A DNA stretch of 64,000 bases from an uncultured delta proteobacterium (GTDB lineage Bacteria > Desulfobacterota > Binatia > Bin18). The position numbers and the translations under genes were made by a program. The stretch spans positions 1-64,000 of the forward strand of contig CAVTCR010000073.1 in assembly GCA_963733195.1 (NCBI GenBank). The letters are read 5' to 3'. The stretch's first letter is position 1, and every line of letters starts with the position of its first letter. The notes under the pieces are model-generated. The model was not told the DNA's origin and did not search any database. It saw only the letters and a program-made list of their open reading frames with translations. Below are positions 1 through 64,000 of the stretch, in pieces.

Positions 1-37
1 GTGCTGGCTTGAGCTCAGTTGCGTATTGCGAGCTCGA

Positions 38-900
38 ATGGTCGAACCTTGGACCCATCACGTACAATCAGTCAATGGCTTTCGGCATGCACTATGTCAC
101 TGCCGGTTCAGGTTATCCCTTGGTGTTTCTCCATGGCTGGCCGCAGACGTGGCACAGAGTGGCGGAAGGTTATTCCTACACTGGCTTGAACGCTTCACGA
201 TCATTGCGCCGGACCTGCGTGGACTCGGGGATAGTGAGAAACCGCTCATCAGGTTACGACAAACGCACGCTTGCTGATGATGTCTATCAACTTGTCCGCA
301 GCTTGGGGTTCGACAAAATCGGTCTGACTGGTCATGATTGGGGCGGAACAGTAGCGTATTATTTGGCGTATGATCATCCTGAGTTAGTCGAGCGACTGCT
401 GATTCTGGAATCAACGCCCGGACTTGCACGGGAAGGTGAGCAGATTCCGCTGAGTGGCATCCGTCGACTCTGGCACGTTTTCTTTCACGGCGGTCATCCT
501 GATCTTGCCGAACTGTTAGTGAAAGATCATGTCGAACTCTACCTCGATCGCATGTGTAATGTAGCCTGCTATACGCCAGGGTTTTTCAATCGAGAGGAAC
601 TGGCTGAATATGTGCGGAGCTATCTCGCAACCTGGCGCGTTGCGAGCAGAGATTCATTATTATCGCGCCGCATTAGAAGAAGATGTGGTGAACTTCACTG
701 GTTGTACCAAAAAGCTGACGATGCCTGTGCGTGCCTGGGGTGGCGGGCGGCTTCATGGGCAATCTTATACCGTTATGGAAGCAAGTTGCTAATGATGTGC
801 AAGGTGGAGTCGTCGAACGTTGCGGTCATTTAGTTCTAAAAACAAGCCTGACTTTGTGTTACAACAGGTGCAAGAGTTTTTTGGTTTGTTGGCTGGTTGA
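38..900 (+). CDS. Alpha/beta hydrolase (epoxide hydrolase-like), frameshifted
   Basis: Motifs HGWPQ, APDLRGLGDS, GHDWGG and ERCGH lie in three different frames. Confidence 0.8.
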
Positions 901-949
901 AGGGCGAACTTGGCCCGCCCTGCTAATGAGAACTGACAACTTATTATAA

Positions 950-1726
950 TCAAGCTTGAGCACTTCCACCCTCAATCCAAATCACTTGCCCGGTCACAAA
1001 GCTGGTTGTATCGGATGCAAGGTAGACAATCGCGTCGCTGATTTCGTCCGGTTGACCAAGCGTTTGTTGGGGATATAGCGTGCCAGTTGCTGTTTGATTT
1101 GTTCGTTGGCAATCATACCCATGCCCTCAGTCCAGCCCGCACCAATTGCATTGACGGTGATGCCATTACGTGCCCATTCGAGGGCAAGAGCACAGAGGGT
1201 GAGATTCAAAACTCCCGCCTGAGCAGCAGTTATGGGCAGTTCCGTTCGCCATACCGCGTTCTCCCAATACAGACACGATGTTGATAATCCGCCCATTTCC
1301 TTCGGGCTAGCATAGGAACGCTCGCCCGCACGACAGGTGAGATAGGTTCCTGTAGGTTGACTGCCAACACTCGCTGCCACTCAGCGAGTGATACCTCCAG
1401 TAAAGGTTTAGCAAAGGGAGAATGGAGGCGCATTGACGAGAATATCTAGTCGACCCAAATCGGTCACTGTTGTTCCGCCGGTGATGCAACATCTCATCGT
1501 TCGTTACATCGAGCTTGCGTGCGAAGCTCTTACAGTTGAGGGCTTGGATCGCCGTTGGCCAGTGCCATTAATACCCGCCTTCTTCCTGTGTGGTTGATAA
1601 AGCTGTCGCGACGGCGACATCGGCACTGGCTTCGGCCAACGCGAGAGCGGCAGCACGTCCGATCGATGTTTCTGCGCCAACCGCCAGCACCACTTCCCAT
1701 GAAGGGGGAATTTCTCCCAATCCCAT
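950..1726 (-). CDS. Short-chain dehydrogenase/reductase (SDR), frameshifted
   Basis: Fragments IGRAAALALAEA, GITVNAIGAG and FVTGQVIWIEGG read on the minus strand. Confidence 0.75.
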
Positions 1727-2550
1727 TATTTCGCTCCTTCTGGCAATGGAACAATCGGTGCAAAGCCCGTTGGCACTTCACCGCCAGCCAAGCCGCCACC
1801 TTCAAGCGCGATGAGTTCCCCCCATTCATATAGTTCGATAAGTCCGAGGCGAGAAATACACATGCCGGGCCGAGTTTTCGTTATCTTTACCAGGGCGACC
1901 GACAGGGATAAATTTCCCACCTTGCCAGAAAGCCAGGTCATTGGGGATCGTCATGAGGAAAAATGCCTGGGAGGATCAATGTTGCCTGGATGTTCTTGTC
2001 AGCGTAATTCATCGCCAAAGCACGAGTGAAGTTAATCATTCCAGCTTTCGCCGTAGAATACATAAAATTGTAGCGCGATGCTCGTACACCTAAGCCGGAA
2101 GTGACATTGATAATCTTCCCATTCCCTTGCGCAATCATGTGCGGAAGCACCGCCCGACAACAATAGAAAGTGCTAGTGATGTTGAGGCTGATACCAGCGT
2201 GCCATTGCTCGTCGGTAATGGTTTCGAGAGGTTTATTCCAGCCTCGCGTTGTTCCGCCAGCATTATTCACGAGAATGTCGATCCGACCAAGCTCAGTCAG
2301 TGTTGCTTCAACCATATGATTGACTGAACAGGAGTCACTGACATCAGTCTGGACCGTCAAACAACGACGACCCTTAGCACGCGCAGGGTATAGATTTCGT
2401 CAATTTGCGCCTGCGTCCGTGCGGCTGCGACGATATCAGCTCCAGCGTCCGCCAAGGCCAATGCCCATCTCTTCGCCCAGACACGAGCACTTGCGCCAGG
2501 TCAGACGATGGCAACTTTTCCGTCGAGGCGTAATCTGTCTAAGACCCCCA
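1726..2550 (-). CDS. SDR family oxidoreductase, frameshifted
   Basis: GRIDILVNNAG and catalytic YSTAK; its stop overlaps the start of the next SDR. Confidence 0.8.
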
Positions 2551-2779
2551 TAAATTTGCTCTCCATAGTTGTGTAGTTGCTGAGATCTCGTCCAGCCTAC
2601 TGTTCCGTCAAGAGTCAGAGTTTCTTAACTAACTCTCAATCGAAACACCTCACATTGGCACATTCGGGGTAGCGGGTGCTCCGCCTAAACTTCCGGCACG
2701 CCATGATTCTCGTGCGTATGGTACACGCTACGGACTCCCGGTTCACGAGTTGAAGTGTATCAATCTTCTGTCTTCTGTC

Positions 2780-3763
<984 letters not shown>

Positions 3764-5510
3764 TGTGCGTGTCGCACTTGCTGTGTTGGTGGGGAATACA
3801 AGGGGAAAGGAAACCATGTCTATGGCAAACACATTGCACCAAGCGACTGAGAGTTTGTTTGATTCTCCTCCGCCTGAATTCGCCCCGCGTCCAGTGTCGA
3901 CCGCTGCTCGGAAGAGCGTCGATGCAGTGGCAGAAGAAGTGGGTGGTGCGTATCACTCTTTGCCTGCCACTGAAGGAGCTGTGGCCTTCACGCATTTCGA
4001 CACGCCGGCGAGTGAAGATAACACAGTGACAATCTTGCTCACGAAAGAAAACATGGATCGACTGCCGTCGCAGACCTTGGTGCGGATCATCAGCTTGACA
4101 GACGACGGCGCAACGGACCGTGCGTACATTGGCGCGGTCGTCGCCGGGCCGTTCGCTGAGCCCGACGGTCTGCGGGCGGATTCACCGATTGTCGTGACCA
4201 CGACGGTGCAAGGACGCATCTTCTTGCCGCGCTATCATGGGCGTGCCTCACTGCAAATTCTGGGCGAAGAAACTGACTCGCAACTTATTCCGCCGCGCTA
4301 CCGCCCACGACCTAACAGCCCAGTCTTTCCTCTGTCCGCCGAGGAAACTGCGAGGATATTGAAGGTAGGTGGCAACGCGCGGTCTGGGCATCGTGGTGGG
4401 GCAGGAAGAGATCAGTGTGAGTATTCCTACTGATAAGAAGTCCGTCCTGCCTCGGCACTTAGGTATTCTCGGTACAACTGGTGGCGGCAAATCGACCACT
4501 GTGGCCACTCTCGTCCAATCAATTGCAACAAGCCGGAGTCGCCACCATTCTCATCGACATCGAAGGGGAATACACGGAGATGGACTTGCCTACCGATGAT
4601 CCGCCGATGCTCGCAGCGTTGCAGCGACGTGGACTTCACCCTGCTGGCACCAAGGGCTTGCGCGTTTTCCACCTTATTGGGCGGGAGACCAGCCGTGAAG
4701 CTGCCGGCGGCTTCGTCAAATCGTTCTGTTTGCGGTTCTCGGACCTGTCGCCTTACGCTGTAATGGAGATTCTTGATCTTCCGCCTGCACAGCAAGAGCG
4801 CTTCTTGAAAGCCTACGACACGCTGAAACTCGTCTTGAAGGACCTGAACATTTTTCCCCAGAGAGGGGAGGAACAGTTAGCGCTGGAGGTTGACGAACTG
4901 GAGACCGGCACTCCGCGCATGACGTTGCTGCAATTGATCGACGTGGCCGGAGTATTCGCCGAGATGGCTGCCAATACCAAAGAGGAAAGAGGAAAAACCA
5001 AAGGACACGAAGCCGATGAGTCCTTGCGGGCCTTTGCTCTGGTCTCGCCTGAGCTTCGCGGCAAGGAGCAGTACATTAAACAGCGGGCGGCGGCGACCCC
5101 AATGCTGGGGAACGCCATTAGTTGGCGCGGCCTGTTGGGCAAACTGTGGCGGGTGCAGCGGCTACAGGTATTCGATAATCCCAAAGCACCCAAACTCGAT
5201 CATGCCGAGTTTGCTGCAACCAGGGAGTGTCTCGGTGGTTGACCTTTCTGACACTGACTCACCACAAGTGAACAATCTGGTCATTGCTGATCTGCTGCGT
5301 GGGGTGCAAAAACAGCAAGAAGAACTTTGTCACAAAGCGGAAGCTGAACAGCGACGACCAACGCCGGTGGTCGTTATCATCGAGGAAGCGCACGAGTTTC
5401 TTTCCGCTCATCGTGTTCAGCAGATGCCGGTGCTGTTTCAGCAAGTGGCCAAAATTGCCAAACGTGGGCGGAAGCGCTGGCTAGTACCGTGTCTCATAAA
5501 TACGTTAGCA

Positions 5511-6980
5511 CACGACTTGGAAGGTTACGTGGCAATAGAGCGTGGAACGAGGTAAAGAGGGGCACATAGTAAGAGGAAGAGGATGAATGCGTCATGCTAC
5601 CAATGGTGGGAGTGCCAGAAGCGGTGCGAAAAGGACTGCGTCCGTACCGGGATTTATTTCGGCGGGCCGAAGGCTTTGAGTATGTGAGTCGGTATGTGAC
5701 GGGGTTGTTGGTCAATCCGAACAAGACCTTGCAAGGGATTTATGCGAATCAAGTGTGGCCCGAGCAGAAGCCAAGTCGGCGGGCGATGCACGAGGCGGTA
5801 TTTGAAGCGGAGTGGAAAGCGGACGAATTACTGCCCCGCCATCGGGCGCTGATTGCGCCGGAGCATCGGAATCGCGGGCGCGAAGTGATTTCGTTGGATT
5901 GGACGTTGGTCCATCATGAGCGCGGCCCCCAGATTTACGGGGTGACCAAGAGTGATGATTATGTGGAACGGCGGATGGCGCGATTTCAGACGACGGTCAC
6001 GGCAGTAATTGCGAATCGACAGCTGATTGATGGGATCGATGTGCAAATTCAGGAGCCCGGGGTCTGTAAGGAAGAGGAAACATATTTGAAAGCGACTGTA
6101 CAAGCGAGTTATGAACAGATGGAGCAGGCCCGGACCCGCATCTTGGAATTACTCCATCATCTGGAACATCGGCTCGCGTACAAGAAGCGCACAGAGATAG
6201 TAGTAGAGATGGTGGCGCAAGTAGAAGAGGAAGGAAAGTTTCCCCAAGCCGACTATGCCTTTGATAATGGGGTGCTCACGGTAGAGTTGACGCGGTTGAT
6301 TGAGAGCAAAGGCAAACATTGGGTGAGTGAGTTAGAAAGTTCGCGCCATATTCTCTGGCACGACCAGTGGCGACGGATAGAGGAGGTAGCGACGGAGTTA
6401 CGGCAGAAACATTCGGAGACTTTCCGCCCCGTGTCCGTGCGATGTCGGAATGGGGAGCGGAAAGAGTTTTGGGCGTTCACGAAGAGTGTCCGACTCAAAC
6501 GGTATGGGCGCAAACGGATCGCGATGGTCCATGAACGGGCCGAGCTGACAGACAAGCCCCGCTTTTTAGTGGCTGATGCCTTACATTGGGAGAGTGGGCG
6601 CATCATCGAGACGTGGAGTTTTCGCTGGGCAGCCGAAGTGTTTCACGAGTTCAGCAAACAAGGGACGGGCTTGGAAGCGGCTCAGGTGCGCAATGAGGAG
6701 GCGGTCAAACGCCACCTCCATTTAAGTTGCCTCGCGCAGTCGCTCCTGCAGCGTGCGCCTACGGTTGCGTCGACCTCGGAACAATTCGCGTTTGCCAAAG
6801 GGGAGAAAACCTTTGGGCAACGCTGCCGCACGATTACGCGGGAAGTGTTCCACTCTCTCTTAGCCTTCGCCCAACGGCTCTTTGCGGGCGGGTCCTCGTG
6901 TGCCCAAGTCCTGGAGGCCTTGATGCCAGCTTGATTCACTACAGTGCGACTTGGTTTCGCGTGAAACCTTCCAAGTCGTG
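5511..6980 (+). mobile_element. IS701/IS4-like insertion sequence nested inside the IS630 end
   Basis: Perfect TIR CACGACTTGGAAGGTT/AACCTTCCAAGTCGTG; direct repeat TTAGCA at 5505-5510 and 6981-6986. Confidence 0.92.
5594..6934 (+). CDS. DDE transposase, IS701/IS4 superfamily
   Basis: ISLDWT, AFDNGV and RWAAEVFHEFSKQGTGL motifs; intact 446-aa ORF between TIRs. Confidence 0.88.
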   Translation: MLPMVGVPEAVRKGLRPYRDLFRRAEGFEYVSRYVTGLLVNPNKTLQGIYANQVWPEQKPSRRAMHEAVFEAEWKADELLPRHRALIAPEHRNRGREVISLDWTLVHHERGPQIYGVTKSDDYVERRMARFQTTVTAVIANRQLIDGIDVQIQEPGVCKEEETYLKATVQASYEQMEQARTRILELLHHLEHRLAYKKRTEIVVEMVAQVEEEGKFPQADYAFDNGVLTVELTRLIESKGKHWVSELESSRHILWHDQWRRIEEVATELRQKHSETFRPVSVRCRNGERKEFWAFTKSVRLKRYGRKRIAMVHERAELTDKPRFLVADALHWESGRIIETWSFRWAAEVFHEFSKQGTGLEAAQVRNEEAVKRHLHLSCLAQSLLQRAPTVASTSEQFAFAKGEKTFGQRCRTITREVFHSLLAFAQRLFAGGSSCAQVLEALMPA

Positions 6981-6988
6981 TTAGCAGA

Positions 6989-8123
6989 TCATGCGGCGAG
7001 TAACTCGTAGTGCTGAGGAGCGACGGCGAGAGGTTTGCCGCTATATGTCCAATCAAAGGGATGAGCAAAGTGGGTGTTCCACGTCTTAATGAAGCGATGA
7101 ATGAGGGGCGAAGTCTTGGGTGGAGCGAACATGGCCCGGCGCAAGCACTTGCGGCTCAAGATCGAGAACCAGATCTCCACTTGGTTGAGCCACGAGCCAT
7201 GGGCGGGCAACCAGTGGAGAGTGACCTTGGGTCGTTGCGCCGCGCACCAGTCCAACACGGCTTGTTTCTTATGATAGCCTGCATTATCCACAATCAGGTG
7301 CCAGCGGCTCTCGGGGTCACGGGCGCGCAGCGCCCGCAAGAAGTGACGAAACTCCCGATTGGTATGGCGTTGATAGCACTGGGCGAAGACCTCCCCGGTG
7401 CCAACATCAAAGGCGGCAAAGAGATCGACGGTGCCATGGCGAACATACTCAAACTCTTGGCATTCGACCAAGCCCGGACGCAAGGGCAAAGTTGGATGCA
7501 AGCGTTCCAGGGCTTGGATGTGAGTCTTCTCATCGAGACAGAGAATCCGACAGCGGCGCGGGGGATGCAGATAGAGATCGAGAATCTCGGCCATCTTCTC
7601 CTCGAACAACGGGTCCGTGCGGGTCAAGAAGTAGCGCAGGCGATGGGGCTTGAGCACCAACGCTGCCAAAATCCGTTGGACCGTGGCAGGACTCATGGTC
7701 AGAATTTCTCCGCGTCCAGCGACCAGCCGCGCCAAGTCCCGGACGCTGTAGTGCGAAAAGCCCCCAAACTCGCGCTCCTCAACGCCTTGGCAGGCGACGG
7801 CGATGACCGTGCGCCGCGCCAGCGGGGGAAAAATCCGGCGGACGACCCGACCGGGGCAAATCCGCCAGCGCGCCCAAGCGCGCTACCGGATCGACTTTTT
7901 CCTCCACCATCAGCGGCGGCGGTTCATACCGGGCAAAGCGTTTGCGCCATTTCTGTACCAAATTGCGGGAGGTCCCGGTTTGGTCTGCAATCGCTTGATT
8001 GGAGAACCCCTCGTGCGCCAGCAGGAGAATGCTCACCCGCCGCACCGTCTGTTGCGGTGTTTTCCCCGCCCGCTGCAAGGCGGCCAACGCCTGCTGTTCG
8101 GCAGCACTTAGGTGAATCTCATA
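6989..8123 (-). CDS. IS630 transposase in two frames (HTH part plus DDE part)
   Basis: KWRKRF...DLPRSGRP HTH; DEKT, DNAGYH and WLNQVEIWF DDE motifs. The frame change falls at TTTTTCCCCC (7824-7833). Confidence 0.9.
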
Positions 8124-8469
8124 ATGGGGCAGAAGCATACGCACCTCGCCACGGGGAACGTTGCCTACAGTATACCGCTAATGAACTTGCGAGACACGGT
8201 ACTAGGGCTGGTCTTCGTCACGCAACTGCCCCAACACTTACCGGACGAAGTGCTCGGCCTCATCAACAATGTGGTGTTGCACAAAATTGCTGACAGCGCA
8301 GTGGTGGATCGTTTACGCAAATCCGTGAGTGGCATCGACAAGGGACAGTGGGGCATGATTCCGGGACTCGCGCCCGGTCAGGCGCTGGTTTCCCTGACCA
8401 GCCTGACGCGCCCATTGCTCGTGGCCATCGATCCTGCGCCCTGTAGGCTCAGGCTGACGGAATAATCCT

Positions 8470-10196
8470 ATGACTCCTGCCGCACTCCAGACTGACCTCA
8501 TCCCCGTCCGTGCCCTCAACCAGGTGTCGTACTGCCCCGCCTTTATTGGCTACAGTATGTCGAAGGGTTGATGACCGTCAACGAATACGTTGAGGACGGC
8601 ACGGTCAAACACCGTCGTGTCAATGATCCGAAGACCGCTGGCCGACCGCGTACTGAGCGCGACGTGATTCACACCCGCAGTGTGTCCCTTGCCTCTGAAA
8701 GCCTGGGCCTAAGCGGTAAGCTCGATCTCGTCGAAGAAAAGGGCCAAGCCATGTACCCGGTCGAGTACAAACGCTCCGCCGCGCCGACTGACGAACGCGG
8801 TCAAGCGACCTACTGGGAGAACGATGCCCTGCAGCTCTGCGCCCAAGGGTTGCTCCTGGAAGAACATCTAGGACGGCCAGTGCCCTCTGCGGTGTTGTAC
8901 TACATTGGCTCAAAAGCCCGCGTCCGCGTGCCGCTCGATGCAGACCTCCGTCAGAAGACCCACGATGCTATTGCTCGCATCCGCGCCATTGCCGCCGCCG
9001 AACACGCACCGCCGCCATTCCCCCAGAGCTTGCCTATCGTTGCAATGGCTGTTCGCTCCTCACTATCTGTCAGCCTGAAGAGACGCGCTTTCTGCGAGCA
9101 GGTGGAGAAACTGTTACTCAGAAGCAGGGTCCACGACCATTTCGCGCGTCTTGCCGGAGTTGGATGATGGCGCTGTGCTCTATTTGCAAGAGCAGGGCGC
9201 GCGTATCGGCAAGCGCAGCGAGCACCTGATCGTGACCCTGGAAAGGAAAGAGATCAACCGCATACCATTGGCGGCGGTGCGGCAGGTGGTGCTCTTCGGC
9301 AATGTTCAAGTTTCAACGCAAGCATTGGAAACATTGCTCCAGCGGGAAATTCCACCGTGTTGCTGACCCGCTACGGGCGTTTTCTCGGAGCGGTGATGCC
9401 CGCGCCTTCCAAGAACATCATGCTGCGGGTCCAACAGTACCGCGCTTTTGCTGATCCGACCAAAGCGCTCGCCTTAGCCAAGGCGGCTGTCAAAGCTAAG
9501 ATCACCAACCAACGAGCGCTTCTCATGCGTTCCTTGCGGGCAAGAGCATTGGATGATGAGGAATCACTCCGTGGCAGTGATGACCCTGCCGCTGTCGAAA
9601 TGGTGCGCATGGTGGCTCGTCTTGATGACGCGCCGGATACGGACGTCCTGCTCGGATTGGAAGGACAGGCGGCCAGCGCCTATTTTGGCGCATTTGGTCG
9701 CATGCTGCACGCAACCGTACCGGGCAGCGGGTTCGACTTTCGCACTCGCAACCGCCGACCCCGCGCGATCCGGTGAACGCACTCTTGTCCTTCGGCTATG
9801 CGATGTTGGCCAAAGATGCCTTTTCAGCAGTACTCACGGTAGGATTCGATCCTTACCTCGGCTTCTATCACGGCGGCAAGCATGGTCGGCCTTCATTGGC
9901 GTTAGACTTGATGGAAGAGTTTCGCGCCGTCATTGCTGACTCGGTAGTGCTGACACTGGTCAATAACGGGATGCTCACCACTGCCGACTTTGTTGAGTGG
10001 GGCGGCGCGTGTCAACTGACGGATGCTGGCCGCCGCGTATTTTTGAAGTCTACGAGCGGCGTAAGGCAACCGTGGTAACTCATCCATTGTTTGGCTACAA
10101 AATGAGCTACGGTCGAATGCTGGAAGTGCAGGCACGTTTGTTGGCCGCTTACATTCGCGGCGACGTGCCTGCGTATCAAGGGTTCACGTGCGTTAG
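8470..10196 (+). CDS. cas1: Cas4-Cas1 fusion (type I-G), several frameshifts
   Basis: Cas4: YCPR, GKLDLVE, PVEYK, QLCAQ, CNGCS. Cas1: [38 protein letters not shown]. No intergenic gap is apparent between the two domains. Confidence 0.92.
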
Positions 10197-10306
10197 ACAA
10201 AGGGCTAGGGAAGCCGAACGGATTCTAGAGGAAGATAATTCGAGGCGTCATCCCTCGCGGAAGCAGGGATCCAGGGTGGAAAGGAGTATTTGCAAGAAAG
10301 AGAGGA

Positions 10307-10594
10307 ATGATGGAAACCCACATCGTCGCCTATGACATTCGCCATCCCAAGCGCCTACGGCGGGTCGCCAAGACCTGCCAGGATTTCGGTGGCCGCCGGC
10401 AACTGTCTATTTTCCTGTGCCGTATTTCTGCGTTGGATCTGGTGCGCTTAAAGGCACGACTGGAGGAGATCATTGACCCCATGCAAGATCAAGTGATCTT
10501 CATGCGACTGTGCGCCAACTGCGCGGTACAGATTGAAGCGCTGGGACTGCCGACCGCAGCCCATGACGCGCAGGATGTGGTGATTGTGAGTTGA
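10307..10594 (+). CDS. cas2: CRISPR-associated endonuclease Cas2
   Basis: IVAYDI..PKRLRRVAK..G.R.QLSIF motif in a 95-aa ORF following cas1. Confidence 0.95.
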   Translation: MMETHIVAYDIRHPKRLRRVAKTCQDFGGRRQLSIFLCRISALDLVRLKARLEEIIDPMQDQVIFMRLCANCAVQIEALGLPTAAHDAQDVVIVS

Positions 10595-10673
10595 CGTATT
10601 TTTTATCAAGCCTTCATTGCAAGGAATAATCGTGAAGAACTCTCGTTTAACAAACACAAACAGTTGGCTTCAC

Positions 10674-10934
10674 TCAAAGACGTCTATAAACCTCGCGTCG
10701 ATGAGCGACTCTATACACACGAACCAGTTGTGCTTTGTCATCTACGGTATAGAGGATGCGATAGTCACCCTTGCGGATGCGATAACCCTCCTGACCAACA
10801 AGGCGCTTTGCTCCGGGCGGGCGCGGGTTGGTTTGCAGATCATCAATGGCGTCCGAGATTCTTTCCTGTATGTCAGCCGGCAGTCTGAGGAACTCCCGTC
10901 TCGCTCGGGTTTCCAACTCGACCTTATAATTCAC
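10674..10934 (-). CDS. relE: RelE/ParE family toxin
   Basis: NPRPPGAKRL..YRIRKGDYRILYTVDD..VAHRREVYR. Confidence 0.93.
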   Translation of the reverse strand: MNYKVELETRARREFLRLPADIQERISDAIDDLQTNPRPPGAKRLVGQEGYRIRKGDYRILYTVDDKAQLVRVYRVAHRREVYRRL

Positions 10935-11161
10935 CGGCGTGTTCTCTTGCGTGCTGCAGCCTTGACCTCTCCCCAAGCATGGAACCCTGTTGCCTCTTGC
11001 ATTGCTTCACGAAGGTCTTCGGCATCAAGGAGATCTTCGATTTTCTCCCGGAGCGCTGTTTCAAGCACGAAACTCTTTCGGAGCCCCAGTCGTTTGCACA
11101 CTGCATCTAGTGTCTCAGTCAGGTCAACGGGAAGCTTCGCGGTAAGTGTGTGTGTCTTCAC
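10931..11161 (-). CDS. Cognate RHH-type antitoxin
   Basis: 76 aa with an RHH-like N-terminus and acidic C-terminus; overlaps the toxin start. Confidence 0.8.
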   Translation of the reverse strand: MKTHTLTAKLPVDLTETLDAVCKRLGLRKSFVLETALREKIEDLLDAEDLREAMQEATGFHAWGEVKAAARKRTRR

Positions 11162-11358
11162 AGAGCAGGTCCTTTCCCATGAAGTTATACCTTGTCGTAT
11201 TCCAGCTTGCAGCAGAGGATTCTACCATGCCTGAATTGGTTCTCCATGGTTATACATCCAGAATCTCTAAGGAACTTTACTATTGGCTGGGCCACAACGC
11301 AGCGTGTGACGTACAGGATGTAGTGACTGTAAGTTGACGTATTTTTTACCAAGCCTGA

Positions 11359-14000
<2,642 letters not shown>

Positions 14001-14004
<4 letters not shown>

Positions 14005-15999
14005 GTACGACCTTCAATGCTCTCCATTGTGAAGGCATCCGTTCGGATACCCTGGGTCACTACTTGGCCGGGTTAGGTCTTCTTGCTGCTACCTCACGGA
14101 AATGGGCGGGCGTCAGAGGATGGTGGCAGAAAGGTTATTTCGCGCTGTTAGGTCAGGAACTCGATCCAGGCAAGTGGAAAGATTACTCGTGGAGGGATGG
14201 GGCCAGTAGAATATCAGGATCGTGGGGGAAAAACAAAAAGCAGACAAAAGGCGAACCTTGATCGCAAATCCAGAAAATGCGGGCAGAGAAGACAACCCAA
14301 AAGTACGCCTGCTTGATTGCCATATTGTCGGGAGTGCACGTAACCAAATCAACCAGTCTAAGAACTGGTGGGAAATAGGCAAGCGCGATCTCGCAAAATC
14401 TTAAGATGCTCAGGCACTTATAAAGACCGTCGTGCAGTTAATGTTAAGAATTGGCTTCGCTCTACTCTTTTCGGAAATTCAGAGGAGTCCATTGCCTAAC
14501 CTTAATTCTGCTGGAACTTGGTTTGTCTATGCAAACAAGACCTTCAATAGCGGACAAGACTGGTACCGCGAGGGACAGATCTCACCGTGGTCGTTCTTGC
14601 TCGCCCTCGAAGGGGCGTTGTTGCTTATTGGAAGTGTTGGGCGTCGGCTGGGGTCTCGTGCGCACCCATATGCTGTTTTCCCGTTTGTTACAGACAGACC
14701 TTCGCCTACTTCAAGTGACGAAGTTGGTCTTGCCAGGGCTGAATTTTGGGCACCACTGTGGATACAGCCTGCCAATTTGGTGGAAATTCGTACCTTGTTG
14801 CAACGTGGCTTGGCACGCATTGGTCAACGGGTCGCTCAAGCACCTCACGAATTTGCTATCGCTGCCTTAGCTGCTGGCGTTGATACTGGTATCGAGACTT
14901 TTGTACGATTCGTTCTGCGCCAGACTACGAGCAGCCAAGTATATGAGGCCCTGCCACGCGAGAGAATCAAAGTCAGGGAAGCGAGGAACCGTGAGTCCCG
15001 ATATGATCGTTCCTCTCTTGCCTTGGTTGGAGCGGCTTCCTTACGAACCGCGTGATAGTAAGCAGAAAGGAAAGTTTAAGGGACTGCGTGGTCCTCTCGA
15101 AGAGGCCATCATCCGAGTGTCCGAGCGACCGGATGAACAAGAGTCATGGCAATATCTGCTTCTCGGTCTGGCTGAGGTGCAGAGCCGTGTTGACCGTAGC
15201 AAGGAATTGCGTGGGCGGCTGCGAGCGTTGCCTTTCCTGGACCCAGCTTGGTTTGAAAAAGCCTGGCTATCCCCTCCTGACGAGATACTTATAGCGCGTG
15301 CTATCGCTTCAATTGGGATAGGCACTGAGTCAACCACTGCAAGATTAATATCTACGGAGTGGAAACAGATAGGAGAGGTTCGACGTTGCTTTTGAGCGAC
15401 CTACGCCGACAGAGAGTAGTCTGGCATTCAGGTGCCCCACTGCGTGTGATGGCGGATGTCCTGGAGCGTCGGCTCATCGACACCGATGCCATAGCTTCTC
15501 TACCTCTAGATGGCTCCTGTTTCTGTGAGGGAAATACAGTAGCAGCTTTCCTAGCTGGCTCTCTGGATTTTGAAGAAATCGTTCGATGGGTACCACCCTT
15601 ATCACTTATTCGTTGGCGAGAAATCCGCGAACATTCAAGCAATGCCTCAGTCTCCGCTCCTCAGGATGGTGCATACCTTCTGCATGCGCTGTTTCGCCCC
15701 TTGTTCCACCCCCATAAAGTCTTCATCAACGGAAGCACCTTGTTTCCGGATAATATGCGCCCTCGGGTAGCAATTGCCCGGCGTCTCTTAAATTTGATTC
15801 GTGCTGAAGCCTGGGATGAAGCTATCCGTTTGGCTCGGGATCGTTACCTCGCCGCTGGCCGTATGACCATTACACCGTCGCTTGGGATTCGCGTCAATGG
15901 CGAGCATGTAGCGGCAGCCTTTTTGATTCCCATGTTAAGTAGTGATTGCCTGCTGGCATCCGACGCTGGCTAGAACCAACCAAGAAAACTAATTGGTAG
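14001..15999 (+). CDS. csx17: Type I-G large subunit Csx17/Cas8u, frameshifted
   Basis: LGHYLAGLGLL, SPWSFLLALEG and AEFWAPLW..PA motifs; lies between cas3 and csb1. Confidence 0.82.
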
Positions 16000-16012
16000 A
16001 AGAGGAGGACAA

Positions 16013-17375
16013 ATGGCAAATCTTGCACTCGAAAAGTTACTCCAGATAGATGGCCCAACGTGTTTGATTATTAGAGCGAGTCTGGAACCTGTAGGCGGCG
16101 TCGCCCGATTCCAACCTGCAGGTTTCCCAGAAGTCGGTCACGTTTTATACGATGCGCCACGAGGAAATAACACTGTCAGAGAAAGTCTGTATTATCGACA
16201 GCCCCGCAAGTATGGCGAACCATCTCGAAGCGGTGTGTATGACTGATGGTACCGAACTTCACCCAGACCTTACTGGCTTGCCGTACGTTATGTGTGTTAC
16301 AGACCGGTCGTACACTCAGGGCGAAGATAAACTTACTCTCAACTCTCAAGATCCACGTGACAAGGTGGTCGTCACTAGTCTAACAGAGGGACACCGTATC
16401 GCTTCGGATTATTTTCTGGATGGCTTGATTGATCCTCAATGGAAAGAAGAGGAAAAAAAGAAGACCAAAAAGAAAGATGGCAAAGAACAAGAGAGTACGA
16501 TTCCAGCCCATTGGGAGGGAGGAACATTTCGTAACAGGCTCCGCAAGGATTTTGGCATTACCGAAATCAAAAAAGATAAGACATATTTTGTTCACCCTGA
16601 GGATTGGTGGACGATTTACCAGACTATTTTTAGATGCGATCCCAACTCTTTGGTCCATGGTGTCATGTTCGCCAGAGAGCAGATCAAAATCAGCCGTTTC
16701 TTGACTGCCCATTTGGAGGCATTCGGTGCGGCGCGTGTCGGTCGCTCCGGTGTCAAATTCGACCGGCTCGACAAAACAACATCTGGACAGCCCATTTTTT
16801 CTGTTGATGAAGAAACGGCACGGGAGATCCGCGCGACCTTTATTCTCGACCTCGCTCTCCTTCGGTCGTACGGTCGTGGGGATAAAGGGCTCAACGAAAC
16901 ACAGAAACGGTTACTATAGGTTTCCTAAATCATTTGTGGAAAGCGCCGTTCATGCTTCGACTTTACCCTCCGGGTTACGCTCAGCACGAACGGGTCTGCA
17001 ACCCGCTCATCCTGAGCGTAGCGCAGCGAAGTCGAAGGGCGAGCGCGCAGTACAATGACACATCTCATTTAGGCTCCCTATATTAGAATTAGCACTCTGG
17101 AAGATCCAACGGCTCCTCAAGCAACCATTCCGCTACCGCACTCAGTGTCAACTTGCATGCTCACATATTGAGATCAACACGGAGAAGGAAACAGTTGCGT
17201 GAGTGTTTACCTACTCTTAATGTCAAGACGCGTGCTCGATCAGATGTGATTTGAAGCAATCGAGCTATTAGAGTGTATTATCCGGCAGACGAACTTTTCA
17301 AGTTTGGGAAGGATGAGGAAGACAACGCAGAGGCTGTCGGATGGCACTGGAGCTGAGGAATCAAGGGAGGACTGA
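16013..17375 (+). pseudogene. csb1: Csb1 (Cas7 of type I-G) interrupted by a MITE
   Basis: RFQPAGFP, IDSPASMANHLE, HRIAS, DPNSLVHGV. Removing the MITE restores RLLLELALWKIQRLLKQPFRYRTQC. Confidence 0.88.
16917..17080. mobile_element. 164-bp non-autonomous MITE with TA target duplication
   Basis: Ends TAGGTTTCCTAAAT...ATTTAGGCTCCCTA form an imperfect IR; TA at 16915-16916 and 17081-17082; internal TCCTGAGCGTAGCGCAGCGAAGTCGAAGGG repeat. Confidence 0.85.
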
Positions 17376-17376
17376 C

Positions 17377-18975
17377 ATGGCCTTGGTGATCGAGCAACGA
17401 TTTCCTTTAGGTCGGTTTCATGCGACCCGCTGGAATCAGAATCCTTTCGAGGACCCGTACGGTGAGTGGCCTCCTTCACCTTGGCGATTATTACGTACCC
17501 TTGCCGCTCGCTGGTTTCAGTATAACGCGAGAGACGGGCGAACGATGAAGAGCAAATGCGAGACTGGCCTTCTTCAGGTTCTGGCCTCGATCGCTTACCG
17601 GCATTTTTGCTTACCAATGCTTACTTGGCGTAGGCACGGCGATCAAGACAATACCAACCGACCGAGGTTACTTGGACCAGATAAAGAGATCAAAAAGCCA
17701 AAAGCAGCTTATCGGGCTACAAGCACAAAAGATCGGCAGAACTCTAGTCGAAGATCACTATCGTGTTCTGCCCTCGGATGAGTCGATTTATCTGGTATTG
17801 GAAGGATATTGAGTTAATGGATGATCCCACAACGGAGCTATTAGATAGGCTGCTAGAACGCATTCTCTACTTTGGTCGAGCTGAAACTTTCTGCCGCATG
17901 CGTCGTCTTGCTGCTCTCCCTGACGGAGTTCAACCGAATACAATTCTTACTGAGAAAGATAGAGGGGGAATGAATACCTGTTCTTGTTTCATGGCCTACA
18001 TCGGGATCTCGATCTTAAAGCGCTTGCTGGCAACCACTGATAGTGAGACCCTGAAAGGAAGGTCTATGCCTTCAGGAACAGCGTGGCACTACGCTGCGCT
18101 TCCCCAAGCGACCTACTGTTACGCGTGCTGTTGCAATATGCCTCCGCGCTTTCCAGATGACCTGAACTGCGTCCAGTTCGCTGTAGGAGGACGTGTGTAT
18201 CCACCACTAGCCCGGTGGGTGAAAGTGACCGAACGCTTTCGTGGGCGTGTACTCAAACAGTTAAGCGTTCAGATCACAGGTGATCATCGGACCCACTACG
18301 ACCTCTTAACGTCTGAGCAGAAAGAAGAGCTTGCTTTACTCTCGGGAAAGGACGGAGAAGGACATCCCATTCAGGGACATCTGCCACGCATTTTTCGCAC
18401 TTTGGCCGAGCGAGACTGGTATTCCGAACCGTCTTGTGGTCTGGCGCCGACAACCCTTTACGTCAAGGGAAATCCAAGCGTTGCTAGCTGCTTCAGAGCA
18501 TCCCATTTCATGGTCAAACGGTGCGCCTGACTGGTCCGTACGCTTGGTTCCTCTTCCTTTTGAAACGCCTCCACCTCGTGGACTTACCTCCGAGGCGCGT
18601 GTATGGCAAAGTGCAGTGCCATTCGTTCCACCATCAGGGCGGCACCGCTTTCGGAAAAATGGACGCCCACGACCAGGAGAGACTCCTACGCGACTTCTTG
18701 GTAGATTACTCCAGGCAGGTGGGAAGCCGTTGCCCAGTAAGGTTATAGTATTCGACAACCAAGAGCGAATAGACTGGATAAGTCTTCATGAAACACGGGA
18801 ACAGCGGCGACAGCGAGCAGAATTGCGTACTCCTTGGGTTCGACCGGGATATTGGTTGCAAATTGAGTTCAAAGAGCCGATTAGCGGACCATTGATTCTC
18901 GGTGACTCCTGCCACTTCGGGCTGGGGTTGTTTGTCGCCTGTTCAGGCTTGAAGACCATGAAGCTGGTGAGTTGA
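17377..18975 (+). CDS. csb2: Csb2 (Cas5/Cas6 fusion, type I-G), frameshifted
   Basis: GRFHATRW..EWPPSPWRLLR, YFGRAE and C-terminal GPLILGDSCHFGLGLF. Confidence 0.92.
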
Positions 18976-19047
18976 CGATTCAAAGCCCAAGGCGTAAGTG
19001 TATAGTGATAGTGACCAGGAATGCCGATGAAAACGAAGGTGAAGAGC

Positions 19048-19276
19048 ATGGAAACAAAGGCCATTACTATTCGTGTCAGCCCTGAAGCAGCGTCTGCTTA
19101 TGAGACAGCGTCCTGCCGAACAACAGCGCAAGCTCGATGCCTTGCTCAGCCTGAAACTCTCTGAAGTGACGCGAGCGAAACGCCCCTTGGAAGTCATCAT
19201 GAGCGAGATGAGCCGTAAAGCCCAGGAGCGTGGTCTGACTCCAGAAATTCTGGAATCCATTTTGAATGAGCAATAG
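19048..19276 (+). CDS. Putative antitoxin (frameshifted)
   Basis: METKAITIRVSPE...RGLTPEILESILNE, directly upstream of a PIN gene. Confidence 0.6.
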
Positions 19277-19400
19277 TGCGCGTTACGTCTTCGACACGAA
19301 TACCCTGGTGAGCGCCATATTATTTGAGCATTCAACCCCAGGGCAAGCGTTGCGTCGCGCCCTGAAGCAGGGAGAGATTCTCGTATCGTCCGTAAGCTCT
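19266..19400 (+). pseudogene. Truncated PIN-family toxin
   Basis: YVFDTNTLVSA PIN motif; similarity appears to end after about 45 codons, where the leader begins. Confidence 0.7.
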
Positions 19401-19617
19401 TTGACAAGAAGATATACAGAGCTTTTGTTGCAAATACTGCCGCGAGCGGTTCGGTGCTGGCGATTCATGGGGAGCCGCTCGCAAGCAGAAGGATCTTGTT
19501 TTTCAAAGATTTGCAACCCATGAGAGAGATACGATCGAAAGAGTGACGATGAAAAAAGCAGAGGCGCTCGCAAAGGCCCACTTAACTTATTGTTATTGCA
19601 AGAGTTGGGCACGGGCC
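19400..19617 (+). promoter_or_regulatory. CRISPR leader
   Basis: Non-coding; contains a GCGAGCGG...CCGCTCGC inverted motif and a second GCTCGCAA, with AT-rich tracts just before repeat 1. Confidence 0.75.
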
Positions 19618-20036
19618 GTTTCCACATCCATTAGTGATGTGGCCCCATTGAAGCTGAGTACTGCGGTTCGCCAGAAGCCTGGACGCGTGTCCACGTTTCC
19701 ACATCCATTAGTGATGTGGCCCCATTGAAGCCGTACGCTTGGCCATTGCACTGATACGCTCGTACTGCCGTTTCCACATCCATTAGTGATGTGGCCCCAT
19801 TGAAGCATGTCCCATAGCGTTTGCCATGAAGCACGCAGGCTGTTCTCGTTTCCACATCCATTAGTGATGTGGCCCCATTGAAGCCGATCGTCTGCGACAT
19901 TAACGTGCGAAATCGTATACGTGGTTTCCACATCCATTAGTGATGTGGCCCCATTGAAGCCAGTCGATGCCTCATGACGTCCATGTGCTTATGAATCGAG
20001 TTTCCACATCCATTAGTGATGTGGCCCCATTGAAGC
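19618..20036 (+). CRISPR. CRISPR array: 6 identical 37-bp repeats GTTTCCACATCCATTAGTGATGTGGCCCCATTGAAGC, 5 spacers (40, 38, 41, 39, 39 bp)
   Basis: Repeats start at 19618, 19695, 19770, 19848, 19924 and 20000. Internal hairpin CCACATC/GATGTGG; the ATTGAAGC end is typical of type I-G. Confidence 0.99.
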
Positions 20037-20073
20037 CATGTGTCACGTCTAAAACTTTAATTCGACATATTCA

Positions 20074-20373
20074 CTAGCTTGAATCCGATTGAGGGTATTT
20101 TTTATTTCGGTTGCATGTAGGCGAATTGTTGGCCAATGTGCGGGGCGTAATACCACAATTGCGAGGCGGAATTGACGTAAGTTCTAAGCTGCTCGCGCCA
20201 TTTAACGTGTCCGTCGTAACAATGGCAGCAAATCCTGCTTGCTCCGCTGCGCGGAGTAAATCACCATTCTTGATGGTCTCTGGCCAGCCCATTTGCTCGA
20301 TGAGCGTTACGGCATGAGGTCGGAGTGAGCGTCGGGGCGGATGAGGGGTGCCTTTATCAAACAACACATTCAT
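20074..20373 (-). CDS. PIN-like (DUF5615/VapC45-like) toxin, C-terminus possibly frameshifted
   Basis: MNVLFDKGTP..MGW...KNGDLLRAAE..GFAAIVTTD. Confidence 0.75.
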   Translation of the reverse strand: MNVLFDKGTPHPPRRSLRPHAVTLIEQMGWPETIKNGDLLRAAEQAGFAAIVTTDTLNGASSLELTSIPPRNCGITPRTLANNSPTCNRNKKYPQSDSS

Positions 20374-20657
20374 GGGTGTTGACGTAGGTATTGCTGTGCG
20401 TAGGCAAGGACCGTATCAATGGCCTTACGATCCGTAAAGCCAAACCAATCCATAAATTCCGCAATCGTGCTCCTACCCGCCAAATGCTCAAACAGCACAT
20501 ACAAACCTAACCGGGTATTGGCAAACGTTGGTGCGCCATGTACCCGCTCAGGGTCCTGGTCGACCACCGGACAACCAGACCAGTCGACACGTTCTACGAC
20601 GTCGGGGGGAAAATGATAAGCGGTTGGGGCGTCTTCGCGTAACGTCGAGGGGTTCAC
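20370..20657 (-). CDS. DUF433 antitoxin
   Basis: DPERVHGAPTFANTRL...TIAEFMDWF; overlaps the toxin start. Confidence 0.85.
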   Translation of the reverse strand: MNPSTLREDAPTAYHFPPDVVERVDWSGCPVVDQDPERVHGAPTFANTRLGLYVLFEHLAGRSTIAEFMDWFGFTDRKAIDTVLAYAQQYLRQHP

Positions 20658-20770
20658 TTTTTTGACCTCCTTATCGCCATACTACATCTTTATAATTGTG
20701 CTACTATAGACGTAGTTTCATCTAGCGTCGGGGTTGCATCAAGAGTTAGGAGATCAGAAGGAGGGTCATT

Positions 20771-22021
20771 ATGAATCTTGCAGATGTAGAATCAACTGCT
20801 TGTACACCTTGGCCCATTGAGGGAGTCACCCGTGTTCCTTATCGTGCTTTTTTCGATCCTCCTATTTATGCCCAAGAACAAGAACGGATCTTTCGCGGCC
20901 AAACCTGGAATTATGTTGGCCTGGAAGCAGAGGTTCCGAACACCGCGGACTTCAAGGCGACCTTCATCGGCGACACACCGATTGTGATTACTCGAGACAA
21001 GAACGGCGAGGTACACGGCTTTGTCAATCGCTGTGCGCATCGCGGCGCGATTGTCTGCCGCGAGCCGCGCGGAAATCGGGTGCGTCATCAGTGTGTGTAT
21101 CACCAGTGGACCTATGATCTACAAGGCAATCTGGTTGGGGTTCCCTTCCGTGGTGGGATTGAGGGGAAGGGGGGGTACTCTGCCGATTTTCAACCCTCGG
21201 AACACTCGCTTCGGAAGTTGAAAGTGGAGACATATAAAGGACTGATTTTCGCCTCATTTGCCGACAAGATCGAAACGCTCGAGGAATATCTCGGCCCGGC
21301 CATGTGCCAATGGCTTGATCGCATCTTCAACCGTCCCCTGCAAGTCCTTGGCTATGCGCGTCAGTACATCCATGCAAACTGGAAGTTATACGCAGAGAAT
21401 ACGCGTGATCCGTATCATGCCAGTTTGCTCCACCTCTTTCACACGACCTTCGGGATTTACCGGTCCTCTATGGGGGGTGGCGTGATTATGGATGATACGA
21501 AACGCCATGATATGTTGCGGGCGTATAAACGACCCGAGCCGCAGGAAACTGCTGCGTATCGGGGGAAAGATATCCGTACCTACCAAGAACAATATACTCT
21601 TGCTGACCCATCGTTACTGACCACGCGCAAGGAGTTCGAGGTTGAACTGACCAATCACATCCAGGCGATTTTTCCCAGCCTTGTTGTCCAGCAGATTCAA
21701 AACACGCTTGCGACACGCCATATTCTGCCGAAAAAGCCGGACGAGTTTGAGCTGGTATTTACCTTTTTTGGTTATGAAGATGATGATGCTGAGATGCGCG
21801 CCATCCGTATTAAGCAGGCGAATCTCGTGGGCCCAGCAGGATATATCTCGATGGAGGACGGACACGCAACGGAATTAGTCCAACAAGCCATTGTCCATGA
21901 CCAGGAGTCGGCTTCGTTTATCGAATTCGGTGGACGAGGTATGGAGAGCGAAGAAAATCTCCTGACTGAAAGTGGGATTCGCGGGTTCTGGAAGTATTAC
22001 CGGGAAGTGATGCACGTGTAG
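20771..22021 (+). CDS. Aromatic ring-hydroxylating oxygenase alpha subunit (salicylate/anthranilate/terephthalate-type group)
   Basis: Rieske motif CAHRG...CVYHQW and mononuclear Fe motif ENTRDPYHASLLH. Confidence 0.93.
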   Translation: MNLADVESTACTPWPIEGVTRVPYRAFFDPPIYAQEQERIFRGQTWNYVGLEAEVPNTADFKATFIGDTPIVITRDKNGEVHGFVNRCAHRGAIVCREPRGNRVRHQCVYHQWTYDLQGNLVGVPFRGGIEGKGGYSADFQPSEHSLRKLKVETYKGLIFASFADKIETLEEYLGPAMCQWLDRIFNRPLQVLGYARQYIHANWKLYAENTRDPYHASLLHLFHTTFGIYRSSMGGGVIMDDTKRHDMLRAYKRPEPQETAAYRGKDIRTYQEQYTLADPSLLTTRKEFEVELTNHIQAIFPSLVVQQIQNTLATRHILPKKPDEFELVFTFFGYEDDDAEMRAIRIKQANLVGPAGYISMEDGHATELVQQAIVHDQESASFIEFGGRGMESEENLLTESGIRGFWKYYREVMHV

Positions 22022-22038
22022 CGGGATGGAGGCAGACT

Positions 22039-22524
22039 ATGGTCACTCCAGAAATTCGCCAAGCAATCGAAGACCTCGTTCACGACTACGTGCATTGTAT
22101 CGACGACGATGACTTGGAAAATTGGCCGACGTTGTTTGCGTCGCAGTGTCTGTACAAAGTCGTGCCGCGCGAGAATGCTGACCTGAACTTGCCGATTGCG
22201 ATCATGTACTGCGACAGTCAAGGAATGCTACAGGATCGCGTGACGGCACATCGCAAGGCTAATTTGTTTGCGGCTCACTTTTATCGCCACTTGGTGAGTA
22301 GCATCCGCATCACCGGAGAAGATGGTAGCGAGTACTTCGTACGCTCAAATTACGTCGTGTTCCGCACGGCGGCAGATGCCGTACAATATGGTGCGACGGA
22401 GATTTACAGTGCTGGCACATATCACGACAAGATTATTTTTGAGAACGGTGTGGCGAAGTTTAGGGAAAAGGTCGTGATTGCCGATACGTGTAAGATTTCT
22501 TCGCTGTTAGTGACGCCACTGTAG
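22039..22524 (+). CDS. Ring-hydroxylating oxygenase beta subunit
   Basis: YVHCIDDDDLENWP..MLQDRV..YRHLVS; adjacent to the alpha subunit. Confidence 0.92.
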   Translation: MVTPEIRQAIEDLVHDYVHCIDDDDLENWPTLFASQCLYKVVPRENADLNLPIAIMYCDSQGMLQDRVTAHRKANLFAAHFYRHLVSSIRITGEDGSEYFVRSNYVVFRTAADAVQYGATEIYSAGTYHDKIIFENGVAKFREKVVIADTCKISSLLVTPL

Positions 22525-22559
22525 AGATAAATCGCCGTGCTTCGGGGCGTCTCTGCGGG

Positions 22560-23714
22560 CTATTGTTTTCCCTCCCGTGCACCACTAGATTGCTTCCCCG
22601 AGTTGAGGGAAGACAGTGGTTGAGTGTGAGGTTGTGGTGTCGGCCCTTTGTCCGTTTCCTCTTGCGCTTTGTTGTTCATCGCTTCTTTTGCTGGATCTGT
22701 CGCTCCTTCTTTGTCGGCCTTCTGCGCAGCAGCATTCTTGTCTGTTTTTCCATCGGCTGAGGATGCTGCTCCATTAATTTCGATAATGGGGCGATACTGG
22801 GATTTCTCGTTCTGCTTACGGAAAAGTGAGCTCAGTGTAAAACCATCCTTCACTGGCTGTTTGATAATACCGAACAGCCCAGCGATGTCATGCCACACGT
22901 GAGTGCGGACCTGGCGGAAAAAGTCGGTGTTCTCAAATTCTTTTCCGAGTGTTGCAGACGTAGCCTTGGCAAAGAGTTTTTGCATCCATGCGTCGTACTG
23001 CAGGGGGGAGAGGAAGGAAAACGCTTTGAGTTTCCCGACGGTATCAATAAGATCTGCGCTTGCTTTGTTCGCTAAGAAATAACTGCGAGATCGTCGCTGT
23101 AGCCGTTTGTTCAGGTCGGAAATCTCCAGTAGCAGATTCAAGGCGGTTCGCCAGCTAATATCGTCCTCTTCCAGCAGAATAAGGTTGACGTCGCTCAGCG
23201 TGGCGGCAGCGAGACTCAGGCTTCCTGGTCCCGCTTGCGTATCAATGATGATGTAGTGGAGGTTCAACGAGTCCGCTGCAGTAGCCAGGAGCTTCTGCAA
23301 CTTAGTACTAACGACATCGAAATCGAGATGGGTAAATTGTGTCCAATCCGGGCGTTCACTGTCAGTCGAGAACGGAATAGCAAAGACGTTCTCCAGCCGA
23401 CGATAGAGTGCATAAAGGGGACCGGCATGCCCGTCACTGGTAACGGCTTTGTGTAATGCGTCAAACAAATCTTTCTCAACCGTTTCACCACCGTCGAGAT
23501 ACTCGGCGAACGACAACGGAACATGGTCCAACTCGTACTTATTCTGAAACAAGAGTAGCGTTAGCCCCTGTACTGACGGATCCAGGTCCAGTAACAAGAC
23601 ATTCGCGTGCTCTTCTTGCTGAATAATCCGCGCAAGGCACGAGGCGAGTACAGTTTTACCCACCCCACCTTTCCCGCTGCATAGGGTAATAGTTTTTGTC
23701 ATTTGCCCCTCCAC
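22560..23714 (-). CDS. ParA/MinD-family ATPase with low-complexity C-terminal tail
   Basis: SGKGGVGKT, LDLDP and IIIDT motifs. Confidence 0.8.
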   Translation of the reverse strand: MEGQMTKTITLCSGKGGVGKTVLASCLARIIQQEEHANVLLLDLDPSVQGLTLLLFQNKYELDHVPLSFAEYLDGGETVEKDLFDALHKAVTSDGHAGPLYALYRRLENVFAIPFSTDSERPDWTQFTHLDFDVVSTKLQKLLATAADSLNLHYIIIDTQAGPGSLSLAAATLSDVNLILLEEDDISWRTALNLLLEISDLNKRLQRRSRSYFLANKASADLIDTVGKLKAFSFLSPLQYDAWMQKLFAKATSATLGKEFENTDFFRQVRTHVWHDIAGLFGIIKQPVKDGFTLSSLFRKQNEKSQYRPIIEINGAASSADGKTDKNAAAQKADKEGATDPAKEAMNNKAQEETDKGPTPQPHTQPLSSLNSGKQSSGAREGKQ

Positions 23715-23868
23715 AATACCATCCTGAAACAGGTCTATCGAAATAGTGAGGAACTTCTAATACCTTTTTTGAGATTTCAGCAAGGTACCCGAACTCTGCC
23801 TCATTTTAGAAGGGAGACCTTTCCTGTTTTAGTGGGAAAGTGCAATAGTGCAAAACTCGTGAGGGAGT

Positions 23869-24570
23869 ATGAGTCAAATTCCTCCTCAGCAAACTTTACC
23901 GCCACAGCCTTGGTCCGAATTCATTGATGGGCCACTCTACACGGATATAGAGGCTCCCTGGCGTGATGACCCTGCGTTTGCCTCGTTATGTGAATTTCCT
24001 GGGCTGCGCGATTGTATCGGGGGGCGTATCGCTGCATCTCTCATGCAAGCTGTAGGTCTAGTGAAAGCGATGACGCAGGTTGATCTGCTGTCCATTGTGC
24101 ATACCAGTTCATACCCTCAAGGACTCTGTTTGGGTTTCGGGATGAATGCTCTGGAACCCTATGACCTCCTTCAGGTGTTTTCCCTTGCACAGGTGCATGC
24201 CTACGAATGGATCGGCGAGCATGTTGTTGAAGCTGCGCAAACACTGGTCGCGTTGACCAAGGGAGATCGCACCTTGCCGGAGCGGGTTCGCTTGCATCAT
24301 GGAACTATCAGCGATCTCGGCGTGTTGGCCGATCGCTCCATCCAAGTGGCGTATGTTGGAAACGTCTTTATGCACGAAATTCCGATGACGCAGGAGACGT
24401 TTGTCCGCGCAGTGAGAGAGATTTTGCGAGTTTTAGATGACGGCGGTGTGCTCCTTAGTCGTGGGTCGTCGGGAGGATTGGAGACCGCGCTGAGTCCAGC
24501 CGGAAAACTGTTACTGCACAACCCACTCATCTCCGTATTTCAGCGACAGACAGGAGCGACATCCTCATGA
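23869..24570 (+). CDS. Hypothetical protein, possible class I SAM-methyltransferase fold
   Basis: CLGFG motif-I-like segment and EILRVLDDGGVLL. Confidence 0.5.
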   Translation: MSQIPPQQTLPPQPWSEFIDGPLYTDIEAPWRDDPAFASLCEFPGLRDCIGGRIAASLMQAVGLVKAMTQVDLLSIVHTSSYPQGLCLGFGMNALEPYDLLQVFSLAQVHAYEWIGEHVVEAAQTLVALTKGDRTLPERVRLHHGTISDLGVLADRSIQVAYVGNVFMHEIPMTQETFVRAVREILRVLDDGGVLLSRGSSGGLETALSPAGKLLLHNPLISVFQRQTGATSS

Positions 24571-24654
24571 TTTGCCTTGATCATGTTCTCATTTTTCGTA
24601 GGTGAAATCCGCTGGCGAGTGGATGATAGAGAAGGGCGGAGAAGGAGAGAACGG

Positions 24655-25314
24655 TTAGGTTTCACGGGCAGAAACGACTTGGTACACTTGTAATGGCGTA
24701 GTGATCCCTTTGAGGGAATGGATACCGAGACTTTTGTACTCGAACTGTTCTTGCACGAGACGCTGCGTAGTCGCACCAATGACGAGGGTATTCGCATCGG
24801 CGAGGGCTAACAAACGGGCGGCGATATTGGGCGTTTCTCCCAATGCCATCGACTCTGAGTAATCTTTGTTTCCCATCTCTCCGACCACGGCGACGCCGGT
24901 ATGAATCCCAACCCGCACTTGCAGAGGTGAGGCAAGACGCGGCATAGGTGCGTTCTGCAAACGTGCGTTCAGGTTTGGCAGCGCGGCAATGAGTGCGAGT
25001 CCTGCACGTATGGCGTGCTGAGGGGCATCTTCATGGGCTACTGGGTATCCAAAGTAGACCAACAACGCATCCCCAACCTGGCGGGCGACGTACCCAGAGA
25101 AGCGACGGACAATGCCTGAGCAGGTTTCCTGGTACATGGTGATGAGGTCATGGAAGTCTTCTGGGTCAAGTTGCTCTGAGAGCGATGTTGCACTGATCAC
25201 CTCACAAAACATGACCGTCAAGTGGCGACGTTCGGCGCCGGCAAGGGGGATCCCACATTTCCCGCAGAAGTGAAACTGAGAAGGATTATCAAAGTGGCAG
25301 TTTACACAGCGCAT
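24655..25314 (-). CDS. Zinc-ribbon plus class III adenylate/guanylate cyclase
   Basis: CVNC..FCGKCG, ERRHLTVMFC, GDALLVYFGYP, RVGIHTG and GETPNIAARL. Confidence 0.9.
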   Translation of the reverse strand: MRCVNCHFDNPSQFHFCGKCGIPLAGAERRHLTVMFCEVISATSLSEQLDPEDFHDLITMYQETCSGIVRRFSGYVARQVGDALLVYFGYPVAHEDAPQHAIRAGLALIAALPNLNARLQNAPMPRLASPLQVRVGIHTGVAVVGEMGNKDYSESMALGETPNIAARLLALADANTLVIGATTQRLVQEQFEYKSLGIHSLKGITTPLQVYQVVSARET

Positions 25315-25515
25315 GGGAAAGCCCTTGGTTTATTTGCTGTGATGGTGACGCCAGTGATTCGATACCGAGGCTTGTCTCCAGGAGGATAGGGCTCTTTATC
25401 GTCCGAAATGATTAAGAAAGCAAGGGGAAGTTTCTGCGACGACCATTTTGCGCCTCCGCTAGAAAACAGCTACAACCGCAGTCTCAGGAACACTGAGAAG
25501 GAGGAACAACCGTTC

Positions 25516-26718
25516 ATGGGTAACCTACCACTGGAAGGGCTGAAAGTTGTTGACGCTGCTATCCTCTTTGCCTCGCCAACGATCTCGCAAAACATGGGAG
25601 ACTTTGGTGCTGAGGTTATCAAGGTTGAGCATCCGAAATTGGGTGACAGTCTGCGTTCGCTCGGGGCGACAAAGGACGGTATCCCACTGTGGTGGAAGAT
25701 CACCAACCGCAACAAGAAATGTGTGACGCTCGATCTCGGTAAGCCAGAAGGGGCGGAGATTTTTAAGAAACTTGTGGCCGATGCAGACGTGGTGACCGAA
25801 AACTTTCGTCCAGGGACACTCGAACGTTGGGGGCTTGGGTGGGATGTGTTACATGCATTGAATCCACGGATGATTCTCGCGCGGGTGTCGGGCTTTGGGC
25901 AAACCGGGCCGTATAGAGAGAAACCTGGATTTGGCACGCTCGCTGAGGCAATGAGCGGCTTTGCCCATATTACTGGTCCATCCGATGGGCCACCGACATT
26001 GCCGGGAACTGGCTTGGCTGATGCCGTTGCTGGTCAATTCGGTACTTGGTCAGTCATGTTTGCATTGTATGAGCGCGACCACAAAAGTGGCAAAGGACAG
26101 TACATCGACCTTAGTGTGTTGGAACCGATCTTTACGATCCTCGGCGATCAAGCCATTACCTATGATCAACTTGGTGTGATTCAGCAGCGCACTGGTAATC
26201 GCGTACCTTCCATTGGTGCTCCGCGTAATATTTACAAGACGAAAGACGGAAAGTGGATTGCGCTTTCCGCCAACGCACAAGCAATGGGTGCGCGAGTTTT
26301 TAATGCGATTGGGCAACCTGACCTGATCAACGATCCACGTTTCAAAGACAATCGTGCTCGCATTGCGCATATCGATGAAGTCGATGCCATTGTTGGTGGC
26401 TGGATTAGTAAGCATACGGCAGAAGATGCGCTTAGGATATTTGATGAACATGAGTGCGCTGCAGCGCCGGTGTACGATATTGCGGGAATTTTTGCCGACC
26501 CCCATTTCCAAGCCCGTGAAACGGTAACGACAGTGCACGATGCTGACCTTGGCCCAGTGAAGATGCAGAATGTCATTCCGAAACTCTCACGGACGCCAGG
26601 AAAGATTCGCTGGCCAGCTCCAACTCGTATGGGCGAACATAACGAAGAAATCTATTGCGAGAAGCTCGGACTATCGCGAGAGCGGTTAGCGGAGTTGAAA
26701 GAAAAGGGGATAATCTAA
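25516..26718 (+). CDS. CaiB/BaiF family III CoA transferase
   Basis: GAEVIKVEHP, ENFRPGTLERWG and SGFGQTGPY. Confidence 0.95.
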   Translation: MGNLPLEGLKVVDAAILFASPTISQNMGDFGAEVIKVEHPKLGDSLRSLGATKDGIPLWWKITNRNKKCVTLDLGKPEGAEIFKKLVADADVVTENFRPGTLERWGLGWDVLHALNPRMILARVSGFGQTGPYREKPGFGTLAEAMSGFAHITGPSDGPPTLPGTGLADAVAGQFGTWSVMFALYERDHKSGKGQYIDLSVLEPIFTILGDQAITYDQLGVIQQRTGNRVPSIGAPRNIYKTKDGKWIALSANAQAMGARVFNAIGQPDLINDPRFKDNRARIAHIDEVDAIVGGWISKHTAEDALRIFDEHECAAAPVYDIAGIFADPHFQARETVTTVHDADLGPVKMQNVIPKLSRTPGKIRWPAPTRMGEHNEEIYCEKLGLSRERLAELKEKGII

Positions 26719-26749
26719 TCTGAAAAGAGATCCTCGCCGCAGAACGATC

Positions 26750-27046
26750 ATGGCAATACGACTCACCGACGTGGACCTTCACGATCATCTGAAAGCACGG
26801 ATGGCTCAGCGAGGAATCATTACGGAAGAAGTTGAACAGGCGTTAAACGAAGGATGGGAAGCTACAGATGCGAAGCAAGGGACATTAGGGAAGGTAAAGA
26901 TTTTTCTGTATATGCGCGACTGGGAAGGAACATTCTACAAAGAAAAAGAAGTGTCTGTATACTACAAGATAGTGGAAGGAGTCTTTGTACTGCTAACCGT
27001 CAAAGCAAGATATGGTCAAGGCTTTCCAAGAAGGGATATGCCATGA
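26750..27046 (+). CDS. DUF4258-like putative toxin
   Basis: HLKARMAQRGI motif; paired with DUF2283. Confidence 0.7.
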   Translation: MAIRLTDVDLHDHLKARMAQRGIITEEVEQALNEGWEATDAKQGTLGKVKIFLYMRDWEGTFYKEKEVSVYYKIVEGVFVLLTVKARYGQGFPRRDMP

Positions 27047-27264
27047 AAATCGAATACGACCCAAAGCGAGACCTCCTCTACATTTGGTTCGGAACAGTAG
27101 GGACAAAAGCCGCGCAGACGGCGACGATAACTGCTGGTGTGCATGCAGACTTTAGTGCAGAGGGTAAACTCATTGGCCTGGAGGTTCTTGATGCGACCGA
27201 GGTGCTTGGCCATAACGTGCAGTTTGAGGTGGCTTTGCCATCCGTGGCTGACGGCGCGTCGTGA
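27043..27264 (+). CDS. DUF2283 protein (putative antitoxin)
   Basis: MKIEYDPKRDLLYI...DFSAEGKLIGLEVLDA. Confidence 0.85.
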   Translation: MKIEYDPKRDLLYIWFGTVGTKAAQTATITAGVHADFSAEGKLIGLEVLDATEVLGHNVQFEVALPSVADGAS

Positions 27265-27302
27265 AGACCCCACTAGTGAGAATTGCAAAAGGAGACCAAA
27301 CC

Positions 27303-28187
27303 ATGGCACGCCTACGTCGTAGCCTTTTGTTCGTTCCTGCCAGTAGTGAAAAGTTCTTTGCCAAAGCCAAAGAGTCACACGCTGATACATTGATCTTTGA
27401 CCTTGAAGACGCGGTCGCTCCGGACCGCAAGCCCGCGGCACGGGAAACAATGAAAGGCGTGCTGCGCGATACAGGCTTCGATCGCTTCGAGCGGACCGTG
27501 CGCATCAACGCTCTGGACACGCCGTGGTTCCTGGATGATGTGCTCGCAATGGTTGAGGCTGGAGCGGATGGACTGGTTGTTCCCAAGACCAATAGTGTTG
27601 ATAGTATCCTCTTTGTCGATCGTTTGGTGACATTGGCAGAACGGCGTGCCGGGCGATCGATCGGTTCAGTTGCTTTGATCCCGCTCTTTGAGCAGCCCGA
27701 GGCGATCGGCAATGCTTTCGCCATCGCAAAGGCAACACCACGCATTGCGGCGATTGCCTTTGGCCATGGGGATTTCTCGCTAGCCATGGGGATCAAAGCC
27801 GCACCGTCTACCGCAGGAATTGTTTTTCATGCGCGTTGTCAGGTGGTAATGGCGGCGAAGGCAGCGGGAATCACGCCTATCGATAATGTCTTCCTTGATA
27901 TTCCAAACCTGGACGAGTTAAAGGCCGAAACACGCCAAGGCCAACAACTCGGCTATGAAGGAAAAGCGTGTATCCACCCGAGTCAAGTTGATCCGGTGAA
28001 TGAAGTCTACACACCGACGCTAGAGGAAGTGACCTATGCACGCGAGCTGGTTGCAGCCTTTGAGCAAGCGGTTGCCGAAGGGAAGGGCGCTGTCGCCTTT
28101 CGTGGACGGATGATCGACGGCCCGATCGCTGACATCGAACGCATCGTCTTGGAACGGGCGCGGAAGGCGGGGATCGCTATTAATTGA
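27303..28187 (+). CDS. CitE/HpcH-HpaI family acyl-CoA lyase
   Basis: RRSLLFVP, DLEDAV, VRIN, GYEGKACIHPSQ and GRMIDGP. Confidence 0.93.
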   Translation: MARLRRSLLFVPASSEKFFAKAKESHADTLIFDLEDAVAPDRKPAARETMKGVLRDTGFDRFERTVRINALDTPWFLDDVLAMVEAGADGLVVPKTNSVDSILFVDRLVTLAERRAGRSIGSVALIPLFEQPEAIGNAFAIAKATPRIAAIAFGHGDFSLAMGIKAAPSTAGIVFHARCQVVMAAKAAGITPIDNVFLDIPNLDELKAETRQGQQLGYEGKACIHPSQVDPVNEVYTPTLEEVTYARELVAAFEQAVAEGKGAVAFRGRMIDGPIADIERIVLERARKAGIAIN

Positions 28188-28235
28188 GAAAGAAGAGTGA
28201 AGAACGAAAAATGAGGGATATGCCTTCTTCGAGCT

Positions 28236-29165
28236 TCAACGAGAGGAATGACCAGAGCCGTTGTTGTGGTAATCCAACTCTCCAGCTTCAATGCGCACGG
28301 TCAACCGATTGTCCTTGGATGGTAAGGGACAGGTAGTAAAGGGATTGTACGCACACGGGGGATTGACCGCCTTATTGAAATCCAACGGGACTTGGCCGTT
28401 CTGTGGCCCGTCTGTGGTCAGGAACCGAGCCGCGCCATAGGTCTCTTTGCCACTCGTCCCGTCCCGAAAGATGAAGAACAAGCGGTCTGATCCTGAGGAG
28501 ACTGGCTCCAAGCGTAGTTTCTGTCCGTGGAGTGTGAACTCGACGACACCTGGACTGGTGTAGTGTTCGCGGTCGCCCAGGACGTTGGCCATGATCACCG
28601 CTTTTGGCTGCGCGTGTGGTACGAAACGGGCAGTGACACGGTACGTCGGATCAATCGGGAACCAACGACACCCGGTGAAGTTCTTACGAAGCTCGCTGGT
28701 CGTATCACGTAAGCGAATAGCAGAACGTTCTCCACTTTTATGCATCCATAATGTGAGTTCACCCATCGTGAGGGCGTCGTCCGGGGCGGCACCGGTTCCA
28801 GGGCCGGGTGCCAGTGTCGCGGTGCGTATACTTTTCCCGCGCTGTGTCACTGCCACTGTTGTTGCGGCCTCGAACATAATCTTTCCGGGCTGCACGGTAA
28901 AAACGCCGACATGTGCCGGTGCTGAGTCAGCAGGCAGAATGATGTCATTAGTCGGCCCGGTGCCGACGGTATTCTCTCCGTCGTTGAGCCAATACAATCC
29001 CGCGATCGTGAGCCACCCGTCGTCAGCTTTCAGGCGCGTGTCACGTTCCTGTCGCCAGGTTTCGATTTCCTTACGATATGTGGTTTCTTCAGCAAAGGAG
29101 ATCGGTGTCAGTCCCAGTCCATAGAGGATCAGCCCACAACCGATCCACGAGTGTCGCCACTGCAT
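28236..29165 (-). CDS. Secreted DUF1684 protein
   Basis: Signal peptide; FRDGTSGKETYGAARFL and DFNKAVNPPCAYNPFTTCPLP. Confidence 0.88.
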   Translation of the reverse strand: MQWRHSWIGCGLILYGLGLTPISFAEETTYRKEIETWRQERDTRLKADDGWLTIAGLYWLNDGENTVGTGPTNDIILPADSAPAHVGVFTVQPGKIMFEAATTVAVTQRGKSIRTATLAPGPGTGAAPDDALTMGELTLWMHKSGERSAIRLRDTTSELRKNFTGCRWFPIDPTYRVTARFVPHAQPKAVIMANVLGDREHYTSPGVVEFTLHGQKLRLEPVSSGSDRLFFIFRDGTSGKETYGAARFLTTDGPQNGQVPLDFNKAVNPPCAYNPFTTCPLPSKDNRLTVRIEAGELDYHNNGSGHSSR

Positions 29166-29308
29166 ATCGAGATCGCCCCTCTCTTCGTGGTTTCTTTTGC
29201 TCTCGTAATTTGTGAAGGATTATGCCAGGCTTGCCGTATGCCAGCAAATGTAAGAGTGGGAGGCGAAGGGTTGTTTCCACGATGATGCCTGCGCTAAGGA
29301 CGTAAGGT

Positions 29309-32300
29309 ATGACCTTTGATGAGATTACGGAACAAGTTCGCGCACTGTTGCAGAGTAAGAGACGGATCGCCTACCGTGCCCTGAAACGTCGCTTTGACCT
29401 GGATGATGAGTACATCGAAGACCTCAAGGCCGAACTCATCGATGCTGACCGGGTGGCGGTGGATGAAGATGGGAAGGTGCTGGTGTGGGTCGGGGAGAGG
29501 GGAAATGGGGAAACAGGAAAACGGCGAAACGAGGAAACGGCAACCTGGAGGGCGAAATGGGGAAATGGCGAAGAGGAAGGAACCCCCGGACAGTGGACGC
29601 CTCACCATCTGGCCGAGCGGATTCGTGCGGCAACGTTAACAGAAGGAGAACGCAAAACTATTACCGCTCTGTTTGCCGATCTCAAAGGCTCGACGGCGCT
29701 GATCGAAGGCCTTGACCCTGAAGAAGCGCAGGCGATCATCGACCCGGCTCTGCAAGTGATGATGGACGCCGTGCATCGGTATGAAGGTTATGTAGCGCAG
29801 GCGTTGGGTGATGGCATCTTTGCCTTGTTTGGGGCACCGATCGCGCATGAAGATCATTCCCAGCGGGCACTGTATGCCGCGCTGTGCATGCAAGACGAGA
29901 TGCGCCGTTACGGTGATCAGATACGACTCAAGCACGGGGTGCCACTCGCAATGCGCGTGGGCATCAATACGGGCGAAGTCGTGGTGCGCTCGATCCGCAA
30001 AGATGATCTGCATACGGATTATGTCCCGGTCGGTCACTCGACGAACCTGGCAGCACGAATGGAGCAGATGGCGATGCCGGGGTCGATTCTGGTGACGGCG
30101 TACACATACAAACTTACCGAGGGATATTTTGCTTTCAAAGATTTGGGCCAGACCCAAATCAAAGGTGTCGAAGAGCCGCTCAACATCTACGAAGTGCTCG
30201 GGGCAGGGCCATTACGGACACGCTTACAGGTCGCAGCGCGACGTGGCCTCACGCGCTTTGTCGGGCGGCAGAGTGAGTTAGAGCAGTTGCACAAAGCGTT
30301 GGATCAGGCCAAAGCCGGGCATGGCCAAATCGTCGGCGTCATGGGCGAGCCGGGATTGGGGAAATCGCGGTTATTCTATGAATTCAAGTTATTATCACAT
30401 GCTGGATGTCTCATCCTGGAAGCGTACTCAGTCTCGCACAGCAAAGCCTCCCCGTATCTGCCGGTAATGGAACTGCTCAAGAATTACTTTGACATTCAGC
30501 CCCAAGATGACGAGCGAAAGCGGCGGGAAAAAGTGGCCGGCAAAGTAGTGATGCTCGACCGGACCTTAGAAGACACTTTACCCTATCTCTTTGCCTTGCT
30601 CGGCATAGAAGAGCAGCCGTCACCGTTACAGCAGATGGATCCACAGATACGGCGCAAACGGACGTTTGAGGCACTCAAGAAAGTATTCTTACGCGAGAGT
30701 CTCAATCAGCCGCTGATCCTGATTTTCGAGGACTTGCACTGGATCGACAGTGAGACGCAGGGGTTTCTTGATCTGCTCAGTGAGAGTGTAGCCTCGGCTA
30801 ATATCCTCTTGCTGGTGAGCTATCGGCCCGAGTATCGGCACGAGTGGGGGCAGAAGACGTATTACACGCAGATACGATTAGCGCCCTTCGGGAAGGCTGA
30901 GGCCGAGGAATTTCTTGACGAGCTGCTGGGCGAAAACAGGTCCCCTCTCCCTGCCAGGGAGAGGGACGGGTGAGGGGGATGGAGAATGATCTTCAACGCC
31001 TCAAACAACTCATCCTGGAGAAGACCGAAGGCACGCCGTTCTTCATGGAAGAGGTGGTGCAAGAATTGTTTGAACAGGGAGTGCTGGTGCGCGACGCCGT
31101 AGGGGCACGGCATGCCATGCCTCTACCAAAGGATTTGCATATCCCGTCCACGGTGCAAGGGATTCTGGCCGCCCGTATCGATCGCCTCGCACCTGACGAA
31201 AAAGCCCTACTCCAACAGTTGGCAGTGATTGGCCGCGAGTTCTCACTGAGCCTTGTGCGCCAAGTCATCACTCAACCCGAGGATGAGATCTATCGCTTGC
31301 TTTCTTCCCTCCAGCACAGGGAGTTTCTCTACGAACAGCCTGCGTTCCCGGAAGTAGAGTACATTTTTAAGCATGCCCTCACGCAGGAGGTCGCCTACGG
31401 CACAGTATTGCAAGAGCAGCGCAAACTGTTACACGAGCGCACCGGCCGAGCGTTGGAAGCGCTATATGCTGCGACACTCCAGGAACACTACGACGACTTA
31501 GCCCATCACTACAGTCGCAGTGGCGATGCCGCAAAGGCCGTGGAATATCTCGGCCTGGCGGGACAGCAAGCCGCCCATCGGTCCGCCCATGCAGACGCGA
31601 ACCGTCATCTTAGCACTGCCATTGCGTTGCTCAGTACGCTACCGGACACTGCTGAACGCACCCAACAAGAACTCACGCTGCACATCGCTTTGGGCGTGTC
31701 CCTCATGGCGACCAAAGGCTTTGCTGCCCCCGAGGTGGAAAGCACTTATACCCGGGCGCAAGTGCTTTGCCAGCAGATCGGTGAGCCCTCTCAGCTCTTC
31801 CCCGTGCTGTACGGGCTGTGGTCAGTATCTATCGTGCGAGGAACACTGCGGTCAGCGTCCGAATTGTCGGCGCACCTGTTTCGCCTCGCCCAGCACCGGA
31901 ATGATCCAGCCCTTCTCATCGGGGCGCACAGTGCGCAGGGACAAACCTTGCTCGACCTGGGAGAGTTGATCCTTGCCCGCACGCACTTGGAACAGGGACT
32001 GATGCTCTACGATCCTCAGCAACACCGGCACTTAACCGATTGGTACGGAGAGGACCCAGGGGTCATACAACTCGCCAGTATCGCTATGGCGCTCTGGTAT
32101 CTTGGCTATCCGGATCAAGCGATGCAGCGAGTCCATGAGCTGCTGACCCTGGCCCGGGCACTCGCTCATCCGTTCAGCGAGGCCGAAGCGCAGAACTTTA
32201 CGGCGTTGATCTATCAATATCGCCGGGAGCCGTACGCAGTCCACCAGCACGCTGAGGCGCTCGTGACGGTATCAGTGGAGCAGGGGTTCGCCTTGTGGGG

Positions 32301-32919
32301 AGCGGCGGGAATGATGATGCGGGGCTGGGCACTGATCGAGCAGGGGCAAGGAGAAGAAGGCATCAGGCAGATCGTCCAAGGTCTCGACGCCTTCCAGACT
32401 ACCGGAGCAAAGCAGGGATTGCCGTACTACCTTGCTTTGCTGGCGCAGGCGTACGGAAGGGCCGGACAGGTCGAGCAGGGACTAGCCACGCTTGGGGAGG
32501 CGCAGACGGTAATGGATGCGACTGGGGAACGGTACTTCGAGGCCGAGCTATATCGGATCAAAGGGCAATTCGTCTTAGCGTCCAGCGTCCGGAGTCCGGC
32601 GTCCGAAAACCCCAGCCCCCAGCCCCTAACACCCGGCACCCAAGAAGAGGCGGAAGCCGAAGCATGTTTCCTCAAAGCCATTGACATCGCCCGTCAGCAA
32701 CAAGCCAAATCCTGGGAGCTGCGCGCCGTCATGAGTCTCGTTCGACTACGACAACAGCAAGCGACGCAGTCCGAATCAGGTCCCACGCAACACGAAACAC
32801 GTGCCAGACTCGACGAAGCACACAAGATGTTATCCGGGATTTTCAACTGGTTCACCGAAGGGTTCAACACAAAGGACTTGCAAGAGGCGAAGGCACTGAT
32901 TGACGAATTGAGGCATTGA
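29309..32919 (+). CDS. Adenylate cyclase-AAA(STAND)-TPR protein; one frameshift at ~30970
   Basis: ERKTITALFAD cyclase, GEPGLGKS Walker A, EDLHW, GTPFF and TPR-like C-terminus ending WFTEGFNT.DLQEA. Confidence 0.92.
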
Positions 32920-32924
32920 TCCTT

Positions 32925-33806
32925 ATGGATGAATCCTGGAAACACGGCTTTGCCCACGTAAATGGCGTTCGTCTCCATTATGTCACACAAGGAGAAGGCC
33001 CTTTGTTTGTTCTCCTCCATGGCTTTCCAGAGTTTTGGTACTCCTGGCGGCACCAGATTCCAGTGCTCGCGCAGCATTTCAAAGTCGTTGCTCCAGACCT
33101 TCGTGGCTACAACGACAGTGATAAGCCGGTCGGAGTTGCGAATTATCGTGTCGATACACTCACAGCTGACGTGATGGGTCTGATTCGTGCGTTTGGTGAA
33201 GAAAAGGCGGTCATCGTTGGTCATGACTGGGGAGGTGGCATTGCGTGGGTATTCGCGGCGGACTATCCGCAAGCGACCGAGCGACTCATTGTGATGAATT
33301 GCCCGCATCCCATGGCATTTCAGAAGCACCTGCGCACCAATCGCCGCCAACTGCGACGCAGTTGGTACATGTTCTTTTTTCAGATTCCCTGGCTACCGGA
33401 GATCGGCTTGCGGTTCACCGCGAAGCGATTTATTGAGCAGGCGTTCCGAGGGATGGCGATTCGTAAAGAAGCATTTCCAGATGAAGAACTCCGCCGCTAT
33501 GTCGAGGCGATACAAAAACCAGGCGCAGCGACGGCAGCAATCAACTATTATCGTGCCGCTTTTCGTGAGTCTGTCCGCAAAGGAGAACGACAGTTCGCCA
33601 AAATTACCTGCCCAACATTGCTCATCTGGGGTGAAGAAGATATCGCCCTCGGCAAAGAACTTACCTACGATATGGAGCAGTACTTCACTGATCGTTTCGA
33701 GATCAAATACATTCCGCGCTGTAGTCACTGGGTGCAACAAGAACAGCCTGAGTTAGTGAATCAGTACATGCTGGAATTCTTAGCGGATCTGATAGAGACG
33801 AAATGA
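32925..33806 (+). CDS. Epoxide hydrolase-like alpha/beta hydrolase
   Basis: HGFPE, GHDWGG and SHWVQQE. Confidence 0.93.
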   Translation: MDESWKHGFAHVNGVRLHYVTQGEGPLFVLLHGFPEFWYSWRHQIPVLAQHFKVVAPDLRGYNDSDKPVGVANYRVDTLTADVMGLIRAFGEEKAVIVGHDWGGGIAWVFAADYPQATERLIVMNCPHPMAFQKHLRTNRRQLRRSWYMFFFQIPWLPEIGLRFTAKRFIEQAFRGMAIRKEAFPDEELRRYVEAIQKPGAATAAINYYRAAFRESVRKGERQFAKITCPTLLIWGEEDIALGKELTYDMEQYFTDRFEIKYIPRCSHWVQQEQPELVNQYMLEFLADLIETK

Positions 33807-33840
33807 GAGTGTTCCGCTTCGTTCGCAGTAACTACCCTCG

Positions 33841-33988
33841 GGGTCATTGCGAAGAGCCCTTCGACTTCGTTGCACTACGCTCAGGACAGGCTCCGCGACG
33901 AAGCAATCTCGTCGACATGATATCCTCCCACAGAGATTGCTTCGCGCAGTTTATCCTGAGCTTGACGAAGGGCTCGCAATGACAACCC
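33841..33988. repeat. Composite palindromic REP/MITE-like element
   Basis: GTCATTGCGAAGAGCCCTTCG...CGAAGGGCTCGCAATGAC inverted arms; shares a ~30-bp unit with the MITE in csb1. Confidence 0.8.
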
Positions 33989-34011
33989 CTCATCTTCACG
34001 TGGACGGAGTA

Positions 34012-35311
34012 CTAGTCCGGCCGCCGGGTGCTTTTCTGATAGGCGCGGAGAAATTCGTCCCATTTGGTCTTCTTAGTGAAGTCGAGCGTTGCATAGAGAG
34101 GGGAGATACTTCTCTCTGGAAAGTAAATGGACACTCCATGTGAGTTTGCCATTTTTTCTCCTTTGTGGGCATTCCTCAATGACAAACTTATTTGTTGAGA
34201 TTATCTCTTTCACCTGCCGACAGGCGGATTGGATTCCGGCATTTTGGCTTTGGCTCCCAGTAAATCGCAGAGATCATACAGATCGATATACTCTATGGTG
34301 TCATAGGACTGAACTTGGCGGCGCACCTGCAGCAGCGCGGCTTTCTCGGCGCTATTCGTCAACTGAGTTAGTCAGCGTTTTTGCTAGACTGTTGACCGCT
34401 TCAGCCATCGTGTGGCTTTACCCAGATCACAGGCTGATTGTGTTACGTCATACCCTGATCCGTATGAGACGATGTACTTCTTGACGATCGTACTGGCGAG
34501 CTCTTGTGCGGTCATCGTCGGCTTTTTGACCAAGGTACTCAGTACCGTGTCATAAGGCCAGCCGTCGCCAGGCTCAAGTTCTTCGGAACCGACAGTGATT
34601 CCCACACTCCCACGGACCTGATACCCGACCTCTAACATGCTCATCAAACATGCATCCATCCCGAGGATGTCGATCTTGCGTCCGAGGGCTTTTGTGGTCG
34701 AAGCGAGAATCTTCTTGATTTCGATATTGTCGAGAAAATCTTTGGAGGTGTCGTCAAATGCGATCGCTCGGTTTTGTTTGCCTGGACTTACTGCTTTCTC
34801 GATAGAGGAGCGAAACAGCGCACGCCGAAAGCGCTTACTGCCTACGATTCGAACTCGACGAAGCGAGATCGCACCTCTTGCCGTCCCCTGTGCCGGTACG
34901 ACCGTAGTGCCACGCCGTTTATATTGAGATGCAAAGATTGGCGTACTACACGATAAATATCGGTGTCATCCCATCCTGATCCATGATTCCACAACACCAG
35001 CATGTAACGTTTGGCAGGGTATGTCTTTATTCCCCATTGAACAAAACTTTCCAACACCTTGGGGTCACCCATGTTGGTTTCGCCCAAGTTGCCACCACAT
35101 CTTTAGCGGGCGTCCCACCTTTACGAATATAGTAACGCTTTGTCGCGACATTCGCGCCTGAACGGTCGAACTGCGCCAAAATATTGACGTGATCTGTCGA
35201 GCCTACCTTCTTCATTTCCTCTAGATCCGTCACTCCAGCGCCATCAAGATTATTGTCTCCGGCGAGATACACCATGATCGTCCATTGTTTTTCCGTCGAT
35301 GCACTTGCCAT
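34012..35311 (-). CDS. Clostripain (C11) family cysteine peptidase, frameshifted
   Basis: [29 protein letters not shown] and GVSIYFP. Confidence 0.85.
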
Positions 35312-35380
35312 ACCTCTTCCTCCTTATGCTTTTTGTCTCTGCAATCTCCTGAATAAGATCTGCAATCCTGTCTTACCTTA

Positions 35381-35396
35381 AGCAGAAAAAATGCCA
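35381..35396 (-). promoter_or_regulatory. Candidate sigma-54 -24/-12 promoter
   Basis: TGGCATTTTTTCTGCT (GG-N10-GC) on the minus strand, 70 bp upstream of the clostripain ATG. Confidence 0.45.
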
Positions 35397-35535
35397 TATC
35401 TTTTGGTGCCTGAGGTAATTCTATACGGACGGGTAAAAGTAAGAGAACAAGGTAAACCGGGCAGTAAAACAGGACAAAGCGACTGAAGTGAGGGCAATCC
35501 CTATTTTCTCAATAAGAACGTCGCGAAAAATCCGT

Positions 35536-35569
35536 TGTTCAGATGTCAACAAAAGTTGACATCTGAACA
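35536..35569. terminator. Perfect 15-bp hairpin downstream of the MetE-like gene
   Basis: TGTTCAGATGTCAAC-AAAA-GTTGACATCTGAACA. Confidence 0.6.
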
Positions 35570-35579
35570 TGGTGGTACA

Positions 35580-36746
35580 TTATGCCTCGCGAAAAGCAAA
35601 CTGTGGATCCGCCGCCCGAACGTAAGCTTCAGGCAATCCCAGTTCTTTCCGCACGATATTAGTGCCTTGGACTAGAGCAACGCATTTATAAAAGGCAATG
35701 CGACGCGAGAGTCCTTCGCGGCCAAATCCGCAGTCAGCGGTGATGATCAACCGCTCCGGGGGAACGTACTCTAACGCTTTACGAATGAGATCGGCAATCA
35801 TCTGCGGCGGCTCGACCGTAGTCATGGTGTGATTGATGACGCCGATGGCGATCTTTTTGTCCGTCTTGTGATGTTTGAGTAATGGTAAGTCGCGTCCGTG
35901 ATTGCTGGAACATTCCAGTGTGAGTACGTCAGCATTGAGGGCGAGCAGATAGGGAAGGGACCGTTCATAGCTTGGTCGCTCCCAGTAAAAGCTCTGTTGG
36001 TTCGGATTACCCCAACACGTGTGTGCCCAGATTTCGGTGTTGACGCCCTCAATCTCACGGTTGAAGGCTTTGGTGTAGAATTCCAGGTCTTTATCCGTTG
36101 CCGGAGGAGTCGCACAGCATGCGAAATGATGTGGTGGTTCCTCGACTTGAATCAATGGACAACCTGCAGCCGCGAGTTCACGCAGCTCTTCGTTCAGCGC
36201 TGTAGCTAAATCCATCACCAGGTCTTGGTCATTCTTATAATGTTCGTCCCACAGCATTATCGGTAGACAGGTCGCGCTAATCGAGCCGAATTTCACCGGT
36301 CGGTCGGTCATCTTCTGCGCTGTTTTCCATACCGCAGCAAAATGCAGTGGTCCACGTGTGATTTTCCCGGTCACAGCTGGCGGGTGATACGCTTCTTGCA
36401 CTTCGTACAAGATGTGGCCAGGCTTAATATCGGCTAATTCAAGGAAGTGAGAGGAATCCCGAAATCCGCCGATGCCGTTCAAGCGCTCGATAGTATAGAA
36501 AAACCATGAGCGTCCACCAACCTCCAAGTCAAAGCGTGAGTCACCATCGGTGAGAATATCGAGTCCCGCACGTTCCTGTTCGTTGATATAACATGCCACT
36601 GCGTCCATATACTGCTCACGATAGAGTGAATCGCCAAGGGCAACTTTGAACGGACGCCCACGGAGACTTTCGGTAAACCATGATGGACGAGGGAATGAGC
36701 CGACCATTGCTGTTGGTAGTATTTTGTCTTTCGTTGCGACAAACAT
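35580..36746 (-). CDS. Cobalamin-independent methionine synthase II family protein
   Basis: VGSFPRP, HTCWGN and DCGFG zinc-ligand motifs. Confidence 0.9.
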   Translation of the reverse strand: MFVATKDKILPTAMVGSFPRPSWFTESLRGRPFKVALGDSLYREQYMDAVACYINEQERAGLDILTDGDSRFDLEVGGRSWFFYTIERLNGIGGFRDSSHFLELADIKPGHILYEVQEAYHPPAVTGKITRGPLHFAAVWKTAQKMTDRPVKFGSISATCLPIMLWDEHYKNDQDLVMDLATALNEELRELAAAGCPLIQVEEPPHHFACCATPPATDKDLEFYTKAFNREIEGVNTEIWAHTCWGNPNQQSFYWERPSYERSLPYLLALNADVLTLECSSNHGRDLPLLKHHKTDKKIAIGVINHTMTTVEPPQMIADLIRKALEYVPPERLIITADCGFGREGLSRRIAFYKCVALVQGTNIVRKELGLPEAYVRAADPQFAFREA

Positions 36747-36837
36747 CACTTGCCCTCCTTTCGTAGCGTGAAGAATCATACACTAAAGAAGGTAAGAGAC
36801 AGAGAGAGGAGACTTGAGACAGGGATAGAGCAGGAAC

Positions 36838-37020
36838 ACGTGAAGCGTGAAACGTGATAGGTAAAACGTGAGGCGTGAGGTGTGATGGTGAGGCGTGAAA
36901 CGTGATAGGTAAAAAGGAGGTCCCTTGGACTTCGGACTTTGCCTTCTTGTTCCCTATTCATCATTCTGCATTCCGCATTCACCATTTTTTTGACCTTAGA
37001 CTTTGAACCCTGGACTTGGT
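36838..37020. repeat. Intergenic degenerate 7-mer tandem repeats
   Basis: Runs of (A/G)CGTGAA/CGTGAGG, TTCATCA/TTCTGCA and GACTTTG-like units. Confidence 0.7.
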
Positions 37021-37061
37021 AAGAGTTACAAATCAGAACCCTGAAAAATAAGGAGCGCGTT

Positions 37062-37946
37062 ATGCTGCGTGGCGTATTCTCAGCGATGATCACCCCGTTC
37101 GATAAGAACGAGAACATAGACGAGAAAGGCGTTGAGACGTTGATCAACTGGTCAATCAGCAAAGGGATCAACGGCGTCTTCATGGCGGCGAGTACGGGTG
37201 AGTCGTGGGCGTTGAGCTTCGAGGAAAAAGTTCGTCTGTTTCAACTCGCGGTAGCAATAGTGAAGAAGCGAGTATCCGTTATTGCGGGCGTCGGGGTGCC
37301 ATCAACCCGTGAAGCAATTCACCTCGCTGAAGCCGCGCAAGCAGCCGGAGTCGATTACCTGTGTGCCGTGCCGCCGAGTTTCGTCAAACCAACCCAGGAT
37401 GAGATAATTACGCACTACAGCGCGCTTTTACAAGCGACCTCGGTTCCGATGATTCTCTACAATATTCCGATGTTGGTCGGGAACGTGCTTGGAACACCAG
37501 CCGTGAGAATGTTGGCTGAGCGATTTCCCCAGATCGTTGGGATCAAAGAGAGTAGCGGTGATCTTACGTTGCTGAATGATCTGATGTTGCAACGCCGCCC
37601 AGATTTTAGCGTGCTGCCGGGAATTGATACATTAGTACTTCCCGGTTTGTTTGCTGGCAGTCAAGGAGCGATTCTCGGCAGCGCGAATGTCTGTCCGGAA
37701 CTCGCGCTTGAGATTGTGAAATTATTCGATGCCGGGCGTTATCAAGAAGCCTGGGCTGGGCAAAATCGTCTCACCCGGTTCTGGATTGCAACCGGCCTTG
37801 GTTCATTTCCTGCAGCAGTGAAAGCTGGGGTTGAACTGCTTGGCCTTCCGGCGGGACCACCGCGACGACCTGTAGCACCGCTTGCTGCTGACAAGCGTGA
37901 AGCATTGCGACAAGAGTTGCGAGCGATGGGAGTGCGTAGAATGTAG
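37062..37946 (+). CDS. DapA/NanA-family aldolase/lyase
   Basis: STGE, LYNIP and GIKESSGD. Confidence 0.92.
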   Translation: MLRGVFSAMITPFDKNENIDEKGVETLINWSISKGINGVFMAASTGESWALSFEEKVRLFQLAVAIVKKRVSVIAGVGVPSTREAIHLAEAAQAAGVDYLCAVPPSFVKPTQDEIITHYSALLQATSVPMILYNIPMLVGNVLGTPAVRMLAERFPQIVGIKESSGDLTLLNDLMLQRRPDFSVLPGIDTLVLPGLFAGSQGAILGSANVCPELALEIVKLFDAGRYQEAWAGQNRLTRFWIATGLGSFPAAVKAGVELLGLPAGPPRRPVAPLAADKREALRQELRAMGVRRM

Positions 37947-38087
37947 TGCTGAATACGTGAATTGAGAGAGGGCAGAGTGTCAGTGTACGAAAGAGAGCGT
38001 TCCATTCGGACATCGCTTGCGCGATTCATGGTTACTGATAACTGTCCACTCGTTTGCCTGCTTGCGATAAGCGGAGTGCGTTAGCTG

Positions 38088-38462
38088 ATGGGTATGACAA
38101 ACAAAAAAGCCGACCCATACGTCAACCTCGGAGAATTTATTCGCCGTCAGCGGGAGTTAGCGCAACTGTCTATTCGCCAACTGGCAGACATATGTGGGAT
38201 CTCGAATCCGTATCTCAGCCAGATTGAGCGCGGGCTACGCACGCCGAGCAGTATGATTCTGCAATCGATCTCCAAAGGGCTCCGCCTCTCTGCTGAAACA
38301 CTGTACGCCCAAGCCGGGATTCTCGATCCCGAAGAGGTTGAAGAGAGCGATGTGATCAAATCGGTCATGCGCGATCCCTACCTGTCTGCGCGCCAGCGTG
38401 AGATGATGATCGATATGTATCGCTCGTTCCGCAAGGTCAATGAAACGACTGAACCCTCCTAA
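38088..38462 (+). CDS. XRE-family HTH regulator (Rv0474-like)
   Basis: LGEFIRRQRE..SIRQLA..GISNPYLSQIERGLR.PS. Confidence 0.9.
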   Translation: MGMTNKKADPYVNLGEFIRRQRELAQLSIRQLADICGISNPYLSQIERGLRTPSSMILQSISKGLRLSAETLYAQAGILDPEEVEESDVIKSVMRDPYLSARQREMMIDMYRSFRKVNETTEPS

Positions 38463-38594
38463 TTCTGCCGAATTGGTCACCTGGGTGACAGAAATTGTCG
38501 GTTTGAATGCTTGCAAAAGTTAGCGTTGTGAGTTAGCATACTCTTCTGACGGTAGCGACTATCAGCTATCGAAAAATCAGAGGAGGACGAATCT

Positions 38595-38924
38595 ATGACA
38601 GCAAGCACCAAAATCAACAATCCGTTCGAGAAACTGTTCGACAACGCTGCAAATAACCCGTTTATTAAGTTGCTAAGCGAAGTGAACGCTCCGCTGTGCA
38701 GTTCGTGGAAAGAAACTGCAGCACAGTACCTTAATGCCAGCGAAGAGTGGGCTGAGAAAGCGTTGGAGTGGAACACTAAGGCCACTGCCTGGGCCAAAGA
38801 GACCCCGCTCGCCTCGGTGTTTGAGACACAGCGTAACCTGACCTCGCAAGCGGTGGAAAACTCGCTGACCCTGGCACGCCGCTTCTGGAAGATTGATGAG
38901 AAAAGTGAAAAGAAGGCTGCGTAG
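38595..38924 (+). CDS. Small helical protein, possible phasin
   Basis: 109 aa, amphipathic helical pattern, good RBS, near phaC. Confidence 0.5.
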   Translation: MTASTKINNPFEKLFDNAANNPFIKLLSEVNAPLCSSWKETAAQYLNASEEWAEKALEWNTKATAWAKETPLASVFETQRNLTSQAVENSLTLARRFWKIDEKSEKKAA

Positions 38925-39128
38925 TTGAAGAAAGACTACGGGAGTCAGCATTTCTAGCACGCCTTGCTTGTCTCCCGTACTACCGCAGAAGCATTTCCGC
39001 TCACCCTGAGCATAGCCGCTGTGGTGGCGAAGGCGAAGATCTCAAACCGAGCACTAACGGTGCTGTCGGTTGTACTGCACGCGTGAGAGTGCCCTGTTTC
39101 CCCCTGGCTTCTGAATGGCGGTTCTCCC

Positions 39129-39833
39129 TTATAGCTTGATTCCTACTATTTCTTGTAATCGCTCTGTAACGACAATGAGCCGACGGCCATCGCGGAGGAT
39201 AGCCTCTTGCCGTTCGAGATCCTTCAAGTGCTCCGTCACTTTTTGTCGAGAGGCCCCCACCAAGTTGGCAAGATCTTCATGGGTCAGTTGAAGGATTACG
39301 ATGGTTCCCCGTGCATCTTGGACGCCAAACTTGCGAGCTAACTCCAGCAGGGCGAATGCCAATCGTTGCGGAAGGTTGAGACCCTGAAAGTGAGTGTAGC
39401 GATAGAGGAGGTCCTCCCACCGACTGACCGTGCTGCCCATCAAGGCGCTGAAATCGCTAAACGAGATCCCGAGAAGCGTGCTCACAAACTTATCGGTAGG
39501 TATTGTTGCTATCCAACACTCGCTGAACGCTTGACATTGGAATCCACGAGTCATTCCAGACATGAGTGACGAGATTCCGAAAAACTCGCCCGGCGCGATC
39601 AGACTGACAAGCACTTCTTCTCCGCCCCCGCTTGGCCGCGAGAGTTTTGCTGCTCCTGCAATTAAGAGATACAGAGATTTTGAGGCTTCACCTTCACTGA
39701 ACAGCAACATCTGACGTTCAACATGCTGAAGGGAGAAGTAGGGGAGTAATTGTTCGAGCTGGTGATCGGTGGCCCAAGGGAGCGCTTTCAAACGGCGGAG
39801 GGTCGTGACGTTTAAAACCGGAGTACGAGCCAT
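39129..39833 (-). CDS. Crp/Fnr family regulator
   Basis: GEFFG cNMP-binding region and LTHEDLANLVGASRQKVT HTH. Confidence 0.92.
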   Translation of the reverse strand: MARTPVLNVTTLRRLKALPWATDHQLEQLLPYFSLQHVERQMLLFSEGEASKSLYLLIAGAAKLSRPSGGGEEVLVSLIAPGEFFGISSLMSGMTRGFQCQAFSECWIATIPTDKFVSTLLGISFSDFSALMGSTVSRWEDLLYRYTHFQGLNLPQRLAFALLELARKFGVQDARGTIVILQLTHEDLANLVGASRQKVTEHLKDLERQEAILRDGRRLIVVTERLQEIVGIKL

Positions 39834-40048
39834 ACGCTGTGCAATTCGTTAACCAGTGTCTGGTTCTTTTGTCACGAAGATGGCAACAATGCAAATGTTT
39901 GTCCAGTAACCAAGAGATTAGTTCTGTTGTCGGGCTTCGGCAAGAGCAAACGTAGACCTGGCTTTGCTTTCATTGTAAAATCCCTCGCCGTAAGCCGGAT
40001 TATCTTGTGATGCGTGGTTTAGACAACACAACTAAATGGAGGATTGGC

Positions 40049-40483
40049 ATGTTTAAGGTGAGGTCTGCTTTCCCATTACTATGGACGATAGTTTTGAGTT
40101 GTGCCCTGACGTGGGGCTGTGGCAAGGACGCGACGATCGAAGCGAAAGAGAAACAGGCTATTCAACTGGTCCAAGCTTCCAAAGTCTCTACCGATGCTTT
40201 CAGTGTCATCTCGAATATCCAGAAGAAAACCGACGAAGACAATCGAGCAGGAAACAAATGGGAGAGCGACAAATGGGAGGCTGGCCTTCCTTCACAGAAA
40301 GACCTGATGATGGAGAAGCTCAGTCAATACTTCAATGTGTTCCGACCCTCTGGCGATTACTGGGTGAAGTTTGCCTATAAAGATAAAGACGGCATGCACG
40401 AAGGGATGTGGGATGTGAACATCTACTCCAAGAAAGTCACGCCTAAAAATGAGCTTGCGCAGCAGTTGGCGAAGGGATCGTAA
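40049..40483 (+). CDS. Hypothetical lipoprotein
   Basis: Signal peptide ending LTWG-C. Confidence 0.65.
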   Translation: MFKVRSAFPLLWTIVLSCALTWGCGKDATIEAKEKQAIQLVQASKVSTDAFSVISNIQKKTDEDNRAGNKWESDKWEAGLPSQKDLMMEKLSQYFNVFRPSGDYWVKFAYKDKDGMHEGMWDVNIYSKKVTPKNELAQQLAKGS

Positions 40484-40708
40484 GTTGCTCGTTTCCCCAT
40501 GCGAGATGAAATACGGAGCAGAGCAATGTTCTGTTCCGTTTCCTCCGGCGTTACCCCTTGACGGTCATCGATCTACCGCAGTGATGAAGGATATCCTGTT
40601 CTCCACAGGTTGGTCCCATCCAACATACCAGTTTTTCTTTGTTGTCAACCTTGTCTTTATGCATCGGCTGACCGCAGTGGAACGGCATGGGAAGTTTTTG
40701 TCCGCACT

Positions 40709-41548
40709 TCATACAATAGGGGGATGCCATGCGTCTTCCCCTGAGCGACGGTTCGGGCGTCGACTTGATTTTTTTACTTCTGGGGCAGGTACGGCAAGAA
40801 GGTCCGCGAGGATACGATACACTGCAGGATTCACAATCAAGCTAACGTGTCGCCCAGAAACCTCGAGGTTTGCGCCTTGTGGGTCAATGCAGGCCCGCCA
40901 ATCGATAACTTCGTCCTGCTTAGTGAAAATTGACGTGAACTTCCGTCCTGTAGGGAGCGCAGCCGAAACTGTCCGAGCAAACTGACAGCTACACTGCTGA
41001 CTACCACAGGTTGGGGGTGTTGCTTTACGCCGCATACGAACGCTTTGCAAAACGCGAAAAGTGGACAGGACAAACGGATTCACTCGTAGTGTTCCATCGA
41101 TGGGTGAGCCGATGGCAACAGCCTGACTCACATGCTCAGGAAAATTAACGCTGAGGGAGCGCGCGAGCATGCCACCTAAACTGTGGCCGATGACGGTGAT
41201 TGGGTGCTCGGTTTCTTGCGCGATCTGATCGAGGCGCCACCCCAATAGCTCTGAGGTAAGGTTTGGACAATCGACATTCCAGTTGATGCCTGAAAAGTAC
41301 GCGCGATAGCCAAGACGATTCAACCATCCGGCCATGAGCGTCATCATCCAGTCACCAGTAAAAAAGCCTGGAATAAGCAGGACGGGTTGCCCGTTCCCGC
41401 GTTGCACCTGTCTCCCATGATACACCGGACTACACAGGAGGGTACTAAGTTGGCAGAGATAATCTGGATATGCCGTCGTGAGTCTGAGGAACATCAGGGT
41501 TGCCCTTTCTACCGAGGAGGGTTGATGATGATACGGTAAGTCCCGCAC
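40709..41548 (-). CDS. Lipase/esterase-like alpha/beta hydrolase
   Basis: VLLIPGF and GHSLGG lipase box. Confidence 0.85.
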   Translation of the reverse strand: MRDLPYHHQPSSVERATLMFLRLTTAYPDYLCQLSTLLCSPVYHGRQVQRGNGQPVLLIPGFFTGDWMMTLMAGWLNRLGYRAYFSGINWNVDCPNLTSELLGWRLDQIAQETEHPITVIGHSLGGMLARSLSVNFPEHVSQAVAIGSPIDGTLRVNPFVLSTFRVLQSVRMRRKATPPTCGSQQCSCQFARTVSAALPTGRKFTSIFTKQDEVIDWRACIDPQGANLEVSGRHVSLIVNPAVYRILADLLAVPAPEVKKSSRRPNRRSGEDAWHPPIV

Positions 41549-41766
41549 CTAGGAGGAAAAACGAAAGGGGGAACGAAAAGTTGCAGCTGGGCCTGCTCGA
41601 AGATGGCGTTACTGCAGTGTTGGGGAAGGGACTCGCTTCCAACCTGTTGCTGTGTCATAACCTCTGCCTTAATAGAGAGAACCTCTCTATTCTCAAACTA
41701 ACAAATTTTCCTCTGCTAGCAATAGGCGGTAACTTTTGCAAGCGGGGTACGTAAGGAAGGAGCAGT

Positions 41767-42423
41767 ATGATGATTACTGTATACGGCGCGAATATCTCTC
41801 CCTTTGTCAGAAAGGTCCGCGTGTTTCTAGCGGAGAAGGGCATTACTTATAAACTGGAGCCGGTGAACCCTTTCGCCGCAGGCCCGGAGTACAAGAAGAT
41901 CAGCCCGCTGGGCAGGATCCCTGCATTTCAAGACGGCAACGTCACGTTGGCGGATTCCTCCGTCATCTGTGCGTACGTTGAGAAGACCAATCCGCAGCCG
42001 GCATTAATTCCGACTGCGCCTGCCGACTACGCGCAAGCACTGTGGTTTGAAGAGTACGGTGACGGTGGACTTGCACCTATATTTGGTGCAGAGATTTTTC
42101 GTCAGCGCGTGGTGATGCCGTTGTTCTTCAAACAACAGGGGGATGAAGCGGCTGCGCAAAAGGCTATTGCTGAGAAGCTGCCACCCTTGTTTGACTATCT
42201 CGAAGGCTCATTGGGTGATCGGACGACGTTGGTTGGTAATAGTTTCACTTTAGGTGATATTGGTGTAGCAACGCAGTTCGTCAATCTACGTCATGCTGGA
42301 GTGACTGTTGATGCACAACGATGGCCGAAACTCGCGCGCTATATCGCGGCGATCCACGGTCGTCCCTCGTTCAAAGCAGTTATTGAAGAGGAAGAGGCCG
42401 GACTGAAGAAGGCGAGGGGATAA
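41767..42423 (+). CDS. Glutathione S-transferase
   Basis: SPFVRKV, SPLGRIP and DSSVIC. Confidence 0.93.
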   Translation: MMITVYGANISPFVRKVRVFLAEKGITYKLEPVNPFAAGPEYKKISPLGRIPAFQDGNVTLADSSVICAYVEKTNPQPALIPTAPADYAQALWFEEYGDGGLAPIFGAEIFRQRVVMPLFFKQQGDEAAAQKAIAEKLPPLFDYLEGSLGDRTTLVGNSFTLGDIGVATQFVNLRHAGVTVDAQRWPKLARYIAAIHGRPSFKAVIEEEEAGLKKARG

Positions 42424-42547
42424 CAGAGCTTCCGGGGACGATGGTTATTCTCTCCCTCACCCGCATCCACTGACGCATCTGCTGCCTTCTCCCTTAGGGA
42501 GAGGACAGGGTGAGGGCGTCGATATTCTGGAAACTATGGGAAATGGA

Positions 42548-43702
42548 TCACCAACTGCCCTCTATTGCAATACCGCGCTTTCGGCGATTGTAGTCACTGT
42601 TACCGGCACAGTCGCGTCGGCGAGGCATTTGTCGGTCGCGTTCCTTAAGCCACGTAGCGACCTGCGGCCAGAGCTTCTTGTGCGCACTGCTACTAACGAT
42701 CACGCCAAGGTGACCCGCAGGGAAAACCAGCGATTGCTTGTCATGGCTGCCGGTTGCATCAGTAAGAGGGAGGCTTGCGTGCGGGTGAACCACGTCATCG
42801 TATTCGCCGATCACGTTGAGCACCGGGCAGCGGATGTTTTTTACATCGACGAGGCGGCCACCCACTTTGAATTGACCTTGGGCGAGTAGATTCTTCTGAA
42901 AGACTTCCTTAGCCAACTCGCGAAAGATCTGTCCAGCGAGCGGTACGTCACTGTTCATCCAGCGCTCGAAGAGTGCAAATGTTTCTGCATAGCCTGTGCG
43001 ATCTTTATTCCGATACAATCCAACATGCTTGTTCAGGAAGTGGTGAACCGGTGACATTGACGTGAAGTTGAGCTTCATCATCCATGCTGGACAATTCCCG
43101 AAGGCGTTCACCACGAGTTCTGGATCGACCTGCGCGGTGAAATGCGAGAGCGGGATGTCTTGCTTGCTCATGTCGAATGGCACTGTCAGCGCGATGAAGT
43201 TCTTAACGGTCTCCGGATGCAAAGCCGCATAGAGGGTACTGAGCAGTCCGCCGAAGCAATAGCCCAGCAACGAAACTTTTTTCGCTCTACTATGAGCCTG
43301 TACCGCATGCATGGTATTGAGAAGGTCGTGGTTGACATAGGCGTCAAAGCCACGCCAGGAATCAGCTCGTGTCGGGGGCAGCCAATCGACTAAATAGACC
43401 TCGAACCCCTGCTTTGTCAGTGTTTCGACTAAACTTGAGCCGGATTGCAAATCAAGAATGTAGGGTCGTTTAATCAGGGCATAGACAATGAGTAGCGGCG
43501 TCGCTTGCGGCGTCCCGACCGCGCGATAGTAACGCAGCCGCGCTTTCCCGTTTTCTGCGATGACTTCATACGGTGTGACACCAGGTGGGTCTTCTTGCAC
43601 GGGATAGGGTTCAAGCATGCCGCGACGTAAGCCGTCGAGGACAAGGGTTGAGCTATTAAGCCATGAAGTGGAAACCTCTTGGAAAAGATCCAACATATAC
43701 AT
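42548..43702 (-). CDS. phaC: Class III PHA synthase PhaC
   Basis: VYALIKRPYILDLQ, GYCFGG (catalytic Cys), DDVV and GHLG. Confidence 0.88.
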   Translation of the reverse strand: MYMLDLFQEVSTSWLNSSTLVLDGLRRGMLEPYPVQEDPPGVTPYEVIAENGKARLRYYRAVGTPQATPLLIVYALIKRPYILDLQSGSSLVETLTKQGFEVYLVDWLPPTRADSWRGFDAYVNHDLLNTMHAVQAHSRAKKVSLLGYCFGGLLSTLYAALHPETVKNFIALTVPFDMSKQDIPLSHFTAQVDPELVVNAFGNCPAWMMKLNFTSMSPVHHFLNKHVGLYRNKDRTGYAETFALFERWMNSDVPLAGQIFRELAKEVFQKNLLAQGQFKVGGRLVDVKNIRCPVLNVIGEYDDVVHPHASLPLTDATGSHDKQSLVFPAGHLGVIVSSSAHKKLWPQVATWLKERDRQMPRRRDCAGNSDYNRRKRGIAIEGSW

Positions 43703-43881
43703 AACTCCTAACCGAAAAGGGGGTGTGAAGGGGCGACTCGTCTCTATGGGACGATGCCGCCAACACCTGTCTGTCCTAGTTCTAGATTTGGTAACGAGTT
43801 GACTTTATCTGTTTTCCACGGGTGCGCAGGTGGCTGTGGAGATGCAGATGTTCGCTTGGAACAGATCAACAGAGAAGACCG

Positions 43882-44415
43882 CTAGGCAGCGATCTGCAGG
43901 CCATCTTCTTGATGATGAAGCGGAGATGTGGGTGTCTGTGCAGGTTCCTGGGTGCGGGTTCTTCGTTTCCGAGAACGGCGGAGCGCTGGTGCTTGCGTTC
44001 GTACTGGCATTGTCTTGCTGAGGCGAGTATCCAGCGCTTGTACCGGTGCTGCCAGTGTTTGTGCATCCGAAGTCGCGGGCAGCGCGAGGGGTCTCCACAG
44101 GCTGGTCGCGAAAAAGCTACTTGCGGCGTTACTTAGCTGTTGGACACGTAGCATCTGGTTGACCGTATTTCCGACAATCTCACTAAGGGATTGCGAGCGA
44201 TACAACGAATCAATTGTGGACGTTGCCAAGCGGACTCCAGCATCGTACCCTTTCCAGACTGCGATCGTTGACTCTTTATCGTTTGCCGACCCGAAGGCCC
44301 AGCGCATGCTGACCAGTGGTAAATCAAACGTGAGCGTTTTATACACTTGTAACAGGTCTTCAGACCTCTGACTCATCCCTTTTTCCTCCAACCGTGTTGT
44401 TGTTTCTTTTGTCAT
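43882..44415 (-). CDS. Divergent PhaE-like protein
   Basis: Directly upstream of phaC; LALPATSD..L...VQALDTRL resembles the PhaE C-terminal motif. Confidence 0.5.
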   Translation of the reverse strand: MTKETTTRLEEKGMSQRSEDLLQVYKTLTFDLPLVSMRWAFGSANDKESTIAVWKGYDAGVRLATSTIDSLYRSQSLSEIVGNTVNQMLRVQQLSNAASSFFATSLWRPLALPATSDAQTLAAPVQALDTRLSKTMPVRTQAPALRRSRKRRTRTQEPAQTPTSPLHHQEDGLQIAA

Positions 44416-44875
44416 TGTTCACCTCCTTGTACGCTAAAGCAGCCGCCTGGAGGACACAAGCGAAACTGCGTGTTTTGCTGTCACCTACGTGACGAAAGGA
44501 TCGCTTTTATCCACAATATCTGTGGTTTTTGTCCTCTTGGTGACAAGGCTGTGAAATCTTACTTACAGTCGGTAGAGCAAGAGTGGGACCAGGTAACGAA
44601 GCCTGCCCTGCTTTTGACCAAAGTCATTGTTTCTTCAGCTCTTAGACGTTCTGAAGGAAAAGGCAGAGTCTTAATGCTGCTGCCTAGGGAGCAATCGATG
44701 CTTTATTTTGCAGCAGTTTGAAGGATAGGACTCAATCCCTGGTCAGCACGTTGTCATCTTGCTCGCAGATGAGGAATTTTTCCCCGTCTACAGTGTCGGT
44801 TTTCTTATGCGAGCAATTTTGCCCCTACCCATGTGGTACTGTTCCGCGTACAATCCGCGACCAAAGGAGGGGGAA

Positions 44876-46186
44876 ATGGAGACACGGACACGCTGGACCA
44901 TCTTATGGTTCCTGGTGTTGATCAGTGTGGTGCGCAGTATGGACGCGGTCAACTTCTCGGTCGCGGCCAAGCAGATCATGCCTGAGTACGGTTTCACCAA
45001 TGTACAGATGGGGATGTTGTACACCGTATTCACTGCTGGATATGCCCTGTTCCATATTCCTGGAGGTTGGTTGGCGGACACGGTCGGACCCCGTCGCATT
45101 TTGACGCTCGCGATTCTCTGGTGGTCGGTCTTTACTGCGCTTACCGCTGTCGCTGGAGAATGGTGGCTTGCTAGTATCTTTGGTCCGCTGACCTCATTTA
45201 TGATCATCCGCTTTCTCATCGGTATGGGCGAAGGCGCGGCCTATCCGAATTCCAATCGCACGGTTGCCAGTTGGATGGCCCCAAATGAACGGGCGAGAGC
45301 CGCAGGGTTGGTGTTGGCTGGTGTTGGGGTTGGTTACGGCTTAGCTCCGCCAGTGGTGTCGTGGATTATGTTATCCTACGGCTGGCGTGTAGCCTTTTAC
45401 GTTTTTGGCTTAGTGGGGCTCGTTCTTGCGGTGATGTGGTATCGCTTCGCTACTGATCGCCCAGAGGACCATCCCCGTGTATCTGCGACAGAACTCGCGC
45501 TCATCCGCAGCGGTGGCGAACGAACAGATCGAGTGCCGACGCCATGGCGCGCAATCTTAACCCACCCTAACGTGTGGCTATTAATGCTTGCCAATTTTGG
45601 TTTTGGCTATGGCATCTACATTTTCCAGTCCTGGTTCTATTTGTATTTGGTCGATGTGCGTAAATTTTCCATCATGCAAGGAGGAATACTTACTACAGGG
45701 CCCTTTATTGCAGTGTCACTGTTAGGACCGATTGGTGGGGTGTGTTCGGATGCGCTGGTGAAACGCTATGGTCTTACGATAGGGCGTCGCGCGATTGCGA
45801 TGAGCGGGTTTCTGCTTGCTGCTTTTTGTATGTATGCGGGAGCCCAGGCGGAGAATGCGTATACTGCTGTTGTCTTGCTTTCGTTGGGAGATGGTTTCTT
45901 ATACTTCGGTGCGGCCGCTATTGTTGGGACGAACATCGACATCGCTGGCCCACATTCGGGGACGGTGTATGGATTGACCGCGACACCCTTGCAGATTGGT
46001 GGAGCGATTGCGCCGACGCTGACGCCGATCATCGCCAACCGTTTTGGTTGGGAGGCGGCACTCCAGTTTGCCGCACTTTTGGCGGTATTTTCTGCGTTCC
46101 TGTGGTTGTTTATTGATGCAGCAAATAAGATTGTCCCGCTCGAAGAGCAGCAGCTCAAAGCAGAACCGCTGCCAGTGGCACGATAA
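44876..46186 (+). CDS. MFS transporter (ACS family-like)
   Basis: GGWLADTVGPRR and RFLIGMGEG; about 12 hydrophobic segments. Confidence 0.93.
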   Translation: METRTRWTILWFLVLISVVRSMDAVNFSVAAKQIMPEYGFTNVQMGMLYTVFTAGYALFHIPGGWLADTVGPRRILTLAILWWSVFTALTAVAGEWWLASIFGPLTSFMIIRFLIGMGEGAAYPNSNRTVASWMAPNERARAAGLVLAGVGVGYGLAPPVVSWIMLSYGWRVAFYVFGLVGLVLAVMWYRFATDRPEDHPRVSATELALIRSGGERTDRVPTPWRAILTHPNVWLLMLANFGFGYGIYIFQSWFYLYLVDVRKFSIMQGGILTTGPFIAVSLLGPIGGVCSDALVKRYGLTIGRRAIAMSGFLLAAFCMYAGAQAENAYTAVVLLSLGDGFLYFGAAAIVGTNIDIAGPHSGTVYGLTATPLQIGGAIAPTLTPIIANRFGWEAALQFAALLAVFSAFLWLFIDAANKIVPLEEQQLKAEPLPVAR

Positions 46187-46230
46187 AACGACGAACCGGA
46201 GAATCGGGAAACGGAGAAAGGAGCACAGGT

Positions 46231-46686
46231 ATGAAGCTGGAAGAAATGGTGCAGGAGCTATGGGATCGGGAGAAAATCAAAGAATTGACCTATCAGTATG
46301 GCCTGGCAATCGAGGCACAAGATGTTGAGCGGATGGCGAATCTCTTTACCGAGGATGGCTCGGTCGATTTTAGCTCACTTGGTCGAGGGGTGATCAAAGG
46401 ACATTCGAATCTCAAAGAGTTCTACCGTGGGACGTGGCCGCTCAAAGTGAAACCGTTCTTTACCAATCATGTGATTCAGATTAACGGCAATCGAGCGACC
46501 GGCATTTGCTCACTCGAAAACCGTGCCACCCGTGGAGAGGAAAGTCTCATTGGTGCGGGACGGTTACACGACGAATACGAGAAAATTAACGGCGAGTGGA
46601 AATTCAAATCGCGCCGCGTTGAAATGTTTTACTTCGTGCCCCTGTCCGAAGGCTGGGGCAAAGCTGCGGGGCCGGGGAAGTTGTAA
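46231..46686 (+). CDS. SnoaL/NTF2-like protein
   Basis: DREKIKEL..Y..LFTEDG...DEYEKINGEWKFKSR. Confidence 0.85.
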   Translation: MKLEEMVQELWDREKIKELTYQYGLAIEAQDVERMANLFTEDGSVDFSSLGRGVIKGHSNLKEFYRGTWPLKVKPFFTNHVIQINGNRATGICSLENRATRGEESLIGAGRLHDEYEKINGEWKFKSRRVEMFYFVPLSEGWGKAAGPGKL

Positions 46687-46706
46687 GAATAGAAGAGAAC
46701 CAAGAT

Positions 46707-46877
46707 ATGACTGATATCGCCTTCTGGTCTGCTACCGCACTAGTTGCCATCATTCGAGATCGTGAAGTCAGTAGCCGGGAACTATTAGAGCACTATCTCA
46801 GACGTGTTGAACGCTACAATCCGCAGCTTAACGCCATCGTCACGCTTGATGTATCGTTGTGGATGCTGACATGCTAA
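46707..46877 (+). pseudogene. N-terminal amidase fragment
   Basis: MTDIAFWSATALVAIIRDREVSSRELLEHYLRRVERYNPQLNAIVTLD followed by a stop 8 residues later (not in the ORF track). Confidence 0.75.
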
Positions 46878-47353
46878 CACTTGTTGCGACCTATCGGCGC
46901 ATAATCCACGCCTCACTCGAACGCATCTGGGAAAACGTACTCGACTGGGAACATCTGCCATGGTTGCATCGCAAGTCTTTTGCTGCGATTCAATTGATTG
47001 ACCAAACGCCTGAGGGGTGGCGTGCGCGGGTTACGCTTGCGCCTGCGGAGAAGAAACGGGAAGCCGTCATTGCGATTGAGACGGATAAGCCAAACCTACG
47101 CTACTGGAGCCGTACAGTCGAAGGGCAGGGGGCTGGGAATGAAGTCCTCACTTGTCTGAGCCCGGTGAGCCAATATGTCACCGACCTTGTCGTCGAGTTT
47201 CGTGCTCCGTCGCTCCCTCCAGACAAAGCGCAGGCATTAGGAGATGCATACCTGCGCCTCTACGAGCAGTTGTGGGATGAAGATGAGCGGATGATGCAGC
47301 GACGCCAAGCGTTGTTAGATCGTGGCTGGAAGCAAGGACAAAAAAGAGAGTGA
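46871..47353 (+). CDS. SRPBCC/START-like domain protein
   Basis: ERIWENVLDWEHLPWLH resembles an oxygenase catalytic-domain motif; no Rieske ligands are present. Confidence 0.55.
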   Translation: MLTLVATYRRIIHASLERIWENVLDWEHLPWLHRKSFAAIQLIDQTPEGWRARVTLAPAEKKREAVIAIETDKPNLRYWSRTVEGQGAGNEVLTCLSPVSQYVTDLVVEFRAPSLPPDKAQALGDAYLRLYEQLWDEDERMMQRRQALLDRGWKQGQKRE

Positions 47354-47399
47354 CTTGTAAGGCGGAAGTGAGAAAGAGGGAGCGGCAGCTTGAGAAAGT

Positions 47400-47485
47400 T
47401 TGTAGATATAGATATGCGAAAAGTATCTACTACTAGTAGATATATTGAAATTTATATATGTAGATACTGATATCTACTATTAGAC
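47400..47485 (+). promoter_or_regulatory. AT-rich attI-like site
   Basis: Repeated GTAGATA/TATCTAC boxes ending in ATTAGAC, whose TTAGAC is complementary to the cassette 1 R'' box GTCTAAC. Confidence 0.5.
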
Positions 47486-47498
47486 GGAGGACTGAGTC

Positions 47499-48116
47499 GT
47501 GGCCATCTACGCCGTGTTTGGCATCGGTGTCGGAAATCTCGGGCGAGGCCGGGCACCCCGTCGCCCAATGCCGAGGTGGGTCGAGATGCTCAACGGACAT
47601 CTACCCGAAGGAAGCCCGACTGCGCGGATCATAGGATTCTTCGGACATACGGGCAACTTTTTGGCTGATTCGCCGTCGACCGAGCTCGAGGCAGTCACTG
47701 CCCGATTCAACAGTCTGCTCGATATCGAATGGGTCGTACGCCCAATCGACGACGTTCGCGCCGCCTTGTCGGCGCTGGCTGACGCTCCTGAACCGGAGGC
47801 CGAGGATGGTATCCGGTGGACGCTTGGTCTCGCGTTTCACGGGCTAAACGGCACCGAGGGCAGCTATATCTCAACAACGCCGCGAGCCATCCTCTGGAAG
47901 ATCTCGCCCTGCACCATAGGTGTGTGGAAGCGCGACAATCTCGGTGCGGACAAGACGCTCGACAAAGACCGGCGAGGTGGTGGCTGGGGGCACATTTCCG
48001 ACGATGTTGAAAAACAACTCGGTGGTCGCTGGACGGCGCGAAGCCGTCGGACAGTTGACGGACTCGTCCGGAGGACGGCGAAGGCTGAAAGGCATGTGGC
48101 CAATAACCCCGTCTAA
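47499..48116 (+). CDS. Integron cassette 1, hypothetical protein
   Basis: The ORF stop lies within the GTCTAAC box of the attC site; GC content rises abruptly. Confidence 0.7.
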   Translation: MAIYAVFGIGVGNLGRGRAPRRPMPRWVEMLNGHLPEGSPTARIIGFFGHTGNFLADSPSTELEAVTARFNSLLDIEWVVRPIDDVRAALSALADAPEPEAEDGIRWTLGLAFHGLNGTEGSYISTTPRAILWKISPCTIGVWKRDNLGADKTLDKDRRGGGWGHISDDVEKQLGGRWTARSRRTVDGLVRRTAKAERHVANNPV

Positions 48117-48182
48117 CCCCGCAGTCGAGCAGACCACTGGTTCGCATTCGCTCGCTGCGGCCGCTCACCGCGAGCGTGAGGC
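48111..48182 (+). mobile_element. attC site (72 bp)
   Basis: GTCTAAC-CCCGCAGTCGAGC...GCTCACCGCGAGC-GTGAGGC imperfect palindrome. Confidence 0.8.
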
Positions 48183-48203
48183 CGCTTAGTAAGGGAGATC
48201 ATC

Positions 48204-48980
48204 ATGAAGGCGAGGCGATCGATCGTGGATCGATTGATCCAGCTTGTGAGGCCCCGGCTGGTGAGCAGCTTCGCGCCGCCTCCCACGCAGATCGCTGCGG
48301 ATCTCTGGTCGCTCGAGCGTCGTCTTCGCATGCCGAGCGGTCCCGGTCTTCCAGCTCGCACAACCGTGATTCGTTTACGCTCCGACACGCTCCTGGTTGT
48401 ATCGCCGCCGCCGGTCGAGGCAGGGGGACTCGAAGGCGTGGAGGCTCTCGGATCCGTCGAGGAGGTTCTTGTTCCCAACAGCTTTCACTACCTGAACGTG
48501 CCTGGGTTTCTCGCGCGGTATCCACAGGCGACTCTTCGGGTGGTGCCAGGGCTCTACGAGCGGGTCCCTGGGTTACCCCGCGGCCAGGAGCTGCCGGAGC
48601 TACCTCCCCTGTCTTGGCGCGGGGAGATCGAGCACCGTGTACTTGGGCCGGTCCGCGGCGTTTCCGAGGTGGCCCTCTTCCATCGCCCGAGCGCGACCCT
48701 GATTCTCACCGATCTGGCGTTTCACATGCTGCAGTTCGAGAATCGTCTTGCGCGAGTAGTCTGGCGGTTGGCAGGCGTGCCGAGGGGGTTTGGTCCAAGC
48801 CGCACCGCTCGGCTCTTGCTCCTGGGTGATCGGGTCGCGGCAGCTGGGTTTCTCGAGCGCGTGCTCACTTGGCCGTTTCAGCGTGTGCTGGTCGCGCACG
48901 GGGAGCCGCTTGAGGCGAACGCGGTCGATGTGTTTCGGCGGGCCTTCGCACCGTATCTCGCCCGGACGGACGCGGCCTAA
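48204..48980 (+). CDS. Integron cassette 2, DUF4336-like (metallo-beta-lactamase fold) protein
   Basis: RTTVIRL, VPNSFH, EVALFHRPSATLILTD and VAHG; the stop lies inside GCCTAAC. Confidence 0.8.
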   Translation: MKARRSIVDRLIQLVRPRLVSSFAPPPTQIAADLWSLERRLRMPSGPGLPARTTVIRLRSDTLLVVSPPPVEAGGLEGVEALGSVEEVLVPNSFHYLNVPGFLARYPQATLRVVPGLYERVPGLPRGQELPELPPLSWRGEIEHRVLGPVRGVSEVALFHRPSATLILTDLAFHMLQFENRLARVVWRLAGVPRGFGPSRTARLLLLGDRVAAAGFLERVLTWPFQRVLVAHGEPLEANAVDVFRRAFAPYLARTDAA

Positions 48981-49017
48981 CCCCAATGGTGAGCCGGCAG
49001 AGCCAAGCGGTTGGGGC
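48975..49017 (+). mobile_element. Degenerate/short attC
   Basis: GCCTAACC...GGTTGGGGC; the R'' box GCCTAAC is complementary, with one mismatch, to the preceding GTGAGGC. Confidence 0.5.
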
Positions 49018-49095
49018 TGACTTGATTTCGGTTGCTGGTCACAGCCTGGGAAGTGCCGGAACTGTTGTAACGTTCTTGTTTTTCCGGAGTTTGGA

Positions 49096-49851
49096 TTGAA
49101 CGAGCGTGTCGAACATCATCGACTCAGCCATCGCCCCTGGCCACTACCTTCGAAGCCGTGGGCGATGGCACAGGTGTGGCACGATTTGCTGTTTGCGCAC
49201 TGGCCCGTTTCTGTTGCTCAACTCCGTCCGTTGATTCCCGCAGGGTTGCAGATTGATACGTATGAAGGGCAAGCATGGATCGGGGTCGTTCCGTTTCGTA
49301 TGAGCGGTATTCGCCCGCGATTACTTCCGGCGGTTCCGTGGTTGTCAGCTTTTCCTGAACTGAATGTGAGGACCTATGTTGTTGCTGACGAGAAGCCTGG
49401 CGTGTGGTTCTTCAGCCTCGACGCCGCCAACGTGGTAGCTGTAGCGATTGCGCGCCGATGGTATCTGCTACCCTATTTTCACGCCCGGATGTCGTGTCGA
49501 GCGGACGGTGATAGCATTATTTACTCCAGCCAGCGCATCCATCGCGCGGCTCCGTCTGCGACCTTCGTCGGACAGTACCACCCAACGAGTGATATCTTTC
49601 ATGCACAAAAGGGATCGCTTGAGTATTGGCTCACTGAACGTTACTGTCTCTACGTGGCAGGCGCCCAGCAACACCTCTATCGTGGCGAAATCGACCATCG
49701 CCCGTGGCCCTTACAATTGGCCACGGCTACGATCAGAGAAAATACGATGACGCTTTCCCTTGGTATTCAGCTACCTGAAGTGCCGCCTTTGCTACACTTC
49801 GCTCGACGGCAAGATGTCGTCGTCTGGCAACTCGCTCCTGTCAATCGGTAA
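49096..49851 (+). CDS. YqjF/DUF2071 family protein
   Basis: WHDLLFAHW, FPELNVRTYV and WLTERYCLY. Confidence 0.92.
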   Translation: MNERVEHHRLSHRPWPLPSKPWAMAQVWHDLLFAHWPVSVAQLRPLIPAGLQIDTYEGQAWIGVVPFRMSGIRPRLLPAVPWLSAFPELNVRTYVVADEKPGVWFFSLDAANVVAVAIARRWYLLPYFHARMSCRADGDSIIYSSQRIHRAAPSATFVGQYHPTSDIFHAQKGSLEYWLTERYCLYVAGAQQHLYRGEIDHRPWPLQLATATIRENTMTLSLGIQLPEVPPLLHFARRQDVVVWQLAPVNR

Positions 49852-49976
49852 TTTCTACCACACCTCCCTTTGACAGATGGAGCAAAACCCTTTAAATTGA
49901 CAGGGCATCTCACCGATCCTCATTCTTGAGCTACCTGTATTGCTGTAACCTGCGAGCACGATGCAGAGGAGGGCTT

Positions 49977-50192
49977 ATGGGGGTGTTGTATTATCTAGCC
50001 CTAGTCCTCGGGTTGTTTGGTGGATGTTGGGTGATGGTGGGGGAGTACACAGCCCGTTGGCTATTCATGACGGTGCACTTCGGTTGTGCAATGGCAATTC
50101 TACTCTTGTACATGAGAGAATTGCTGAGCCGTCGTCTAGCAGAAGCGCAGAGCATCGAAACCACGACTTCTTCTCGTCAACTCCATTCCTGA
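49977..50192 (+). CDS. Small membrane protein
   Basis: Two hydrophobic segments and an RBS. Confidence 0.5.
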   Translation: MGVLYYLALVLGLFGGCWVMVGEYTARWLFMTVHFGCAMAILLLYMRELLSRRLAEAQSIETTTSSRQLHS

Positions 50193-50245
50193 TGTAGTGC
50201 GCAAGTGAACGGACACCAGGGACGATCACCTTGTCCCTCTGTTCG

Positions 50246-50860
50246 TTATTCAATATGAGCAAGCAGCTCTAATAATCGCTCGATTACTAGATCTGCAGTC
50301 ACGTTCCACGTCGGCGTTTTCCCATTGGTCAATAATGCCGTCATGGCTCCGGCAGCTTTGCCTGCGTCGGTATCGTGTCGATAATCACCAACCATTAAGA
50401 GTTGGTCAATCGGCACCGTGAGTCTCTCTGCTGTGTAGTGCAGGCACGCTGGGTGAGGTTTCGGTGGGGCATCCTCGCGGGCGACTAACTGGTCAACCGC
50501 AACATCAAGCCGCTTACACACTGCCAGCAGTGACGCTCGGCTGTTGCGCGTGACGATTGCCATTGGCAATCCCATGTTACGCACGGCTGTTACAGTTTCC
50601 TGTGCGCCATCATTCCAAGTAACGTTCTCAACGCCATCTTGTTCAAACGCGTCGATGATCTGGGCAGCGCGGAAACGTTCTTGGGGAGATAAACCATCGA
50701 GCCACTGTAAGATATCACCTTCCGGAAGATTGAGCTGTTTCCGTAGGCGAGTAAAGTCCAAGTATGGTCGGGTGAGCGTACTATCGAGGTCAAAGGCGAT
50801 AGCCCGTAGCGGGCGGCTCTCACCCTGTAAACGAAGAGCGCGTTGGTGTTTCATGTTCAC
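50246..50860 (-). CDS. HAD-family hydrolase
   Basis: FDLDSTL, KPHP and VGDYRHD. Confidence 0.9.
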   Translation of the reverse strand: MNMKHQRALRLQGESRPLRAIAFDLDSTLTRPYLDFTRLRKQLNLPEGDILQWLDGLSPQERFRAAQIIDAFEQDGVENVTWNDGAQETVTAVRNMGLPMAIVTRNSRASLLAVCKRLDVAVDQLVAREDAPPKPHPACLHYTAERLTVPIDQLLMVGDYRHDTDAGKAAGAMTALLTNGKTPTWNVTADLVIERLLELLAHIE

Positions 50861-51067
50861 TTGGTATCTCGGTTGGCTGTTTTACTTCGTTGGCGATAGT
50901 TGTCAACATGATTCTGCTCCAAATGCGTGAAACGTAAAACGTGATGTGTAAAGCGTGAAAGTAGCGTGATGCGTAAAACGAAAAAGAATCCTCCTCTTCT
51001 TACGTATTACGTGAGTTTATCACGTCGCTCGGGTTCTTGATTCGTCTCGAAGGTACGATGCGAAACG

Positions 51068-51910
51068 CTAGACGAGCCCCGAGCGATACGTCGGATATAC
51101 AGGCGACCATGCCAAAGCATCTTTGATTCGCTGATTACTGGCCGCGAATGAAGGCAAGAATTCGGAGCCACCAGGAGTTGGTACTGGGCCGCCAACCAGT
51201 GTGGCTAGAGTAGAGAGAAAGTCCCGGTAGGTGACTGGTAGGTCGTCAACAACATGATAGAGGCTGCGAGGAGGCGCTTTCTCGGTTGCCAACACGGTAG
51301 CTGTTGCCATATCGACTTGATGAATGAGCGAGAGTCGGCTATCGCCAGTACCGGGAAGTTGGAGTGACCCCTGTCGAGCTGTCACTCTCCAGGCGTCTTC
51401 AAAGGTATTGGGGCCGTAGAAGAATCCTCCGCGCAGGATGCACCATTCAAGAGAAGAAGCTTGAACTAATGCTTCCATGTCGAGCGTGGATTGTAGAAAT
51501 GGATTCGGTTGGAGCGGCGTTGATTCATCAGCAAGTGTTGTTCCCGTGTCCCCACAGAGAAACGCTGTACTTTGTTGAACGTACCGGCGAACACCAGCCT
51601 GCTGACACGCCGCAAGCAGATGCTGGGTGCCTTCGCGACGGATACGATCGTTTAATCCCCAGTCCTGTGCGCCTCCAGGTTTCGGGATCGCCGTGGCGAG
51701 ATGCAACGCCGCATCACAGCTAGCCACGGAGGCAGCGACACTCACCGCATCGAGAATATCACCAAGTCGCGCATCGACTCCCAACTGCTGAAATGTAGTA
51801 GCTTGTGTGGGTTGCCGCACAACGACGCGCACTTGGTGTCCACGTTCGACGAGGCGTGGAACGACATGTCTACCGAGGACTCCAGTTGCACCAAAAATAA
51901 CAACTCGCAT
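51068..51910 (-). CDS. NAD-dependent epimerase/dehydratase
   Basis: GATGVLG Rossmann motif. Confidence 0.88.
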   Translation of the reverse strand: MRVVIFGATGVLGRHVVPRLVERGHQVRVVVRQPTQATTFQQLGVDARLGDILDAVSVAASVASCDAALHLATAIPKPGGAQDWGLNDRIRREGTQHLLAACQQAGVRRYVQQSTAFLCGDTGTTLADESTPLQPNPFLQSTLDMEALVQASSLEWCILRGGFFYGPNTFEDAWRVTARQGSLQLPGTGDSRLSLIHQVDMATATVLATEKAPPRSLYHVVDDLPVTYRDFLSTLATLVGGPVPTPGGSEFLPSFAASNQRIKDALAWSPVYPTYRSGLV

Positions 51911-51934
51911 ATTGCTCTTTCCGCTTCATTATGA

Positions 51935-52834
51935 CTACTGCTTCTCCAGTGCTATCTCTCGTCGTAACAGTTCGGGAACGGTTTCGTCGCTGACCTCCAA
52001 GCCAGTGGCGAACTGGAGTTCGTTCATCGTCTTTTCGGTTTGGACCATACTGGTGACGACTTGGTCGACTTGACCGGAGATGAAATCGGGTTCTTGGCGA
52101 TTAATAGCTAACTCACTTAGAGATTGAATCTTGTTTTCGAGTCGGTCGATTTCTAAACGCACGATTTCCCGATTGTCGCGGGCTTTTTGTAGATTCGCCA
52201 AACGCGCTTTGCTCGTTGCCAAATGATCTTCGAGGGTTTTACGAATTTTCTGTTGCTGTGGGTCCTCGCTGTTGCTTGGGACACCATTAAGTTGCACTTC
52301 TAATCGGGTAATGTCTTTCTGAATCTGGTCGTCGCTTGTGCGCATGAGAAAGCGATCAAGCGCATATTGCGAAAACAGCAAACGCAAATAGATCCATAAC
52401 AAACGATCGAGTCCAGCGAATTGCATCTCTTCCAGTGGATTATCGGTTTGCAGGGTCGGGGTAGCACCAGGCGATTTCACCAGCGTCGGGTCCTTGATCT
52501 CCATCGCGATCTGTCGCAACTCCAGACAACGTCGGCGCAGTGTTTCAAACCGTTGACGCATGTTGTCTGGCAAGGCGTTCATAAGTCGCTGAAGCGTCTG
52601 ATCCGCGCTCACTGCTCCCTGCTCACGAGTGGCCTTGGCTGCTTGTGCATCAACGTAGCGCTGGAACTTCGAGTTGGCACCGAGCAATCCGACATACGTT
52701 AGCTCTCCCGCGAGCACGAGGGGAATGAAAACGTCCGGTGCTCCACTCAGCCAGGCAAAACCCAGCGAGCCAAAGAGCGCGAGCAGGTTCCAGCGATTTT
52801 TGAAAGCTGCTTTAAGATACCGACCGAATCCCAC
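51935..52834 (-). CDS. Two-TM coiled-coil protein of unknown function
   Basis: N-terminal TM hairpin followed by long heptad regions. Confidence 0.75.
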   Translation of the reverse strand: MGFGRYLKAAFKNRWNLLALFGSLGFAWLSGAPDVFIPLVLAGELTYVGLLGANSKFQRYVDAQAAKATREQGAVSADQTLQRLMNALPDNMRQRFETLRRRCLELRQIAMEIKDPTLVKSPGATPTLQTDNPLEEMQFAGLDRLLWIYLRLLFSQYALDRFLMRTSDDQIQKDITRLEVQLNGVPSNSEDPQQQKIRKTLEDHLATSKARLANLQKARDNREIVRLEIDRLENKIQSLSELAINRQEPDFISGQVDQVVTSMVQTEKTMNELQFATGLEVSDETVPELLRREIALEKQ

Positions 52835-52856
52835 AACATACTCCGTATGCGAGCGA

Positions 52857-53777
52857 CTATGTCGCTGCTCGACGACTCTCTTCTAACTGACTGATCAGGT
52901 CACGGAGGTGATATACCGTCTCCTGAAACTTAGGATCACGCTGCATCTCCTTCGATGGTCGATCAGAAGGCTGAATTGTCAGTTCCTGGAGAATCGTTCC
53001 TGGCGAATTGCTCATGACATACGCGCGATCGCCAAGAAAGACTGCTTCCTCAATCGAATGGGTAATAAAGAACACCGTGGCTTGTACATCGTGCCACAAG
53101 GCAAGTAACAAGTCCTGCATGTTCATGCGGGTTTGTGGGTCAAGCGCGCCAAACGGTTCATCCATGAGAATAATCCGCGGTCGTAGAATCAACGTTCGGG
53201 CAATTGCCACACGTTGACGCATGCCACCCGAGAGTTCGTGTGGGTACTTATTGTGATCGGTGTTGACGTTGAGCCCCACCCGTTGAATCCATTCTTTCCC
53301 AAGCTCTTCGCGCTGTTTACGAGGGAGACCTTGGCATTCCAAACCAAAAGTGACGTTTTCAAGGACGGTGCGATGATCGAAGCTGGTATAATCTTGAAAG
53401 ACCATGCCACGATCAGCGCCTGGTCCTATGACCGGCTGTTCCTGAACCAGCACGTCACCAATGGTCGCGGGATGCTGTGGCTCTAGTCCGGCGATGAGAC
53501 GTAGGATAGTGCTCTTGCCGCAGCCGCTGGGTCCGAGAATGCAGATAAATTCACCTTTCTCGTGGAAGTCTTCGACGACGAATGAGACATTCTTGATAGC
53601 TGTGAACGCATTCGGTTGGTCGATATTGTAGATCTTGGTCACGCCACGAAACTCGACGATGGTCGGTCGTGCGATTTCTGCCGGGGTGCGGACATGCTCC
53701 AATACCTGCCCTACACCAACTGGCTGAGCTGGAGGGGATGCGGTTTGAGGAGCCGGTGCAGTTTCGCTCTGACTCAT
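52857..53777 (-). CDS. ABC ATP-binding protein (NitT/TauT-type)
   Basis: GPSGCGKS, LSGGMRQ and DEPFGALD. Confidence 0.95.
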   Translation of the reverse strand: MSQSETAPAPQTASPPAQPVGVGQVLEHVRTPAEIARPTIVEFRGVTKIYNIDQPNAFTAIKNVSFVVEDFHEKGEFICILGPSGCGKSTILRLIAGLEPQHPATIGDVLVQEQPVIGPGADRGMVFQDYTSFDHRTVLENVTFGLECQGLPRKQREELGKEWIQRVGLNVNTDHNKYPHELSGGMRQRVAIARTLILRPRIILMDEPFGALDPQTRMNMQDLLLALWHDVQATVFFITHSIEEAVFLGDRAYVMSNSPGTILQELTIQPSDRPSKEMQRDPKFQETVYHLRDLISQLEESRRAAT

Positions 53778-54731
53778 GACTTTGCTACCGGAGGATTGGT
53801 TGGCTGTGATGTTACCGAAACAGGCGCCGGGTGCCTACGAAAGGCCGCAGTAATGTCTTCCCAGGTATGAAGTACATTCCGAAGCATTCGGTTCAGTACC
53901 CCAGTGCCACCATAGCGATGGGGAAACAATTCCTTTTGTATCCAGAACAACAGCCGGTCGATGAGCAGAGCGACGATCGGAATGATAATGAGTATTAACA
54001 GAATGTGTTCACGTGGACCCCGACGCATCGAGAGATTAATAAGATGTCCCAGGCCTCCCGTGTCGCCAATCGTCACTAACTCGCCCAACATGATGTAACC
54101 GAAAGCGAGGCCGAACAACAAACGGAGCGAGTTGAAAACACTCGGCATGGCTAACGGCACTAACACCTTCAAAACAGTCTGCCAACGACTGGCACCGAGC
54201 GTGTAGGCAGTATCGATGTACTGGTTACTCACGTCCATGATTGCACGCGCTGTGTCAGAAAAGACAAAGGCGACGCAGGCAATAAAAATGAACATCACTT
54301 TCTGAAATTCGCCAATACCGAACAGTGAGAAGGTGAGAGGGATTAATGCCGCAACTGGAATGTTACGCCCGAAGACAGACAAGGGGGCGAAAAAGGCGTT
54401 GATACGCGAGAAGCAGCCGCATAGCACGCCCAGCGGAACACCAATGAGAGCGGCAAGTCCAAATCCCAGTAGTACGCGCCACAGTGTCGCCAGGAGGTTG
54501 CGCGTCAGCGCGCGATCGAACCAGAGAGCTGGAGAATGATGCTAATGTTTCTCCCGGACTGGGCAAGACTGCGTAACTCAAAATTCGTTCTTCCGACTCA
54601 CCTCGGGTGACAAACCACCAAATGCCAATGCACAAAGTGAGGCATATCGCTCCAAACAGCCACGCTTGCCACTGGGGGGCTTCTTTGCGTAGAGCGAACA
54701 AGGAAAAAGAGGAGAGCGGGTCGGTTTTCAT
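53774..54731 (-). CDS. ABC permease (NitT/TauT-type), frameshifted
   Basis: LPSP, IPVAALIPL and DTAYTLGAS. Confidence 0.9.
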
Positions 54732-54844
54732 CGCGTTTCAACGGCTCACGATATAGAGATCCCGTCTGAAATGTTTAGCGGGCTCAGGATTTTTGTAGAG
54801 ACGCCCCGGCGAGGCGTCTCTACCCCATTCATAAACAGGCTGTT

Positions 54845-56625
54845 TTATTGTTTCTCCGCCGAAAAAATCCGCACCTCTACGCGGCGGTTTTTAGCGTGGT
54901 TCTCTGCATCGTTGCGGTCGATAGGCCGGTCCCAGCCCACACCATCAACCGCAAATTGGTTGGGATTTAACTTGAACTTGCGTACCAGCGCTTCTTTGAC
55001 GGCGTTGGCACGATTCATCGACAATTCTTTTACCACCGACGCAGGAACCTGGCCTTTCATTGAACTATCGGTATGGCCTTCGATAATGATCCGTGCCGCC
55101 CCGAATTGTCCGACTAATCGTCCGACTTCTTCCAGCACAAAATCCACCCGAGGGTCGTAGAGTTCTTCGACTTTCTTGCCATCTACTTCTTTGGTGACCT
55201 TCTTCAACAAATCCCAACTATTGGGATAGAAATGAATGATGATCGTGTTGGTCAGAATTTCATCTGATTCCCCACGAATATCACTCACCGTCGCTGGCGC
55301 GAGTTTGATCTGGTACTCATCTTTTTGTGCGGCATACTTCGGCTCTTTGCCCAGTTTATCGATAATTGAGAAATCCATCACCTGATCAAACGGTACAGGC
55401 TGGTGGGTGATCGCTCTAATACGTCGATACAGATAGTACGCCTGATTCCAAATCCTCTCAAAGTTGGTCGGGTTGTTTTGGTTCAGAAAGAACTGATGAT
55501 TCTCTCCCCAGTTGGTATTGTGCGCATCTCCGAGCATACTCAGCGCTTCGGTTGCTGGGATGTTGTACCCCTGCGCCATCAATTCCGCTAACCGCTTCTT
55601 TGCATCCTCGCTCTTCAAATCCTGCATGGCGTCGAAAATGCCGCGCACGAGCCCCTCAATAATGCCAGGATTATCTTTGGCGAAGTCTGCGCGTGCAAAC
55701 CATACATCGGCAATCAGTTTGTTGGCAGTAGAGGTGTTGACCAACATTCGGTTGCCACGAATCTTTTCCAGATTGTAAATATCGGGTGCCCACGAGACCA
55801 CGCCAGCCAGATCTTTCTGCGCGTTAAAGGCAGCCGCAGCCTGGAAAGCATCCTCGGTAAAGACCATCTGTACTTCGGCTGGCTGGACACCGCCCGAGAC
55901 ACAGCATGTTCAACGCGAAGTAATGTGAGGGTGAATTTTGTGCGAGCACTAACTTTTTCCCGCGGAGGTCGGCAACCGTTTTGATGTTTTCACGAACGAC
56001 AATCCCGTCACCGCCGCTAGACCAGTCGATTTGCTGATAAATGCGGGGCATGACACGACTGTCGCGTGGCTTACCAGTTGAATCGACAAAGCCTTCCATG
56101 AACAATGGGACCATATCGAGTGTGGCCCAACCGATGTGGACCTCACCAACGGCGTAGGCGTCTCGCATTGCCACCGGATTATCGATCAGGACGAGTTCGA
56201 CTTTGAAGTCTTTCCCATCGGGTGTTTTCCACACCTTGCCTGACTTAAAGCCGTTGTTGGCGAGAATGATTGGACCCCAACCGGCCCACACATTCAGGGC
56301 GAAGCGTACGGTGTTATCGGCGAGCGGCTTGTACCCGGCAGTCCCTTTTACTTCAGGCAAACGTTCGCTGGGTCGGAAACTATACTCTTTGACGGTGGTG
56401 ACGCTAGCCGAATCTGCAGCCTCTGGGCCTGCATCAGCAGGAGACGAAGGCATAGGAGTGACACCAGGAGTGACGGTTGGGGTTGTCAGTTCCTAGATCG
56501 GCAGGTTGATTTTCTTGCGTTCCTTTCGGCGCCAGTAGGTCACTCCGGTTCATAGCGAAATACACCAAGCCGCCGACGACCAATAAGAGGGCAATATAAA
56601 ACGGTGCTTTTGGTCCCCCACCCAT
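54845..56625 (-). CDS. Membrane-anchored SsuA/THI5-like substrate-binding protein fused to an OmpA domain, two frameshifts
   Basis: N-terminal TM, DWSSGGDGIV, IADVW; C-terminal IEGHTD..LSMNRANAV..NRRVE. Confidence 0.88.
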
Positions 56626-56699
56626 ATGTGTTGTCTCCCGTCAGATATTTGGTTGTGTTTTCGTTATCGTAGGGGCGTATAGCTATACGCCCCTATACG

Positions 56700-57248
56700 T
56701 TATCCATGGAAAGTAGTTTTCGGTCGTGCTTGCTCCATCGCATATAACATCTGCATGATGGCATACGCTGTCAACTCGCACAGCAGTTGTGTGACCTTTG
56801 CGTGCAATGCATCGTCGAGTTGCGGGTCGATCTCTTTCAGTAGTTTGACGACCAGTTTTTCTTGACTTTGTATCTCAGCTTCGTCAACCCGACCATCCGC
56901 CATTGTCGAAATAAACGATTCGAGCTGGCGTGCATGGTCATCAATCAGCGGGGTTTGCGTCAATTCGTCAACCCAGCTTGGGCGGTTAGGCGAGACGGTA
57001 GGTTTCTGGACGGGCTTTCTTGCCGGTACAGCTTTACGGGTGAGAACCTTTGGTTTTACGAGTTTACGTGTGGCGGGTTTCTTGACTGCTTTCTTCATGG
57101 CGACTTTTTTTGCGACAGATTTCTTCACCAGTTTTTTCACGACCTTCTTCTTTGCCGCGAGTTTTTTTGCTGCTGCTTTTTTCTTCGTCGCTGTGGCTTT
57201 TTTCACGGGACGGGGAGATGTTCGCGTTTTTACTTTTTTTGCTGCCAT
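56700..57248 (-). CDS. Protein with Lys/Ala-rich histone H1-like N-terminus and helical C-terminal domain
   Basis: KKAAAKK-type repeats over about 85 aa; C-terminal MADGRVDEAE. Confidence 0.75.
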   Translation of the reverse strand: MAAKKVKTRTSPRPVKKATATKKKAAAKKLAAKKKVVKKLVKKSVAKKVAMKKAVKKPATRKLVKPKVLTRKAVPARKPVQKPTVSPNRPSWVDELTQTPLIDDHARQLESFISTMADGRVDEAEIQSQEKLVVKLLKEIDPQLDDALHAKVTQLLCELTAYAIMQMLYAMEQARPKTTFHG

Positions 57249-57272
57249 GCCCTCTCCTTATCGTGGGACGTT

Positions 57273-59084
57273 TCACTGCTCGTTCAGTAACTGACGGATA
57301 GCGACGAAGCGTTCCTGTATCTGAGTGCGACCACCAGGTTGTGCGACCTTGGCACGGAGGTCAGGTGGAAGGAAATTGAGTTGGGTGCATTCGAGCACCG
57401 CCGCGAGTTCTTGTAATTCTTTCTCTAACCCTTGTGCCGACGGAATGAAATCGCGCACCGCTTCTTCGAGGTCTGCTTTTTGCAATTCGGTGCGCCCAGC
57501 CGCGAGGACGTGTCGTTTCGCACCCAAGACGATACTCTCAATATCTGCACCGCTGAGGTGGCGGTCGGCGCTGACCGCAGGAATGTCCTCTGGTGCGAGT
57601 TTGATTTTATTTTTGCGTGCCATGACTGCAAACATCTCACGGATTTCTGCATCATCATGCGGATAGAACATGGGAATATGCACTTCGGCTCGCCCTTGCC
57701 GCTTGATGTCAATCGGTAAGAGGTCAGGCCGAGAGGTGAGCAGCATCCAGACAATCTTGCCGCGATAACGGGTGTCGCCCATCTGGCTGGCGATCATGGA
57801 GAACACGCGACTCGAGGTGCCAGAATCGCCCTCGCTTTGGCGATTGCCAAGCGCAGCATCAGCTTCATCAATTAGGACAACCACTGGACCAAGAGAACGA
57901 AGGACGGTGAGGACTTGCTCGAGATTGCCTTCGGTTTCACCTACGTATTTCGAGCGGAAGTTGCGCAGTTTGACACAGGGAATACCAATCGACCCAGCGT
58001 AGCATTCTGCCAGGAACGACTTACCTGTACCCACCGGACCGCACAACAAATACCCCATCGGAGCGGCATCCAGTTGTCCGCTGGCAATCAGCGCTGCATC
58101 CTCGCGCAAGCGATCTTTGGCTGCTTGCTGGCCGACCACTAAGTCAAGCGTGTGAAAAGGTTCAATAAATTCCAACAGGTTCTGACATTGACGTTCGATT
58201 AGTGTTTTCTTGAGTTCGCCGAACTGCCGATCATCGACGCGACGGGCCGAATGTTTAGCTTGGGAGAGGAGCACATTCAAATTGACCAAGCTAAGACCGT
58301 TCGCTCGGTCTGCGAGTTGTTCGGGAGTGAAATCGGTCAGTTGGGAAAAGTTCTGCGTACGACCGATCCACCGTGAAAACTGCTCTCGTTCCACCTTTCC
58401 CGGCAGGGGCACTTCGATGGTTGCGACATGTGGATTCTGCACTAGTCGTGAGTTGATCTCTGAAAGCTTCTCGGCGATCAGGCAAAATGCAATGTTTACT
58501 CGTTTGATGTAGGGATTCTGCGCCCAGCCGAGAAAGCGGACTAAATTGGTTCCTGGTCCACGACCTAACAGACTGAGATCTCCAGCAGGAACTAAGTGTG
58601 AAGCATACTCAAACAGGAGACCGACACTTTTCCGCTGCGCGGTGTCTGGCTCTAAGAGGTTACGTTCAAGGAAGCGATCCAATAACAAGAGGACATTTTC
58701 AGGATCGCGCGGCCAGGAGCCAGCCTCACCAAGACGAGTGGTCAGTGTCTGAGCCATCATCTGTTGACGTTTGCTATTCCCTCCAGCAAACGGGCGTAAC
58801 CCGCGTCCGAGGTCATAGTGTACGACCAGATCCCAAGCACCAAACACTTGTGTGGCAAGAAATTCACTCAGCGTAGTGTAGGTATCTTCCTCTTCTGGGG
58901 TCGTTGCCGGACAGCGAACCAGATCATGAATATTGCCGTGCAGAACAAAGACACAGGTTGTGCCAGAAAAATACAGATCCGCGAGCTCACGTGCCCAACT
59001 TGGATACCATGAAGGAAGGGCGGGAACACCGGTCGGTCTCTGAGGCGACAACGGTTCTGGAGTAGTCGTGAAAGCCACACGCAA
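57273..59084 (-). CDS. Classical-clade AAA+ ATPase with a long N-terminal (possibly degenerate AAA) region
   Basis: GPVGTGKS, SKYVGE pore loop, IDEAD and TSRPDLL..KRQGR. Confidence 0.9.
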   Translation of the reverse strand: MRVAFTTTPEPLSPQRPTGVPALPSWYPSWARELADLYFSGTTCVFVLHGNIHDLVRCPATTPEEEDTYTTLSEFLATQVFGAWDLVVHYDLGRGLRPFAGGNSKRQQMMAQTLTTRLGEAGSWPRDPENVLLLLDRFLERNLLEPDTAQRKSVGLLFEYASHLVPAGDLSLLGRGPGTNLVRFLGWAQNPYIKRVNIAFCLIAEKLSEINSRLVQNPHVATIEVPLPGKVEREQFSRWIGRTQNFSQLTDFTPEQLADRANGLSLVNLNVLLSQAKHSARRVDDRQFGELKKTLIERQCQNLLEFIEPFHTLDLVVGQQAAKDRLREDAALIASGQLDAAPMGYLLCGPVGTGKSFLAECYAGSIGIPCVKLRNFRSKYVGETEGNLEQVLTVLRSLGPVVVLIDEADAALGNRQSEGDSGTSSRVFSMIASQMGDTRYRGKIVWMLLTSRPDLLPIDIKRQGRAEVHIPMFYPHDDAEIREMFAVMARKNKIKLAPEDIPAVSADRHLSGADIESIVLGAKRHVLAAGRTELQKADLEEAVRDFIPSAQGLEKELQELAAVLECTQLNFLPPDLRAKVAQPGGRTQIQERFVAIRQLLNEQ

Positions 59085-59087
59085 CCC

Positions 59088-59843
59088 CTATGAACTCTGC
59101 TTGAGCGTTTCGGCCTGTGCTGGTCCGAGTTCTTTCTGGCTTGCCGCTACGCCAGCACTCTCCGGGGTGACCATGCCCATTTGCGTTTCAAATTCACGCA
59201 AGGCTTGCTCGGCTATGTTTCTCTCCACGGCTTCTTCGCGTTTGATATCGGCCACACCTTCGCTGGAGAGATCGGCGGCGACTCGCGACTTGGCACGGTT
59301 AAGGTTGATCTTGTCATGAATGACCTGTTCAATTTGCCCGAAATCGGTTGTCACATCGAAGTTGAACGTATTTGCCAACTCCGCCATCTCAGCTTCGGCA
59401 CGACTCATCTTCAACTCAGCATCATACTTGGTGATCTTGTCGCGGATGTCAGCGAGTTTTTTCCCGGCGTGTTTAATCTTGGCGAGATTATTATTATAGG
59501 CCTCCTCATGCAGCGTGAGATTATTTTCATTTTCTGCCAGTTGGTTTTTGGCTTTTTGCAAATCGAGAGCATGTTTGGCTGCTGTCTCACGATCCCCGGC
59601 CTGCAGATAGGCTTTGATCCGTGCTTCGAGTGAAGACACTTGAGTTTTATCGTTGGCGACTCGGCGCATAACTTGTTCGACTAACGCCCGGTATTGTGCC
59701 AACCCTTCACGCCCACCTTTGAGTTCTTCGACCGCCTGATCATACTCATACTGCATCTGTGCGATCGGGTCTGAGGCCCAAAAAAAGTTGGCGAGTTTAT
59801 TGAGTTGAGCTTGGAGCGTGACCCACAATTTTTCGAAGATCAT
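59088..59843 (-). CDS. PspA/IM30 (ESCRT-III superfamily)-like protein
   Basis: MIFEKLW amphipathic start, DPIAQMQ, long coiled coil, AG.RETAA motif. Confidence 0.7.
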   Translation of the reverse strand: MIFEKLWVTLQAQLNKLANFFWASDPIAQMQYEYDQAVEELKGGREGLAQYRALVEQVMRRVANDKTQVSSLEARIKAYLQAGDRETAAKHALDLQKAKNQLAENENNLTLHEEAYNNNLAKIKHAGKKLADIRDKITKYDAELKMSRAEAEMAELANTFNFDVTTDFGQIEQVIHDKINLNRAKSRVAADLSSEGVADIKREEAVERNIAEQALREFETQMGMVTPESAGVAASQKELGPAQAETLKQSS

Positions 59844-60190
59844 GTTTGCCTCCCCTTCGCGGATGGGTGCTAACTGCCCGTCATCTTTATAGTGTTACTG
59901 AAGTGTAGCCGCCAGTCTAGCACAGGAAAGAGCGCCAATGTATGACCTCAGACCCTCGGCGGCGACAAAAAACAGCGAAAGAGCGATTTGTCAAGAGATG
60001 TGCCCATTTCAACTAAAATTCCTGCTCCTGTAGTCGATAACAACTAGAGACAATCTCAAGAGAATACTGATGTCGTGGAGTGAAACTAAATCGAAACACA
60101 GTAGATTCGTATACTTGATCTTTTGACAGCCTCTCCGCTCGGACGAGCAGTTCTGGTTGACCGTGTCAAGAATTTGAGGTCAGAGAATTC

Positions 60191-61669
60191 ATGAAACAAC
60201 TATCTGTCGTCGCAAAATATACCTTTGCAGGGGTACTGTTCGGTTGTTGTTTGCCGCTTGGGGCGACGATACTGGACCTATCAGTCCAAGGCCGATCCTT
60301 TACCCTTATCGACATTATTGCGGTGCAACGTTTACAGCCGTTCCACTGGGTTATTGATACAACACCGTTTTTTCTTGGACTTCTCGCTGCCCTGGTCGGG
60401 AAACGTGCACAAGCAGCTCAATACTATCAGCCCTTCTTTTCGCTGTCGCTCGATGTGCTGTGTATCGCTGGGTTTGACGGTACCTTTAAGCAAGTGAACC
60501 CCGCTGTGGAAAAGATCCTGGGGTACACCGCGGGCGAAATGATTGATCATCCGTTTCTCGAGTTTGCTCATCCAGACGACCATATAGCAACCATTGAGGT
60601 GACGAAAAACCTTGCGAATGGAAACGATGAGATTGACTTTGAGAATCGCTACCGTTGCAAGGACGGTTCCTACCGGTGGCTCTCATGGCGAGCGAGGTCC
60701 GTGCTGGACCAACAACAGATCTACGCAATTGGTGTGGATGTGACTGATCAGAAACGGATGGAAGAAAAGCTTCATAAACAAATCGCGGAGATTAACAGCG
60801 GAGTTCAAACGTTAGCTTCTTCGGTGAATCAAATCGTCGGTTCAATGGCACAACTGCTGGCTGCGACCTCAGAGACAGCGACGACCGTTGCTCAAACGGC
60901 GACGACGATCGAGGAAGTCAAACAAACGGCGTCTGTGTCGAGCCAGAAGGCACAGGAGATATCTGCCAGTGCCCAGCAGGCAGTGCAGGTTGCTCAGGCC
61001 GGCGAGCAGGTGGTGGAACTGGCACGCTCTGGGCTTGCCCGCGCCCGAGATCAGATTCGTTCGATTGCTGACAGTGTGTTGCAACTCGGCACACAAACCC
61101 AAGCGATCAGTGAGATTATTGCCTCGGTGAACGAACTCGCTGAGCAGTCAAACTTACTGGCCGTCAATGCGGCCATCGAAGCTGCGAACGCCGGTGAACA
61201 CGGCAAGGGATTTGCCATCGTCGCCCGTGAGGTGAAACGGTTAGCCGAACAATCAAAACAGGCGACCTCGCAGGTACGGTTGCTGCTGAGTGAGATTAAA
61301 AAGGCGAGCACAGCTGCAGTATTGGTTACCGAGCAGGGAGCAAAAGCCGTCGAGGCAGGAGTACAGCAATCCCTGGAAGCAGGCGAATCGATTCGCACAC
61401 TCAGTCAGGGTATTGCCGAAGCCTCGTATTCTGTCACCCAGATTGCCGTTTCCAGCCAAGAACAACTAGTAGGTATCGATCAAGTGTCGACCGCAATCTC
61501 CAGCATTCGCATCGCCAGTCAGCAGAATACTGTCGGCATCAGGCAAGTCGAAGAAGCTGTGCGAAACCTACAACAAGTAGGGCGGTCGTTGCAGTTATTA
61601 GCCGAGCAGTCAACGCTGGCATCGACCACGAGACTGGGCGGAGTAAGCCTTTCTTCGACTCAGGTGTAG
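60191..61669 (+). CDS. Methyl-accepting chemotaxis protein with PAS domain
   Basis: Two TMs, PAS (HPDD..CKDGSYRW) and LAEQSNLLAVNAAIEAA..GKGFAIVA. Confidence 0.93.
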   Translation: MKQLSVVAKYTFAGVLFGCCLPLGATILDLSVQGRSFTLIDIIAVQRLQPFHWVIDTTPFFLGLLAALVGKRAQAAQYYQPFFSLSLDVLCIAGFDGTFKQVNPAVEKILGYTAGEMIDHPFLEFAHPDDHIATIEVTKNLANGNDEIDFENRYRCKDGSYRWLSWRARSVLDQQQIYAIGVDVTDQKRMEEKLHKQIAEINSGVQTLASSVNQIVGSMAQLLAATSETATTVAQTATTIEEVKQTASVSSQKAQEISASAQQAVQVAQAGEQVVELARSGLARARDQIRSIADSVLQLGTQTQAISEIIASVNELAEQSNLLAVNAAIEAANAGEHGKGFAIVAREVKRLAEQSKQATSQVRLLLSEIKKASTAAVLVTEQGAKAVEAGVQQSLEAGESIRTLSQGIAEASYSVTQIAVSSQEQLVGIDQVSTAISSIRIASQQNTVGIRQVEEAVRNLQQVGRSLQLLAEQSTLASTTRLGGVSLSSTQV

Positions 61670-61714
61670 GAACCTGTCAGAGCCGCTTCTTTAGATTTGT
61701 TCTGAGGTGATGTG

Positions 61715-61743
61715 AACAAGGGGCTTAAAGCCCCTTGTTTTTC
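61715..61743. terminator. Hairpin between convergent genes
   Basis: AACAAGGGGCT-TAA-AGCCCCTTGTT followed by a T-run. Confidence 0.65.
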
Positions 61744-61774
61744 TCGTCCTGAAAAGAATACGTAGTCAACACAC

Positions 61775-64000
61775 TCAGGCCCATGTCTCAAGATCCGACC
61801 GGAAAACGCGTACCCGCTGGAGAATTCCCTCGCGCTGGGTGTTGAACCACGTCATCGCACCAGCAAGGAGCGCGGCAAGTGTCAACAGGATCACTGCCTG
61901 GCTCAAGCGTTGTTCAGGGAACAGCATGATGAGTTGCCAGCCGATGTTCCACACGAGACTGGCGACTCCAGTATAGAGAAACGCGCGAACACGGATAGCA
62001 ATCCCAAGGAAGACACCAGCCAGGCTGAGAGCCAGCGCAACGATAAACACTCCCAATCCTTGGTGAAGGAAGACATCTGAGGTTGCACTGACATACAGTG
62101 TGGTTGTTGCTGCTAAGCGAATGGTATTCAACACCTGAGGCTTAAGTTCATGGCGGTGGAGATGTGCGAGGAGGAGGACACTCAGAGCAATTGGAGTCAC
62201 ATATAGTTGGACAATGTGGTACTGCTCCGCCCACATGGGAATCCATAAATATACTGCCGCATTGAAAGCCGCGAGCGCTAGATAGAGAGGTAGTGACCGC
62301 TCGGTTTCACGGTACGTGAGAAGGTACAGTGCACTCGCGGCAATGAAAGCAGTACCAGCATGAGTAGATGCAAGGTGAAATGGAATCGTTGCGAAGAGGA
62401 GGAACGGTATCACCATCACGACATGGAAAAGTGGCTCAAGTCGCACGAAATGATAAAGTGCGAACAAAGCGTAGGTAGCAATCATCAGTGCCGTTGTATC
62501 CCATGCTGATGCGGGAGCGAGACCGACGAGAATGAGGCGAATATAGAAACCCACTGCTCCGGCAAATAGTGCAGTGCCATAGGTCCACTGTGACGTTTGT
62601 GAGTGCCACGCTTGTCGTGCCCCCAAAGCAAGTAGCAACCCTGCTGCACCAAAGGCAGCGATCTTATCTGAGCCTTCACTGAGCCACTGTGGGGTGCTAC
62701 CGGCAGCAAGCGCAGTGAAGAGAGAGAATGCATGCAAGAGCCATTCAATAACAGCTAAACCAGCGGCGATCTGCCATGCCCACGACAGTAGTGGTGTGAG
62801 TATGCCCGATGAAGGGGGTAGGGTGTCTAGCGAATCTTCTGTCGGTTCCGCGTGGTTCTTTTGTAGTTTCCAGTCTGCCCACATAAAGAAACAGGCGATG
62901 ACGGCGAGTTGTAGCGAATACCACGGCCATAAGAGATGGATCTGCGCGAACGGTATCCACAGGAGGGGCCAATCGTGGAGCACCACCAAGATCATAGCAC
63001 CGGAGGCAAGTAGCCAACGCCGTTGCTGTCGCTGCCACCCGAGAACGGCCGCGGTGTCGATCAACACGAGTAGTGCAAGGAGTTGCTCATTGAACGGGGT
63101 CGGAAGCAGCACCAATGCAGTTATCGCAGCAACAAGACTGGGCTCGACCCATTGCGTCAGTATACTTCCGTAGAGGCTCAGTTCGTTCGCCTCCCCATTG
63201 GCGTTTCTCCCAGAGAAAATGCGAAGCACACACGGTGGCGCTCCATAAAGCGACAAAGAACGGGAAGTGGAAGACTGCGGAAACATACCCGAGCCAGGCA
63301 ACGAGGGCCGTGCAACTAAGTGCGACGAACAAGGCGTGACCTTCCCACGCCTGTTTATGTCGCCACCACAGGTGCAGGAACGAAAACGCCAACGTTCCGG
63401 TGAAAACAAGCAACTCAAGCCACTGTACGTCACTTGCAGGAAACAAACTGTCTACATTGTTGCTACAAAGGAGAAATACGAAGTGGCAGAGCCGTACAAG
63501 AAAAAACCCTGCGGGAAGGAGCAAGAACGGATGTGGGAGGTTATGCCTTTGCCAACTTAAGCGTGCAGTCAGTGCCTCTCCGTACAGGTGCCACCAGGGA
63601 ACGACGAGCAGCAGCAAGTTGAGCCAGACCAACTCACTGATGGGAGGACTAATTGGAAGCAGAAGTAGAGGCGAACTCGTCGCAAAGAGGGGTGGATCAG
63701 CCCACCATGCGGAGGTGAGAGTGGTGCCAACCCTGGTCAGAAGAAATACTGCAATCCATGAGAATCCGCTCCAATTGCTGTTGCGCAGCATCAGAAATAA
63801 ATACGCCGCGCTAGCGATGAGATAACCGGCATGTTGGAGAAGAGCGATGCGAGACAGGTGAAGCGTATCAAGAGACGAGAGCAAAAGGCAAAAACTGACA
63901 GTGAACAACCCAAACCACGGCCAGGTATCGGGCGCAATTGTCCACTGTGATTGCCGTGCATTCCACAGCGGCAGCGCGAAGTTTGCTGCTGCCCAGAGTG
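61775..64000 (-). CDS. Large polytopic membrane protein (partial, frameshifted)
   Basis: Continuous hydrophobic reading frames running to the window edge. Confidence 0.75.

Follow-up and report, generated by a model that had tools for sequence, protein, structure and literature searches.

Does a bacterial gene cluster that places a PspA-like gene beside an AAA+ ATPase gene encode a counterpart of ESCRT-III/Vps4, and do the adjacent transporter genes belong to it? Analysis of a 64,000-nucleotide stretch from an uncultured delta proteobacterium (the window) revealed seven coding regions, all co-oriented on the minus strand between positions 51935 and 59843. The features of this locus are as follows.

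59088-59843, minus strand: PspA-like protein, 251 aa
57273-59084, minus strand: tandem AAA+ ATPase, 603 aa
56700-57248, minus strand: lysine-rich small protein, 182 aa (conserved core at 56700-57005)
56670-56695, unstranded: perfect 26-nt palindrome with an 11-bp stem, RNA fold
54845-56625, minus strand: SBP-OmpA binding protein, in three frames (56497-56625, 55824-56453 and 54845-55867)
53774-54731, minus strand: ABC importer permease (BPD_transp_1, NitT/TauT-like), in two frames (54363-54731 and 53774-54427)
52857-53777, minus strand: ABC transporter ATP-binding protein, 306 aa, intact
51935-52834, minus strand: membrane helical protein TMcc, 299 aa

Gene arrangement and reading frames in the window

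The stop of the PspA-like gene and the start of the AAA+ gene are separated by 3 bp, the permease and ABC ATPase genes overlap by 4 bp, and the remaining intergenic gaps range from 22 to 113 bp. These coordinates confirm the tight, co-oriented packing described in the original prediction. Its term "seven-gene operon" holds for the number and orientation of the genes but not for their integrity, because three frameshifts interrupt the cluster. The binding-protein gene is broken near 56490 and 55901, and the extra base at 55902 is not shared by a close-strain contig (run X1). The permease gene is broken near 54527 by one extra base relative to the related loci L005 and L006 and to contigs in runs X1 and X20. 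Intact relatives of both genes are single frames. The three frameshifts may represent decay or assembly error. The window copy has at most five intact genes out of seven (those for the PspA-like protein, the AAA+ ATPase, the small protein, the ABC ATPase and TMcc), and given the frameshifts the full system may be nonfunctional in this organism.

The palindrome lies directly after the stop of the small gene, inside a 74-bp spacer that precedes the binding-protein gene. Its predicted RNA fold has an energy of -21 kcal/mol (z -3.54 versus shuffles). It is located within a 37-nt insertion relative to L006 and is present as a single copy in the genome. No T-run follows the palindrome, and a terminator role is putative at most.

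Domain composition of the encoded proteins

The PspA-like protein matched PF04012 with an E value of 4.4e-14 (53.1 bits, cut-off 33.9). A profile built from 52 orthologues matched solved Vipp1 chains (8qfv_0, E 2.3e-10; 7o3w_D, 6.8e-10; 6zvr_B, 3e-9) over profile positions 1 to 220. By these matches the first ORF is assigned as a true member of the PspA/Vipp1 family and thus of the ESCRT-III superfamily. The original prediction had called it PspA/ESCRT-III-like and had named absence of this fold as one point on which it could fail; the PF04012 and Vipp1 matches bear the call out. A C-terminal tail motif, ALREFE.QMGLVTPE...KELGP, is kept, divergent members included (alignment A6).

The ATPase comprises D1 (approximately residues 23 to 308), D2 (approximately 340 to 545) and a conserved helical C-terminal extension (546 to 603). 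PF00004 matched residues 345 to 471 with 82.1 bits. The best Foldseek matches were p97/VCP, Rix7, Drg1 and MSMEG_0858, over about 600 columns with E values of about 1e-13. Superposition of residues 23 to 308 (VIA) revealed similarity to Vps4 (4d80_A; Z 13.5, rmsd 4.0, 223 aligned), and the same residues matched p97 D1 and spastin. The Walker A position of D1 reads F.LHGN.hD in 76 of 76 aligned members and forms no P-loop. D2 carries GPVGTGK[ST], the pore loop KYVGETE, IDEAD and TSRPDLLPIDLKRQGRAE; its best solved relatives are Afg2 (3e-33) and Cdc48 (4.4e-33). Judged by these motifs, D1 is a degenerate or dead AAA+ module and D2 a predicted active, classical module of the Cdc48/p97 type. The assignment of D2 rests on sequence matches because the AF2 model is of low confidence there (pLDDT below 50 over residues 301 to 473). 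No MIT-like domain was found in the ATPase. Identification as a Vps4 orthologue was rejected, since the protein lacks MIT, is a tandem AAA+ and has Afg2, Cdc48 and p97 as its nearest solved relatives.

From its N to its C terminus, the binding protein has a membrane anchor, a linker rich in proline, a substrate-binding domain of the TauA/SsuA-like type (NMT1) and an OmpA-like domain (45.3 bits) that binds peptidoglycan. Its intact relatives are single ORFs of 581 to 594 aa that start with M.GQPKAPFYI..., have a hydrophobic anchor and match Pfam NMT1 and OmpA. Together with the PDB matches to TauA (6ssy, E 2.7e-11) and Omp38 (3td3, E 3.4e-13), this corroborates the OmpA-fused binding protein of the original prediction. 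The permease matched PF00528 (BPD_transp_1, 65.5 bits), and its NCBIfam matches to SaoP, NtrB and TauC were each below their own cut-off. The ABC ATPase matched PF00005 (ABC_tran) with 95.2 bits; its best NCBIfam match was TauB-like, with 212.9 bits below a cut-off of 357.

The small protein combines a variable lysine/alanine-rich N-terminal extension (approximately residues 1 to 85) with a conserved 96-residue core bearing the motifs W.D, ADG.vD..E, LLCEL and a C-terminal RPKT.FRG. Its orthologues range from 96 to 190 aa and conserve the C-terminal core; many of them lack the extension. It had been described as a histone-like protein, a description that does not hold: the HC2 match (20.7 bits, cut-off 40) is subthreshold and falls in the lysine-rich extension. 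No Pfam family at E<=1 recurred in more than 9 of 33 members, and the closest Atlas clusters are unnamed and mainly from Planctomycetota. As far as such profiles tell, the conserved domain belongs to no known family.

In TMcc, a basic helix at the N terminus is joined by a hydrophobic hairpin (approximately residues 14 to 53, with the hydrophobic segment at 35 to 53) and a cytoplasmic helical bundle. Its AF2 model is all helical, with a mean pLDDT of 84.9. Pfam/NCBIfam searches assigned TMcc to no family, and its own family comprises 1410 representative clusters at E<=1e-3. Alignment to the PspA-like protein with hhalign gave probabilities of 0.1% and 1.2%, and the matches from fold searches were all of a generic helical or BAR-like kind (Z<=9.2); TMcc is thus without detectable ESCRT-III (PspA/Snf7) similarity. 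A link to PspM (Rv2743c) was not supported: the Atlas score of 0.87 was below trust level and the PF25587 model gave no match.

Conservation of the cluster and alternative explanations

Close relatives were counted in the best 80 of 270 related loci. In this set, among the loci with room for the gene in question, 65 of 70 carry the PspA-like gene upstream of the AAA+ gene and 69 of 73 carry the small gene downstream; of the 47 loci with at least 9 kb downstream, 35 have the complete set of five downstream genes. Clustering of this extent goes far beyond chance. The ABC genes are wholly absent from 8 of these 47 (L009, L024, L026, L034, L035, L039, L043 and L060); the SBP match is weak or missing in L076, and L048 and L068 lack the ATPase and TMcc genes. 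TMcc was found nowhere in four of five genomes having only the PspA-like, AAA+ and small genes. The transporter and TMcc are therefore dispensable. A divergent set consisted of 12 planctomycete loci, from 41 other genomes with a match, whose D1 is 31 to 49% identical. The PspA-like gene is present in 10 of them, TMcc in 9 and SBP-OmpA in 8. Gene order is altered in six, for example to PspA-SBP/OmpA-permease-ATPase-TMcc-AAA, and retention of the gene set despite rearrangement points to a functional connection. The original prediction had proposed a neighborhood survey and staked itself on co-occurrence elsewhere; the set recurs in both close and divergent loci.

The ATPase family itself is not strictly tied to PspA. 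Among nine distant loci of the window's own phylum (D1 approximately 25 to 27% identical), three show the pair in an independent lineage, in the order PspA-like, AAA+, TsaD, with subthreshold PF04012 matches (E 2e-7 to 4e-6), five place the ATPase beside a peroxiredoxin gene in the absence of PspA, and in one further locus a Ser/Thr kinase gene adjoins it; in one planctomycete locus the ATPase stands alone. The window copy nests among planctomycete sequences and its distribution is patchy in its own lineage, which makes horizontal transfer likely; it was probably acquired from Planctomycetota.

The locus might consist of two unrelated neighbors, a PspA/AAA+ stress module and an ordinary taurine, sulfonate or nitrate importer with an incidental OmpA fusion. 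The hairpin-bearing 74-bp spacer after the first three genes speaks against unity of PspA and transporter in the window, as do the loci that keep the first three genes and miss the ABC genes, and the transporter parts resemble TauABC, SsuABC and NrtABC. However, the SBP gene is retained beside PspA-like, TMcc and AAA+ genes across order changes and directly follows the PspA-like gene in divergent loci, while TMcc follows the transporter ATPase gene in close loci. Two of the 12 divergent loci contain PspA-like, SBP-OmpA, TMcc and AAA+ genes with no permease or ATPase gene within 19.9 kb around the AAA+ gene. Importers are not usually built with an SBP that is anchored in the membrane and carries an OmpA domain. 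We consider this separation unlikely.

We also give little credence to the AAA+ protein being a Cdc48- or Msp1-style unfoldase for quality control, either of membrane proteins or in general, with PspA not its substrate but merely a membrane shield during extraction. Such a role would suit the nearest relatives of D2, the peroxiredoxin and kinase neighbors of distant ATPases and the abutting or overlapping TMcc and AAA+ genes in the divergent loci L105, L112 and L113, which fit TMcc as partner or substrate. Against it, the PspA-like gene is the most constant neighbor in the close and divergent sets, conservation of its tail motif parallels that of the ATPase family, and no protease gene occurred among the scanned cluster genes. 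It is very improbable that the cluster is an island for phage defence or abortive infection with a "phage shock" protein at its core. The patchy distribution, the signs of horizontal transfer and weak PADLOC matches (AAA+ to IetA, the OmpA domain to ZorB) point that way, but these matches extend no further than AAA and OmpA/MotB domains of a generic kind, neither a nuclease nor any other effector came to light, and identity across planctomycete orders is as high as 65 to 75%. Moreover, the PspA-like protein of the cluster is the sole PF04012 match in three planctomycete genomes (G432, G433 and G434; five genomes checked), and the window genes around the cluster encode no defence proteins but a chemoreceptor, a HAD hydrolase and an epimerase.

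Proposed mechanism and comparison with known systems

With a probability of roughly 60%, the cluster encodes an ATP-driven PspA system in which the AAA+ protein acts as PspA unfoldase and TMcc and SBP-OmpA are partners. We infer binding, threading and signaling as follows. The PspA-like protein, with its ESCRT-III fold, would bind the cytoplasmic face of the inner membrane and polymerize there. The tandem AAA+, through the KYVG pore loop of D2, would serve as its dedicated unfoldase, engaging subunits probably via the ...KELGP tail and extracting them. Extraction would drive turnover or disassembly of the polymer, by analogy with Vps4 acting on ESCRT-III. TMcc may be a membrane receptor or organizer. 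The peptidoglycan-binding SBP, with or without permease and ATPase, would link the system either to a solute in the periplasm or to conditions where wall and membrane meet. The earlier suggestion that the binding protein senses rather than imports draws some support from the two loci without permease and ATPase, and may apply. The 96-residue small protein could be a subfamily-specific accessory, possibly an ATPase adaptor.

The original prediction knew of no characterized system of this composition; the implied novelty is not upheld. Ravi et al. (mSystems 2024, PMC11237479) describe PspA with a protein of two AAA+ domains, the N-terminal copy inactive, and longer operons that add an ABC ATPase, a permease and a PBPB-OmpA protein. 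The role they suggest, ATP-dependent membrane remodeling linked to solute transport, agrees with the one proposed here. In their account the membrane protein figures as a Snf7 homologue that bears a TM segment, whereas TMcc here has no detectable PspA/Snf7 similarity. The accessible text of that paper has no mention of the 96-residue protein, a vWA lipoprotein variant or transporter-less variants, and "Planctomyc" is absent from its main text. The cluster type was thus already predicted computationally in 2024 and is uncharacterized, and the window copy is a further member; a literature search found no experimental work on it. In the archaeal "Halo_adaptin" and "Meth_adaptin" ESCRT loci of Makarova et al. 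(mBio 2024, PMC10936438), a PspA-like gene precedes the gene for a Vps4-like ATPase that shows features of the Cdc48 type, and one type includes a ProX-type substrate-binding protein. The likeness is one of gene content; these loci are archaeal, have other partners (wH and adaptin-like proteins) and no OmpA domain.

The classical Psp/Lia systems (E. coli PspFABC, B. subtilis LiaIH, M. tuberculosis PspA-PspM) likewise hold, within one operon, genes for PspA as effector and for a small membrane protein that partners it, and by analogy TMcc could take the role of PspB/C, LiaI or PspM. In contrast to them, the window cluster lacks a PspF-type enhancer-binding ATPase, PspB/C, LiaF and ClgR, and its ATPase is of the unfoldase type, not a transcription factor. 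The type II unfoldases Cdc48/p97/VAT and Afg2/Drg1 share two stacked AAA+ modules with it and are its best sequence and fold matches; unlike these, it has no N-terminal double-psi-barrel substrate/adaptor domain and no Walker A in D1, and the CDC48 model scores 63 bits (cut-off 803).

Compared with ESCRT-III/Vps4 of eukaryotes and CdvB/CdvC of archaea, the window ATPase has no MIT domain and no known MIM is present; where those systems use a single cassette, it has two AAA+ modules in tandem, of which D1 is dead; its D2 is closer to Afg2, Cdc48 and p97 than to Vps4, and the CdvC model scores 37 bits (cut-off 650). ESCRT-I, ESCRT-II-like and CdvA-like genes are missing from the cluster. Of the ESCRT-III/AAA pairing originally proposed, the recurrent linkage of the PspA-like protein to a classical, unfoldase-type AAA+ stands, but the Vps4-like architecture does not. 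In eukaryotes, archaea and the window cluster alike, an ESCRT-III-superfamily protein that forms polymers, or in the window cluster would form them, is paired with an AAA+ of the classical clade whose pore loop is aromatic, and the expected logic is subunit extraction by threading; by this analogy the cluster is a candidate bacterial counterpart of ESCRT-III/Vps4.

Layout and reading frames of the cluster

Seven coding regions, all in the same orientation, occupy the minus strand from 51935 to 59843.

Coding regions of the cluster
59088-59843, minus strand: PspA-like protein, 251 aa
57273-59084, minus strand: AAA+ ATPase, 603 aa, TTG start
56700-57248, minus strand: lysine-rich small protein, 182 aa
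54845-56625, minus strand: binding protein with OmpA domain, broken, three frames
53774-54731, minus strand: permease, broken, two frames
52857-53777, minus strand: ABC ATPase, 306 aa
51935-52834, minus strand: membrane-anchored helical protein (TMcc), 299 aa

The stop codon of the PspA-like gene and the start of the AAA+ gene are separated by 3 bp, the permease and ABC ATPase genes overlap by 4 bp, and the remaining spacers measure 22 to 113 bp. This spacing and orientation confirm the original prediction of packed, co-oriented genes with pspA-like and AAA 3 bp apart. The seven-gene row that it described is real, but the binding-protein and permease genes are broken, and the "histone" label of the small gene is not supported. 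Upstream, a chemoreceptor gene that encodes PAS domains plus an MCP signalling domain (60191-61669, plus strand) diverges from the presumed promoter region of the cluster; downstream are an epimerase-family gene and a HAD hydrolase gene. All three flanking genes lie outside the conserved set. Synteny of the HAD and chemoreceptor genes is limited to the nearest relatives, for the chemoreceptor to the related loci L003 and L006 only. Directly after the stop codon of the small gene, a perfect palindrome of 26 nt without a T-run behind it was detected (window 56670-56695); it belongs to an insertion of 37 nt compared with L006 and occurs only once in the genome. Promoter and terminator scans remained at the level of shuffled sequence (7 versus 6.5 expected and 14 versus 10.5 expected). 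G+C content reaches 0.62 to 0.65 in the window at 47500-49500, compared to about 0.52 in the remaining profiled region.

Comparison with intact relatives showed that the binding-protein gene breaks frame near 56490 and 55901 and the permease gene near 54527, with one extra base at each of the three breaks relative to L003, L005, and L006. The anchor piece of the binding protein (56497-56625; MGGGPKAPFYIALLL...) ends at a stop before the frame change near 56490. A second copy of the binding protein was not found in the window's genome. The extra base at 54527/54529 is absent from one contig each of the sequencing runs X1 and X20, and that at 55902 is absent from one contig of run X1; no run contained more than 0.21 of the sampled words. 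Because these contigs represent close strains in other metagenomes and not the source sample, the three single-base breaks may still represent either gene decay or assembly error.

Frame breaks were also observed elsewhere. Near 63165, a single base absent from L101, a locus of the same genus, splits the gene for a large multi-pass membrane protein into two frames (ORFs 61775-63433 and 63087-63908, minus strand). In another genome of the genus (G402), a homologue of the window's PAS chemoreceptor is spread over three consecutive ORFs (L102:12073-13564). These two cases suggest that frame breaks are common in these assemblies.

A PspA-like protein paired with a tandem AAA+ ATPase

The first gene of the cluster encodes a member of the PspA/ESCRT-III superfamily, as had been predicted. 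The protein scored 53.1 bits against PF04012 (cut-off, 33.9) over residues 1-196, which assigns it to the PspA/IM30/Vipp1 family, and a 52-sequence profile (alignment A6) matched the solved Vipp1 chains 8qfv_0 (E 2.3e-10), 7o3w_D, and 6zvr_B over its full length (positions 1-220). The C-terminal tail carries the motif ALREFE.QMGLVTPE...KELGP, which is kept in divergent members too. Searching five genomes with PF04012 revealed the PspA-like protein of the cluster as the sole match in all three planctomycete genomes, and two matches each in the window's genome and in a Binatia-labelled one. The second match in the window's genome is a canonical PspA of 227 aa (PF04012 E 2e-47), encoded on the minus strand of the same contig (C73:68292-68975; L103:4292-4975) beyond the window's end, at a distance of about 8.5 kb. 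The named relatives of this second PspA carry the labels Deltaproteobacteria, Candidatus Binatia, and Desulforhabdus. The genome thus carries a native PspA and a planctomycete-type one.

The ATPase consists of two AAA+ modules, D1 and D2. Residues 22-300 are modelled with confidence by AF2, residues 301-473 poorly. In Foldseek, the whole chain was aligned to the tandem AAA+ proteins p97, Rix7, Drg1, and MSMEG_0858; in VIA, residues 23-308 matched single AAA+ modules, including Vps4 (Z 13.5, rmsd 4.0, 223 aligned). These residues, corresponding to D1, fold as a degenerate AAA+ module in which the Walker A position reads F.LHGN.hD in 76/76 aligned members and lacks a P-loop. D2 has the full classical AAA motif set: GPVGTGKS, VLIDEAD, KYVGETE, and TSRPDLLPIDIKRQGRAE are conserved across 76 sequences, and these motifs correspond by consensus to Walker A, Walker B, pore loop 1 (aromatic), and an arginine-containing second region of homology. 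With 82.1 bits against PF00004, D2 belongs to the classical AAA clade of unfoldases, and its nearest relatives by sequence are Afg2, Cdc48, VAT, and p97 (E ~1e-33). This anatomy confirms the published description of two AAA+ domains with an inactive N-terminal copy.

A search for fused forms of the small protein gave eight matches. In two single-contig proteins (P0391 and P0397), the ATPase C-terminus is joined in frame to the small domain; these cases are too few and too doubtful. P0393 (993 aa, on a 2-Mb contig) combines the PspA-like protein and the small domain with an arginine-rich translation of the ATPase gene in the wrong frame. This apparent triple fusion was rejected as a gene-calling artefact from a GC-rich genome, read across frames.

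The membrane, small, and binding proteins

In the AF2 model of TMcc (pLDDT 84.9), a hydrophobic hairpin precedes a helical bundle; the protein belongs to a large family of 1410 representative clusters. No similarity signal to PspA or Snf7 was obtained by hhalign, Pfam, or a PDB profile search, with the limit that all-helical folds are hard to place. The hhalign probability was 0.1% for alignment A2 versus A3 and 1.2% for A7 versus A6, and among the families listed, 0/40 TMcc members matched Snf7 or PspA families at E<=1. Foldseek returned one weak Vipp1 row (rank 39, E 0.78), and the VIA lists contained none. The fold matches of TMcc were all either BAR-like or generic helical ones. At the top of the list for residues ~128-280 were BAR-type chains: the PSTPIP1 F-BAR domain reached Z 8.6 (rmsd 4.9, 148 aligned), and long helical bundles often give Z values below ~13. 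Other BAR-type matches were Rgd1p (8.5) and arfaptin (8.1), in a Z range that is rated background for helical bundles. An identity as PspM/Rv2743c was suggested by an Atlas feature score of 0.87, the sole link between the two, and was rejected: at E<=10, PF25587 matched the whole genome weakly at two other sites and not at TMcc.

In the small protein, the last 96 residues form the conserved unit, and the lysine-rich extension is variable or missing; many orthologues have 96 to 110 aa and no basic region. No family was identified in Pfam or Atlas. The earlier label of a histone-like protein could not be upheld. As a candidate Hc2 histone H1-like protein it scored 20.7 bits against PF07382 (cut-off, 40) and 20.2 bits against NF038052 (cut-off, 135), and the basic region that would favour such an assignment is not conserved.

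The stretch 52857-56625 contains the parts of a NitT/TauT-type ABC importer, namely, an NMT1/TauA-like binding domain, PF00528, and PF00005. All specific NCBIfam importer equivalogs were below cut-off, and the reading frames of the importer in the window are not intact (three single-base breaks). The binding protein is composed of an anchor helix, a linker, a TauA/SsuA-like domain, and a C-terminal OmpA-like domain (PF00691, 45.3 bits versus a cut-off of 27.2). The OmpA domain of an intact relative matched Omp38 (3td3) with an E value of 3.4e-13.

Conservation and origin of the gene set

To survey the gene neighbourhood, 16 AAA+ homologues were aligned and used for a scan of one genome per species, which gave 270 confirmed stretches. 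The best 80 of these, each with flanks of up to 10 kb, were compared with the window's proteins by tblastn. Among these 80, a PspA-like gene lies upstream on the same strand within 1.5 kb in 65/70 loci with room, and the small gene lies downstream in 69/73 loci with room. The full downstream set (small gene, both binding-protein halves, permease, ATPase, and TMcc) was present in the window's order in 35 of the 47 loci with at least 9 kb downstream. The genes therefore co-occur elsewhere, as the original prediction had proposed to check. Six of the 12 loci without the full set have only the small gene downstream (L009, L024, L026, L035, L039, and L060), and L039 also lacks a PspA-like match upstream. 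The others are L043, with the ATPase alone of the downstream genes beyond the small gene; L022, in which the small gene was undetected; L034, with PspA, AAA, small gene, and TMcc and no transporter; L076, with TMcc and a weak binding-protein match only; and L048 and L068, in which ATPase and TMcc were undetected. In 4/5 short-form genomes, TMcc was found nowhere in the assembled genome. In 18 loci within L010-L065, the small gene and the binding-protein gene are separated by an additional, eighth gene of ~265 aa (e.g., L015:12228-13010); all eight of the 18 that were scanned encode vWA domains preceded by a lipoprotein-like leader. This gene is missing from the window.

The cluster is not near-universal in Planctomycetota. 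The first 340 residues of the ATPase matched 42/401 sampled genomes of the phylum of a Gemmataceae genome at E<=1e-30, with 29 to 65% identity. The PspA/AAA+ pair shows 65 to 75% identity across planctomycete orders. From the 41 other matching genomes, 12 divergent loci were fetched and scanned.

Genes found at the 12 divergent loci
PspA-like: 10/12
TMcc: 9/12
Binding protein with OmpA: 8/12
Permease plus ATPase: 6/12
Small gene: 3/12
ATPase gene alone: 1/12

Three of these loci (L108, L110, and L112) have the order PspA-like, binding protein, permease, ATPase, TMcc, AAA+, and three more (L104, L105, and L111) have the gene set in yet another arrangement. Of all the evidence, the persistence of the gene set despite rearrangement speaks most strongly for a functional link. 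L113 and L115 carry PspA-like, binding protein, TMcc, and AAA+ genes, with permease and ATPase absent within the 19.9 kb fetched; their binding proteins retain the NMT1 and OmpA domains. These transporter-less loci give the best support for a binding protein that senses and does not feed.

The D1 query matched 12/401 genomes in the window's phylum, including the window's own, and the other 11 showed 24 to 32% identity. Nine such distant loci were inspected. At three, the ATPase gene is preceded directly by a PspA-like gene (PF04012 E 2e-7 to 4e-6, below cut-off) and followed by TsaD; at five (L091-L094 and L098, family code f17), a peroxiredoxin gene (AhpC/Redoxin) is directly upstream and no PspA is found there; at one, a kinase stands in place of the PspA-like protein. 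Close orthologues (78 to 94% identity) were found in 6/24 genomes of the same family and in 0/16 of other families in the class or order. The window is part of a 255-kb contig in an assembly of 6.9 Mb and 87 contigs (93% complete, 4.5% contamination). A quick maximum-likelihood tree of 76 ATPases groups the window with four relatives (SH-aLRT 100), and this clade is nested in a 57-row clade (98), the other 52 rows of which are all Planctomycetota; additional planctomycete rows fall outside the 57-row clade, and the tree was rooted at the midpoint only. Judged from this quick tree alone, a subclade of the window's family probably acquired the cluster by transfer from Planctomycetota.

Proposed function and comparison with known systems

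The PspA/AAA+ pair bears on the question of how PspA and Vipp1, the bacterial ESCRT-III relatives, are disassembled. In the reading held most likely, a PspA polymer would be turned over by the Cdc48-like tandem AAA+ ATPase, and TMcc and the wall-tethered binding protein would be positioning or sensing parts. A fuller version goes further. The tandem ATPase would be a bacterial counterpart of Vps4 that threads the PspA-like protein by its KELGP tail and so drives the turnover of an ESCRT-III polymer; the binding protein, tethered to the wall, would be a periplasmic sensor or positional anchor and not a nutrient importer; and in planctomycete carriers, where this PspA is the sole one, the system would shape or repair the unusual invaginations of their cytoplasmic membrane. 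This combined version is rather unlikely, with a probability of roughly one in five. A role in defence was considered for its PADLOC matches and discarded, as these are to generic domains only.

The original interpretation as a bacterial ESCRT-III/AAA membrane-remodelling or envelope-stress machine with a wall-anchored sensor appears reasonable, though it had already been published as a prediction. Ravi et al. (mSystems 2024, PMC11237479) report the operon type and propose a membrane remodelling that depends on ATP and is linked to the transport of solutes; "Planctomyc" does not occur in the main text of that paper. Makarova et al. (PMC10936438) report archaeal loci in which a PspA-like gene lies upstream of a Vps4-like ATPase with Cdc48 features, and a further type of archaeal locus that includes a ProX-type binding protein. 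A passage of a 2025 review (PMC7619361) regards a Vps4-like ATPase as seemingly missing from bacteria, and a 2024 structural paper (PMC11746142) invokes, where it treats PspA turnover, "chaperones or PspF". In the full-text literature searched, we found no experiments on a PspA-dedicated unfoldase and no study tying PspA to planctomycete membranes. The implied novelty of the composition is not supported, the operon type having been predicted in PMC11237479.

The value of the cluster is tempered by this prior prediction and by the interrupted genes of the window's copy. New here are the anatomy of D1 and D2, the conserved motif in the PspA-like tail, the small protein, the vWA variants, the forms with shuffled genes or without a transporter, the finding that TMcc is not confirmed as Snf7-like, the patchy distribution, the probable transfer, and the frame breaks in the window's copy. 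PspA and a dedicated unfoldase-type AAA+ ATPase constitute a purifiable two-protein test of ATP-driven PspA disassembly, and the binding protein, TMcc, and small protein are leads to the positioning of the machine.

Ravi et al. (2024) describe the membrane protein as a Snf7/ESCRT-III homologue; the Snf7-likeness of TMcc was not confirmed here. Vps4/CdvC has an N-terminal MIT domain and a single AAA cassette, whereas the window's ATPase combines a degenerate AAA+ D1 with D2; no MIT domain was found by Pfam, and NF041006 scored 37.2 bits versus a cut-off of 650. The ATPase is not a Vps4 orthologue. Cdc48/p97/VAT, among the nearest sequence relatives of D2, has an N-terminal double-psi-barrel domain followed by two AAA modules, whereas only ~22 residues precede D1 in the window's ATPase, D1 is without a P-loop, and TIGR01243 scored 63.1 bits versus a cut-off of 802.65.
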